From contig OZ024742.1 of the NCBI GenBank assembly GCA_964016885.1, forward strand, positions 137,082,001 through 137,146,000: a stretch of DNA of 64,000 nucleotides. Reading direction: 5' to 3'. Under the pieces are notes generated by a model. It had not been told where the DNA came from and ran no database searches. It saw nothing but the letters and a program-made list of their open reading frames with translations. Made by a program: the position numbers and the translations under genes. The first letter of the stretch is position 1. Each line of letters begins with the position of its first letter. Shown piece after piece: positions 1-64,000 of this stretch. This DNA is from Eledone cirrhosa (lineage: Eukaryota).

Positions 1-1814
1 ATGTGTTTGTCGGTGGTCTGTATAAACCGTTATGTGTCTTTCAAAAAGTATGTGTCTTTCTAGCCGCAACTGAATAATAGGATGCTTGGGGTGAATGCGT
101 ACGCGCATGTGTGACCGTTGACAAGGCAGGTGTGACAGTGGCTATGGGTAAATAATTAAGCGACGCTTGACCATGTGCCATGCATTCACGGAAGCGTAGT
201 TATATGAGGTTTGATGAATAGCAATTTGTTTTCACTATTTTAAAATGTTATTTAATTATTATCAAATATAAACTGCTTAGCTAAAACGTATGTATGTATA
301 TACTTATTCATATATGTTCATATATATTCATAACGTATTTATGGAAGTAAATTAAATCCACACGTCCCCACTATGGTAATTATCTTGAAAATCACATAAA
401 TATGTATTAATCAGATGATTCGTGTGTATATTTGTATCTGAGTATGGACGTCTCTTTCTGGCACAACGATGATGATCAGTATAACGTTCATGGCTTATTT
501 TCGTTAATGTGTTTACAGATTTTTCAAGAACGATACTTAGATATCTATATTCTTCTCTATTTTTCTGATGTCAAGAAAGCAGCTGTCCTCCACAACAAAA
601 CATTTTTTATTTTGTCGTCCTAGATAACAATATTAGGTCAGTGGAGCTATGATTTGGAAGCTGTGCTTATTTTTAGGTTCCAATAGTATTGATCCATTGG
701 TTTGAACATATTCGTGTTCATTGTTGTAGTGTTCTTTTTTACCTTAATTCTGTTTGTTCTGGCAACCACATAATTCATCGTGGGAAGGTCATACTTAGAG
801 GACATTATTGTTCAGTTGCCAACATATGGCAAATTCTTCATTTAGGATTAAAGTCTAAATCTATTTCAAATGATAGATATATTTTTTCGATTTTCTGAGA
901 GCAACCTTCAAGGTAAGATAAAACAAAATTATCGGTAGATCATCTCTACCTCCTGGGGTTTTCATTTCAAGTACGCATGCATAAACTTCTAAATGGAAAA
1001 AAAAATCAATATTTTATTATACAATTGTTGTGTTGAGAAGAAGTTTCCAGTGATCCTTGTAAAGACTTTTATGGTATGATCACGTAATTACTAATGAAGT
1101 TGTAGTGACGCCGTAGAGGTATACGGCGCTACTGAGGCATTTTAAACTTAGCGCAACCCATCCCTCTCCAGGTCTGACTGCCGGATTGCAGCAGATTCTT
1201 TCTGAGAAGGATAAAGAGTGAGAGAGCAAATGAGAAAGAGATATAGAGGAAGAATCGACCTCAGTACTTGACTGGTACATTTATGTTTGCAATTAATTCT
1301 TATATCACTTCAAGCTATCCTTATGATACTTTTATTTTCATGATTGAAAGCATAATATAGTCGCTGGTTATTTTTCTCTGCTAGCAATTCGTCAGATCTT
1401 CCGTCGATTAAGATCTTCTGTGTCCTTAATACAGATTTAAGGCAGTGACCATCCATTTTGCATGCTTATGTACTCTGGCTTTATCACCATTAATTTGGAA
1501 CTTTCCAGTAACACTTTGAATTCTTAAATACATACAGATATATAGGAAAGTATATATTTAGAGTCAGGTGGTGGTTGGAATCTAGAGTATAGGTTATGGA
1601 TGATGACTTGGTTATTATATGGACATTTAGACTTTGTTTTAATAAGTGCATTAGTTTCGAGTTTGTCGCCCGATGCTCCTCTCCCATGGGTGTTATGTTT
1701 ATTGTTAGCTATGTTTTCGGAGTCTACTTTTTATGTATACGGACATTCAGTGATTACATTGCGATGGTTCTAGGTGTATCTACGTTCAGATATAGGTGTT
1801 TGGCGGTCATATTT

Positions 1815-2668
1815 ACTCCCCTTCCCCTTCCTCCCCGTCCCTCCTTTTCCCTTCTTCCCATTCCTCCCTTCCTCTCCTTTTCTCCTTCTTCCCATTCCTC
1901 CCCTTTATCCCCTTCCTCCCATTCCTCTCATTGTCGCTCATCCCTTGTTCTTCTCTCTCCCCTCTATTTGCCTCTTTCCCATTATTTCCCCATATTTCCC
2001 CCTCTCCCACTTTCCCCTCATTCTCCCTCTTTCCCCTCTCCTTCCCTTTATCTCCACCATTTTCTCTCCATTCCCTTTTTCCCCCTTCTCTCCCGTTCTT
2101 TAGGCTCTCTGTTTCTCCTTACTCACCTTACTCTCCTTTCTCTCATTGCTCTCCTATTTATCCTTGTCTTCTTTCCTCCTAACTCTCCCTCCTCTCATTT
2201 TCCTCCCTCTTCTTTTTCCTCTCAGTGCTCTCTTTCCTCTCCTTCTCTCTTTCCTCTCCTCACTCACCTCTCCTTCTCTCTTTCCTCTCCTCACTCACCT
2301 CTCCTTCTCTCATTTCTCTCCTGTTCTCCTTTCTCTTATTTTCTTCTTGCTCTCCCTTTCAACGTACTCTTCTTACTCACCCTTTCTCCTTACTCACCCT
2401 TTCTCCTTACTCCCCTTATTCTCATAACTCTCTTTGCTATTTCATCCTCTTTCACCTTTTTAACTGCTGCCTTCCATCCTCCTTTTCCTCCCGTTCCACT
2501 CATTATACTAATTCCTCCCCTTTCTCCCCTTCCTCACATTGCTTCCCCTGCTTACTCCCCTTCCTCCCCTTCTGTCCATTTCTGTTCTTCTCCCTCTCTT
2601 CCCCTTTCTCCTCTTTCCCCATCTGTCCCCCTATTTCCCCTTCTCTCCTATTTCACCTTCTTTCTCAC
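1815..2668 (+). repeat. Polypyrimidine (C/T-rich) low-complexity tract
   Basis: ~850 bp almost exclusively C/T on the + strand; explains the spurious P/S/L/F-rich ORFs 1596..2999, 1774..2103 etc. Confidence 0.9.
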
Positions 2669-2925
2669 TTCCGAGGTGAGCACGGCTGAGCGAATCGAAG
2701 CTATAGCCACAGCTAGAGCTTCCGGCTTGAAAGTTGCTTTTAGCACGGCTAAGCAACAGGAAGCTATAACTTCAGCTAGAGTTTCCTGGGCGAGCCTTGC
2801 TTTTAGCAAGGCTAAGCCAAAGGAACCTCTAGCCACAGCTAGAGCTTACGAGGCGAGCGGTGCTATTAGCACAGCTAAACCAAAAGAAACTCTAGCCACA
2901 ATTAGAGTTTCCGAGGTGAGCGGTA
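2669..2925 (+). repeat. 63-bp-period minisatellite (~4 diverged units)
   Basis: TAGCAC/AGGCTAA recurs at 2741, 2804, 2867 (63 bp period); TTCCGAGGTGAGC at both ends (2669, 2909). Confidence 0.75.
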
Positions 2926-3528
2926 CTTCTACATTCTACCATCTTCTAGTTGGCAAAACGAAAAAAAAAAGTTCTTCGTTTGTAAAAATTGAACTCTGAA
3001 CAGTTTTTGCTATGTAAAATTAGCTGTTGTACACTTATATAACCAGCGATCATACCAAACTACCACCGTGGCTGTTCGAATTTTTTAGCCATTTTAAAAA
3101 TTATATTACAAATATTATCATTTGGAATCTTTATGGTCTTACTTACTTTACACTTACAAACAAACAAAAAACTACTTATTTTAAACTCATATTTTAAACA
3201 TTCATTTCTGAAACCTTTATCGTCTTTCGTGCTTTAGGGCTTTCATTAAATATCCGTATAATATCTTTCGATACCGGCTTCTTTTATTCTATCATTTGTC
3301 AGACATTACATTTAATATTATTTATTTTCAGATTTTCCCCTACATATATCTAAATAGGCCCACTAGCCACCAGGCAAGCTGACGACTACTATATGTACGT
3401 ATATATGTATTTAAGCATTCTTTTATTCATTAGAGTGTGAGTGATTTTAGCGATCTATTTTTGTAAAACCGTTAAGTTTCGTGACACAAATAGACAAAAA
3501 TATAAGCGTAAAATAGAAACACATATAG

Positions 3529-3562
<34 letters not shown>

Positions 3563-3596
3563 GCATACACAGACACACACAAACACACACACACAG

Positions 3597-3628
<32 letters not shown>

Positions 3629-3629
3629 G

Positions 3630-3701
<72 letters not shown>

Positions 3702-3707
<6 letters not shown>

Positions 3708-3907
3708 TTGAAGACTAAAATCCAAAGAAGGCTCGTTAAGGATAAATATATATCAAATAAAGCACTGTAGAGCACATATTTATTAAAATAACAGATTAAA
3801 GTTTAAGCAGAGATTCGCTGCTTTCACCCTTAACGGGAGTTTCAGAAGATCCCGTTAAGGGTGAAAGCAGCAATTCTTTGCTTAAACTTTAATCTGTTAT
3901 TTTAATA
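3702..3907 (-). mobile_element. Short fold-back insert, family A, in (TA)n
   Basis: Inverted arms 3781-3838/3850-3907; same sequence (GTAGAGCA.ATATTTATTAAAATAAC.GATTAAAGTTTAAGC) recurs at 6640-6719, and the terminus ATAAATTTGAAGACTAAAATCCAAA recurs near 57310. Confidence 0.6.
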
Positions 3908-3924
3908 TATATATATATATATAT

Positions 3925-4070
3925 ATATAATTATAACTGAACAAAAAAGAAAAACGAACACAGATATTTACATATATGTGTTCAAATCGTAATGGACCAG
4001 AATCCATTACGATTTGAACACATATATGTAAATGTTTGTGTTCGTTTTTCTTTTTTGTTCAATTATAATA
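3925..4070. repeat. Palindromic (fold-back) insert next to (TA)n
   Basis: Arms ~3925-3996 and ~4003-4070 are near-perfect reverse complements around the loop CCAGAA. Confidence 0.8.
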
Positions 4071-4493
4071 TATGGCTCGGAAAAACCTCTTTCTTGGAGC
4101 TATTTACTGTAATGAGACTATTTTGAGTTTCTAACTGAATACTTGCCTTGATATATATATATATGAATGACAGTAATGCAACTCAATAACATTGCTTTCG
4201 AGAAGTACATCCATTCTGCTGTCTATCAACATAAGCAACGGAGATAGATCAGATCTTATCAAATACTTGGAAGGAAAGGCAATTAGATGGATAAATAATA
4301 AATATATATATATATGCATACATATACATGCATATACACACAGAAACCCACAGAAAAACACAGTGTAACATGTCACTATACACGTTATTTCAATCTTGGT
4401 TTTGGTCACATATTATCAAGATCTTAATATCTAAAGCGAGAAAGCAGGTCGCTTTAGGTGGTATGTTCACTACGTACGTATACTCATAACGAC

Positions 4494-4642
<149 letters not shown>

Positions 4643-4737
4643 TAATACATATTATCAGTACACATTTATATATTTAGACATGTAGCTGCTCCTCACGCAA
4701 ACATATATACAGGCATATAAGTGTAGGCATAAACACG

Positions 4738-4768
<31 letters not shown>

Positions 4769-5505
4769 TTAAGTACAAATGAATATCATGCACAGAACTA
4801 GACATAATCATTCGTCCACAATGTGAGAACAATGTATTCTCAATTCAGCTATTAGCTAGTTTATGTAAAGTGTTAGAGGCATCCTACGCACTAATTGAAC
4901 CGTTGAAAACTTTTACTGTAGCAATGTAGCTAGAAGCTAGTTATTATCTGTGTAATGTTATTATATAATGGAATTTTGGAAAGGAAATGCTTTTTGGACA
5001 TTGTGGTTGGAACATATTAGGAAGTTCAACAAAGACTCGTTTGAAATCACAATCTGCTGGATATCATGGGAGCACAGCGCTGAACTTGATATTGTCTGGC
5101 CCATTTTATGATACTGCATTCTAATTAAAATGTGTTAGTATTATATGTGCATTCGTTTACACTCCCAGTCCCACGCCCAATGGTGTTGTATGAACTGATA
5201 TTTTGTTTCTTAGAGAAAGTGAGTGCAAGTATTAACGTCTCTTAAAAGAGTTAGCTATAGCCATGAATCATATAGTCATAGATTTATTAGCTTATATATT
5301 TTCCCTTTACTATTTCGGTACTCTATTGGTTTATTCGTTGCAATATTATTATTATCTAAGCTATTTCTGGTATTAATTTTTCATAATTCATTTTGAAATT
5401 TCCAATAACACATTGAGTTCTTGTAAACATACGGATATGTATGAATGTATACATGAATGGATATACATGCATGTAAGTACATAGGTACGTATTACAAATT
5501 ATTAG

Positions 5506-5885
5506 GTATTGGCTGTATTGGTAGAGGGTCAGACATGCTTTTCAGCGTAGTTACGTCCCTTTACGATCTGAGTTCAAATCCCGCCGAGGTTAACTTTGCC
5601 TTTCATCCTTACAGGGTTGATCAAATAAAGTACCAGTAATACACTGGTATTTGCTGGCCTTGTGCCAAAAGTAGAAACAATTATGTATGTTAAGTGGATT
5701 GGCAGTATCAGTAGAGGGTCGGATGCCATGCTTTGACGCATAGAGTTACGTCCCGTGCCATTCTGAGTTCAAATCGCGCCGAGGTTAATTTTGCCTTTCA
5801 ACCTTACAGGCTCGATAAAATAAAGTACCAGTAATGTACTGGATAATTGCTGGCCTTGTGCCAAAAGTAGAAACAATTATTATTT
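5506..5885 (+). mobile_element. Two tandem copies of a tRNA-derived SINE (octopod-type)
   Basis: A-box-like TGGCAGTATC.GT and B box GAGTTCAAATCCC; body GCCGAGGT..ACTTTGCCTTTCATCCTTAC; tail GGCCTTGTGCCAAAAGTAGAAACAATTAT. Confidence 0.9.
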
Positions 5886-6184
5886 ATGTTAAGGTTTTTG
5901 TCGTGCTAACTTTCGAGTGGTGACCAGCATTGTTCCTTGAAGGGGTGGAATGCGTATGATTGTTATTTCAAATGTGTAATGATCTACAATTTCCCCTTGA
6001 ATCCTTGCGATTGTTTTTCTTTCTTCCAGTGTGTCGTGTTGTATTGTTATTGTACATGTGGCAGCGTTCGAATTTTCTGGAATCATACTTACGACAGATT
6101 TATTATTTTCCGCAAAAATCTTACTTCGAAGCGCGAAGATAATTTTATTATTAACATTGTACAGTATATGGGTTGATGCCAACA

Positions 6185-6345
6185 TAATTGTTTCTACTTT
6201 AGGCACAAGGCCAGCAATTATCCAGTGCATTACTGGTACTTTATTTTATCGACCCCGTAAGGATGAAAGGCAAAGTCAACCTCGGCGGGATTTGAACTCA
6301 AATCGTAAAGGGACGTAACTATGCTGGAAAGCATGGCGTCCGAAT
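6185..6345 (-). mobile_element. tRNA-SINE copy with 13-bp TSD
   Basis: Same SINE body; ATGCCAACATAAT flanks both sides (~6176 and ~6344). Confidence 0.9.
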
Positions 6346-6738
6346 GCCAACATAATGTGTGTAGAAAAGGAGTATTATTATTGGTCTTTCGAATATATTT
6401 AATTTTCTTCTTATATACACTTTTACTTAGGGCCTCGTTGTAGTACCTGGCGTTCTACTGGAAATATCCTTACTTAAGAGATATGAACGTTTTTCATATA
6501 TTGATACGCATTGAAATGACATTTATCAATGTAATATATATTGATGTGCATAATGCACACACCAATACAACGAATGAAACAATTCTAGTCCTGTAGAAGC
6601 TTTTCTATATTATATAAATATATATATACACACATTACCGTAGAGCAAATATTTATTAAAATAACCGATTAAAGTTTAAGCAAAGATTATTTGCTTAAAC
6701 TTTAATCTTTTATTCTAATATATATATATATATATTAT

Positions 6739-6926
6739 ATAATTGTTTCTACTTTTGGCACAAGGCCAGCAAATACCCAGTACATTACTGGTACTTTATT
6801 TTATCGACCCCGTATGGATGAAAGGCTGAGTTAACCTCGGCGGGATTTGAACTCAGATCATAAAGGGACGTAACTATGCTGGAAAGCATGTCCGAGCCTC
6901 TACCGATACTGCCAATTCACCGCCCT
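6739..6926 (-). mobile_element. tRNA-SINE copy (full length)
   Basis: Reverse complement of SINE head (AAGGGCGGTGAATTGGCAGTATCGGTAGAG) through the tail. Confidence 0.9.
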
Positions 6927-6946
6927 TATATATTATATAATATATT

Positions 6947-7080
6947 ACAGAAATAGCCGTCGAAACAGCTTGAGCTCTGCCGTCGAGGTCATACTTTTTC
7001 CTATTACCCACTCTACTACATTAAGTATTGCGTACTCTGGTGCGTTATGGTCCATCTGGTTCGTTACCACATCTCCTTCG

Positions 7081-7083
<3 letters not shown>
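6947..7083 (+). mobile_element. Family B short insert ending in (TA)n
   Basis: Homologous to 7907-8100, 42568-42759 and 56536-56682; all end at ...CACA(T/C)(C/T)T(C/T)C(T/A)TC(G/A)T followed by (TA)n. Confidence 0.7.
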
Positions 7084-7158
<75 letters not shown>

Positions 7159-7159
7159 T

Positions 7160-7475
7160 AGTGATTAGAGCTTTGGGCATGCAATTGATAATCTGTGAGT
7201 TCGATCCTGGGACCGGGTGGTTCATTGTGTCCTTCAGCAAGACTCTTTAATTCACGTTGCTCTGGCTGAGTGAGCTGTAGAATTGATGTCAATGGTGCCA
7301 AGTTGTGTCGGCCTTTGCCTTTCCTTTAGACAACATCGGTGGCCGGGAGAGGCCAAACTGGTATGTATGGGCGATGCTCGTCTTCCACAAACAAACGTTG
7401 CCAAGGTTTGTGCCTCGGAGGGGAAACTTTCTAGGTTCAAAACCATGATCATTAATGACCGATGGGGAGACATGA
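7160..7475 (+). mobile_element. Second, older tRNA-derived SINE family (CORE/Meta-like central domain)
   Basis: B box GAGTTCGATCCT followed by TGTGTCCTTCAGCAAGACTCTTTAATTCACGTTGCTC; related sequence at 27290-27384 and 47660-47900. Confidence 0.65.
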
Positions 7476-7868
7476 TGCCTATATATATATATATTTCCTT
7501 TTCTATTCCTTTTTACCGTGATTTTCGTGCTATAAGAAGTACCAAAACCTTTCCTGACGTCACATAAGATAATATGTATATTTCTTATAGATTAAATTCT
7601 ATAAATTAAGGTTTTGTATCTCGTTTCTTACTCCACTGTACAACATTTTGTTTGTGTCAGACGCTATGACCCCGGGTGAACCAGTAGTACCGTTGGTACA
7701 GGTGTAAATTTCAAAAGTCCATCTCAACAGCCTATGATCTTGGTGTTCTGTGTCTTTCGTTTGTACTTTTCTTTAAAAAAAAAGGAATTAAGGTTTTCCT
7801 TAAAAAATTGTTTTTCGCTTTGCCTTGTTTTCATTAATTGCCTTGTCCTCGCTGTTAATTTTCTTAAG

Positions 7869-7906
<38 letters not shown>

Positions 7907-7909
<3 letters not shown>

Positions 7910-8100
7910 AAAAGAGTCAGGACCCCGACGGCTGAGCTCCGGCCGTTTTGACAGCTAGTTCTGAACCTAGCTGTCGAAACGACAGGAGCTCAGCCGTCGG
8001 GGTCCTGATTCTTTTCCTATTACCCAGTCTACTACCCAATGTATCGACTACTCTGGAGCGTTATGGTCCATCTGGCTCCTTACCACACTTTCTTCGTTAT
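7907..8100 (+). mobile_element. Family B insert with 5' fold-back
   Basis: Palindrome 7907-8020 centred on the hairpin GACAGCTAG..CTAGCTGTC followed by GAAAC; flanked by (TA)n on both sides. Confidence 0.7.
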
Positions 8101-8171
8101 ATATATATATGTGTGTGTGTCTGTGTGTGTGTGTGTGTGCGTGTGCGTGCGTGTGTGTGCGCGCGTGTATC

Positions 8172-8657
8172 TTGCTAAATATTTCTGTTACATTAAACAT
8201 TTGACAATTCAAAATGACGCTAATTGGACGGAATAGTGTCACCCCTTTCCATTCTTTTGAGCATATGTGGGAAAAAATTACAATGGTAATAATAATGATT
8301 TCTACTATAGGTACAAGGCCAGCAATCCTGTGGGGGATTTTTATCGTGCTTTATTTTTATCGACCTCGTTAGGATGAAAGGCAAAGTTAAGAACGGCGGG
8401 ATTTGCGGTTAGTTTTGCCTTTCACTTTTAGGTGTCGATAAAATAATGTACCAGTAATGCACTGGATCGATTTAATCGGCTTTCCACCATCCTTTAAAAT
8501 TGCTGGCCTTGTTGCTAAAATAGAAACAATTATTGTTATTATTATTGTTATTTTTTCCCACATATGCCGAAAAGAATGGAAAGGGGTGACACTATTCCGT
8601 CCAATTAGCGTCATTTTGAATTGTCGAATGTTTAATGTAACAGAAATATTTAGCAGA
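8172..8657. repeat. Inverted duplication of SINE 3' part plus unique flank
   Basis: 8173-8326 is the reverse complement of ~8499-8657; SINE pieces face inward (- at 8295-8400, + at 8408-8535). Confidence 0.8.
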
Positions 8658-8700
8658 AGATTAACCTCTAACACACACTAGCACGCACAAACATGCACGC

Positions 8701-8776
<76 letters not shown>

Positions 8777-8795
8777 GTATTTATATATATATATT

Positions 8796-8921
<126 letters not shown>

Positions 8922-9548
8922 TGTGTGTGTATGTTTTTGTGTATACGATATGCTACATATTGTAAAGTAAAGTAATGTGTGATGTAGGAGTACATTGAGT
9001 GTTTTCTATGGTGTTGATTAAATACAATGATGATGCTGTTCATAAAGAAGATAGAAGAATCACAAAAATATGACAAACCTACTTAGAAACCATTATCCCG
9101 TGGCTAACATAGCAAGGTATTCTGCCAACAATACTGGCTATACAGAGAATGTGAAATGCATGACATTTTATGCTTCTTTTGTAATGATTTAGTAGCTGAT
9201 GGTCTACATGTGTTGTGCATATGTCTCTTATGACACTACGAGTCACATCCGCTTGCCATATCAACTTGGTATTCAAAATATCCGTAAAAAGTATTTGTAA
9301 TGGCGGAAATCATAATATTGTTGAAATGTTGTATATTTGAAAGAAAACAAAAAAAACTTATCAATTTTCCACTGATTTCTTATTCTTCTTTTCTTTTCTT
9401 TTCTTTTCTTTTCTTTTCTTTTCTTTTTTCAATTTACTGAACATATGAAATTGTGTTGCATTTTATGATCTTTTTAAAAGCCTTGCCATGTTCTTTTACC
9501 TAGCCTGCGTAACGTCATCTCATCTATTTATCATCCACCTCTCTGAAT

Positions 9549-9588
<40 letters not shown>

Positions 9589-9795
9589 GATATTAAATAA
9601 ATGGAAACTATATTTATAAAACCATATTTATTTCGTTATATATATTTCAGGGATATCATATTAACAATATGGTTTTATAAATATAGTTTCCATTTATTTA
9701 ATATCACAAATATACTCCAAATACTTGTTGAGTGCTTTTATATCAGTTATAAATATTTACTCGTTGTTAACCCAACAATTTAAATATAACTTTCC
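9589..9795 (+). mobile_element. Family C HHR-associated fold-back insert (truncated)
   Basis: Homologous to 11370-11920 and 33381-33777; short inverted arms ~9589-9630/9667-9705; abuts (TA)n. Confidence 0.7.
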
Positions 9796-9863
9796 ATATA
9801 TATATATATATATATATATTAACCTCTTACACACACACTATATATATATGCGTGTGTGTGTGT

Positions 9864-10161
9864 AATAATTGTTTCTACTTTAGGCAGAAGGCCAGCAATT
9901 ACTCAGTGCATTAGTGTTACTTTATTTTATCGACCCCGTAAGGATGAAAGGCAAAGTCAACCTCAGCGGGATTTGAACTCAGATCGTAAAGGGACGTAAC
10001 TATGCTGGAAAGCATGGCGTCCGACCCTCTACCGATACTGCCAGTAATAATTGTTTCTACTTTTGGCACAAGGCCAGCAATTATCCAGTGTATTACTGGT
10101 ACTTTATTTTATCGACCCCCGTAAGGATGAAAGGCAATGTTAACCTCGGCAGGATTTGAAC
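9864..10161 (-). mobile_element. Two tandem tRNA-SINE copies
   Basis: SINE body at 9864-10045 and a 5'-truncated copy at 10046-10161, same orientation. Confidence 0.9.
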
Positions 10162-10420
10162 AAAATCAAAGTTTCAGCTAATGCGGAATCTCTCTAAAGA
10201 ACAATCCACAGAGCTTGCACAAATACTCGATATATATATTTGTTTGTGTGTATGTGTCTGTATAAAATGATAATTAGATAAGATTCTACGATTCAATAGA
10301 AGCCTCTTGAATGGGTATGTACACAGACATATTGATTTATTTATAAACATCTAAACATATTTACGCGTTTCTTCGCTGAATTCTGTACTGTTTCATAACA
10401 GATATGTATTTATAGTGTAT

Positions 10421-10596
10421 GATAATTGTTTCTACTTTAAGCACAAGGCCAGCAATTACCCAGTGCATTACTGGTACTTTATTTTATCGACCCCGTAAGG
10501 ATGAAAGGCAAAGTCAACCTCGGCGGGATTTGAACTCAGATCGTAAAGGGACGTAACTATGCTGGAAAGCATGGCGTCCGACCCTCTACCGATACT
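10421..10596 (-). mobile_element. tRNA-SINE copy with TSD
   Basis: TATGATAATTGTTT at 10418-10431 and 10596-10609. Confidence 0.9.
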
Positions 10597-11150
10597 ATGA
10601 TAATTGTTTTGAATTGTGCGTCATTTATTATATAGTGAGATGTCTGCATCAGTTTTTAAATATGCAAAATACTAGCATTGAGAATGTGTTTATAATGCCA
10701 TTATTTTACACATTTCTCCGTGGGTTGCCAAATAGGTGCACTTCCTCTGACGGAGATATCAACTGGAAGTGAAATATGAGTCAAGAGTTTTTAATCCATT
10801 TATGAAGAAATAAGGAAATAAAAAGCTTCTAATGTTTAGGGTGTATGTTTACAAATACAAATAAACAAACAAATTTTGTGTTTGATTGTGTGCGTGTGTG
10901 TGTGTGTTTTGTGTGTGTGTGTGTTTGTTTGTGAGTGTGTGTGTGTGTGTGCCTCCTAAGTTTCATATACAATGTATTATCAACGTCAAAAACTAAATAG
11001 TAACTTCGTCTATTATTGATGAAACCTGATAAATGGTTGCAGTTTCACATCTGCACCCTGTTCATTAACTAATTAACTGCCGAAGTAAGACAAAGTTTGG
11101 ACAATTCTGGCTTGATTCTTTGTTTAAGTGAATACATTCATTATTTGCCA

Positions 11151-11330
11151 TTGGCAGTATCAGTAGAGGGTCGGAGGCCATGCTTTCCAGCATAGTTACG
11201 TCCCTTTACGATCTGAGTTCAAATCCCGCCGAGGTTGACTTTGCCTTTCATCCTTACGGGGTCGATAAAATAAAGTACCAGTAATGCACTGGGTAATTGC
11301 TGGCCTTGTGCCTAAAGTAGAAACAATTAT
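11151..11330 (+). mobile_element. tRNA-SINE copy with TSD
   Basis: ATTATTTGCCATT before and ATTATTTGTCATT after. Confidence 0.9.
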
Positions 11331-11369
11331 TTGTCATTTTCTCTCTCTCTCTATATATATATATATATG

Positions 11370-11920
11370 TAGAAGTTCTATTTAAATTGTTGGGATACAA
11401 CAAGCAAATATTTTTATAACTGATATAAAGCACTCAACAAATTATTGTAGTAAAAATACGATATATTAACAAATGGAAACTATATTTATAAAACCATATT
11501 TATTTCATTATACATATTTCAAGGACACCAAGTTAAATTATGGTGCGCTTTCATCAGATAAAATATAATATAGATCAGTTTTATAAATAAATATTGACAT
11601 ATCCTTAAAGAGTGCAACCATTTCTGTTGGAAGCTCCCGGATAGTGGGTTATTAAATTTATTTAGTCTATTATGCAAATTAGTGTCGGATATGTTTTCCA
11701 TACTTCAACGGCTTATTTTAAATCTACTGTGATTTAAACATATCCGACACTAATTTGCATAATAGACTAAATCAATTTAATAACCCCACTATCCGGGAGC
11801 TTCCAACAGAAATGGTCGCACTCTTTATGGGTATGTCAATATTTATTTATAAAACTGATCTATATTATATTTTATCTGATGAAAGCGCACCATAATTTGA
11901 CTTGCTGTCCTTGAAATATC
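11370..11920 (-). mobile_element. Family C Penelope-like/retrozyme fold-back insert
   Basis: Inverted arms ~11514-11696/11738-11920; HHR motif in each arm; both ends in (TA)n. Confidence 0.7.
11501..11565 (-). ncRNA. Type I hammerhead ribozyme motif
   Basis: Minus strand TATTTTAT-CTGATGA-AAGCGCACCA..TGGTGTCCTT-GAAA-TATGTA-TA-ATGAAATA: stems I and II pair, near-palindromic stem III, AUA cleavage triplet. Confidence 0.75.
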
Positions 11921-12476
11921 TATATATTTATATATCTATCTATATGGATGTGTGTGTGTGTGTGTGCGTGTGCGTGTGTACATTTACATAAGCTACAATC
12001 GTAAAACTGCTTTGTGTACCGCCGCCGCTACCACCACCAGCATTAGCTCTACCACTACTACCTTGGGTGGTGATGCTGGCGATGGTGTTGGTGATAATCA
12101 CAAAGGGTGGTAGGAGGGCGATGTGACGATGACGGTATATGGACGAGGTGAAGAGCAGTGGGAGTCGGAAAAGTGATGGCGGTTTGGGTTTTACTGCAGA
12201 TATACTACTACCACCGCCGTTATTACTAGTATTATTGCCATTATTATTAATATTATTATTGGCGACCTACGTAGTAAATCGTATCATCGTGAGCTCCGCA
12301 AAGGTTTGTTATTTTCAGTCGTTTAAATTTGGCATTTATGGAAAATTTTTATTATTAACTGTATATAAGTGCACATACATTGATTTCTGAAAAGGACACT
12401 CAAAAATATTGGGGCCTTGAGCCCAAAATTTAAACTTTTTATCATTATCAAACAAAAAAAATTTCTTTGAAAATTG

Positions 12477-14391
12477 ATGGCCGACTCAGAATCACCCCTT
12501 CCTCACAAACTAAGACTTCACACCGACACCACCATTGTAAATATTACTACGTTTGCCAACACTAAAAATATCAGCAGTAGCAATATTTTAAATTTGTCTC
12601 AACTAAATATTAATTTCCCGCCATTACCAATGACTGCAGATATTAAAACCGCCACCCCCACCACGACCACCGCGACAACCACCACCCCCACCACCACCGC
12701 GACAACAGAAACAAAAGAAAAAAATAAATTAACTCGCGATATCGAAATGAATTCAACCAAAATGAACTCTTCCACACCGAACACCACTGACGCCACCACC
12801 ACCACAACTGAAACTAAAATTAACAATAACAAAAATAACGATAACAACAACAGCAACAATGAAATTAAGAAAACTACCCTGAGCTTTGACAGAGTTGCAA
12901 AAACGTGCGAAGCGATCCAGGTAACTCAGGAGGAATTAGAAGAAGCCAAAAGAATGGTAAAGAAAGATGGGTACAGGGTCAGCCCCCACCCCACCCCCAC
13001 CTAATAAAATGGAGCATCGTCGCCTATGCACCGTGTCTTATCGGACAATTAACGTAAAATCGCGCCGAGTGGAACGGGCATCCCAGTCCCAAATCCAAAA
13101 AACTTTGGGACATGTGTGGGCAAAAAAAACACACATCAGACGTGGGCAGAAATATGGAACCGTGGACGTGTTCTTTGAAACACCACAGGAGGCTAGAGAA
13201 CACTCCATGACCCCATTAAGAAGTGACGATTTCACACTCGTCCCAAGCTATTGTGGCCAGAGACTTGTGAAGATCAGGGTGACTCACGTTCCACCGGCCA
13301 TCGAAATTCCCTGGCTAATGGCTGCCGTCCTCGCCGGCATCGAGGCCAACACCAAGATAATCCAAATAGCGAAAGAAAAGCAGGAGAACTGGTCCGGATC
13401 TGGGATGGAGCTCTTGATCGAAGCGGACCATAAAAGCATTGAGGAGATCCCAGATATAATAGACCTCACTGACGGCAGCCACCTCACCGTAATCGTCAAG
13501 GACAGAAGGCCTAGGTGTGTCGTTTGTAGTGAAGGAACCCACCTAAGGGCTTTCTGCCCTCAGGCTAAAAGGTTGAGACCACCTCTCTTACCCACCCCAG
13601 TGACTCAACCTTCAACACCACCAGCAGCAGAAATGGCAGCAACAACTGTAGCAGCAACAACAGAAGCAACTGTAACAGCAACAACCCCAGCAACAGTAAC
13701 AAAACCAACACCACCACCACCGAACGCGCCAGAACTAGCACCAGCGCCTACACCATCCACCACGCCACAGCCAAAATCAACGCCTGTGGAGGATTTTCCA
13801 CTCCCCGGCTTATCGCAACTGGAGACAGATTGTGACGACGAGGAGTGGGAAACGGTGTCAGGAAAAAGGAAAAAAAGAAACCAAAAAAGAAAAAAATTCT
13901 CTTCCTTCCCCCTCCAAAAACAAAATACAGAGGGAAACAAATAAATTATCAAACAAAAATTTAGGACAGATATGCCACCATCCACACCAGCATCACCAAC
14001 CCCATCACCGCAAACACCAACACCATCACCATCATTAACCCCAACACCACCATCACCAACACCACAAAAGTCACCAAAAAGCGGAACAGAAACAAACCCA
14101 CAACAAACGCAAACAAAACAAAACAACCAAAACGATACACACTACACAGCATTAAATTTGAACAACAACCAATTATTACACTACATGCAACACAACACCA
14201 GCATCACAGAAAAAGACTACACAACAACCCAAAAGTTCACACGACCTCCACACATACAAATCACTCGCATCACACAGAAAACGTACACGACACTAAAACA
14301 AAATCTCCCCAAAGACATCGGAGACTTCCGACAAACACTCTCCAGGAGGATTTATAAGGACATCCTTCCGGAGGAGGCCACAAGCAGTTAA
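12477..14391 (+). pseudogene. LINE ORF1 (gag-like nucleic-acid-binding protein), frameshifted
   Basis: 12477-13004 shifts at the C-run near 12990 into 12967-13944, continuing in the same frame to 14391 past one TAA; CX2CX4HX4C knuckle CVVCSEGTHLRAFC (13516-13557); EWETVSGKRKKR; Pro/Thr-rich linker. Confidence 0.8.
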
Positions 14392-14467
14392 AAGGATGGA
14401 CACACCATCCTTCCTCTACGAGAAGTAAGGTAAGTGGTCTTTCCCATCTTTTCCACTCCATTTCAAC

Positions 14468-17400
14468 ATGACTTCTCTCAGAATAGACAGCATAAATGCG
14501 CGTGGCTTGGGATTGTCATGGAAGTAGGGCCACCTGCTCAACAACTTCAGGTCACTAAACATAGATGTAGTGGCCATCAGCGAGACCAGAATCTCCGAAG
14601 TACGGGCCTTCGCACCGATCTTCGGCGGCTACGATGTGTACGTATCTCCCAGCCGTCCTGGATCGGGGGGAGGAGTTACTGTGCTTTTTTGGAGACGTTT
14701 GGATCTCGCCATACGAGTCATCTTCCTGGACCCAGAAGGTAAGTTGGTGGTGCTAGACGTGACCAGCAGAGACGAGCAAGCTTTCAGGCTAGTGGCCGTC
14801 TATGCCCCGACAGGAGCATGGCGGCCTGATTTATTCCGGCGTCTGGTGACCTTTCTTGGAACGTCCCGCACTTTAGTGTTAGTGGGCGACTGGAACGGGA
14901 TCTTAGATGCACGCTGGGACTGTGTGGGATGAGCGTATAGGGGAGGAGGGTGCAAGAGCCTGACCAACCTGCTCAGGAGTTTTGAGCTGTCTGACAGGTA
15001 CCGATTCAATTTCCTGAATGTGCCAATGTGGACATGGACAAATTGCATAGGGTCATCTAGATCATATATATATAGAGTATTTAGTAGGGAAATAGATAGG
15101 TCTAGCATAGGCTGTCCACAATTCAAGGTAGTCAGCTACACGGACCACAAATCGTGATCTGTGTGCTTGACTTAGATAGGCTTCATAGACTAGGACCCGG
15201 CTACTGGAAGCTACACCCGTCCTTACCAGCGCGCAAGGCCTACATAGACCGGATTAGCGAACTAGTTAAGCGAGCGTTGACGGGGGCCATCGTCAACAAC
15301 AAGTGTTGGTTTGCTCTGAAAAGAGCAAATAGAATAGAGTCCATTAGGTTTAGTAAGGCTTTAGCAATAAAGAAAAATAGAGCAGAGGGAGAATTAGTTA
15401 GAAAATTAGACGAGGCGCTTAGCAAAGGCATCGCGACCGACGTAATCTCAGCGAAATTGGCCCTTGACCAATTCTTCAAAGCAAAGCACGAAGGCTAGGG
15501 TGCGTGCTCTCAGACACGAGGGGACGAAAGCCGTTCAATGGGCCCGAGTGGCAGAGGCTCGTCGTGGCAACAAACCACGATCCCGTCTTTGGTGGACCAC
15601 GACGGGCGCATGCTACTCGATCCGGGAAAATGTGTGAAGCTTTTCAGAGACATTTCCCTCAGCTGTTCTGGGGCAGCGGCGGGCCGGATCGAGGGATGGA
15701 CTTTAGTGTCTACCTCGACGGACTGCCGCGGCTCTCGGCCACTGAGGCGGAGTGTTGCGAAAAGCCGATAACAGCGTCTGAAGTACGAGAGGCAATGACT
15801 GGCTGCACAAGGGGTAAATCGCCTGGTTTGGATGGTCTGCCCTATGAACTTTACGTACAAATGCCAGACTTGTTCGGAGGCCTCTTGGCGGACGTCTACT
15901 GCAACTGGCAACAGAACGTGAGAATTCCCAGCTCTGGAGCCGAGGAGCTGTGGCGCTGCCTGAGAAAGGATCCGAACAAGGGGGTTAAAATAGATAATTT
16001 TAGGCCCATAACTCTGCTAAACACAGAGTTCAAGATTTTGGCCAAGGTGCGAGCAAAGAAGTTGGCGGTTGTTGTTGGTGGTCTGGTGGGAGAGGCGCAG
16101 ACATGCGCCATTCCCGTCAGATCCATCCACGACTACCTCTACCTCATGCGATACATCGTAGAGAGGGGAGGGTAGCTAGGGAACCTGGCTACGGGTGGGT
16201 CCTTGAACAATTTAGATCAGTCGAAAGCTTTCGATAGGGTCGACCATCGTTACCTAGCGGCAGTCCTGAGGGCGGCTGGCTTTGGGCCCGTCTTCAGAGG
16301 CTGGATCGCTGCCATGCACAGCGACATCTGCTCTGTGGTGAGAGTGAACGGTCACCTTTCTGAACCGTTCAACATCATGCGCTCGGTCCGCCAAGGATGT
16401 CCCCTCTCGTCCCTCTTGTACGTATTGACTCTCGAGCCATTACTGCGGAAACTGGAGACGTTGAGGGGCGTCCCGCGCGAACTAGGATGCGGAAGATCCG
16501 TGTCAGCATATGCAGACGATGTCACCGTAGTGGTGTCGAACGCCAAACACATCGAGGCGATCGGCACTACACTAAGAGAATACGAAGCGGTGACAAGAAC
16601 AATGATCAACCAGGAAAAGTCAGTGGGCCTGCAGCTCGGCACCTGGAGAGGCAGGTCCATGCCGTCCAACAGCGTCGTCGGACGCTGGGCGGACGGACCG
16701 GTTAAATTGCTAGGGGTCTGGTTTGGTCCGGACCTCCAGACGGACAAAAACTGGGACGGGGTGACGAGCAGGTTGGCTTCTCTCACCCAGAAATGGGCGG
16801 AGAGGAAGCTATCCCTGAAAGGTCGAGCGGAGGTGGCTAACGCGTACATCGCGTCTGTCATCTGCAACCGCCTGACCGTCGTACCTTGTCCTAAGCCTCG
16901 CCTGACTGCGCTGGAGCGTTTTCTCTTTCGCTTTTTGTGGAAGGGACGCGCTCCGATGGTCAGGCGGTTCATCTGTTGTCAACACCCGCTACGTGGAGGG
17001 CTGGGAATGCCGTGGCTGATGATGCGCAGTCACGCGCTCAGGCTACGACATCTCCACCTCTTCTTCGACGGTGATCAGGTGTGGTCGCCGTTTGCTAGAC
17101 ACGTATTTCCCCAGCTCGTTTCCTTGACGGAGCTGCAGTCCTGGGTCAAGCGAAGACCGAGAGGAAGCGCCTGGAGACTGGAATGTCTTCAGGCGCTCAC
17201 AGCCCTCGACCAATCGGGCAATGTGATCGGTGGAAACTCCACCTCGGCGTTCTATAGAGGATTAGTGGAGAGGAAGAGCGACGACGTACTTGGGGAAACT
17301 CTAGGCGTCGACGAAAATCAACTAGCCAATCTCTTCGGAAGAACTTTCGGGCCAGGGCCTATGGACAACTTCCAGAAATCTCTGGCCTGGCAGTGCTACC

Positions 17401-17875
17401 GAGGAGCCTTGCCAGTTCGGGATAAACTCTACAGGCATGGAGGTGCCGTCAGCCGGGCATGTCCGAGATGCGCGCAGGGCGACGAAACCGTCCCGCACGC
17501 ACTCGTCCAGTGTCCGAAAATTGCTGACTTGTGGGTTTATGTCAACACCTGCTGTCGCGTGTAGGACGGATCCGGCTATCATCTGAGTCCATCGTGAGGA
17601 TTGCCCCGCCCTCTTCCTTTAGCCGGGAAGGGTAGGCAGTTATTATCTGTCTGGTGGCCATGGCGAAAGAGATAGTATGGTGGACACGTTTGAAAGGGCT
17701 GAAGACGAGAACTTACCTCTTCGGTGATGCCCTGATTGACTTTTTCAAATTTCATTTGAAAAGGAAAATCAGAGTAGAGAGGGAAGTGCTCTCTTCCCAG
17801 CATTTTGTTGAAAGATGGGTGAGAGAAGCAAGAATGGCCCGAGTGAATGGGCCTACTCTGAGCATGTGTCTGTAA
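14468..17875 (+). pseudogene. LINE ORF2 (AP endonuclease + reverse transcriptase + CCHC), with stops and frameshifts
   Basis: MTSLRIDSINARGL, AISET, VYAP, GDWN, TDH (APE); KSPGLDGLP, FRPITLLNT, LDQSKAFDRV, VRQGCPLS, YADD at 16509-16520 (RT); CPRC..ETVPHALVQC. Confidence 0.93.
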
Positions 17876-18120
17876 ATTAAAGGTGGAAAACTGGTAGAGA
17901 GCACTTGCCTTGGTGGTCAGGGTCACTGTGGCCTTTTACTGGGCTTTCACCACAAATGTCCCTCCGAAGTCCCCTATTGGGGAATTTTTCATTGTTATTT
18001 TTTGTTACATCCTCTGTTTTTGTTTTTTACACGCAGAAATGCCCATTTGAACCGTCCTGTATTGTCCTGCACTGTCCTTAATGTCTACTTTATGTAAACC
18101 CTTGTGGTTAATAAAGCAAT

Positions 18121-18159
18121 CATTATTATTATGATTATTATTATTATTATTATTATTAT

Positions 18160-18199
<40 letters not shown>

Positions 18200-18216
18200 T
18201 GTTGTAGTAGTAGTAT

Positions 18217-18262
<46 letters not shown>

Positions 18263-18304
18263 TGTAGTAGTAGTAGAAGTAGTAGTAGTAGTAGTAGTAG
18301 TATT
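18121..18304. repeat. (ATT)n/(AGT)n microsatellite
   Basis: Direct reading; adjoins the LINE 3' end. Confidence 0.95.
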
Positions 18305-18462
18305 GCAGGTTAACCTTGTTAGTTAGACATGCCAGGTTTTCGAGAGAGAATGTAGTTTTTCTTTCTTACCCCATATACCGTCTATAGTGCTCCTTCGTAC
18401 ACGTCTACCTGTATGTGTATGTTTGGCTGTATATATATACACATACACACACACACTATATA

Positions 18463-18545
<83 letters not shown>

Positions 18546-18810
18546 GCACACATACACACATGTACCCACCATAATTTGCGGCAGACGGGGAGAGTAGTGA
18601 GTTTTGATATGTACCAAAAAGTACGAAACAACACTGTTAACTTATCTCCCCTTGTCTGCCGAACATTTAACTAAGCGACCATATCACTACTTTAAAACGA
18701 TAGCGTATGGTCTTCAAAATGCTTTTAATTAAGCATACAGTGTATTGCAAATTACACTATATATACATTTATATATATATCGCTATTTCAGAGCACCAAT
18801 TCTAATTTTC

Positions 18811-18872
<62 letters not shown>

Positions 18873-19569
18873 CAATTTAGAAATTAAAAATTAAAAAATA
18901 TATGATCAACACTACTGTGTTTTTTTGGCAAAATGACAATAACTTTTTAGCCAGATAGAAATACCTTAATTCAAGTACATATAGTCCGTCTGTATCGATC
19001 TAGAGAATTTTAAATATTAAATCTATACTTACAGACGTAAAATGGCAACTGCCTGGTGCCTAGACAAGTTTAAATTTCAAAATTCAAACCTTTTCAGCAG
19101 ATCGGGCAGAACTTCAAAACATAAACCTGTTTCACAAGGGTTGTTATACTAATGAAATAATTAATTAATTACGGAACAACTATTTATAAAATAATTATTA
19201 GTAGAGTAATCAATTTTCTGTGATCTACGGTAGGCACCCAGAAATTAAAATCACTTCTCCTAAGACAGTATCTTAAGATTGATCTGTCGCAAGCCTAATA
19301 CATGTGCTTTTGCACACGACCTTCTCAGCATTCTGTACATAATACTGGTTGTTTCTCAACTAGATATATAAATCATGCTTTGAGCTTAATGTTCAGTGGG
19401 CTTTGCTTGTTGAGTGACTTAATCAATATAGAACGAATATGTATAGATTTAACCTAACCAGTCCTCTTATATCAGCCGTCTGAGAGACGTTGGTTTTATT
19501 CGATCGTCTTACTTAGTCAGTTAACTAGTACAGAGCGAGATATATATAGTAAGACCTTAAGCACATACT

Positions 19570-19810
19570 GACGGATGATGTTCCCTGGTCGTGATGATGC
19601 TTGTTATTAATTCACAAGCTGTTTAATGTTCTCCACATTTCCGAGAGTCACGCTCGTGGCTGGTCTTCCAGGTCGCTCGTCATCTTCCAGGGGCGTTCTT
19701 CCGCTTTTGAAGCGTCCATGCCAAACGAAATATTACGTACCATCCAATTGCCTTGTCGCCATCAGATTGCTGAAGCATGCCCAATATTCTGTAGCAGACT
19801 TCCCAAACTG
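19570..19810 (-). mobile_element. Mariner transposase N-terminal (HTH) fragment, decayed
   Basis: Minus-strand translation across frameshifts gives GKSATE..GMLQQ..GD and WHGRFKSGRTPLEDDERPGRPATSVTLGNVENIKQLV, typical of mariner HTH regions. Confidence 0.75.
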
Positions 19811-19850
19811 GCTCCTTCCTTATATATATCTATATGTTATACATATATAC

Positions 19851-19976
<126 letters not shown>

Positions 19977-20259
19977 GCTTAATATACTAGGAAATATACA
20001 TACATATACACACACAGATGTATATATAGGTGCGCGTGTATGCACGCCTCTCTGTGTGTGTGTGTATGTGTGTATTTCCGCATATGTGTGTTGATAGATA
20101 CAGAAGCAGATAACAGAGAGACGTACGCTACTCAGCGCCCTTAAAAAAAGAGACATTTATAATGAAACCCATCTTGAAACAATTCAATTAAATTAAATTA
20201 ACAAGAGGCATGCCAACATGACACAGGAACGAAAAAAAAAATACCAAACCAAATAAAAT

Positions 20260-20462
20260 AATTTTGCTTTCTAACATAAGCACAAAGCCAGAAAACATAG
20301 GTAAAGGAACGTTGATAATATCGACCCAAGTACTTGGCTGGAAATTTATTTTCATCGACCTCTAAGAGATTATTTGTAAAGTTAACCCTGGCGAGATTTG
20401 AACATACAGCCGGAACAAATATTGCTATCAGTTTATCCGACGCTCTACTGACCTCACCGGCC
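20260..20462 (-). mobile_element. Old diverged tRNA-SINE copy
   Basis: Degenerate match to the SINE tail, body and B box (GATTTGAAC). Confidence 0.65.
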
Positions 20463-20921
20463 TTACAAAAAAAAAGAAAGGAAAAAGAGAAAAAAATTCA
20501 CATGTCTATGCCATATACATAGTATAGAATACATACATAATCATATCGTCATTAATCCAGTAAAGTGCAACACCTCCCATTTATATATATATGTTTATGT
20601 GTGTGCGCACGTGTGGACGTGCGTGTCTGTTTGTGTTTGTGATACTGAGTATGTTTGTGAGAGCTGTCCTGGTAATTATTCCATATCAATAAATTTGTAG
20701 ACAGGGAAGCCATTGTAAACGGTAAACGAATCGGATCTCTTTCAAGTGGAATTCAATTCCATTCTGAAACCAATTATCACGATCAAGCTACCTATCGCAA
20801 GATAATCCAATAGCTAGATTATATCTAGACAAAAGCAAATTTAATATATACACACTCATAAGCTCTCATACCCACAAAATGTTATATAAACATACGCAGA
20901 CATACACGCATGTGTGTTGGT

Positions 20922-21016
<95 letters not shown>

Positions 21017-21090
21017 TGATGGTAGATAAGATGCTTCCATAGGCGGTATGCCGGTTGAGCACTCTATGCTCTTACAGTGCAGAGTATGAT

Positions 21091-21386
21091 AGAATAGAAA
21101 ACGAAAAATCAGTGATGCATCTGAACTCAATTTATTGTGTGTTACAATTGTTTGCCGGCGGACAGCTCGAGGCGCGATCATTGTATGGATCTCTCTGATT
21201 CTGGACCTGCAGGTTCGACGGACACGTGAGAGAATATGCTCCGAAATCATTAGACGTGTCCGTCGAATCTGCGGGTCCAGAATCAGACCGATCCACACAA
21301 TGATCGCGTCTCGATTTGTCCGCCGGCGAAACAATTGTAACACAATAAATTGAGTTCAGATGCATCACTGATTTTCCGTTTTTTAT

Positions 21387-21389
<3 letters not shown>
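21091..21389. mobile_element. 300-bp fold-back insert carrying the 3' half of an HHR
   Basis: Arms 21091-21228/21254-21389; right arm has GAAA-CAATTG-TA (21328-21339) and AATAAA (21344-21349). Confidence 0.7.
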
Positions 21390-21451
<62 letters not shown>

Positions 21452-21456
<5 letters not shown>

Positions 21457-21689
21457 TATGTGCACGCACATACATATATGTATACAGACGCACAGTAGTA
21501 TGTATATATATACATACATGCACACATATATATATATATGCACGTATGAATTCACCGAACATTTATTATAATGCTCGGTGCGGTTGTAAACAAACATCCC
21601 GTATTAAGCCGTAGTGTCCAGCAATCATCGTTGCTCGTTTGTTCAACACTGACAAAGGAAAGCTGTACTATGTTCAAGCTTATTAGCTA
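21452..21689 (-). repeat. Inverted partial copy of the HHR repeat unit, head-to-head with the array
   Basis: Reverse complement of ~21711-21945; stops just before the CTGACGA core; begins in (TA)n. Confidence 0.85.
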
Positions 21690-23600
21690 GAAGGTATACG
21701 TTGCTGACGATAGCTAATAAGCTTGAAACTAGTACAGCTTTCCTTTGTCAGTGTTGAACAAACGAGCAACGATGGTTGCTGGACACTACGGCTTAATACG
21801 GGATGTTTGTTTACAAACACACCGAGTACTATAATAAATGTTCTGTAAATCCATACGTGCATATATATATGTGTGCATGTATGTATATATATATACATAC
21901 TACTGTGTTTCTGTATACATATATGTATGTGCGTGTACATACTTATATTTAAGTAACAGCCGTACTAAGAGTGGGAAATTAAATTTCGTTTCATTTTTTC
22001 CGTTTATCGTTTTCGGTGCACCCGACCGATTAACCCACTCGATATGCAAATTGGGCTACTCAGCCGTCAATATGCATAAGGTAAGTATATGCGTTCAACA
22101 ATTTGGCAGGAAGGTATACGTTGCTGACGATAGCTAATAAGCTTGAAACTAGTACAGCGTTCCTTTGTCAGTGTTGAACAAACGAGCAACGATGGTTGCT
22201 GGACACTACGGCTTAATACGGGATGTTTCTTTACAAACACACCGAGCATTATAATAAATGTTCGATGAATCCATACGTGCATAGATATATGTGTGCATGT
22301 ATGTATATATACATACTACTGTGCGTCTGTATACATATATGTATGTGCGTGTACATACTTATATTTAAGTAACAGCCGTACTAAGAGTGGGAAATGAAAT
22401 TTCCACTCGATATGCAAATTGGGCTCCTCAGCCGTCAATATGCATAAGGTAAGTATATACGTTCAACAATCTGGCAGGAAGGTATACGTTGCTGACGATA
22501 GCTAATAAGCTTGAAACTAGTACAGCGTTCCTTTCTCGGTGTTGAACATACGAGCAACGATGGTTACTGGACACTACGGCTTAATATGGGATGTTTGTTT
22601 ACAAACACACCGAGCATTATAATAAACGTTCGGTGAATCCATACGTGCATATATATATGTGTGCATGTATGTATATATATATACATACTACTGTGCGTCT
22701 GTATACATATATGTATGTGCGTGTACATACTTATATTTAAGTAACAACCGTACTAAGAGTGGGAAATGAAATTTCGTTTCATATTTTACGTTTATCGTTT
22801 TCGGTGCACCCGGCCGATTAACCCACTCGTTATGCAAATTGGGCTACTCAGCCGTTAATATGGATAAGGTAAGTATATATGTTCAACAATCTGGCAGGAA
22901 GGTATACGTTGCTGACGATAGCTAATAAGCTTGAAACTAGTACAGCGTTCCTTTGTCGGTGTTGAACATACGAGCAACGATGGTTACTGGACACTACGGC
23001 TTAATACGGGATGTTTGTTTACAAACACACCGAGCATTATAATAAATGTTCGGTGAATCCATACGTGCATATATATATGTGTGCATGTATGTATATATAT
23101 ATACATACTACTGTGCGTCTGTATACATATATGTATGTGCGTGTACATACTTATATTTAAGTAACAGCCGTACTAAGAGTGGAACATGAAATGTCCACTC
23201 GATATGTCCATTGCGCTACTCAGCCGTTAATATGCATAAGGTAAGGTAAGTTTATGCGTTCAACAATCTGGCAGGAAGGTATACGTTGCTGACGATAGCT
23301 AATAAGCTTGAAACTAGTACAGCGTTCCTTTGTCAGTGTTGAACAAACGAGCAACGATGGTTGCTGGACACTACGGCTTAATACGGGATGTTTGTTTACA
23401 AACACACCGAGCATTATAATAAATGTTCGGTGAATCCATACGTGCATATATATGTGTGTGCATGTATGTATATATATATATATATATACATACTACTGTG
23501 CGTCTGTATACATATATGTATGTGCGTGTACATACTTATATTTAAGTAACAGCCGTACTAAGAGTGGGAAATGAAATTTCGTTTCATTTTTTCCCGTTTA
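21690..23600 (+). mobile_element. Tandem array of 5 hammerhead-containing units (non-LTR retrozyme-like)
   Basis: CTGACGA at 21704, 22124, 22492, 22912, 23289 (periods 420, 368, 420, 377); no conserved meaningful ORF; ends in (TA)n. Confidence 0.85.
22105..22169 (+). ncRNA. Type I hammerhead ribozyme (representative of 5 copies)
   Basis: GGCAGGAA-ggtata-CGTTG-CTGACGA-tAGCTaataAGCTt-GAAA-CTAG-TA-CAGCG-TTCCTtTGTC: bulged stem I, stem II, palindromic stem III ACTAGT, GUA triplet. Confidence 0.85.
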
Positions 23601-23899
23601 TATATATATATATACACACACACGCAGAATGCGTCATTATTTTAGGATATTTGGATGAATATGGAAAAAGACGAATAGCACATCAAAGAAATACTTTATT
23701 TAGATACAATTGGTACAAATATTATTTACAATACATTTATGATATATATTCAATGTTAGCTTCAATGACTGCTTCAACATGGAATCTGAAGCGTTGACAT
23801 GTCCTGATTATATGACTTCTATCAATACTAGACATTGTTCTGGTAATAGAGGTCTTGAGATCTATATACATAGTATTATGAGGTTGATTATTAACCTCT

Positions 23900-25030
23900 C
23901 TTTAAAATATGTAATAGTGACGGGGTTTTAGGTCTATGAGTTAGGAGGCCATGTATCTGGAAAAACGTGGTCGTCAGCAGTGTCACACATAACACCGATC
24001 TCTACCATTCTCTTGCTGAACTCTCTAAGGCATTCGATACTGTAGCTGACTTTGTCTAAATTTGAATGACCTTAAAAGTTTGTAAATATATTGCATGCTC
24101 TTCATAAAGAAAAGGAAACCAGAGTTATCTTTCGAATCGCATTCACTTCTCCTTTTATAGTAGGATGTGGCGTGAAATAGCAAGACCCTGGTGCAGTTAT
24201 ACACTTTCCCTTATATTTTGCTGCAATGGCCCGTCATTCTTTCCAAAATAACAATGTATGATATCGTACTATAGGAAATATCTTTAAGTGTTATGCTTTA
24301 GCAAGCATAAACTTAAGGACAAAGTATTGACCTCTCTAATGTGCGTCTGTATACATATATGTATACAGACTTTATGCTAATGAATGTATCTTTTCAGTCA
24401 TACACAGCCTGGATTGCTATCGATAATTTCTGCATTTGATTCGGCATTTTACTCTATAAAGATGTAAAGAAAACGGCATTTTTGTGACAACCTGTACCTG
24501 GTCAAGTTTTAAGGTAACCTAAATTATATGTGAAAAGTAATCTTCCGTAGATAGTTGAATAATTCATATACCTTGTGGTTGCAGCGAACAAGTTTGAAAT
24601 ATTGGGCTGAGAAATATCCCTAGGGATTCGAAATACGTTAAACTACTTTGTTTGTTTAGAATATTGGGTTTGGTCACAAAGAGATATCAACAACGAAACA
24701 AAATATATATTTATATAACCTTTGTGTTATCCCCTCTTCTGAACTCCTCTGAAACCTGAACATGTTACACACTTCATTTCGGATTCCTGGAACACCCTAT
24801 TCTGAAAATAAAATGGAATTCATACACTCTCGACTCTGTTATTCTAGCTAGTTCTTGTATTTCTTTTGTGTAGACAATGGATGTGCAAAACAATTGCGTT
24901 GGTCTGGGCATATTGACCACATGGCTGACGAGCGTACTCCTACCTAAACAATTATTAGTTTATGGGGAACATGTTCTGAGAAAAATCAAACAGTGTAGGA
25001 GTAAGTTAAAAATATAGCATAGTCTAAAAA
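23900..25030 (+). mobile_element. Highly decayed RTE-clade LINE (RT and C-terminal remnants)
   Basis: Fragments read LSKAFDTV, VWSQRDINNETK, LSPLLNSSET, QLRWSGHIDHMADERTP..YGE. Confidence 0.65.
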
Positions 25031-25049
25031 CATTTGAGCAAAACAGCTA

Positions 25050-25883
25050 ATCCAGAACAGTTAATTAAGAAAACAGAACAGCCAGTAAGTGAATATGAAG
25101 GTAATGGAACTTTTGCTTGTTTGAGGTTGGCCATAAGTTTCATCAAAGCACACAATAGGTCACATGTTACTTACAACAGAACATGCCAAAATTATTTTTC
25201 AGCCATTCTCGCAACTCGTTTCAGGTGTCATATCTTGCTCCGTCATGCTGTAACCAGTACTTATTCATTAGAGATGAGTACATGGTTGGCTCTTTCTTGA
25301 AATATTCCAGGACCCCCACATAGCGTTCCCCTTGTGCTGTTGAGTTGACACCAATTTTATCGAAGACGAATGGGCTAAGCAACCCTGTCTTAGAAATGAC
25401 ATCGCAGATAGTACAATAGCTGAGTGGAGAATGTTCACAACCACTTCAGTGGGTTTCTCTGATCCCCTGAACACATTGTTCTTAGAGTTGATCTTCCTTT
25501 CTAAATGAAAGTGGGCTTCATCAGAAATCCACAGTAGGTTTTAAAAATGTGGGTTGTTTTCCATCTTCTCCAGCATTTTCTCAGCCATAACATTTATCTT
25601 AGTCTTAACCGCTAGAGAAAGCCTTTGTTTCGTCTGTCAACTGTATGCTGTACTTATTAAGATCTTCTTTGACGAGTCTTCTGCACGTTTCTATGGAGAC
25701 ACACAAGGATTGGCTTCTCTTTTGCATCGATCATTTTGGGTTCTGTTTAACAAACTTTCGGACCATGTCAACTTCTAGTGTATGCTTCCTGTGTAGTTCT
25801 GAAATCAAAGGTGGATCGGTTGAAAAATGAATAAACAGTGACACAAAACGAGGCATGGGGTCAGTTACTTTTGATTTACCCTG
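25050..25883 (-). mobile_element. Decayed Tc1/mariner-superfamily DDD transposon
   Basis: Minus strand LWISDEAHFHL..KINSKNN..GSEKP..LHS and YWLQHDGA; TIR-like TA|CAGGGTAAATCAAAAGTAAC at 25883. Confidence 0.75.
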
Positions 25884-26597
25884 TATAACAACATATTTAA
25901 AATTAGTATATGTCTACGTGTGCAAACAGATTGACACGCAGATTGTGCAAACATGCACACATACGTGTATTCATATAGACATATGGTTTAGATATAAAGT
26001 TACTGCTTTACAACAGCACATTGATAATCATAATGTTATTTTATCATTCTACATGTGTATGTAACTGGTAGCTTTGTCCGAACGTGTTAATAATCCACCA
26101 CACCCTCTCTCTCTCTACCCCACTTGCTTCTTTCGTTCTCACTTATCAGCTACTAGCTCAAATTATTTTCTGCAGGCATTTCTGCTCTCTACTTCACCCA
26201 CTCTGTGTCTTGTTTTTGTCTCCATGAGTGTAACTGACCAAATCTGTTTTCACGCCTTGTTTGTTTTAAAGGTCGAACATTTAGGTGTTTATTTATTTTG
26301 TTTTTGTTAAGTTCATTAATGTAAGGTTTGTTTCGATAGTTTAGTTTACTTATCATTCATTGCCTATGTTCTGCGTTTTATTATCATAGTTTTCCTCTTC
26401 CTTAAATACGCCAGGACTCTGTTAACTATATTGTAAGACACGCTGACACCAAATGTATGAGAATGGATGAAACTATTTTTATTTTAACATTCACTGAGCA
26501 AGGAGTGCTATTGTTCATTTTACCATTTTTGTATTATCTATATACCAACTCGACTCCTCATTTCAGTTGATGTGCTTCGTGTTAGTCCAGGCTGGTG

Positions 26598-26767
<170 letters not shown>

Positions 26768-27289
26768 AAATATGAAACGAAACTTATTGAATACAATGGA
26801 CACAGCTTTGCTCGTTTCCCCACCCACGCAATCATTTAATTATGTCCGTATTATTAAAATAAGAACCCAACCGATTAGAGTGTACACATGCGTTAATCAG
26901 TGAGGCAGACGATTTCGTGTGGGTAGGAAATTTGAATTACCCGGAGCGATGCTCGAGCTTCTATGATTCCGAACCTCCGGTGGTTGTCCGAAGGGAACCA
27001 CCATGTGCAGAAATTATGCAGTACATAACTTGACATCGACCAACTCGTTGTCAGCGGTTGTTTGTCTATATGGAATATAAAGTTCCGTATGGTCAGCAAG
27101 CACACCATGTTGTTGGACACATGTGATATAGTAGTATCCCTCAACTTTCAGTGGTGCATTACGTCATATCAAAGAGGAGGTAAGTCAGGCCTGACAAGTT
27201 TACAGGGAACACACGTTGGCGTTGGTTCAAATCGAAGACAGAGTAACAATCATACATGTATAATCCCACACATACACGCGAAATAAAGT

Positions 27290-27384
27290 ATCTTACTCAA
27301 GCACACAACACATCACCCGGTCCGAGAATCGAACTCACAACCTTTCGATTGCAAGCTCTAACCACTAAGCTATGCGCCTTCACC
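27290..27384 (-). mobile_element. tRNA-derived SINE head (second family)
   Basis: Minus strand GGCGCATAGCTTAGTGGTTAGAGC...GAGTTCGATTCTC: A and B boxes, continuing into TGTGTTGTGTGCTTGAGTAA. Confidence 0.65.
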
Positions 27385-27448
27385 ATTACCAAGGAATTAT
27401 GAGAGGATTTATACAGCATCATCATGCCTGAAAAGCATTATTTCGCTG

Positions 27449-27543
27449 TTGACTTTGCCTTTCATCCTTACGGGGTCGATAAAATAAAGTACCAGTAATG
27501 CACTGGGTAATTGCTGGCCTTGTGCCTAACGTAGAAACAATTA
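27449..27543 (+). mobile_element. 5'-truncated tRNA-SINE with TSD
   Basis: ATTATTTCGCTGT on both sides. Confidence 0.9.
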
Positions 27544-27823
27544 TTTCGCTGTGCTCTCCTGCGATATTGGATCATGTATGTGAATAAAAATGTTAACGAA
27601 ACAAAATCTTCAGCTCCTGTGATCGATAATTGACCATTTTACAAATTCTGACATTTGCAAACCAATCGCAAATGAGTCCCCTTTTATTTCATTATAATAC
27701 ACACCATTTGTCTATGTATAATATTGCAAATAACACACTTTATATCTGTTATCATTTTAAATTACAACATATCCTACAACAGATCGTAACGGTAACATGA
27801 ACAAAAAGAACAACAACAACACC

Positions 27824-27855
<32 letters not shown>

Positions 27856-28206
27856 CTACTACTACTACTACTACTACTACTATTACCAAATTATAACAGT
27901 AAGATGATCGTGAGTGCATGGCAGTCCCTCTTAAGGTTTCAAATTCCTAGAAATAGCAACATAAAGTTCCTATTTCTATTCACAAATAACCGACTTTAAA
28001 AATAAATATTGCACATTAGATAAATTACACATTGAGGAATCATTTGACAAAGGCTGAGTGGTTGGTCACACATACACGGAATGTCTAATACCGTATGACT
28101 ACTCAACCAAAGCTAATGTGGTTAGCAAACAAGAAATCTTTAAATGTCAGTTAATCGTTTTGTTTTCATTTTGTGTATCTTTCCTGATAGGATCCTGATT
28201 ATGTTT

Positions 28207-28395
28207 TGGATTGGCAGTATCGCTAGAGGGTCGGGCGCCATGCTTTGACGCATAGAGTTACGGCCCTTGCCATTCTGAGTTCAAATCCCGCCGAAGTTAA
28301 CTTTGCCTTTCATCCATACGGTGGTCGATAAAATAAAGTACGAGTAATGTACTGGATAATTGCTGGCCTTGTGCCAAAAGTAGAAACAATTATTA
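28207..28395 (+). mobile_element. tRNA-SINE copy
   Basis: A box, B box, body and tail match the family. Confidence 0.9.
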
Positions 28396-29129
28396 ATAGA
28401 CGGTTATAATCTTTAGGGGCCGTGATGCTTCTCTTGTGATATATAAACAAACTACAGAAAGGTGAGTTTGGAGAGGTAGGTGATTCTCTAAGCTGCATCG
28501 CGATGTAGAGGTGACAAGCTTAACATTGATGCGGATAAATCCTCATCATTGTGACCACAGTCGAGCATTCTTGGCAAAGCCTCCAAAGCTCACGATACTC
28601 AATTGTTCCTGGCAACTGCTCCCTATTGAGTTTTATATCGTCTTCAGGCGCAGCTAATCTTTACAGGAGTTGCGCCCCCTGTTCAAATTATCAACTAAAA
28701 AAAGCAAACAAACCTGGAGCCTACTGTATTCATGCATAGGCTAACTGTATTCATGCATCATTTTTGCATTTCAAGTACCAGAGTAATGTCTGCAATGTAG
28801 CAAATTATCATAGGTGGTTTACTATACGCTTTCAAGAATCTTTTCCAGTTGACATTTCATGTAAATATTTTGGAAGCGGGGGAAGGTATCGATTGAATCA
28901 GCTCCACTTCACTCTTTTTTTCTTATTTTGTACTACAGTCTCCTACTTGGGTATATCTAGCTAACGAAGGACATATTTTCAATTGTCCTATAATTTCTTA
29001 AATGTTTTCTTTAGCATTGATGTGGAAAATAGTATGATGTGTGTGAGTGTCTGTATGTAAAACTGGAAAAAAATATGTGTGTGAGGAGAATTAAAGTACC
29101 AGGTTGGTGTCTGACATGCAATAGCTCAC

Positions 29130-29209
29130 CTCATGAGATGGACGACTCTGAACAGAAAGCCTGAGGTCTGCTGCTCATCAGCCTGTGGCTGATTTGCCAC
29201 CAACCGTTT
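29130..29209 (-). other. Candidate 80-bp exon of an unidentified minus-strand transcript
   Basis: Acceptor TTTTTTCCTTCTGACAG and donor AG|GTGAGC; one open frame (KRLVANQPQADEQQTSGFLFRVVHLM); no recognisable homology. Confidence 0.25.
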
Positions 29210-29306
29210 CTGTCAGAAGGAAAAAACATGGAAGCAAGTCAACGTGTAGGTTGTTCAGAAGATTTGCTTACTAAACTTTTATCAAGATCATCCAGAGAAG
29301 CACCCG

Positions 29307-29783
<477 letters not shown>

Positions 29784-29786
<3 letters not shown>

Positions 29787-29846
29787 GTTAGAACACGAAA
29801 AGTGTGAAACAACAGAATGTTCACTTTTCGTGTTCTAACATATATG
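29784..29846. repeat. Short hairpin after (TA)n
   Basis: TGTTAGAACACGAAAAGTG ... CACTTTTCGTGTTCTAACA. Confidence 0.75.
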
Positions 29847-31213
29847 CCTAGCTTCTTTAAAAATTTTTCGGGGATAGCCGTGGTGGTGGTGATCGTATGT
29901 CATTGGCTAATTTTCAACCAATCAGAGTACCTCTCTCTATATCTCTTCCACTGTTACTTACGCCTGTTTCTCTCTATCTGTTCCGTCTCTATATATATCT
30001 CTTACTCTTTCGCTTTGCACTCCTCCCCTTCAATACCATCTCTCCCCCTCTTTATATATTTGTTACTCTATCGCTGCACGCTCCTCTCCTTCAATATATC
30101 AATTACACACGCTTTACACTCCTTTATCCCCAGCGCCCCTATATATACACCCCCCCCTCTCCCGCATCTATATTTTAATGTACCGTTGCACCGTGAATAT
30201 ATGTGTCTATATATATATACATATATATTGTATATACACATTCATGTATGTGTATACACACTCATGTATGTATATACACTGGTTTTATGTGTGTATTGTA
30301 AATTTGTACTGTTAAAACACGAAACTAACATTCGATTGACACTTTGATTACCTGTACAGGCAATAGTTATTAGAATGCTGTTGAAGTGTGTATATATTTT
30401 TGGGGGACATCCTGTATATACACACATTATATATAATACAATAAACAGATAAATACACACATATATATATGAGCTTATTTAATTATAAATATTGTGAATG
30501 TTTAACTCAGTTCAATTATATATATAAATGGCTTCTACAGGACTAGAACTGTTTCATTCGAAAGAAATCATCATAATATTGAGAGGGGGGAGTAGATAAA
30601 ATATTTCAAATCAAATGTGTATAAGTTATAAGTTAAAATGTATAAATAGAGACGACAGTGGAGGTATATCTGTTTAGTGGAACAGTAGACGATAGAATTA
30701 AATACAGACGATAATCTCCCTTTAATGAAACAGCAGACGATAGAATTAAGGCAATTTAAATTTTAAGCATTTGCATTTTTGCCTTTCATCGTTACGGGGT
30801 CGATAAAATAAAGTACCAGTAATACACTGTCACTAGACGACTTTCAAATTGAATTGTTGGTTCCATTTCTTTAGTATTTTCAATTGTAGTTATCTACTTA
30901 AAAAGCGTTACACGGTTAGAGACATAATTCGTAAGTTATATCTTCCCTATTAAACCATTGCATTATTTCGCCTACAATAGAATAAAAATGAAATGTTCTT
31001 TAAAGAAACAGGAATATAACTTTATAAAAAAATAAGTTGCATCCGCTTCTTTTATCATTGATAATTTTTTCGTTTTAATATTAATTGTTTTGTGTAGTTG
31101 TTTATATTAAAAATCTTACTGTAATATTTACTTAAACGAAGGCAAACATCTAAACTTATAGATTAATCTTGAGCGAAGGACTAGATAAATCTCTCTCTCT
31201 CTCTCTCTCCCTA

Positions 31214-31270
<57 letters not shown>

Positions 31271-31659
31271 GAAGAATGATAAAATTTCAAGCAAAGAGTT
31301 TAATTAGGTATATTTTGTAATATTATTAACTAATTATTATAATTAACGCGCATATTTTGCTATCCTCAAACACGTTTACACATGGCATGAAATATAACTA
31401 ATCCGAGATGGCTAGGTTTCATCTTCTAACTGGATATACGAAATCCATTATGTCTTGACAACAACATGAGGTAACATTATGTTATTCACAGACACACTTT
31501 GTACACTGTTCCATATCAGAATGTATTTCCTTCGTCACATTCACAAACAGTATTGAAAATATGTTCTTCGGCAAATAAAAATGTTTTGTTCATAATATTT
31601 CAACTAGCGATTGCTCTACTCCACGCACGACCACCATAAATTAATGACCAGCTCAACAC

Positions 31660-31833
31660 AAGTATTGGTAGAGCGTCAGACACCATGCTTTGCAGTATTG
31701 TTATGGTCCTTTGCATTCTAAGTTCAAATCCTGCCGAGGTTAACTTCGACTTTCATACTTACTAATTCGATAAAATAAAGTACCAGTAATGGACTGCCGT
31801 AATGGATTTGTGCCGAAAAATAGAAACACTATT
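31660..31833 (+). mobile_element. Diverged tRNA-SINE copy
   Basis: AGTTCAAATCC B box, body and tail. Confidence 0.8.
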
Positions 31834-32384
31834 AATGTGCAATAAGAGCAAAATATAACGACATTGCTCAATTATTTTATCTAATGTTGTAATAACACAA
31901 GGAAATGTTGTTTGTGTATTTTTTTTTATATTTGCTCATAGGCTTTTACAATTTCGCTCAGCCAACAACTATTAAAAAGTGAGTTGCTTAAGATAACAAT
32001 TTAATCACAAATTGTTGCTATCTTTTAATACACTCCAACAAGTCATCAAATTATGTACAATAAAAACAAATCTTATTAATTTGCTCAGGGAATATAAAGA
32101 AAATGTATATACACTGATAATTGCAATTGTATGTAAATATTTTGTTTTTGTATTGTATATTTTATGTTTTCTATTATGTATAATATATTGATTTAATATT
32201 GATTGTTTTTTGTAGTTGTTTATATTAAAAGTCTGAAAATATTTTTATACATCTTACACTAATATTTATAAGATAATTTATAATAACAATTACATAATCT
32301 AATTACATTACAACGATAATTTATTATTAATATATATCCTGTTTAACTAAAGTTTTTACAAGCGTTGCCTTAAAAAAATATTAA

Positions 32385-33339
32385 ACTAGACATGAAAAAT
32401 GCGCAAGCTCAAAAGTGCCACAGAATGTTATAATAAACCTTCAAAAGTGTGGGACTAGAGTTGTTGCTAAAAAATATTGTAATCATTATATATCGTACAT
32501 TCTGTGGCATCCTTTATAAAAATAGCTTAAACCAACGAAGCCTTTATTTTTACGCTATTTCACTTAGTTAATTCTTAGAGTGTAACATATAAAAATAAAT
32601 ACATCTATGTTTAATGTAATAACAGCTATAAATAATTACGTAATATTATTATCATATACTCATAGTAACAAAATAATTGTGTTGAAACTTAATATGATGC
32701 TTATATGAACGATCAAATCTATAATGATAATTTCTTAAATATACTAATAGTAAAATAATTTAGTTATCTATTGTTACATTTTCATAGAACTATAATATTA
32801 ACAATCGTATTGCATTATCAAATTTTTATCACTACAAACTTTCATATTGGAATTACCTTAAGCCACTTATTATTACTTCGCTTTCGTACTTTTACAGCTG
32901 TAGATATTGCGCTGTATCTTATATCTAATATCAATATCTCGTGGTAATTTGCATGAAGTGTAAAATAGGTTTATTAATAACTTTAATATGAAATGTATTA
33001 TACAGGGCTGCGGAGTCGGCCAAAAATTGACTGGCTCCAACTCAGGATCCGATACTCCATTATTTCCTAAATTTCAGCTCCGCAGCTCTGTTATTATATT
33101 AATTAATTTATTTTATAGTTGTAAATCATATTTTTATATGTTACACTCTAAGAATTAACTAAGTGAAATAGCGTAAAAATAAAGGCTTCGTTGGTTTAAG
33201 CTATTTTTATAAAGGATGCCACAGAATGTACGATATATAATGATTACAATATTTTTTAGCAACAACTCTAGTCCCACACTTTTGAAGGTTTACTATAACA
33301 TTCTGTGGCACTTTTGAGCTTGCGCATTTTTCATGTCTA

Positions 33340-33341
<2 letters not shown>
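32385..33341. repeat. Long inverted repeat (~213-bp near-identical arms, ~530-bp spacer)
   Basis: 32385-32597 is the reverse complement of 33129-33341; right end abuts (TA)n. Confidence 0.85.
33003..33090. mobile_element. hAT-type MITE remnant
   Basis: TIRs CAGGGCTGCGGAG / CTCCGCAGCTCTG; 8-bp flanks GTATTATA and TTATTATA (7/8 TSD match). Confidence 0.7.
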
Positions 33342-33380
<39 letters not shown>

Positions 33381-33382
<2 letters not shown>

Positions 33383-33772
33383 AAAGTTCTATTTAAAGTT
33401 GTTGGGATACAACAAGTAAATATTTTTATAACTGATATAAAGCACTCGACAAGTTTTTGGAGTAGATATACGATATTAATAAATAGAAACTATATTTATA
33501 AAACCATATTTATTTCATTATACATATTTCAGGGATACCACATTAAATTATGGTATGCCTTCATCAGACAAAATACAATATATAACAGATATCCAGCCAG
33601 CCTCCAAAAGTAATGGCTGCATTTTAAAAGGGTACGTCAAAGCTATTTGTAAAACTGTTATATATTTGTATTTTGTCTGATGAAGGCATACCATAATTTA
33701 ATGTGGTATCCCTGAAATATGTATAATGAAATAAATATGGTTTTATAAATATAGTTTACATTTATTAATATC

Positions 33773-33777
<5 letters not shown>
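33381..33777 (-). mobile_element. Family C fold-back insert with two complete HHR motifs
   Basis: Arms ~33468-33587/33656-33777; HHR at 33511-33575 (-) and 33669-33733 (+); (TA)n on both sides. Confidence 0.75.
33669..33733 (+). ncRNA. Type I hammerhead ribozyme motif
   Basis: TATTTTGT-CTGATGA-AGGCATACCA..TGGTATCCCT-GAAA-TATGTA-TA-ATGAAATA; predicted cleavage after 33725. Confidence 0.75.
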
Positions 33778-33840
<63 letters not shown>

Positions 33841-34769
33841 ATGTTGGAATACAACCATCATAATTTGATGAATGTGCTGCTGACCTTAATAGGTGAGTGA
33901 GAGTCTATCAAAATGACATCAGATGCCATGGCAACACAACGATTGAGTACTTAGGTGATCAAAGGCAATATGAAAGGAATACAATTTCTGTTCAAAGATG
34001 TGTGTGTAAGGGATGCGGTCTGGTTTACCAGGGCAGATTTTGTGTCTCACAAGTGACACAAACTCTAAAATGTGAGGTAAAGGAGAAGTTAAATATGTTG
34101 GCCTCCATGTAAAGGAAAAGTTAAATATGTTGGCCTCCCTGTGTCGAGAGAGTTCATCACATATATATGAATATTCTCTATAAATATATGTCACATATAT
34201 ATAATTAAAATTAAAAAAATTTGTGTATATAGGCATATATAGTTAGAGTAACATAGTATTCCGTACATATATATAAACAAATAGATACTATTTTGGAAAC
34301 AACATATGTTTTAAGGTGAAAAAACTAAAATTCCTGACGATGCCATTTCATAGTTCTGAGAACTGGATTAAAAATCGATCTAAGTAATCGATTATCTATT
34401 ACCAAATATCAATTTTGGTACAGCTCCGGCATATGTGGAACCAATCGCCAAGGAAATTGTCTCGTTATAAGATCCAATAAAATACAACATATATTTATAT
34501 CTGCTACGTTCAGTGAAATAGTCAATCTAGACCAGGTGGGCTGAATTTATATTTAACAGTGACGGCAAATATAAATTATTGAAACTCTGGACAAATGTCC
34601 ATTGCCCTTTTTCACTGAGAAACATATTCATTATACATATTGTATATATCATGATATTTTAAATGAGTATATATATATTACAACCTCACATTTTCGTTAT
34701 TCTCTCTCCCCCTCCCCCTCTCTCTTTCTCTCTCTCTCTCTCCATATATATATATATACAGTATATGTA

Positions 34770-34846
<77 letters not shown>

Positions 34847-35012
34847 ATAATTATACTTATATATAGAAATAGAAATAAGATAAGGGCAATAGTGTATATT
34901 ACCCGATTACCAGTAAGATAATTAGCTCAATGTAAAATATCAAACTATCAGATATACTACATAGTAAAAATACAACATAGATAACAATCAAATTTTGTTT
35001 AAAGCATTTAAT

Positions 35013-35059
35013 TGCTTACGATCGTTTCTTGCAGATATAGGACTGTTATCATCGGAGCA
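35013..35059 (-). ncRNA. Degenerate Type I hammerhead motif (U4C) within a fold-back insert
   Basis: Minus strand TGCT-CCGATGA-TAACAG..CTGCAA-GAAA-CGATCG-TA-AGCA-ATTAAA; inverted partial copy at ~35197-35253. Confidence 0.6.
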
Positions 35060-35257
35060 TATCAAATATTAAAATAATTAAATTCTTAATGATTAGAACC
35101 ATCAACATAATACATTATATGTTAGGAAACGAATTATAATTCTTAGTGTAGTTGCAATATATTAGAGAGTAAGAGGAGATTTCTTCTCTGGAAATGTCTG
35201 GAAGAAACGATCGAAAGCAATTAATTTCCTTAAACAAAATTTGATAGTTATCTATTT

Positions 35258-35309
<52 letters not shown>

Positions 35310-36556
35310 GGTGTGTGAGTGTGTGTATGTATGAATGTATGTATGCATATTCACGTATTCACGCACACATACACATATATATATGTAGAAACTGTATTCT
35401 TTTAAACGTTATTGCCTAGATACTTTAAAAAAATTGCTCGCAACTTGCCTATCATCATAGAGACTGTTTCTATTTTCAGTTCACACATTCGGATTATCTT
35501 TATGTTCAGATCTTCATGGATTTTAAAGACATTATTGTCTGCTAGGATTTATAAAACTATAAGAAGACATTTTCATTCATAGTTTTCATTTTCAGCAGTA
35601 TCTATATCATTAGACGTGATCGCCTTGTCTGTGAATATTGCAATATCTCACAGTAGGGTTGCTTTGTTACACTTCACGATCTTTCCATGCATGTCTACAT
35701 AACAACGCTTCTCTGTTGGTATTTCATAATGCTTTCTTATTTAACAGTGTATGAATGTTGCTGTTGTATCACGCCTATAAACATATTCTCTCTTAAATAA
35801 AACTAGTCTTGGCCAAAGTCATTGGGTTCAGTTGTGCATTAATACCGAATATTTCGATTATACACAATACATTCTGCATCAACATAGGCTTTTTTGGTGG
35901 ATTTTGTTTGCGCAAATACATTTAGTTCGGAAACATTTTTATATTCCTATTATTATTTATTTCTATTTCCGTTATTCCTGTTCAATAGGTGTTCTCTGAT
36001 TAGATGTTGTTCTGTTATGTTGTTGACGTTAGTTTGCCAGCGTTAGATCTATCGCCTTTGTTTGTATATTGAATGGTCTATTTTCGTTGTTTTATTTCAT
36101 TATGTGTTTTTCGATGTATTTCATTTCTAATCTCTATATACGATATCATTTTGAGACTCAAGAGTATCTTCTTAAAATAGCAAATCAGTTGGGGTATATG
36201 TTACTTTTAAATAAGTCTATTTTCTCTCAGCATACAGTACACTTTTATGATGGAAATTAATTCCGTCCTTAGTGTTTTTCTTCCCGCATCTTCAAACTCC
36301 TATTCAGGTCACCTGTGTTCTTCTCTCACTCCAGTGTCCCAATCAATCCCCGATGTTCTTTGAATATTATTATCATTGTATTATCTTTCAGTAGTCTTAT
36401 TGTTACATGTACGTTTATTGTGCACCCAAGCACAGTTTTCTTAGCAATTTGTGAAAGTAGTGTTTTCTAAGCTGTTGTGCTTTATCTTGTATTGAATGTA
36501 TTTCTAATTTTATGTGCACAATACCTTCTAGCGCTGATTTCTACATATAATTTCTA

Positions 36557-36608
36557 TTGTTGTTGTTGTTGTTGTTGTTGCTGTTGCTGCTGCTGCTGCT
36601 GCTGCTGC

Positions 36609-36648
<40 letters not shown>

Positions 36649-36719
36649 CTTCTTCTTCTTCTTCTTCTTCTTCTTCTTCTTCTTCTTCTTCTTCTTCTTC
36701 TTCTTCTTCTTCTTCTTCT
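36557..36719. repeat. Compound (TTG)n(CTG)n(TTG)n(TTC)n microsatellite
   Basis: Direct reading; source of the polyQ/E/L/C pseudo-ORFs. Confidence 0.95.
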
Positions 36720-36839
36720 ATATTTACCAAATAAATCCTCATTTATTGGAGTATTCAATAATAGGAACATTCAGAACAATATCAACGATAAAATAGTGAG
36801 AAAGCTGCTATGCAATAACAGCCACATACCTTGCTGCCA

Positions 36840-38460
36840 TCTAAAAACTCGGTCGTGGAGGCAGAGACGTCAAACAGGTCTTCCAAAGTCATATCACTAG
36901 TAACCATTTCTCAATGATTCGGCTGAATCCACCAGCAAGAAAATATTATCTATGAATGTTATCCAACCATCTTCCTCATGCTCTGCCTCTGAGTCTCATG
37001 TTCGCTAGTCTTGCACATAAAATCTGTTCAGTCGTTCTTTCCAGGAGAAATTCTAACCACTTATTCTGTTTTCAGAAGTACGCACCCTAACGAGTAACAT
37101 TACAACGAAAATCTTTCAAAGGAACCCTATTTCAGCCGCTTGTATTCGAGATCGTATTCGTCTGGTCATTTACCTAGATTCGTGAACATAGGTAAGAGTA
37201 GACAGGAAGACTGAAATAAGGATAGGGAGTATAGCTTCTACACATACTTGCCATCTTCTTTATGACCGAATGCTGACTCTGGCTCATTTTGACATATAAT
37301 TCATCTTCCTGTCCTGCATCACACGTGAAACCGACCCCACTATACTTGTAAGACCTCCTTGCCGTACAGCAGTAAGCAACAGCACTCCCCAATGCATGAC
37401 GGGATCATCTTCCGACGAGTTAAGTACCACCATTTCGTATACAAATATCGGCCAACTGATCCTATGCTCACCGATTTTGATAGCACTGCCAACCAGACTA
37501 AGCATATCAATCATGTTCATGAAAATTATGAAAAGAAAATGTGATAATACACAACCTTGGCGGCGTCCGTCACTCACATTGAATGTTCCCTACGGTAATT
37601 TAGGGATGCTAAGACAATAATAAGTTTTCCACCGATCAAATACTGCTGTAGAATCTTCCACACAGCTACCCTGGAATGCTCTCCTATGTCATTTCTTGGT
37701 CGACGCAACAAGCATATATTGGCAATACTCCCTCACAGTAGATCGAAGTCCTACCACAACTTGAATATTTGGTCGACTGTAACACACCCGGGGCGAAAAC
37801 CACCTGGTTCGTCAGCTAGCTTGGACTCGGCAATATGCCTAGCACTCTTTTCCAGAGTTAAAATAAGCTTTACGGAGGAAACTTAACAATGAAAGACCTC
37901 TATAATCGGAGCAATCTCACTTTGCTGCCATTCGAGTGATACGTGCCACCCGGCACACACGAGGCGGCAAGAAACTACTTTCACTATTTGAGGCTTCAAG
38001 TCGGATTCTATCTTAACCCCCAAGTACTTCCATGCCTAAGCTGTGGACGCTTTTACTACCACTGCTGCAACTTTTCGTTCACTGCGAGTGCAAGAAGGAA
38101 GATTTATTTTCAAGCAAATGTTTGTAATCTCCTTCTTTGCTTGAATGACAACTTTAGTCTGCTTATTGAACCAACGTTTTCTACTGTCACTTAGCGCTGC
38201 AGTGAAACACTTTCGGCTGCAGCATTTAACAACTGAAAGAAAATTACTGAGCTGAACATTCTTCTCTCCATTTCAAACTCCCCAGTTTGTTCAGGCAGTT
38301 CTCTGAATGTGGATGCAGTAGTATCCTGATCCTGACTTCTTCATCAATCATTGCCTTAGACTTTTTCCTGTATATCGAGCTTGACGTGCAAGTTTCATTT
38401 GATTTCTAGACTTTTAGTATGATCAGATTGCAGATAACTAGATGGTGATCAATGGATAAC
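36840..38460 (-). mobile_element. Decayed RTE-clade LINE (end of APE through RT)
   Basis: Minus strand DHHLVICNL (~38424-38451), DEPGGFRPGCVTVDQIF, GRRQGCVLSHFLFIIFM..IKIGEHRI, GRWLDNI. Confidence 0.75.
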
Positions 38461-38534
38461 TCATCCCCTTCTTATCCCGAGCACCCAGCACAGAATGGAG
38501 GAGACGAGAGAAAATAAGAAAAATCAATTAGTGA

Positions 38535-39116
38535 CTTCTGTTTCGATTCTATGATGACCATATGTTGAGACCATTGACCACCTCGTTTCAAGCTGCAAGT
38601 TATTAGCTCCCCAGAAGTATAAAATCTGGCATGATAGATGCGGGAATAGTTACACTTGGTATTGTCTATTTTTTATGGTCTGAAAACGGAGGGAAAATAG
38701 TACAACCATCACCACGATGCAGAAACAGGAAGCGAGAATGAGTTAATCCTCTGGGATTTCCCTGTGAATACTTACAGAAAAATCAAGATCAACAAACCTG
38801 ATATAATTGTGAAGGACCATAGAGAGAAAAGATGTTTCTTACTGGGCATGAACATTCCATCAGATCGTAACATCTCCTCGAAAGAGTTCGGAAAGTCCAT
38901 TAAGTATAAAGATCTATCAATTAAAATTAAGAAATTGTTGTATCTTACAATTATTGTAATTGTACAACACCAGTGAGAGTCGGTGCACTTGGTATCATAA
39001 AAAAGGGCACTGAATAATATTTGGATCGGATACCTGGAAAGCCATCTCTGCAAGAGATACAGAAAATAGTACTGACTGACACTGTCTATGTCCTGAAAAA
39101 GGCATTGTCCCTTTAA
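38535..39116 (+). mobile_element. C-terminal fragment of an R4/Dong-type LINE (zinc finger + restriction-like endonuclease)
   Basis: ETIDHLVSSCKLLAPQKYKIWHD, ILWDFPVNT..KPDIIV..KYKDL, VGALG, LQEIQKIVL..LKKAL*. Confidence 0.8.
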
Positions 39117-39579
39117 AAGCCTTGCCACTAACGTCATTTCTAAGACCATCTCAATATACCCCAATACAGGTATAATATCTATACCACTAGACATTATGTT
39201 TCTCAGTCGTATAGGGATTATTTCACCTTCCTCTTCACATTCTTTTTACCTCCCTAACTCTAGATATTGATGTAATTATCAGCACCCTGCAACTCCATTA
39301 ACGGCTGAGTTCTCCGAGGTAGGGGGGTAAGCATTAACTTGAATTAGTGGATAATAGAATTAATAGATAATCGGACTATTCGTCTTAATTGCAAACAATT
39401 GCGGTCTTGTTTCAAATATGATTATGGTACGTATTTATTATTGTCCCTCAAATTTTGAACACAAATCGATTCAAATTGAAACGTGTCAACGTCCACAATC
39501 TATTCATTATAACATAACCGATTTTGGCAGTGTGGAAATTAAATAAGATTTTTATCATATATCTCCCCAAATCAATGGG

Positions 39580-39790
39580 TTGGCTATGTGAGTAGAACGT
39601 CAGGCAACATTCTCTGCGACATATATTTATGTTCCTTTACGTTTTGTGTTACAATATCACAGTTGTTAGCTTTGCTTTTCTCCTTATGGGGGTCGATTAA
39701 ATAAAGTTCCAGTGACATACAAAGTCGATTTAATCGACTTTGCCTTCCCTCAAAATTGTTGGCATTGTCCCGAAATCAGAGACCATTACA
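39580..39790 (+). mobile_element. Old diverged tRNA-SINE copy
   Basis: Degenerate body (CTTTGCTTTTCTCCTTATGGGGGTCGATTAAATAAAG) and tail. Confidence 0.65.
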
Positions 39791-41694
39791 TACCTCCTCG
39801 TTATGGCACACAATATAATAATGTCTCCATTTATTTCACATATATATTGACGTTATTGGAAACCATCTCGCTTTGTCAGCTACATTCAAAAGGCTTATAT
39901 ATAAGTTAATATCAAGATAAATTATTTAATTATTTAGATTACACAATTGGTGTCTTGGGGAAAATTATACGACGCATCATAATACAAATTAATTAATTAA
40001 TTCAATCTTGCTATGAATATGTAACCTTGCTCTACATTAAGATTCATGCTGTAACACTTAAATGCAAGTTAGACAATAGTGCGATGACAATTTCTAGAGT
40101 CATTCAAATAATGATTATTTTGCTGAAACAAAAATAATACATGTGTGGGGAAAGCAATATGTGAGGTCACAGAAATATCAATGCACCGGATTAAATAACA
40201 TCCGAACCATGATCTAGATTAAGTCCAAGCGGATCAAATTTTTGTTTTGGTCATGGGGATCAATAATATCGATCGAATTAATAAATTTGACATTTTATTA
40301 TATTCACATAATTTTTAGTTCTGTATATTGTTTGTTTCTTTTGGTTTTTGCTATAGAATTACGCTGCGTCAGAAATCAACTAATCTAGAGGTCAACTTAA
40401 CCGATTTGATAAGCTTCTCAACATCACGAATTTCTTGCAAGATGGGAAAGCTGGGTGAAATATAACAGTATAATTCAGCTTTTATACATGTTCTTTAAAT
40501 ATAGTACATGATAGGTATATATCTTATTCAGCTATAGTTTTGAGTATGAGTTATTGCATGATCACTTAAGACAGAGGAAGGAAAATCATAGTAACCGATC
40601 TCTGTTTATATGTCCTTTCATTTCGAATTTTATTCACGGTTTATCTTTGCCCTACAATATATATTGCGTTCAACATTTTAAAGATGCTATCTTATGAACT
40701 CTATGAGATATGGCTGCAGTTTCTTGTAGTTATAACGGCCATATCAGAAGCTTTCTGGGGATAGCTTTGCTAGTGTTTATAGACATTAATCTCTTCATGT
40801 TATTAAAAGTCGGCAGAAATGCAGATGCACTTCTTGTTGTATTTGTTATTGTTGTTGTCGCCGATGGTGCTGTTCTTGAACAGATATTAAATTCCAGATG
40901 TGTCTTGTTATTCTATATAAAGGGATCGTTTGTTCGATACGGTTTTTATTATAAATAAAGTAGTATTTAAGATAACAGTTTAAATAGAATTGTTGAATTG
41001 AGAAATATGTCCACGGAGAACAGATAATATCGTCTGTAGGAGAGAAATTTATGATCCGAAAAATCAGAAAGCCGATATATTCTTCATTTGGATATTACCT
41101 CATAGAACAATGGAAACATGTACGTGCTCGTTCAATGCTAGAAATAGCACCCTCACAGCGTTAAATCAGAACTTGGAGATAGTATAATATTACATACCTT
41201 TAAAATGCAAGATGGTCAAGTTTGGAATAACCTGCATTGTGGGCCAGGTTTATAAGGAATAAACATGAACGCTAATATATAATAGTATTTCTTGTTGCTT
41301 TCCGTTCAGAATATTGTGCAGGCATTCGTTGTGTAATTGGTCAAGCACATTTCAACCAAACTTTATTGTTTGTACACCACAATAAGAATTTTATGAAGAA
41401 AAATATGTGTATTGCTATACAGTTAGATAAACAGATAAACAGAACATCTATAGATAATTATAGAGATAAACTGGAAGAAAGAGAACTAGGGAGAGAATAA
41501 AGGAGAGATTTACTAAATTAATTCTGTCATTTGTTTCTACATTTATACCATTTTCTCCTTCTTTTCGCTCGTGATCTGTTCCTTATTTATTTGATGGTCA
41601 TATATCTTCAACCTTAATTTTACTTTATTTAATTTAATCTATTTTATCCTTCCTATATGTCATCACTAATTCTCACTAAATATGTAATGTACTG

Positions 41695-41887
41695 CAGACT
41701 GGCTACACTGGCTACGGTTGATGGTCTGAGCCATGCTTTGGAGCATAGATGTACGGCCCTTTACATTTAGAGTTCAAATCCCGCCGAGGTTAACTTTGCC
41801 TTTCATCCTTACGGGGTCGATAGAATAAAGTACCAGTAATACACTGGAATGATTACTGGCCTTGTGCCAAAAGTAGAAACAATTATA
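41695..41887 (+). mobile_element. tRNA-SINE copy
   Basis: B box GAGTTCAAATCCC, body and tail. Confidence 0.88.
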
Positions 41888-42501
41888 TTATCACTACTGC
41901 CACTACTACTACGGTCACTGAAGCCGAGCACCACTACCCCCTCCTATTCAACTGAGGTATCATCGATAAAGCCTAGACTGTTATTGTTGTTGCTGTAGAC
42001 TAATCCATTTGCCATAGCAACCGATTTCTAATGTTAACACCTACTGCTAAAGCATCTGTAAATGACCTGGTTCCTGTACAAGTGGACGGCCAATCTCAGA
42101 CCATGACGCCACTAGGGAATTTACAATGGATGTATGATATGGCGGTGTAATTACTTAAATCATATCTCATCGGTGCTTTGAGAAAGCAAAACTAATGATC
42201 AGCATGGGACATATCAATGAATTAAAACAGCGGGAGTAATTTTTATTTAGTTTTCATATTTTTTTCTATTCAACTAATAGATTTCTGATGATTTCATAAA
42301 TGTTGCATAATACTTATCAGCAAAGAATATATATAATAGGTAACACATAAATTTATACACAGTTTCATATGGCTTTGTTACATTTACTGTAGGTGTTCTA
42401 CTTGGATTGGTGCATGTCGGTGAGCCGTTTATTCAATTAGCTTCGCCTGTAACTGAATGTAGTGTGAGCTGCACAAGACTAGTCGGCTATCACCTTACGC
42501 A

Positions 42502-42856
<355 letters not shown>

Positions 42857-43164
42857 TATATACAGTGAAAGATGAAGGTGTGTGTCAACAGCCGATCGAG
42901 AAACTTACTTAATATAAAAAGTATCGCATTAAATATTCTTTTGTTACAAGCTGAGGATTCTTGAACCATCACTTTGAGCTTCAAAGGGTGAGTAATCGAA
43001 AACGTGACATCCAATAGACTATATATGAACAAAGAAGTGTTTACACAATAAGATGTTCGCCACCTGGCTGTTCACGTTTACGAGTAGCTTCATATATAGT
43101 ATACTTACAGAGTTTTCAAATCATATATCAACTGTAAGATATATCTAAGTATAAGATTCTGAAA

Positions 43165-44815
<1,651 letters not shown>

Positions 44816-45000
44816 GAGGGGTGGGGGAGAAAGTGAGGGGAGGGGGGTGGAAATAGAGGACGCAACATTTGAGTGGGATGCAGATATAAATAAAAGAGTC
44901 TGTAGATGCCTTCCTTATTTCTAATTTCTCTTTTCTATTTATCAGTCTGACGGAATAAAGATAGAATCTTCGTTGATAAGCGGCAATATGTGGAAGATTG

Positions 45001-45086
<86 letters not shown>

Positions 45087-45443
45087 TTGAGAGTGATATT
45101 GTAAGCGAGATGCTGATTTATTTTGATCACCCAACATCATAATGTATTACGGATTCAATGAATTGGTCACAATAGGAACGTGTTATTAATTGCTGCAAAT
45201 AATTGGGAGAGTGGAAAGGAAAAATAATCGATTAGAAGAATACATAACGAATAGTATGGTTAAAACAGGATATATTCATATTTACATACGTACATACGTA
45301 CATTTATATCTATATATACACACACATAGATATTTTATACATATGTGTGTATGGTTACATAAATAGACCTTCATACAAACATAATAAATATGCCTTACCA
45401 TATATCTATTAACAAGAAATCAGATATGTATATTTGGATATAA

Positions 45444-45494
<51 letters not shown>

Positions 45495-47659
45495 GTATAT
45501 ATATGTATATATATATGTATATACACACACGCACACACACACACATATATATATATATACATGTATAATGTGAATATATTTGTCTATATGGGTAGATAGA
45601 AACATATATACACATACGCACACGGAAACATACAAAAATAAATACTCTATATTTTGCATACATATTAATAAACAGATGTACATGCATATAGATGATATGT
45701 GCATTTATCTTCATTCATGAGCCGATACTTTCTATTTTGATCAAATCTTGTTATTCCTGGCGAGTATAAAATGGCGAATTTCCGCTCCTAATAGAGATCT
45801 ATCGGATTATTATTGGATTCTTGCTTTTTAATACAAGGCATTTATGCTTTTGGCTAGTGTTAGCAGTACATACAGCTGCGTCTGTGTACTTAATGATGGT
45901 GCTGGTCGAAATGGCTCTGGTGGTGGTGATAATGTAGTTTGTTGTTTTAGTTTCTGTTTGTTACATGATCTGGCTAGTAATGCTTATGATGATGGTTTTA
46001 CGGTTATAGTTTGTGCCATTAGAGGGCGAGTTAGTTGTGGTTGCAATAATACTAGTTATGTTGGTAGTGGTGGTGTTGATTATGGTTTGAACGTTGTTTT
46101 GTTTGTCGTTGTGTTAGCACTGATTGCGCAGATTCTTTTTTCTTTTTAATCGAAGTATTTCAGACAAGTAATGTCTGGTTTTCCTTCAGACATAATATAC
46201 TTGCGACTGCAATGCTTACTGATTTCTTCTAGGTTTAAGATAAAATGGTATAATATGAGGGCAAATTAGCTGGTATTTCTGGCATATCGTTTGAGTGACT
46301 TTTATAGCCGATAGCATAAATGTTAGGAGTGCTAAAGGAAATGCGGTCGTCCGGGTATAAATGGCTGTTGCAATGGTTCTTGTTAGATTGGGATTTTGAT
46401 GATGACATTCTTATTGAATGTAAATCACTAGTTAGATGTTGAGATCGTGGAGGTCAAGACAGTGGTGGTTACAGTGAACGAATCTATGATCTTAGTAGTA
46501 TTAGTGAAGTAGTCTTAAATTTATGATGTCATATCTATTTGATTTGTTAGCAACTGATGTATGTTATTTTTGTTGCTAAGCCCCAAACAGATCTGGATTA
46601 AGTAGGCCTATGATAAGAGAGGCTCTAGCAGTGGAATCCTTTCTTTGAGTGTGAGGCAGAATACATTTTTCGAAAGTGGGGTATTATTTGAATAAATTTC
46701 GTCTGTAATTCTTAACAAGTCAAGCGACCACGCAGTGTCTATTTAGTGGCCGAAGTCGATGATAATTTTATTGATACATGAGATAGTTCCGGTTGTAGTC
46801 ATGAGCTTATGTGCGATTATATTTTGTTATATTATTTACAACTGCTTATATATTGAAAAATTATTAACTTCTGCAATCTTTCGTCAAAGCAACACAACGC
46901 TGTGTAAACCAAAAAATTGCTCAAACACAAAGTGACTCATTAATGCTGAACCTAAGGAAAATGTAAGGACATTCGATATGAAGATCATGGCTGCTTATTA
47001 ACTTGTGCTGAAATCTATAACAAACTTTACAACCTAACTGATTAAGAATATGTATATGCTCAGAGTGGATTATATAAAAGAACTCTGTATTCGAATGTGT
47101 AATTTATAACAAATTACTAAATTAGTATGAAATATAGCAAAAGAGCATTGACAAGTGATGTAGGAGTACTAGTGTAAATTCATATCTTGAAGCCATAGTA
47201 TTTACTTGAAGCATGAAATTATTGGAACTATTGAACGCACTTAAATACACTCCTCTATGTGACAGTAGACTACTTCAGAGTTTATTAACGGATACTATAG
47301 TGCATTGCCCGGAAAACAAGCTAGAGAATCTCTTAAATGTCGCAAACAATATGTCATCTATGAAGTGAAGGATATCATACAACAAACAAAAGATATACCT
47401 CCGTGTCAATAACAGAATGTTGAATTCGTTTTATTTCACTTACATCACTACTGATTTTTTTTTCTTTGTCTAGGATAATTTTCTCACCCCAGAATTCTTC
47501 TATTTTTGTTCTACTATTGTCCCTCTAAATATTTCTATTTCATGTTTACCAATTTCTTGTCACAATCGCTTTAGGTTGAAGTTAAACTGTCTGTTATGGT
47601 TAAAAAAGCATTTTTGCTGTTCATTCTGTCGTATTATTTATAGGTATATGCACGATTTT

Positions 47660-47900
47660 GTGTAGTCAGGTGGCCTGAGAACATTATGTCATGCGTTCGA
47701 TTCCTGGACTGGGTTGTGTGTTGTGTGTTGTGTCCTTGAGCAAAACACTTCATTTCACGGTGCTCATTCAGCTTAAAATGAGTACCAGCAATAGCAGGGT
47801 GCTTAAACCTACAATAGACTGGCGTCCTGTCTAGGGAGGAGTCTTGTGCTTTCAGTTGCTTCAGGCCACGAAATCGGAACAAAGACAGGCCTCATGAGAT
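47660..47900 (+). mobile_element. tRNA-derived SINE with CORE/Meta-like domain
   Basis: GTTCGATTCC B box; TGTGTCCTTGAGCAAAACACTT; TAGACTGGCGTCCTGTCTAGGG. Confidence 0.65.
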
Positions 47901-48070
47901 TCCGAACACTTTACACTTCTTTTTAGAATGATTTCGAATATTTCTTTGTTATCCTTTGTTATAATCTGTAGTATTGATCTCTCATATCTTATTTATCTTA
48001 TCTCATATTTCCTGTTTCTGTCTGTATACGTATATTCGATGTTATTTGCTTCGATTTTAATATTCCTCTA

Positions 48071-48110
48071 CAGAGGTGCATATGAAGGTGTACCTTCATA
48101 TGCACCTCTG
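48071..48110. repeat. 40-bp near-perfect palindrome
   Basis: CAGAGGTGCATATGAAGGT-GT-ACCTTCATATGCACCTCTG. Confidence 0.85.
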
Positions 48111-48145
48111 ACGAGCTGCTGCTGCATATATTATTTCGTTTAACC

Positions 48146-48222
48146 TCTTCTTCTTCTTCTTCTTCTTCTTCTTCTTCTTCTTCTTCTTCTTCTTCTTCTT
48201 CTTCTTCTTCTTCTTCTTCTTC
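48146..48222. repeat. (TTC)n microsatellite
   Basis: Direct reading. Confidence 0.95.
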
Positions 48223-48359
48223 TCACATACACGAACACAAATATAAATACGTTCATTTATTTTGGCTAAGGGGTGAGTTTGTTAATCTGAAGTTTCACCA
48301 GCGTTCTCACAAGAATAACAAGAGTGTTTATTTCATATATGTTTATATATATATATATA

Positions 48360-48460
<101 letters not shown>

Positions 48461-48575
48461 ATGTATAATGTATGTATGTATATATATATATATATATATA
48501 TATAGTTGTTATATAGTAAGGTGTATTATTGGTTGTGTCAATTTTCTCTCTTATATCAAGGATTTGAAGACAATT

Positions 48576-48662
48576 CATTTTCACCTGACGAGATCAGTGA
48601 TAATCGATCAAGGCCGCAGGATCGATCTATCTCTTATTGAAACATGTGTCGTGATTAAAATG
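48576..48662 (+). ncRNA. Type I hammerhead ribozyme motif with long stem II
   Basis: CATTTTCAC-CTGACGA(48585)-GAT..ATCGATC..GATCGAT..ATT-GAAA(48639)-CATGTG-TC-GTGAttAAAATG; GUC triplet; ~190-bp insert bounded by (TA)n. Confidence 0.7.
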
Positions 48663-48691
48663 ATTGGAAATTTATACCATGCATTCGGATC

Positions 48692-48745
<54 letters not shown>

Positions 48746-48778
48746 AAATACACATAAACATATATATAAACAAATATA

Positions 48779-48939
48779 GTTGGTGTTAGGAAGAGCATCC
48801 AGCTGTAGAAATCAAGCAAAATCAGTTCCTGTATGAGCAAGGCATGGTCAGCCGACCAGACACTGCCCACAACAGGACAACCCGTCTAACCCATGCTAAC
48901 GTGGAAGAACGGACGTAAAACGGTGATGATGATGATGAT
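48779..48939 (+). mobile_element. 3' end of a SINE/LINE with (GAT)n tail
   Basis: GGTGTTAGGAAGAGCATCCAGCTGTAGAAA...CCGTCTAACCCATGCTAACGTGGAAGAACGGACGTAAAACGGT(GAT)n. Confidence 0.65.
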
Positions 48940-49129
48940 ATTTATATATGTGTGTGTGTGTGCGTGTATACATATAATTACTTAAACGTATATATATATA
49001 CATATAATTAAATAAACGTATATATAGGTTTATTTATATATATATATGGAAACGGTAAACACAAATAACAAACCAAACGAAATAGTTCAATGAAGAACTA
49101 TCTTAGTTTTACGCTTAATATGGTAGGAA

Positions 49130-50100
49130 AGTATCTTATCGTTTCGGCCGCTAGTCCTTCATCAGATAATAGAATGGGCAATTAAATAAGAAATAGTAAG
49201 ATAGTAGAGAGCAGAAACGAAAAAGAAATTTTGTAGAAAAATCAATTTTGTTCAGGCCCCAATCACTTGGAAAACTGTTGACTTCAACGTTTTTATATAT
49301 GAAGTTCAGTTGGCTGTCTTTTGGAAGGTGTGATAAAGGCGTCTGTAACTTGCTGGAAAGGAAAAAAATACGTTTGTAAACAGAGTGGATATGTTTGTCG
49401 CAGGTAGATGAGGTGGATATGAAGCACAAAACCATGCCGAGGAGGAATTGCTCGGCTTCGGAGAGTAGTATGATAGAGGGTAGAATGATAACTGAATGGG
49501 AGGTACGTGAGGAAGAGAAAGTATTGGAGGCGGAGGAGCTGTGGTGGTCACGTGTGGTGTGTTCGGAGTCAACAGTGAGGAGAGAAGTATTAGTCGGTTC
49601 GATGGGAGAGGAAGTTTTATGTGAAAGTATAATAGTTGTCACAAGGCCAGCAATTATCCCAGTGCATTACTAGTACATTATTTTATCGAACCCGTAAGGA
49701 TGAAAGGGAAAGTTAACCTCGGCGGGATTTGAACTCAAATCGTAAAGGGCCGTAACTCTATGCTGCAAAGCATGGTGTCCGACGCTCTTCCGATAGTGCC
49801 AATCCACCGCTCTTGAAAGTATAATAGTGTTAGGGCTGTTGGGGATGTTTGTATATTGACGGCAGAAAGGGAGCGGAATGTGTCAAGCTTTTGTTTCTGG
49901 TCGGAGGTGAGAAAATTGAAGAAGACGCAATTTAGGCGAGGGGCGGATTGGGCGAGGAACACGTGACAAGTAGAGGCGAAAAGAAGGTAGTTTTTGGAGA
50001 GATCTCGGTCGAAAGAACGGATTTGAAAGAGAGCGGAAGGAAGGATCGACTGCACACGTATGTTGCTTTTTTTTTCGCTTATAACTAAGTCTAGACGTTG
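49130..50100 (-). mobile_element. Decayed Penelope-like element fragment (N-terminal ORF part + HHR-like motif), interrupted by a SINE
   Basis: SVIILPSIILLSEAEQFLLGMVLCFIST resembles the V.NLS..LS..E..LL.KGL.F.PT motif upstream of PLE RTs; CTGATGAAGG..CCGAAAC on the minus strand at ~49141-49165. Confidence 0.45.
49637..49813 (-). mobile_element. tRNA-SINE with 15-bp TSD
   Basis: TGAAAGTATAATAGT at 49622-49636 and 49814-49828. Confidence 0.92.
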
Positions 50101-50215
50101 CTACTGAAGACCAACATAAGCTTGTAAAGGAAATCAAGTAAACGCTAATATGTATGTACTTATATTTACATCACCCTATACTAGCATATGGTCAAATAAA
50201 CAATATGTGTATAAT

Positions 50216-50335
50216 TAATTGTTTCTTCTTTTGGCACAAGGCCAGCAAATACCCAGTATATTACAGGTACTTTATTTTATCGACCCCCGTAAGGATGAAA
50301 GGCAAAGTTAACCTCGACGGGATTTGAACTCAGAA
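50216..50335 (-). mobile_element. Truncated tRNA-SINE copy
   Basis: Tail, body and B box. Confidence 0.85.
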
Positions 50336-50810
50336 TGAAATGTAGACATAAAAATAATAAAATGAATGACATTTAAGTCAGGAGTTTTAATTCACCATAA
50401 TTATGTCTTTCTGAATGAAACGGCAAGAATAGAAGCTTATCTGGAAAATATTCATTTCTTTTCTCCTTTTAATGGTTTCTTTGAGCGTATATGATAAAAT
50501 TGTATCTGCTTATCCAGAAAATAGAAGTAATCTGGGCAACATGAATTTATACATAGATTTAAAATATTTAGTATATAGACATTTAGATATACTAAATACG
50601 CATTTCCATGTAAATTGGAAAAAATAATAAATATATTAAAAAGTCTTTAACGCTTAATTCCTTCTCATGAGAAAGCATCAGTATCATTCAAACAACAATT
50701 CATCCTGAAACGTACGTGCGAATTTACATTTGATTAGCACTTATGCAGGTAATTAATTGAAATATTAATTTGTACGCTTAGCAGCTGAAGAATATGAAAA
50801 ATTTTAATTC

Positions 50811-50884
<74 letters not shown>

Positions 50885-51099
50885 ATATATTTTTTTTTTT
50901 TTTTCTCAACCTGTTAGTTCTTTCGTTATTTTGGTATTATGTGTTAGATTTTGCCTACCACAATGTTCAATTTGTCAAGCTATTTAAACGTATGTTGTTA
51001 CTCTAAGGACCTACCTTGTCGAGTGCTTTGCTAACTCATTCATATAGTAGGTCAATTTGCTTGCACACTGCCAAAGATTCGATTTTACTAAGCCTCCAA

Positions 51100-51173
<74 letters not shown>

Positions 51174-51188
51174 TAAAATGTACATCCA

Positions 51189-51234
<46 letters not shown>

Positions 51235-51249
51235 TATATATATAATATA

Positions 51250-51284
<35 letters not shown>

Positions 51285-51477
51285 TCAGGTTTGAGGTTCA
51301 CCACTTGATAGAGCTTGTCTATTCCGTATGGTCAATCGTAATGTAATAATATAGAGGGTACTCAACGTAAAGCAGTTCAACCGTCTTTGTTTTTGTAGTT
51401 GGTGGTGCTATTACGGAGTTAAATATTATAATGAAATGATAGGAGGCTGGATTTGTGTAACTCCTTGAAAGGTTTAT

Positions 51478-51537
51478 TATACTATGATCATTTCAATGAC
51501 CGGGTTCCGTATGAATCCGGTGATATCATCAGGTATA
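51478..51537 (-). ncRNA. Type I hammerhead ribozyme motif (left arm)
   Basis: Mirror of 55805-55864. Confidence 0.75.
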
Positions 51538-53394
51538 CGAAATATAATACCTGAATGTAATAGATAAAATCCATGGGGCTGAAAATCGAGGACCCGAGGG
51601 CGATCGCTATCCTGTACCTCTACCTTAGCCGGTCGCCCTCGAGTGACGTGGCTGAAGCTTACAGTGTGCTACTACCGGTCAGTTAAAGGAAAACAGAAAG
51701 GGATGGGAACATAAGTTACCGTTAATCTCATGCCACAAGACAAAAGAAAGGAAGAAAGGAGGGAGAGAGAAGAAGGGGGAAGGAGGAAGAAGAGAAGCCA
51801 GGGTTAATATCAGCTATAAGAAAAAAGACAGAAAGAAAGAGGAGGAAAGGTCGGTATTAGAGTCAGGCCAGGATTGGCGCGAAGAAATTTTTTTTATTCT
51901 ACGTGACCCGTATCTAAACAACTACTACCGGTCAGATATAGGCAAACAAAAAGGGGGAAGCAAGATAAGTCTGCGGGATGAAGACAGAAAGAGGGGAGAA
52001 GAGAAGGAAGAGAATGAAGAAGTAGAAAAGTAAGGGTTGGTGGCTACAAGAAGGAAGATAGAAATAAAGAGGAAGAAAGGTCGATATTAATGTCAGACTT
52101 GGTCAGGCCAGGAGTGGCGCGAGAAAATGTTCACAGGGACCCGTATCTTAGCAGAGGTGAATATATTGGGGGTCAGTGTGTTATAATGTGTGAGCAGAAT
52201 ATTGGAACGTTACGTTTTTGTTTAGACTTTAGGATGAAGTTAAAAATTAATAATTTATATTTAATATTAAAGAAATTAGAAAATTTAAAGTTAAGCAGTT
52301 TAACATTTTAAGGTTGATATATCTAATAGTTCTGATTTTATCTGTAATTTAAAGGTACTATGTGGCGGTTAAAACACCGGCCGCGCTCCGGGCCCCCGGG
52401 GCGAATTAAGCCCCTCCGAGTAGTTTCATTTACCGAAAGAAGGGGAAATTTATTTTTCCAAGCACTCAAGGTAGGCCCATGCGCCAGGGGGCTGGTCGCG
52501 CCGCCATTAAAACTCACCCAACAGTCCGACAGAAAGTTGGAACTTTAAAATATTGTTTAAATTTATAGGATGAAGTTGAAACATTTATAATTAATATTTA
52601 ATATCAAAGAAATTAGAAAATTTAATGTTAAACAGTTTAACATTTTAAGGTTGATATATCTAATAGTTCTGATTTTATCTGTAATTTAAAGGTACTATGT
52701 GGCGGTTAAAACACCGGCCGCGCTCCGGGCCCCCGGGGCGAATTAAGCCATTCCGAGTAGTTTCATTTACCGAAAGAAGGGGAAATTTATTTTTCCAAGC
52801 ACTCCAGGTAGGCCCATGCGCCAGGTGGCTGGTCGCGCCGCCATCAAAACCCACCCAGCAGTCCGACAGAAAGTTAGAACTTTAAAATATTGCTTAAATT
52901 TATAGGATGACGTTGAAAGAATTCAGAATAACATCATAAAATTAAAGAGTAAGAAGATTGAGAATTGAACAAACAGAAAATTGAAAATTAAACATTTAAA
53001 AAAAGTTCTATGAGTTTTGGGTTGCGGGGTTTAATTAAAGAGAGTCTTTTATGAAGAAACGCTCATTGTATTATGTAGATCTATAATTTATCCTAGAGGG
53101 ATGTAGAGTACGGGATATAGTCGGGTAATATTTATTTTTGTTCTCAGGGGGAGACATTCTAGTGTCGTGTGCCAATGGGTACAAGTGAGCAAAAGTCCCA
53201 ATAGGAGGAGTGGAAATACATGGATACATAGAAGTGGTATACGTGGAAGAGCACATTGATAAAACAAAGGTATAAATATATAAACATATCAATATATAGA
53301 TATAAATATGTAAATAAACCAATTGAGAGTGGTGTTGGAGTAAGATGGAGAAATCAAGACATAGAAGAAGTACAATATAGTTCAGGTTGCAGTA

Positions 53395-53582
53395 TGTGGT
53401 TTGGCAGTATCGGTAGAGGGTCGGACGCCATGCTTTCAAGCATAGTTACCTCCATTTACGATCTGAGTTCAAATCCCGCCGAAGTTGACTTTGCCTTTCA
53501 TCCTTACGGGTTCGATAAAATAAAGTACCAGTAATGCACTGGGTAATTGCTGGCCTTGTGCCTAAAGTAGAAACAAGTATTT
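53395..53582 (+). mobile_element. tRNA-SINE copy in the fold-back spacer
   Basis: Full SINE body and tail. Confidence 0.9.
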
Positions 53583-55804
53583 ATGTTCCCAGGGGGAGAC
53601 ATTCCAGTGTCGTGTCCTAAGGGTACACGCGAGTAAAAGTCTGAATAAGGGAAGTAAAAAGTACATGGATGTATAGAGGTAGAATACGTGGAAAAGCATT
53701 AATACAGCAAATAAAGATGTAAAGATATAAATAAACAAACAAGAGTCGTTGTCTAGTAAATGGAGTGTTCAAGACACAGGAGAAATACAATATAGTTCAA
53801 GTTGCAGTCAGATAATGCATATAGATGTGGAAATGGAATCACTGTGTGTTCGAGTCTGGGAATTCAGTGTGAGTTATACATGTTCATAAGTATAGGGTAG
53901 CAAATTTAGTTAATACAGTGCAGTCCAATACATGTTATGTTATAATCCGTAGAGTTTCGTCGAAGTCCGAATATTCTGAGAGGGAAGTAGCAATGGGCCA
54001 TGCGAAAACACCGAGTAGCCAAAGTTTATTTACATATTTATATCTATATATTGATATGTTTATATATTTATACCTTTGCTTTATCAATGTGCTCTTCCAC
54101 GTATTCCACTTCTATGTATCCATGTATTTCTACTGCTCCTATTGGGACTTTTGCTCACTTGTACCCATTAGCACACGACACTAGAATGTCCCCCACTGAG
54201 AACAAAAATAAATATTACACGACTATATCCCGTACTCTACATCCCACTAGGATAAATTATAGATCTACATAATACAATGAGCGTTTCTTCATAAAAGACT
54301 CTCTTTAATTAAACCCGGCAATCCAAAACCTCATAGAAGTTTTTTTAAATGTTTAATTTTCAATTTTCTGTTTGTTCAATTCTCAATCTTCTTACTCTTT
54401 AAGTTTATAATGTTATTCTGAATTCTTTCAACTTCATCCTATAAATTTAAGCAATATTTTAAAGTTCTAACTTTCTGTCGGACTGCTGGGTGGGTTTTAA
54501 TGGCGGCGCGACCAGCCACCTGGCGCATGGGCCTACCTGGAGTGCTTGGAAAAATAAATTTCCCCTTCTTTTGGTAAATCAAACTACTCGGAGGGGCTTA
54601 ATTCGCCCCGGGGGCCCGGAGCGCGGCGAGTGTTTTAACCGCCACATAGTACCTTTAAATTACAGATAAAATCAGAACTATTAGATATATCAACCTTAAA
54701 ATGTTAAACTGATTAACTTTAAATTTTCTAATTTCTTTGATATTAAATATTAATTATAAATTTTTCAACTTCATCCTATAAATTTAAACAATATTTTAAA
54801 GTTCCAACATTCTGTCGGACTTTTGGGTGGGTTTTAATGGCGGCGCGACCAGCCCCCTGGCGCATGGGCCTACCTTGGGTGCTTGGAAAAATAAATTTCC
54901 CCTTCTTTTGGTAAATGAAACTACTCGGAGGGGCTTAATTCGCCCCGGGGGCCCGGAGCGCGGCGAGTGTTTTAACCGCCACATAGTACCTTTAAATTAC
55001 AGATAAAATCAGAACTATTAGATATATCAACCTTAAAATGTTAAACTGCTTAACTTTAAATTTTCTAATTTCTTTAATATTAAATATAAATTATTAATTT
55101 TTAACTTCATCCTATAAGTCTAAACAAAAACGTAACGTTCCAATATTCTGCTCACACATTATAACACACTCACCCCCAATATATTCACCTCTGCTATGAT
55201 ACGGGTCCCTGTGAACATTTTCTCGCGCCACTCCTGGCCTGACTGTAGTCTGACATTAATATCGACCTTTCTTCCTCTTTCTCTCTATCTTCCTTCTTGT
55301 AGCCACCAACCCTTACTTTTCTACTTCTTCATTCTCTTCCTTCTTTTCTCCCCTCTTTCTGTCTTCATCCCGCAGACTTATCTTCCCCTTTTTTGTTTGC
55401 CTATATCTGACCGGTAGTAGTTGTTTGGATACGGGTCCCGTAAAATAAAAAAAATTTCTTCGCGACAATCCTGGCCTGACTGTAATACCGACCTTTCCCC
55501 CTCTTTCTTTCTGTCTTTCTTCTTATAGCTGACATTAACCCTGGCTTCTCTTCTTCTTCCTTCCCCCGTCTTCTCTCTCCCTCCTTTCTTTCTTTCTTTT
55601 GTCTTGTGGCATGAGATTAACGGTAACTTATGTTCCCATCCCTTTCTGTTTTCCTTTAACTGACCGGTAGTAGCACACTGTAAGCTTCAGCCACGTCACT
55701 CGAGGGCGACCGGCTAAGGTAGAGGTACAGGATAGCGATCGCCCTCGGGTCCTCGATTTTATGCCCCATGGATTTTATCTATTACATTCACGTATTATAT
55801 TTCG

Positions 55805-55864
55805 TATACCTGATGATATCACCGGATTCATACGGAACCCGGTCATTGAAATGATCATAGTATA
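55805..55864 (+). ncRNA. Type I hammerhead ribozyme motif (right arm)
   Basis: TATAC-CTGATGA-tATcACCGG..CCGGTcATt-GAAA-TGATCA-TA-GTATA, then AATAAA at 55864; palindromic stem III ATGATCAT; cleavage predicted after 55859. Confidence 0.75.
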
Positions 55865-55919
55865 ATAAACCTTTCAAGGATTTACACAAATCCAGCCTCC
55901 TATCATTTCATTATAATAT

Positions 55920-55950
<31 letters not shown>

Positions 55951-55980
55951 ATGTGTGTGTGTGTGTGTATGTGTGTGTGT

Positions 55981-56045
<65 letters not shown>

Positions 56046-56535
56046 CGGAGGAAACAATACAAGTGCTGTTTACGAAGGACCTACTCCTAAACAAAAAAGA
56101 CAAACATGTAATCGCATGTAAACACCGATTGCGTGGAACATACCCCCTCAAACCCCCTCATGACCCGGGTGGGTAGACAATGGCTGTAACATAATTCTGT
56201 TCCCCACTTCCTTACATAGGTAGATGTAATTCTTTTCTTTTCTTTTTTCCCTTTATCTCTTCTCCTCACTTCCTGCCAATCCCTTTCCTCTTCCTTTTTC
56301 CTTTTTCCTATTTCGCTTAACCATCGGGCTTTTTAGCCTCAGTAGCCCCACCCCCGTAAATTCTATAAAGCATTGGCCGCAAACGCAATACCATCTAAAA
56401 ATATAGCAACTGTTTTAAACTCTAGTTTTTATTATTTAATTTTTTAATATTATTATTTATTATTTATTAATTTTTTAATTTAAATTTATTAACTTTTAAA
56501 GTTGTTAATTTTATAACATCCTACTCTCAGATTCC

Positions 56536-56682
56536 TAATTTAGTCCAGAAATAGCCATCGAAACGGCTTGAGCCCTGCCGTCGTGGTTTTGAAAATTTTC
56601 CTATTACCCACTCTACTACCCAAAGTATTGAGTACTCTGTTGCGTTACGGTCCACATTGTTCCTCAGCACACTTCCATCATA
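56536..56682 (+). mobile_element. Family B insert ending in (TA)n
   Basis: Homologous to 6947-7083 and 42568-42759. Confidence 0.7.
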
Positions 56683-57404
56683 TATATATATATATATATA
56701 TTATATAATATAATACACAAGGGAACAAAGAATCAGTGTTGAATCATCTACATATTTAATCACATATTACGCAAGTTTAACTGTCGATCAGCTCGAGGAA
56801 CAATCTATTAATGATCGAACACTACTCTATTATTGGAAGCTCCTGAGATATGTTTTAACAAGTAGACTCGCGAGTCACTTGTTAAAATGAAGCTGGTTGG
56901 TGGTTGGTTTCATGGAAAATAGAACTTCGTATCACTGTTTGATTTAACTAGATATAAGGATAATGCGGGAAAAACATTCGTGTATAGTTCGTCTTGTAGT
57001 CGTAAGGAAGATGTCTGAGATTGAGTATACGTGTATGGTCTATATTTGGATTGGGTTTGATGTTGACTTTGATTTTCTTAGTGGATTTATTTACGAATCA
57101 GTTCGAACCGGTTGATTTTGACCGGAACGGCTGGAAGTAGCGTTTGAGACCTCTGCCTTCATGACCCCCCCCCCCCCCTCCAGGAATAAGCGGGTAAATA
57201 AATAAATAAATAAAGACAAAAAACGGTTTTCTAGTTGTTAAAATTCAATTTTTTTTCATTATGGGTCAAGGTTACCAACCCATATGTAATATATATATAT
57301 ATAGTAATAATAAATTTGAAGACTAAAATCCAAATCTGTTATTTTAATAAATATATATATATATATATATATAAAATAGAAAGAATTATTAATATATATA
57401 TATT

Positions 57405-57599
57405 AATCATTTTTTTTACTTTTGGCACAAGGCCAGCAATTATCCCCATGTATTATTGGTACTTTATTTTATCGACCCCGTAAGGAGGAAATGCAAAGTT
57501 AATCTCGGCGGGATTTGAACTCAGATCATAAAGGGCCGTAACTCTTTGTTGAAAAGCATGGCGACCGACCCTCTAGCGACACTGCCAATCCACCGCCCT
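57405..57599 (-). mobile_element. tRNA-SINE copy
   Basis: Full head to tail. Confidence 0.9.
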
Positions 57600-57612
57600 T
57601 ATATATATATAT

Positions 57613-57867
57613 CTTTGTCAGTGTTGAACAAACGAGCAACGGTGGTTGCTAGACACTACGGCTTAATACGGGATGTTTGTTTACAAACACACCGAGCATT
57701 ATAATAAATATTCGGTGAATCCATACGTGCATATATATATGTGTGCATGTATGTATATATATGTATACATACTACTGTACGCCGGTATGCATATGTGTGT
57801 GTACGTGAACATACTTATATTTAAGTAACAGCCGTACTAAGAGAGGGAAAATCGTTTCATTTTTTCC

Positions 57868-57872
<5 letters not shown>
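57613..57872 (+). mobile_element. Dispersed 5'-truncated copy of the retrozyme-like unit
   Basis: Matches array units from CTTTGTCAGTGTTGAAC to TTTTCCGTTTA; (TA)n on both sides; same 3' end as the array. Confidence 0.85.
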
Positions 57873-57925
<53 letters not shown>

Positions 57926-57950
57926 ATAGATGTGTAACACACGAGTTATG

Positions 57951-58329
57951 ATATATTGGTAAAAAGAAAAGAAAATACGGACAAATTGTTCCCAGTGAAA
58001 AATAGTTTCATTAGGAATAAGTAAAAATTAGTAATAGTATTGGTTAGTATTCAGTTTTGGTTTTAAGTTTTACCGGTTGCGCATTTCTAATGCTTTTCAA
58101 AAATAATTTTGAGATAGAGCGCCCGTGATGTTTGCTCAAACCAGATTAGAGCAAACATCACGGGCGCTCTATCTCAAAATTATTTTTGAAAAGCATTAGA
58201 AATGCGCAACTGTTAAAACTTAAAACCAAAACTGAATACTAACCAATACTATTACTAATTTTTACTTATTCTTAATTAAACTATTTTTCACTGGGAACAA
58301 TTTGTCAGCATTTTCTTTTCCTTTTACCA

Positions 58330-58336
<7 letters not shown>
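57951..58336. repeat. 385-bp fold-back palindrome
   Basis: Arms 57951-58137/58149-58336, 11-nt loop; contains GAAA-TGCGCA; ends in (TA)n. Confidence 0.85.
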
Positions 58337-58361
<25 letters not shown>

Positions 58362-58600
58362 GTATGTATATATATATACACACACACATATATATATATA
58401 TATATGCTTAAGCCATATCAGTAGAATGACTCCATCATTCTTGCATTTATGTTGGCATATAAACAGTATACAGTTTACCTGCCAACTGTCACAGCTAGTG
58501 AAAAATATGATATTTTCTGGAATATACAGTGACTAATAACCGGATTTGCATATCAGAAGATAGACCAGTCTGTTTTATGTTTTATATATATATATTCACC

Positions 58601-59045
58601 GAGAATCGTATTTCGGCTGGTAGAAAAAGCGAAACGAAACGCAAAATCGTAGAAATGCTGGCAAGCGCTCCAATAGTTAAGAAAAACTAGAGCTAAACAA
58701 TATGTTAAAACGCCATACAAACTGTAAAGTGGTCAAGAAGGCATTAACCACCTAAGCCAAAAGACAAGTCAAGCTAAAGAAGTCAAACAAAATAAATGAT
58801 ATAAATATATATATACAAATATTAATTTAGCGAGATTCGCATTTCGGCGGGTAGAAATTAGCGAAACGCAACTTCCGTATTGTGTTGACCAGCGCTCTAT
58901 GGATATGAAGATACCAGAGCTATAAACATAAGTTAAAAAGGTCAAACAAACTGAGACGATGGTTAAGAAGCCATTAACCACCTGAGCCAAAAAAGCGAAC
59001 AAGGTAACCGGGTCAAACAAAATAAGATATGATTGAAATATATAT
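58601..59045. repeat. Diverged ~235-bp tandem duplication
   Basis: ATTTCGGC.GGTAGAAA..AGCGAAACG and CATTAACCACCT(A/G)AGCCAAAA each occur twice. Confidence 0.65.
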
Positions 59046-59802
59046 ATATTTACAGAGAGGGAGAGAGAGATAAATAGATAGAAAAATATCCATTTATATA
59101 TGTACACACATAAATAAGTGCATACACACACACAACACCCACACCCACGCCCACACACAGACACTCAGACATTTATATATATGTGTGTCTGTGTGTGTGT
59201 GTGTGTGCACATACATAAAACCATATGTGTATATATTCGATAAATCATTAGCTCTTATAAATACAAAAGAATATCTGAATGGGATTTTCATTATTTGGAG
59301 AGTCGTTGTATATGTAAGTTCGTAGAAGTATCTACAGTAGGTTGTTGCATGTTATTCATTACATCACGCATAGAGTGTTGAAATATTGTTAGATTTTTCT
59401 CTTGTTTGATACTACACATACAGCCTCATGCACAGAAGTTGTTCCGTGCAGCCACGTGCATTGTCATGGGACACTGGTTACTGTGGTGAATGTGAATATT
59501 CTGTTGAACAAGTATTCAAAACTGGTAGTTGAATGGATATTTTTTAAATTGTCACAATAGAAAGTATATTCATTTTAAGGTATACAAGCAGACACACCTA
59601 TGCACTGACAAACACACTCACACTCCCGTACTTACACACAAGCACAGATACACATTTCCATACATGTTCACGTGCATATCTACACGCACATATACAAATC
59701 GTATACCTTAACGTATTTGTCTGTTTATGTATATATATAATTTATATTTTGATGGAAGCATCGGCACATAATTCTTTCTCTCTCTCTCTCTCTCTCTCTC
59801 TG

Positions 59803-59894
<92 letters not shown>

Positions 59895-61036
59895 CGTGCG
59901 TTTGTGTGTTTGTATGTGTATGTGTGTTTCTGCGTGTGTATGTGTGTATATATATATATGTGTGGGGGGGGGGGGGTATATATCTGTTCCCTCTTCAGCG
60001 ATACTGGTAACATATAATCTAGTACAACCTGTGCATGGTCGGTCATCAGTGACTAAACCGGCAGCCCCACCAATATTGCTTGGTCGGGAGGGTGCTTTAA
60101 GACATCCAGCAGGATGAAAACCACAACCCGTCAAAGGGCTGAGGGACTCAGTAGAGTCAACGGCCATTCAATAATGTATTTTTATTTTATTTTTGTGGTG
60201 CGAGAGACTCCTAGTCTTCATTAAGACATCTCTCTAGGAGAAGGTCACTGTGATATAAAACCTGCGATTCCGTTTGCATTCAATTATGTAGACCTGTTTT
60301 TCTTTTTGGGTAAATGAATTCGATGTTCAGAGAGTGGGATTGGCCCCGTGCAAAGCCATTCCTCACTTAAAAAAAACTTCAAGCACAGGCATCGCTTGAT
60401 ATGTAAGATGTTTTGCGATGCATGGTATTGCTAGCCATAAGCAAGTTCCTAGCTGGACAAAAAGCTCATGCATCTGTAATGCTTGTGCATCTGTATCAAT
60501 ATATGGCTAAAACTCGAAATCGAGTTTCAGCCATCATAATATGGCTATCTATTCTTTTATTCTTTTACTTGTTTCAGTAATTAATCTGTGATCATGCTGA
60601 GATGTCTACGTAACTGAACTCCAAAATCACTTGCGGGGGTGCTACAGTTATCTCTCTCCATTTTCTCTTAATGTTTCTTTGATTCCTTTGAGACTCTGGA
60701 AGAACAAAACCATTCTACTTCTGAAAGTAATCACTACTTTCAGCAAATATACGAAAATACATTCTATTCTACTATGTTAACTGTAAACACTCTTCGTCAC
60801 AAAATATATCGTTTCGTTATCGTTATGAATATACACATTGCAATACACACAAACACACCAAACATATAAACGATAAAGTTACAAATACTAAAAACATTCA
60901 ACTCCTCTCTTTTTCATCACAACGAAAGGCGTTTTCTTACTCAGATCTTTGATGTTACTACTACTACTACTACTACTAATGCTGCTGCTGCTACTACTTC
61001 TACTACTACTACTAAAAATAATAATAATCATCATAA

Positions 61037-61227
61037 TAATAATTGTTTCTACTTTAGGCACAAGGCCAGCAATTATCCAGTGCATTACTGGTACTTTATT
61101 TTAACCACCCCGTCAGGATGAAAGGCAAAGTCAACCTCGGCGGGATTTGAACTCAGATCGTAAAGGGACGTAACTATGCTGGAAAGCATGGCGTCCGACC
61201 CTCTACAGTTACGGCCAATCCACCACC
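61037..61227 (-). mobile_element. tRNA-SINE copy in a (TAA/TAG)n tract
   Basis: Full SINE; flanked by ATT-type repeats. Confidence 0.9.
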
Positions 61228-61245
61228 AATAATCATAATAATAAT

Positions 61246-61444
61246 GATTTCATATATTAGGCACAAGGGCCGACATGTAGGGGACAATACAAAGACAGGG
61301 ACAGTGGGGGTTTACAATAAGGTCGAGTAAAAGTACACAATGGCAAGACTAATTTAACAATGAAGATATAAAAATATAAAATAAACTATGCATATATCCC
61401 CCTCTCGGGGAATTTATTTTATTATATTATTTTATTTATTTTGT
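61246..61444 (-). mobile_element. 200-bp LINE-3'-like element with 18-bp TSD
   Basis: AATAATCATAATAATAAT at 61228-61245 and 61445-61462; minus strand ends TGTATTGTCCCCTACATGTCGGCCCTTGTGCCTAATATATGAAATC-ATTATT. Confidence 0.6.
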
Positions 61445-61480
61445 AATAATCATAATAATAATAACAATTATAATAGTAAT

Positions 61481-64000
61481 GTTTTCTTTATTAACCACAA
61501 GGGTTTACATAAAGAAGACATTAAGGACAGTACAGGACAATACAGGACGGTACAAATGGGCATTTCTGCGTCTAAAAAAAAACAGAGGATGTAATAAAAT
61601 AACAAAGAAAAATTCCCCAATAGGGGGGGGGGGAGACTTCCGAGGGACATTTGTGGAGAAAGCCCATTAAAAGACCACAGTGACCCAAACCACCAGGGCA
61701 AGTGCCCTCTCACAGTTTTCCACCTTTAATTTACAGACACATACTCGGGCCATACTTGCTTCTCTCACCCATCTTTCAACAAAATGCTGGGAAGAGAGCA
61801 CTTCCCTCTCTACCCTGATTTTCCTTTTCAAATGAAATTTGAAAAAGTTAAGCAGGGCATCACCGAAGAGATAAGTGCTCGTCTTCAGCCCTTTCAAACG
61901 TGTCCACCATACTATCTCTTACGCCATGGCCACCAGACAGATAAAAACTGCCTGCCCTTCCCGGCTAAAGGAAGAGGGCAGGGTAATCCTCACGATGGAC
62001 TCAGCTGATAGCTGGATCCGTCCTACACGTGACAGCAGGTGTTTGACATAAACCCACAAGTCAGCAATGCTCGGACACTAGACGAGTGCGTGCAGGACGG
62101 TTTCGTCGCCCTGTGCGCATCTCGGACATGCCCGCTGACGGCACCTCCATGCCTGTAGAGTTTATCTCGAACTGGCAAAGCTCACCGGTAGCACTGCCAG
62201 GCCAGGGATTTCTGGAAGTTGTCCAGAGGCCCTGGCCCGAAAGTCCGTCCGAAGAGATTGGCTAGTTGATTTTCGTCGACGCCTAGAGTTTCTCCAAGTA
62301 CGTCGTCGCTCTTCCCCTCCACTAATCCTCTATAGAACGCCAAGGTGGAGTTTCCACCGTTCACATTGCCCGATTGGTCGAGGGCTGTGAGCGCCTGAAG
62401 AGATTCCAGTCCGCAAGCGCTCCCTCTCGGTCTTCGCTTGACCCAGGACTGCAGCTCCGTCAAGGAGACGAGCTGGGGAAAGACGTGTCTAGCAAACGGC
62501 GACCACACCTGATCACCGACGAGGAAGAGGTGGAGATGTCGTAGCCTGAGCGCGTGTCTGCGCATCATCAACCACGGCATGCCCAGCCCTCCACGTAGCG
62601 GGTGTTGACAGCAGATGGACCGCCTGACCATCGGAGCGCGTCCCTTCCACAAAGAGCGAAAGAGCAAACGCTCCAGCGCAGTCAGGCGGGGCTTAGGACA
62701 AGGTACGACGGTCAGGCTGTAGTAGATCATGTATGCGAGCGATATACGCGTTAGCCACCTCCGCTCGACCTTTAAGGGATAGCTTCATCTCGGCCTATTT
62801 CTGGGTGAGAGAAGCCACCCTGCTCGTCACCTCGTCCCAGATTTTGTCCGTCTGGAGATCCGGACCGAACCAGACCCCGAGAAATTTAACTGGTCCGTCC
62901 GTCCAGCTCCCGACGACGCTGTTGGACAGCATGGACCTGCCTCTCCAGGTGCCGAGCTGCAGGCCCACTGACTTTTCTTGGTTGATCATTGCTCCTGTCA
63001 CCGCTTCGTATTCTCTTATTGTAGTGCCGATCGCCTCGATGTGTTTGGCGTTTGACACCACTGCAGTGACATCGTCCGCATATGCTGACACGGATCTTCC
63101 GCATCCTAGTTCGCGCGGGACCCCCCTCAACGTCTCCAGTTTGTGCAGTAATGGCTCGAGAGTCAATACGTACAAGAGGGACGAGAGGGGACATCCTTGG
63201 CGGACCGAGCGCATGATGTTGAACGGTTCCACAAGGTGACCGTTCACTCTCACCACAGAGCAGATGTTGCTGTGCATGGCAGCGATCCAGCCTCTGAAGA
63301 CGGGCCCAAAGCCAGCCGCCCTCAGGACTGCCGCTAGGTAACGATAGTCGACCCTATCGAAAGCTTTCTACTGATCTAAATTGATCAAGGACCCACCCGT
63401 GCCAGGTTCCCTAGCTACCCTCTATACGATGTATCGCATGAGGTGGAGATTGCCGTGGATAGATCTGTCGGGAATGGCGCATGTCTGCGCCTCTCCCACC
63501 AGACCAATGACAAGCGCCAACCTCTTTGCTAGCACCTTGGCCAACATTTTGAACACTGTGTTTAGTAAAGTTATGGGCCTAAAATTATCTATGTTATCCC
63601 CCTTTTTCGGATCCTTTCTCAGCAGCGCCACAGCTCCTCGGCTCACAGAGCTGGGAATTCTCCCGTTCTGTTGCCAGTTGCAGTAGACGTCCGCCAAGAG
63701 GCCTCCGAACAAGTCTGGCATCTGTACGTAAAGTTCATAGGGCAGACCATCCAAACCAGGCGATTTACCCCTTGTGCAGCCACTCATTGCCTCCCGTATT
63801 TCAGCAGCTGTTATCGGCTTTTCGCAACACTCCGGCTCAGTGGCCAAGAGCCGTGGCAGTCCGTCGAGGTAGACACTAAAGTCCATCCCTCGACCGGGCC
63901 CACCAATGCCCCCGAACAGCTGAGCGAAATGTCGCTGAAAAGCTTCACACATTTGCCCGGGATCGAGTAGCATGCGCCCGTCATTGTCCACCAAAGACCG
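61481..64000 (-). mobile_element. Second Tx1/L1-clade LINE copy (RT to 3' end; continues beyond the window)
   Basis: Closely similar to ~15585-18120; KSPGLDGLP, FRPITLLNT, VRQGCPLS, YADD; independent stops and frameshifts; ends in ATT repeats. Confidence 0.93.

What the first reader, a model, noticed from the sequence alone, without database searches (positions are those of the whole stretch)
51422..55920. 4.5-kb giant palindrome with outward-facing hammerhead + polyA signal at both ends
Seen: ~1.9-kb inverted arms, each ending outward in HHR-AATAAA-~50 nt. The arms are modular, with a purine-rich ~250-bp duplication (51670-52150), a 337-bp GC-cored duplication (52231-52904), and a module (53135-53392) re-duplicated in the spacer (53581-53808). 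There is no credible ORF. The arms differ at scattered sites, which argues against a read or assembly fold-back artefact. Inference: a large non-autonomous Penelope-like element in head-to-head arrangement; a read-through transcript would form ~1.9 kb of dsRNA trimmed by the 3' ribozyme.
Basis: partly seen in the sequence, partly recalled or inferred. Interest (0 to 1): 0.75.

Follow-up and report, generated by a model that had tools for sequence, protein, structure and literature searches.

The report
Back-to-back non-coding Penelope retroelement copies
This 4.6-kb mirror repeat is two back-to-back copies of a very common, protein-free jumping element that carries a hammerhead-shaped RNA motif and was likely written into a TA repeat by the reverse transcriptase of a Penelope-type retrotransposon, a known footprint that is unusual here mainly because the repeating unit is over 2 kb long.

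Summary
The palindrome is real (arms 97% alike), but it is not a unit in itself. The family has 5,541 exact hammerhead-pattern matches (control 0). Its outer ends fall at two fixed sites beside (TA)n and its inner ends vary; 49 of 58 two-armed insertions pair one long end with one short end. Tandem copies define a 2.0-2.6-kb unit with no ORF. An inverted 5'-truncated copy plus a one-sided tail is the published Penelope-like element (PLE) footprint. The U.U-closed hammerhead and the hairpin behind each end match coding Hydra-clade PLEs in this genome. No coding partner shares the end. Cleavage, expression, dsRNA and polyadenylation are unshown. This scan noted the same footprint, twin hairpins included, on other DNA of this genome and in another genome. 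What is new is the size (over twice the longest surveyed animal retrozyme) and a conserved, repeatedly duplicated internal 56-nt block.

The parts
51284..55920 (.). Whole two-armed insertion (4,637 bp including a later SINE), between (TA)n tracts
51284..54023 (-). Left copy: near-complete non-coding unit, long (tailed) 3' end at 51284, lacking only the 87 nt that join 54023 to the next unit
54024..55920 (+). Right copy: inverted, 5'-truncated at the equivalent of 53319, short 3' end at 55920
51284..51421 (-). One-sided tail, about 137 nt, between the short and the long family end
51358..51419 (-). First bulged hairpin (ACTC-CGTA..TACG-TT-GAGTAC, AC-rich loop) a few bases 3' of the short end; the second one lies in the 87 nt missing from this copy
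51478..51537 (-). Type I hammerhead-shaped motif, left copy
   Evidence: sequence
55805..55864 (+). Type I hammerhead-shaped motif, right copy: U.U at the base of stem II, palindromic stem III, predicted cut after 55859
   Evidence: sequence
55864..55869 (+). AATAAA overlapping the 3' strand of stem I (mirror 51473-51478); function not shown
   Evidence: sequence
51604..51641 (-). GC-rich hairpin about 70-100 nt upstream of the hammerhead, kept with changed sequence in other subfamilies (seen by eye only)
51669..52131 (-). Purine-rich (pyrimidine-rich in element sense) old duplication
52195..52948 (-). 337-bp tandem duplication, shared with L014, L030 and L070
52416..52471 (-). Most conserved internal block (second copy 52753-52808; mirrors about 54873-54928 and 54536-54591), foldable as a three-helix junction; function unknown
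53133..53808 (-). Old tandem module pair (53133-53395 and 53576-53808, 72.5% alike), split by the SINE
53396..53580 (+). SINE inserted later; A- and B-box-like motifs by eye; 20 further BLAST hits in the window; absent from other family copies
54021..54026 (.). Inversion junction 54023|54024 with about 3 nt (GTT) of microhomology
51263..51283 (.). Left (TA)n target tract
55921..55941 (.). Right (TA)n target tract, followed by (TG)n

Best explanation
The palindrome is one two-armed insertion of a high-copy, protein-free repeat family whose 2.0-2.6-kb unit carries a hammerhead-shaped motif, and it was likely made by a Hydra-clade Penelope-like RT-endonuclease borrowed from another element. Shown: two fixed outer ends 137 nt apart, variable inner ends, (TA)n on both sides, one long plus one short end per insertion, precise tandem read-through, no ORF, and arms more alike than unrelated copies. 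Inferred: the borrowed enzyme binds the RNA at two small bulged hairpins and cuts a TA repeat on both strands. It would start reverse transcription inside the RNA, just 5' of hairpin 2 on one DNA end (tailed copy) and just 5' of hairpin 1 on the other (short copy). The two cDNAs would grow towards each other, stop at variable points and be joined through a few bases of microhomology. Here both ran unusually far (2.55 kb without the SINE, and 1.9 kb). A SINE then inserted, and each arm gathered about 1.5% of its own mutations. The hammerhead is likely weak as a monomer and does not set the ends.
For: Family size: 5,541 pattern matches, reversed control 0. Among the first 100 listed, neighbours within 6 kb are 21 outward-facing, 1 tandem and 2 inward. 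Of 196 distinct outer ends, 105 are at the long site, 83 at the short site and 8 elsewhere; (TA)n follows 92 of 105 and 75 of 83. Of 58 two-armed insertions with both ends in view, 49 are long+short, 6 long+other, 2 short+short and 1 long+long (p about 5e-12 for 49 of 52 against one half); in the 45 not picked by a long-end pattern the split is 38/4/2/1. Tandem junction 54023+87 nt to 51284 aligned in 22 loci. All 30 read-through loci fetched (of 152 matches) lack a coding frame there; 28 show more of the same body and 2 (L247, L250) show little or rearranged body. No PLE protein similarity in 8 unit sequences against 13 Hydra-type frames. Arms differ by 2.7% within insertions and 5.2% between; shared rare alleles 0.19% against 0.011% (34 insertions). 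Tandem units differ by 2.84%, inverted pieces by 3.13%, unrelated loci by 5.5% (58 loci). In the window, 44 of 55 arm differences are private and 16 rare alleles are shared by both arms. Junction overlap is 2-6 nt in 15 of 27 (null for >=2 nt: 16.5%). Intact-looking Hydra-type frames of 636-786 aa exist in the genome. Their 5' regions read hammerhead, RCTC..T(T/A)GAGYAC hairpin, second hairpin, ATG, as ours does. U.U at the base of stem II occurs upstream of Hydra-type motifs in L322, L323 and L325 and in 3 of the 6 Hydra rows of the published table that I saw. Published footprint: PMC8557442. Two internal RT starts defining the tail, and both strands cut and extended: PMC11167929.
Against: No coding element sharing this end was found among 170 partly overlapping PLE-bearing loci; the four with family pieces (L106, L230, L333, L354) hold separate insertions bounded by (TA)n. 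The Hydra link therefore rests on short motifs and target choice; Neptune-like and other PLEs are also abundant here. 10 of 27 junctions have extra or unaligned bases and 2 have 0-1 nt of overlap. Local gene conversion is visible in the right arm (same private changes at 52378-9/52715-6 and 52435/52772 equivalents), so shared alleles between arms could partly come from later conversion. The hammerhead core is barely more conserved than its neighbours (0.955 against 0.93 for stem II and 0.91 downstream), and the catalytic fold scores -5.1 against -16.0 kcal/mol for the best fold. The tail is longer than the 30-40 bp in print. No empty target site was available.
Confidence: 0.88

Rival explanations
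1. Same footprint, but the mobiliser is a Neptune-, Poseidon- or Naiad-type PLE, or the unit is the long untranslated repeat of a coding element not yet sampled.
For: Over 10,000 GIY-YIG candidates and several Neptune-like families with hammerheads, one with a similar six-base palindromic stem III and with duplicated modules in long 3' regions. Only 30 of 152 read-through loci were examined.
Against: The twin hairpin and the U.U stem II base match Hydra-type families. No sequence similarity to any sampled coding end. Tandem units close without an ORF.
Confidence: 0.08
2. A DNA foldback or Mutator-like transposon with 1.9-kb modular terminal inverted repeats.
For: Long modular inverted arms, AT-rich ends and no ORF.
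Against: The outer ends are unequal by rule (49 of 58), inner ends vary from about 60 nt to over 2 kb, tandem and more-than-unit copies exist, and no 9-11-bp duplication is seen.
Confidence: 0.02
3. A single insertion later turned into a palindrome by local DNA repair, or an assembly fold-back.
For: Both arms share 16 rare alleles, and conversion occurs locally.
Against: The arms differ at 55 sites, 44 of them private; only one arm has the tail; the same geometry recurs in 58 sampled loci; L361 is a 4.9-kb example with 2-kb arms.
Confidence: 0.02
4. The locus is kept as a source of long dsRNA or small RNA, trimmed by the 3' ribozyme.
For: 97% complementarity over 1.9 kb would fold if the locus were transcribed.
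Against: The arms drift apart like other copies (2.9% here; 2.7% family mean). The catalytic fold is disfavoured even in isolation, and the antisense arm would pair with the motif (inference).
Confidence: 0.05

Closest known systems
Insertions of endonuclease-bearing Penelope-like elements (Craig et al. 2021, PMC8557442; passages, section 11 and supplement rows seen)
   Same: Partial tandems, an inverted 5'-truncated copy at the 5' end, a tail at one end only, (TA)n targets, and a hammerhead in the terminal repeat.
   Different: No ORF; tail about 137 nt against 30-40 bp; long+short pairing is close to a rule here.
Hydra clade of PLEs (same paper; Hydra-1_Obim, Hydra-1/2_Ajap, Hydra-2_Amil, Hydra-1_Crog)
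   Same: (TA)n preference; hammerhead with U on both sides at the base of stem II (3 of 6 Hydra rows seen); a GCTC..TTGAGCAC hairpin behind the hammerhead of Hydra-2_Amil and of coding families in this genome; unit under 3 kb.
   Different: No RT-endonuclease frame and no alignable similarity to any sampled coding family.
Anolis Poseidon element PAc (Frangieh et al. 2024, PMC11167929; parts 1-2 of 4 read)
   Same: Two internal reverse-transcription starts that define the tail, AT-rich targets, both strands extended, and a hammerhead that does not set the insertion end.
   Different: PAc is autonomous and its starts lie inside the ORF; the two-armed product was not described in the parts I read.
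Animal non-LTR retrozymes (Cervera and de la Pena 2020, PMC7229834, passages; Li, Clavereau and Pollet 2026, bioRxiv 10.64898/2026.07.22.740005, part 1 of 5, section 12 and passages)
   Same: Non-coding unit with one type I hammerhead, tandem copies, presumed dependence on PLEs.
Non-autonomous Chlamys elements such as MRC1 (passage in PMC8557442)
   Same: Non-coding PLE derivatives with pseudo-LTRs and head-to-tail copies.
   Different: Other clade and kingdom; those share 3' sequence with autonomous partners, which I could not show here.
Foldback / Mutator-like DNA transposons (recalled, no call)
   Same: Long modular inverted arms.
   Different: Unequal outer ends, free inner ends, tandem copies and no fixed target duplication.

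Membership tests
PLE-type insertion | Fixed 3' ends with variable 5' truncation | tested here: met
   188 of 196 outer ends at two sites; variable inner ends
PLE-type insertion | Partial tandem (pseudo-LTR) and inverted 5'-truncated copy | tested here: met
PLE-type insertion | Tail at one end only | tested here: met
   49 of 58 long+short; tail 137 nt, longer than the 30-40 bp in print
PLE-type insertion | Hammerhead motif in the terminal repeat, sense strand | tested here: met
   motif by sequence; not detected by Rfam
Autonomous PLE | ORF with RT and GIY-YIG endonuclease | tested here: not met
Hydra-clade-dependent element | (TA)n targeting | tested here: met
   167 of 188 long or short ends; also typical of Naiads, so not specific
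Hydra-clade-dependent element | Hydra-type cis motifs (U.U stem II base, bulged hairpin behind each end) | tested here: met
   short motifs judged by pattern and by eye
Hydra-clade-dependent element | 3' sequence shared with a named coding Hydra family | tested here: not met
   none in the Hydra-motif loci L181-L230, L261-L290, L321-L360; a small sample of 6,385 motif matches
Non-LTR retrozyme | Non-coding tandem unit with one type I hammerhead | tested here: met
Non-LTR retrozyme | Short unit (about 300 bp; at most 972 bp surveyed) | tested here: not met
   long-end spacings of 1,965-2,546 bp
Non-LTR retrozyme | Self-cleavage and abundant circular RNA | not testable with these tools
   needs in vitro transcription and RNA samples
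Non-LTR retrozyme | More-than-unit copies made from one template | tested here: inconclusive
   tandem units as alike as arms (2.84% and 3.13% against 5.5%); fits a circle, a homogeneous tandem transcript or conversion
Foldback / Mutator-like DNA element | Matching termini on both arms | tested here: not met
   3 of 52 classifiable insertions have equal ends
Foldback / Mutator-like DNA element | 9-11-bp target-site duplication | tested here: inconclusive
   none visible, but (TA)n flanks would hide it

The most novel reading that the evidence does not exclude
The family is a giant retrozyme: a 2.0-2.6-kb non-coding RNA that cuts itself as a dimer, circularises, and is copied from the circle at two hairpin-marked starts by a Hydra-type enzyme. 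Its conserved 56-nt three-helix block, duplicated separately in several subfamilies, would be a second functional RNA domain (promoter-linked or circle-maintenance signal) not yet described.
Probability: 0.2. Interest if true: 0.65.

Novelty: new member of a known kind. Interest (0 to 1): 0.3.

Why it matters
The 'giant palindrome' is the long end of a continuum of ordinary two-armed Penelope-type insertions, so such structures in this genome should not be annotated as DNA foldback elements or hairpin-RNA genes. Because the family has thousands of copies and no coding constraint, it gives a clean ruler for the open question of how PLE tails and inverted copies arise: two starts 137 nt apart, one per DNA end, each a few bases before a bulged hairpin, which is testable with a Hydra-type protein from the same genome. 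If the unit also proved to be a self-cleaving circle, it would more than double the known size range of animal retrozymes.

Tried and rejected
Rfam scans of the window and of the element found no ribozyme family, only miRNA-model hits on microsatellites and perfect hairpins. Partner search: GIY-YIG family scan, neighbouring ORFs in L033, L035, L038-L040, L045 and L051, two Hydra motif scans with flanks, and read-through loci gave no partner; the nearby ORFs looked like separate insertions. My hammerhead regex takes the shortest stem III and missed the window's own motif, so the motif lists are incomplete. Part of the output was cut. Covariation test of the internal block: 97% of cells pair, but 0 pairs change on both sides and shuffles do as well; the wider alignment gave no consensus fold, so the structure is unsupported. 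Sequencing runs: no RNA holder listed. Three contig sets from one sample and one reduced-representation DNA read set hold the family, and two of the contig sets show the SINE-free join, but no listed piece bridges 54023|54024; this says nothing for or against the assembly here. AATAAA as the signal for the ends was rejected because the ends carry no poly(A) and the template must run past both; some coding families also have AATAAA just after stem I (L329, L336) and others do not, so a role is open. ARAGORN found no tRNA. Look-ups of earlier findings by sequence and nearby place were empty. A Pfam scan of one Hydra-type frame was not obtained, so the Hydra label rests on motifs compared by eye with the paper's text and alignment. 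Literature searches listed no description of this family or of a non-coding hammerhead PLE unit above 1 kb in animals; listings only, and Repbase/Dfam and the preprint's supplements could not be seen.
Full report
Observation. The window lies in a 3.0-Gb animal genome rich in TA microsatellites. An octopod host is likely, judging by the similarity of local PLE proteins to Hydra-1_Obim seen by eye; I did not determine it. The inverted arms 51422-53319 and 54024-55920 are 96.7% alike with 55 mismatches. No frame exceeds 125 aa and none of the five tested hits Pfam. A type I hammerhead shape can be read at 55805-55864 and its mirror, followed by AATAAA; Rfam does not score it.

It is a family. The terminal 281 bp drew 2,206 candidates, of which 40 were scored. 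An exact pattern for the motif has 5,541 matches and none for the reversed control. Among the first 100 listed, close neighbours are 21 outward-facing pairs, 1 tandem and 2 inward. Copies share the hammerhead-proximal end and stop at varied inner points. Many continue 137 nt past 51422 in the same sequence as the window's left flank, so the left copy really ends at 51284. The spacer is the 5' part of the left copy with a SINE at about 53396-53580 that other copies lack. Beyond 54023, other copies run through 87 nt into the long end of the next unit (22 loci aligned). Spacings of successive long ends are 1,965-2,546 bp; the window's version computes to about 2.64 kb. Related subfamilies are about 75-88% alike and keep both ends.

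End rules. Of 196 distinct outer ends, 105 are long, 83 short and 8 elsewhere; 42 further long sites read through. (TA)n follows 167 of the 188. Of 58 two-armed insertions with both ends in view, 49 are long+short, 6 long+other, 2 short+short and 1 long+long; 45 of these were not picked by a long-end pattern and split 38/4/2/1. The loci come from best-hit and position-ordered searches, not from a random draw. The window is long (left) plus short (right). Of 27 direct junctions, 15 overlap by 2-6 nt, 2 by 0-1 nt and 10 hold extra or unaligned bases; random joints reach 2 nt in 16.5% (overlaps are BLAST-based and rough). The window's junction has GTT. Its size is at the upper end but not unique: L361 is 4.9 kb with 2-kb arms and L070 is 7 kb.

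One template, then drift. Of the 55 arm differences, 44 are private to one arm and 11 recur elsewhere, while 16 rare alleles spread over 1.6 kb are shared by both arms. Across 34 insertions arms differ by 2.7% against 5.2% between insertions, and share rare alleles 17 times more often. Tandem units inside one insertion are as alike as inverted pieces (2.84% and 3.13% against 5.5%). This fits one event from one template, circular or tandem. Later conversion cannot be excluded, because the right arm shows a conversion tract between its two 337-bp repeats.

No protein, no partner found. Eight unit sequences gave no hit to 13 Hydra-type frames and ATG frames of at most 102 aa. Six unit sequences gave only SINE-derived or marginal hits to the frames of the GIY-YIG loci. 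None of 30 read-through loci leads into a coding frame. The genome holds many coding PLEs: 10,597 GIY-YIG candidates with Neptune-like frames, and 723 and 6,385 matches to two Hydra-type motifs with frames of 636-786 aa. In 170 partly overlapping loci around these, family pieces appeared four times, each as a separate insertion bounded by (TA)n.

Link to the Hydra clade. Earlier notes of this scan pointed to Hydra and to a hairpin behind each end; I tested this. In this family ACTC-CGTA..TACG-TT-GAGTAC follows the short end and GCTC-C..G-TT-GAGCAC follows the long end, 145 nt apart. My pattern found the first hairpin in 4 and the second in 7 of 10 loci; the others are mutated or truncated. Coding Hydra-type families show the same order of hammerhead, hairpin, hairpin, ATG, with spacings of about 67 and 114 nt, and their copies end a few bases before the hairpins. 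The odd U.U at the base of stem II recurs upstream of Hydra-type motifs in L322, L323 and L325 and in 3 of the 6 Hydra rows I saw in File S2 of PMC8557442, although G10.1-C11.1 is called highly conserved for PLE hammerheads in PMC4209133 (parts 1-2 of 4 read). The palindromic stem III fits the dimer-type motifs of that paper. The catalytic fold is 11 kcal/mol above the best fold and the stem III dimer gives -7.2; core conservation is only slightly above its surroundings. Activity is therefore unshown and probably low as a monomer.

Mechanism. Shown: geometry, ends, targets, tandem join, absence of coding, arm relatedness. Taken from print: PLE insertions often carry an inverted 5'-truncated copy and a tail at one end (PMC8557442); a purified PLE protein cuts and extends both strands of AT-rich DNA and starts inside the RNA at two sites that define the tail, without needing the ribozyme (PMC11167929). 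Inferred: a Hydra-type enzyme acting in trans primes on both ends of a cut TA repeat, one start per hairpin, and the two cDNAs are joined head to head.

What is left over. A 56-nt internal block is almost invariant where its flanks diverge, has 832 pattern matches (the 30 loci fetched all match this family), and is duplicated at spacings of 337, about 478, 505 and 513 bp in different copies. It folds on paper into three helices but has no compensatory pair, so a DNA-binding or promoter role is equally open.

Verdict. A real structure, a new family of a known kind: a non-autonomous PLE-type element in the published two-armed form, probably Hydra-driven. The scan has noted the same footprint on other DNA several times. 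Interest 0.3; 0.65 if it proves to be a self-cleaving 2-kb-plus circle.

Noticed in passing
window 57951-58335: A second palindrome: 190-nt arms, 96% complementary, 5-nt loop, between TA tracts; possibly another two-armed insertion or a MITE.
   Followed up: no
window 56480-56680: End piece with a GCTTGAGC..GTATTGAGTACTCTG hairpin followed by (TA)n, resembling by eye the tail of the coding Hydra-type family in L321/L342.
   Followed up: partly
window 56045-56173: Translated hit (64% over 44 aa) to the start of the stop-to-stop frame of Hydra-type locus L267, directly right of the element; may be upstream non-coding repeat, not protein.
   Followed up: no
window 12471-17564: Broken LINE with endonuclease (PF03372), RT (PF00078) and zf-RVT (PF13966) pieces.
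   Followed up: partly
window 54536-54970: Gene conversion between the two 337-bp repeats of the right arm: the same private changes sit in both repeats.
   Followed up: partly
window 55805 and mirror 51537: A rare allele shared by both arms extends hammerhead stem I from 4 to 5 pairs.
   Followed up: partly
L070:1977-8976 and L361:2085-6982: Sibling arrays 0.9 Mb apart built from a shorter 2.1-kb unit that joins the 53395 equivalent to the long end at a TTCAGGTT repeat; L070 has one more unit.
   Followed up: partly
L323 and L339, about 1.2 kb upstream of the RT motif: Coding Hydra-type family whose hammerhead core reads CAGAAGA instead of CUGANGA, with U.U at the base of stem II.
   Followed up: no
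L101, L102, L110, L112: Neptune-like family with a U3-A8 core variant (TTGAAAA) and palindromic stem III; L101 holds a 938-aa frame.
   Followed up: no
L045:6570-9350, L040, L051: Further PLE families only 22-30% alike to the Neptune-like proteins, one inserted inside a copy of this element.
   Followed up: partly
window 62182-63970: GC-rich stretch with several frames of 100-200 aa; no Pfam hit for the three tested.
   Followed up: no
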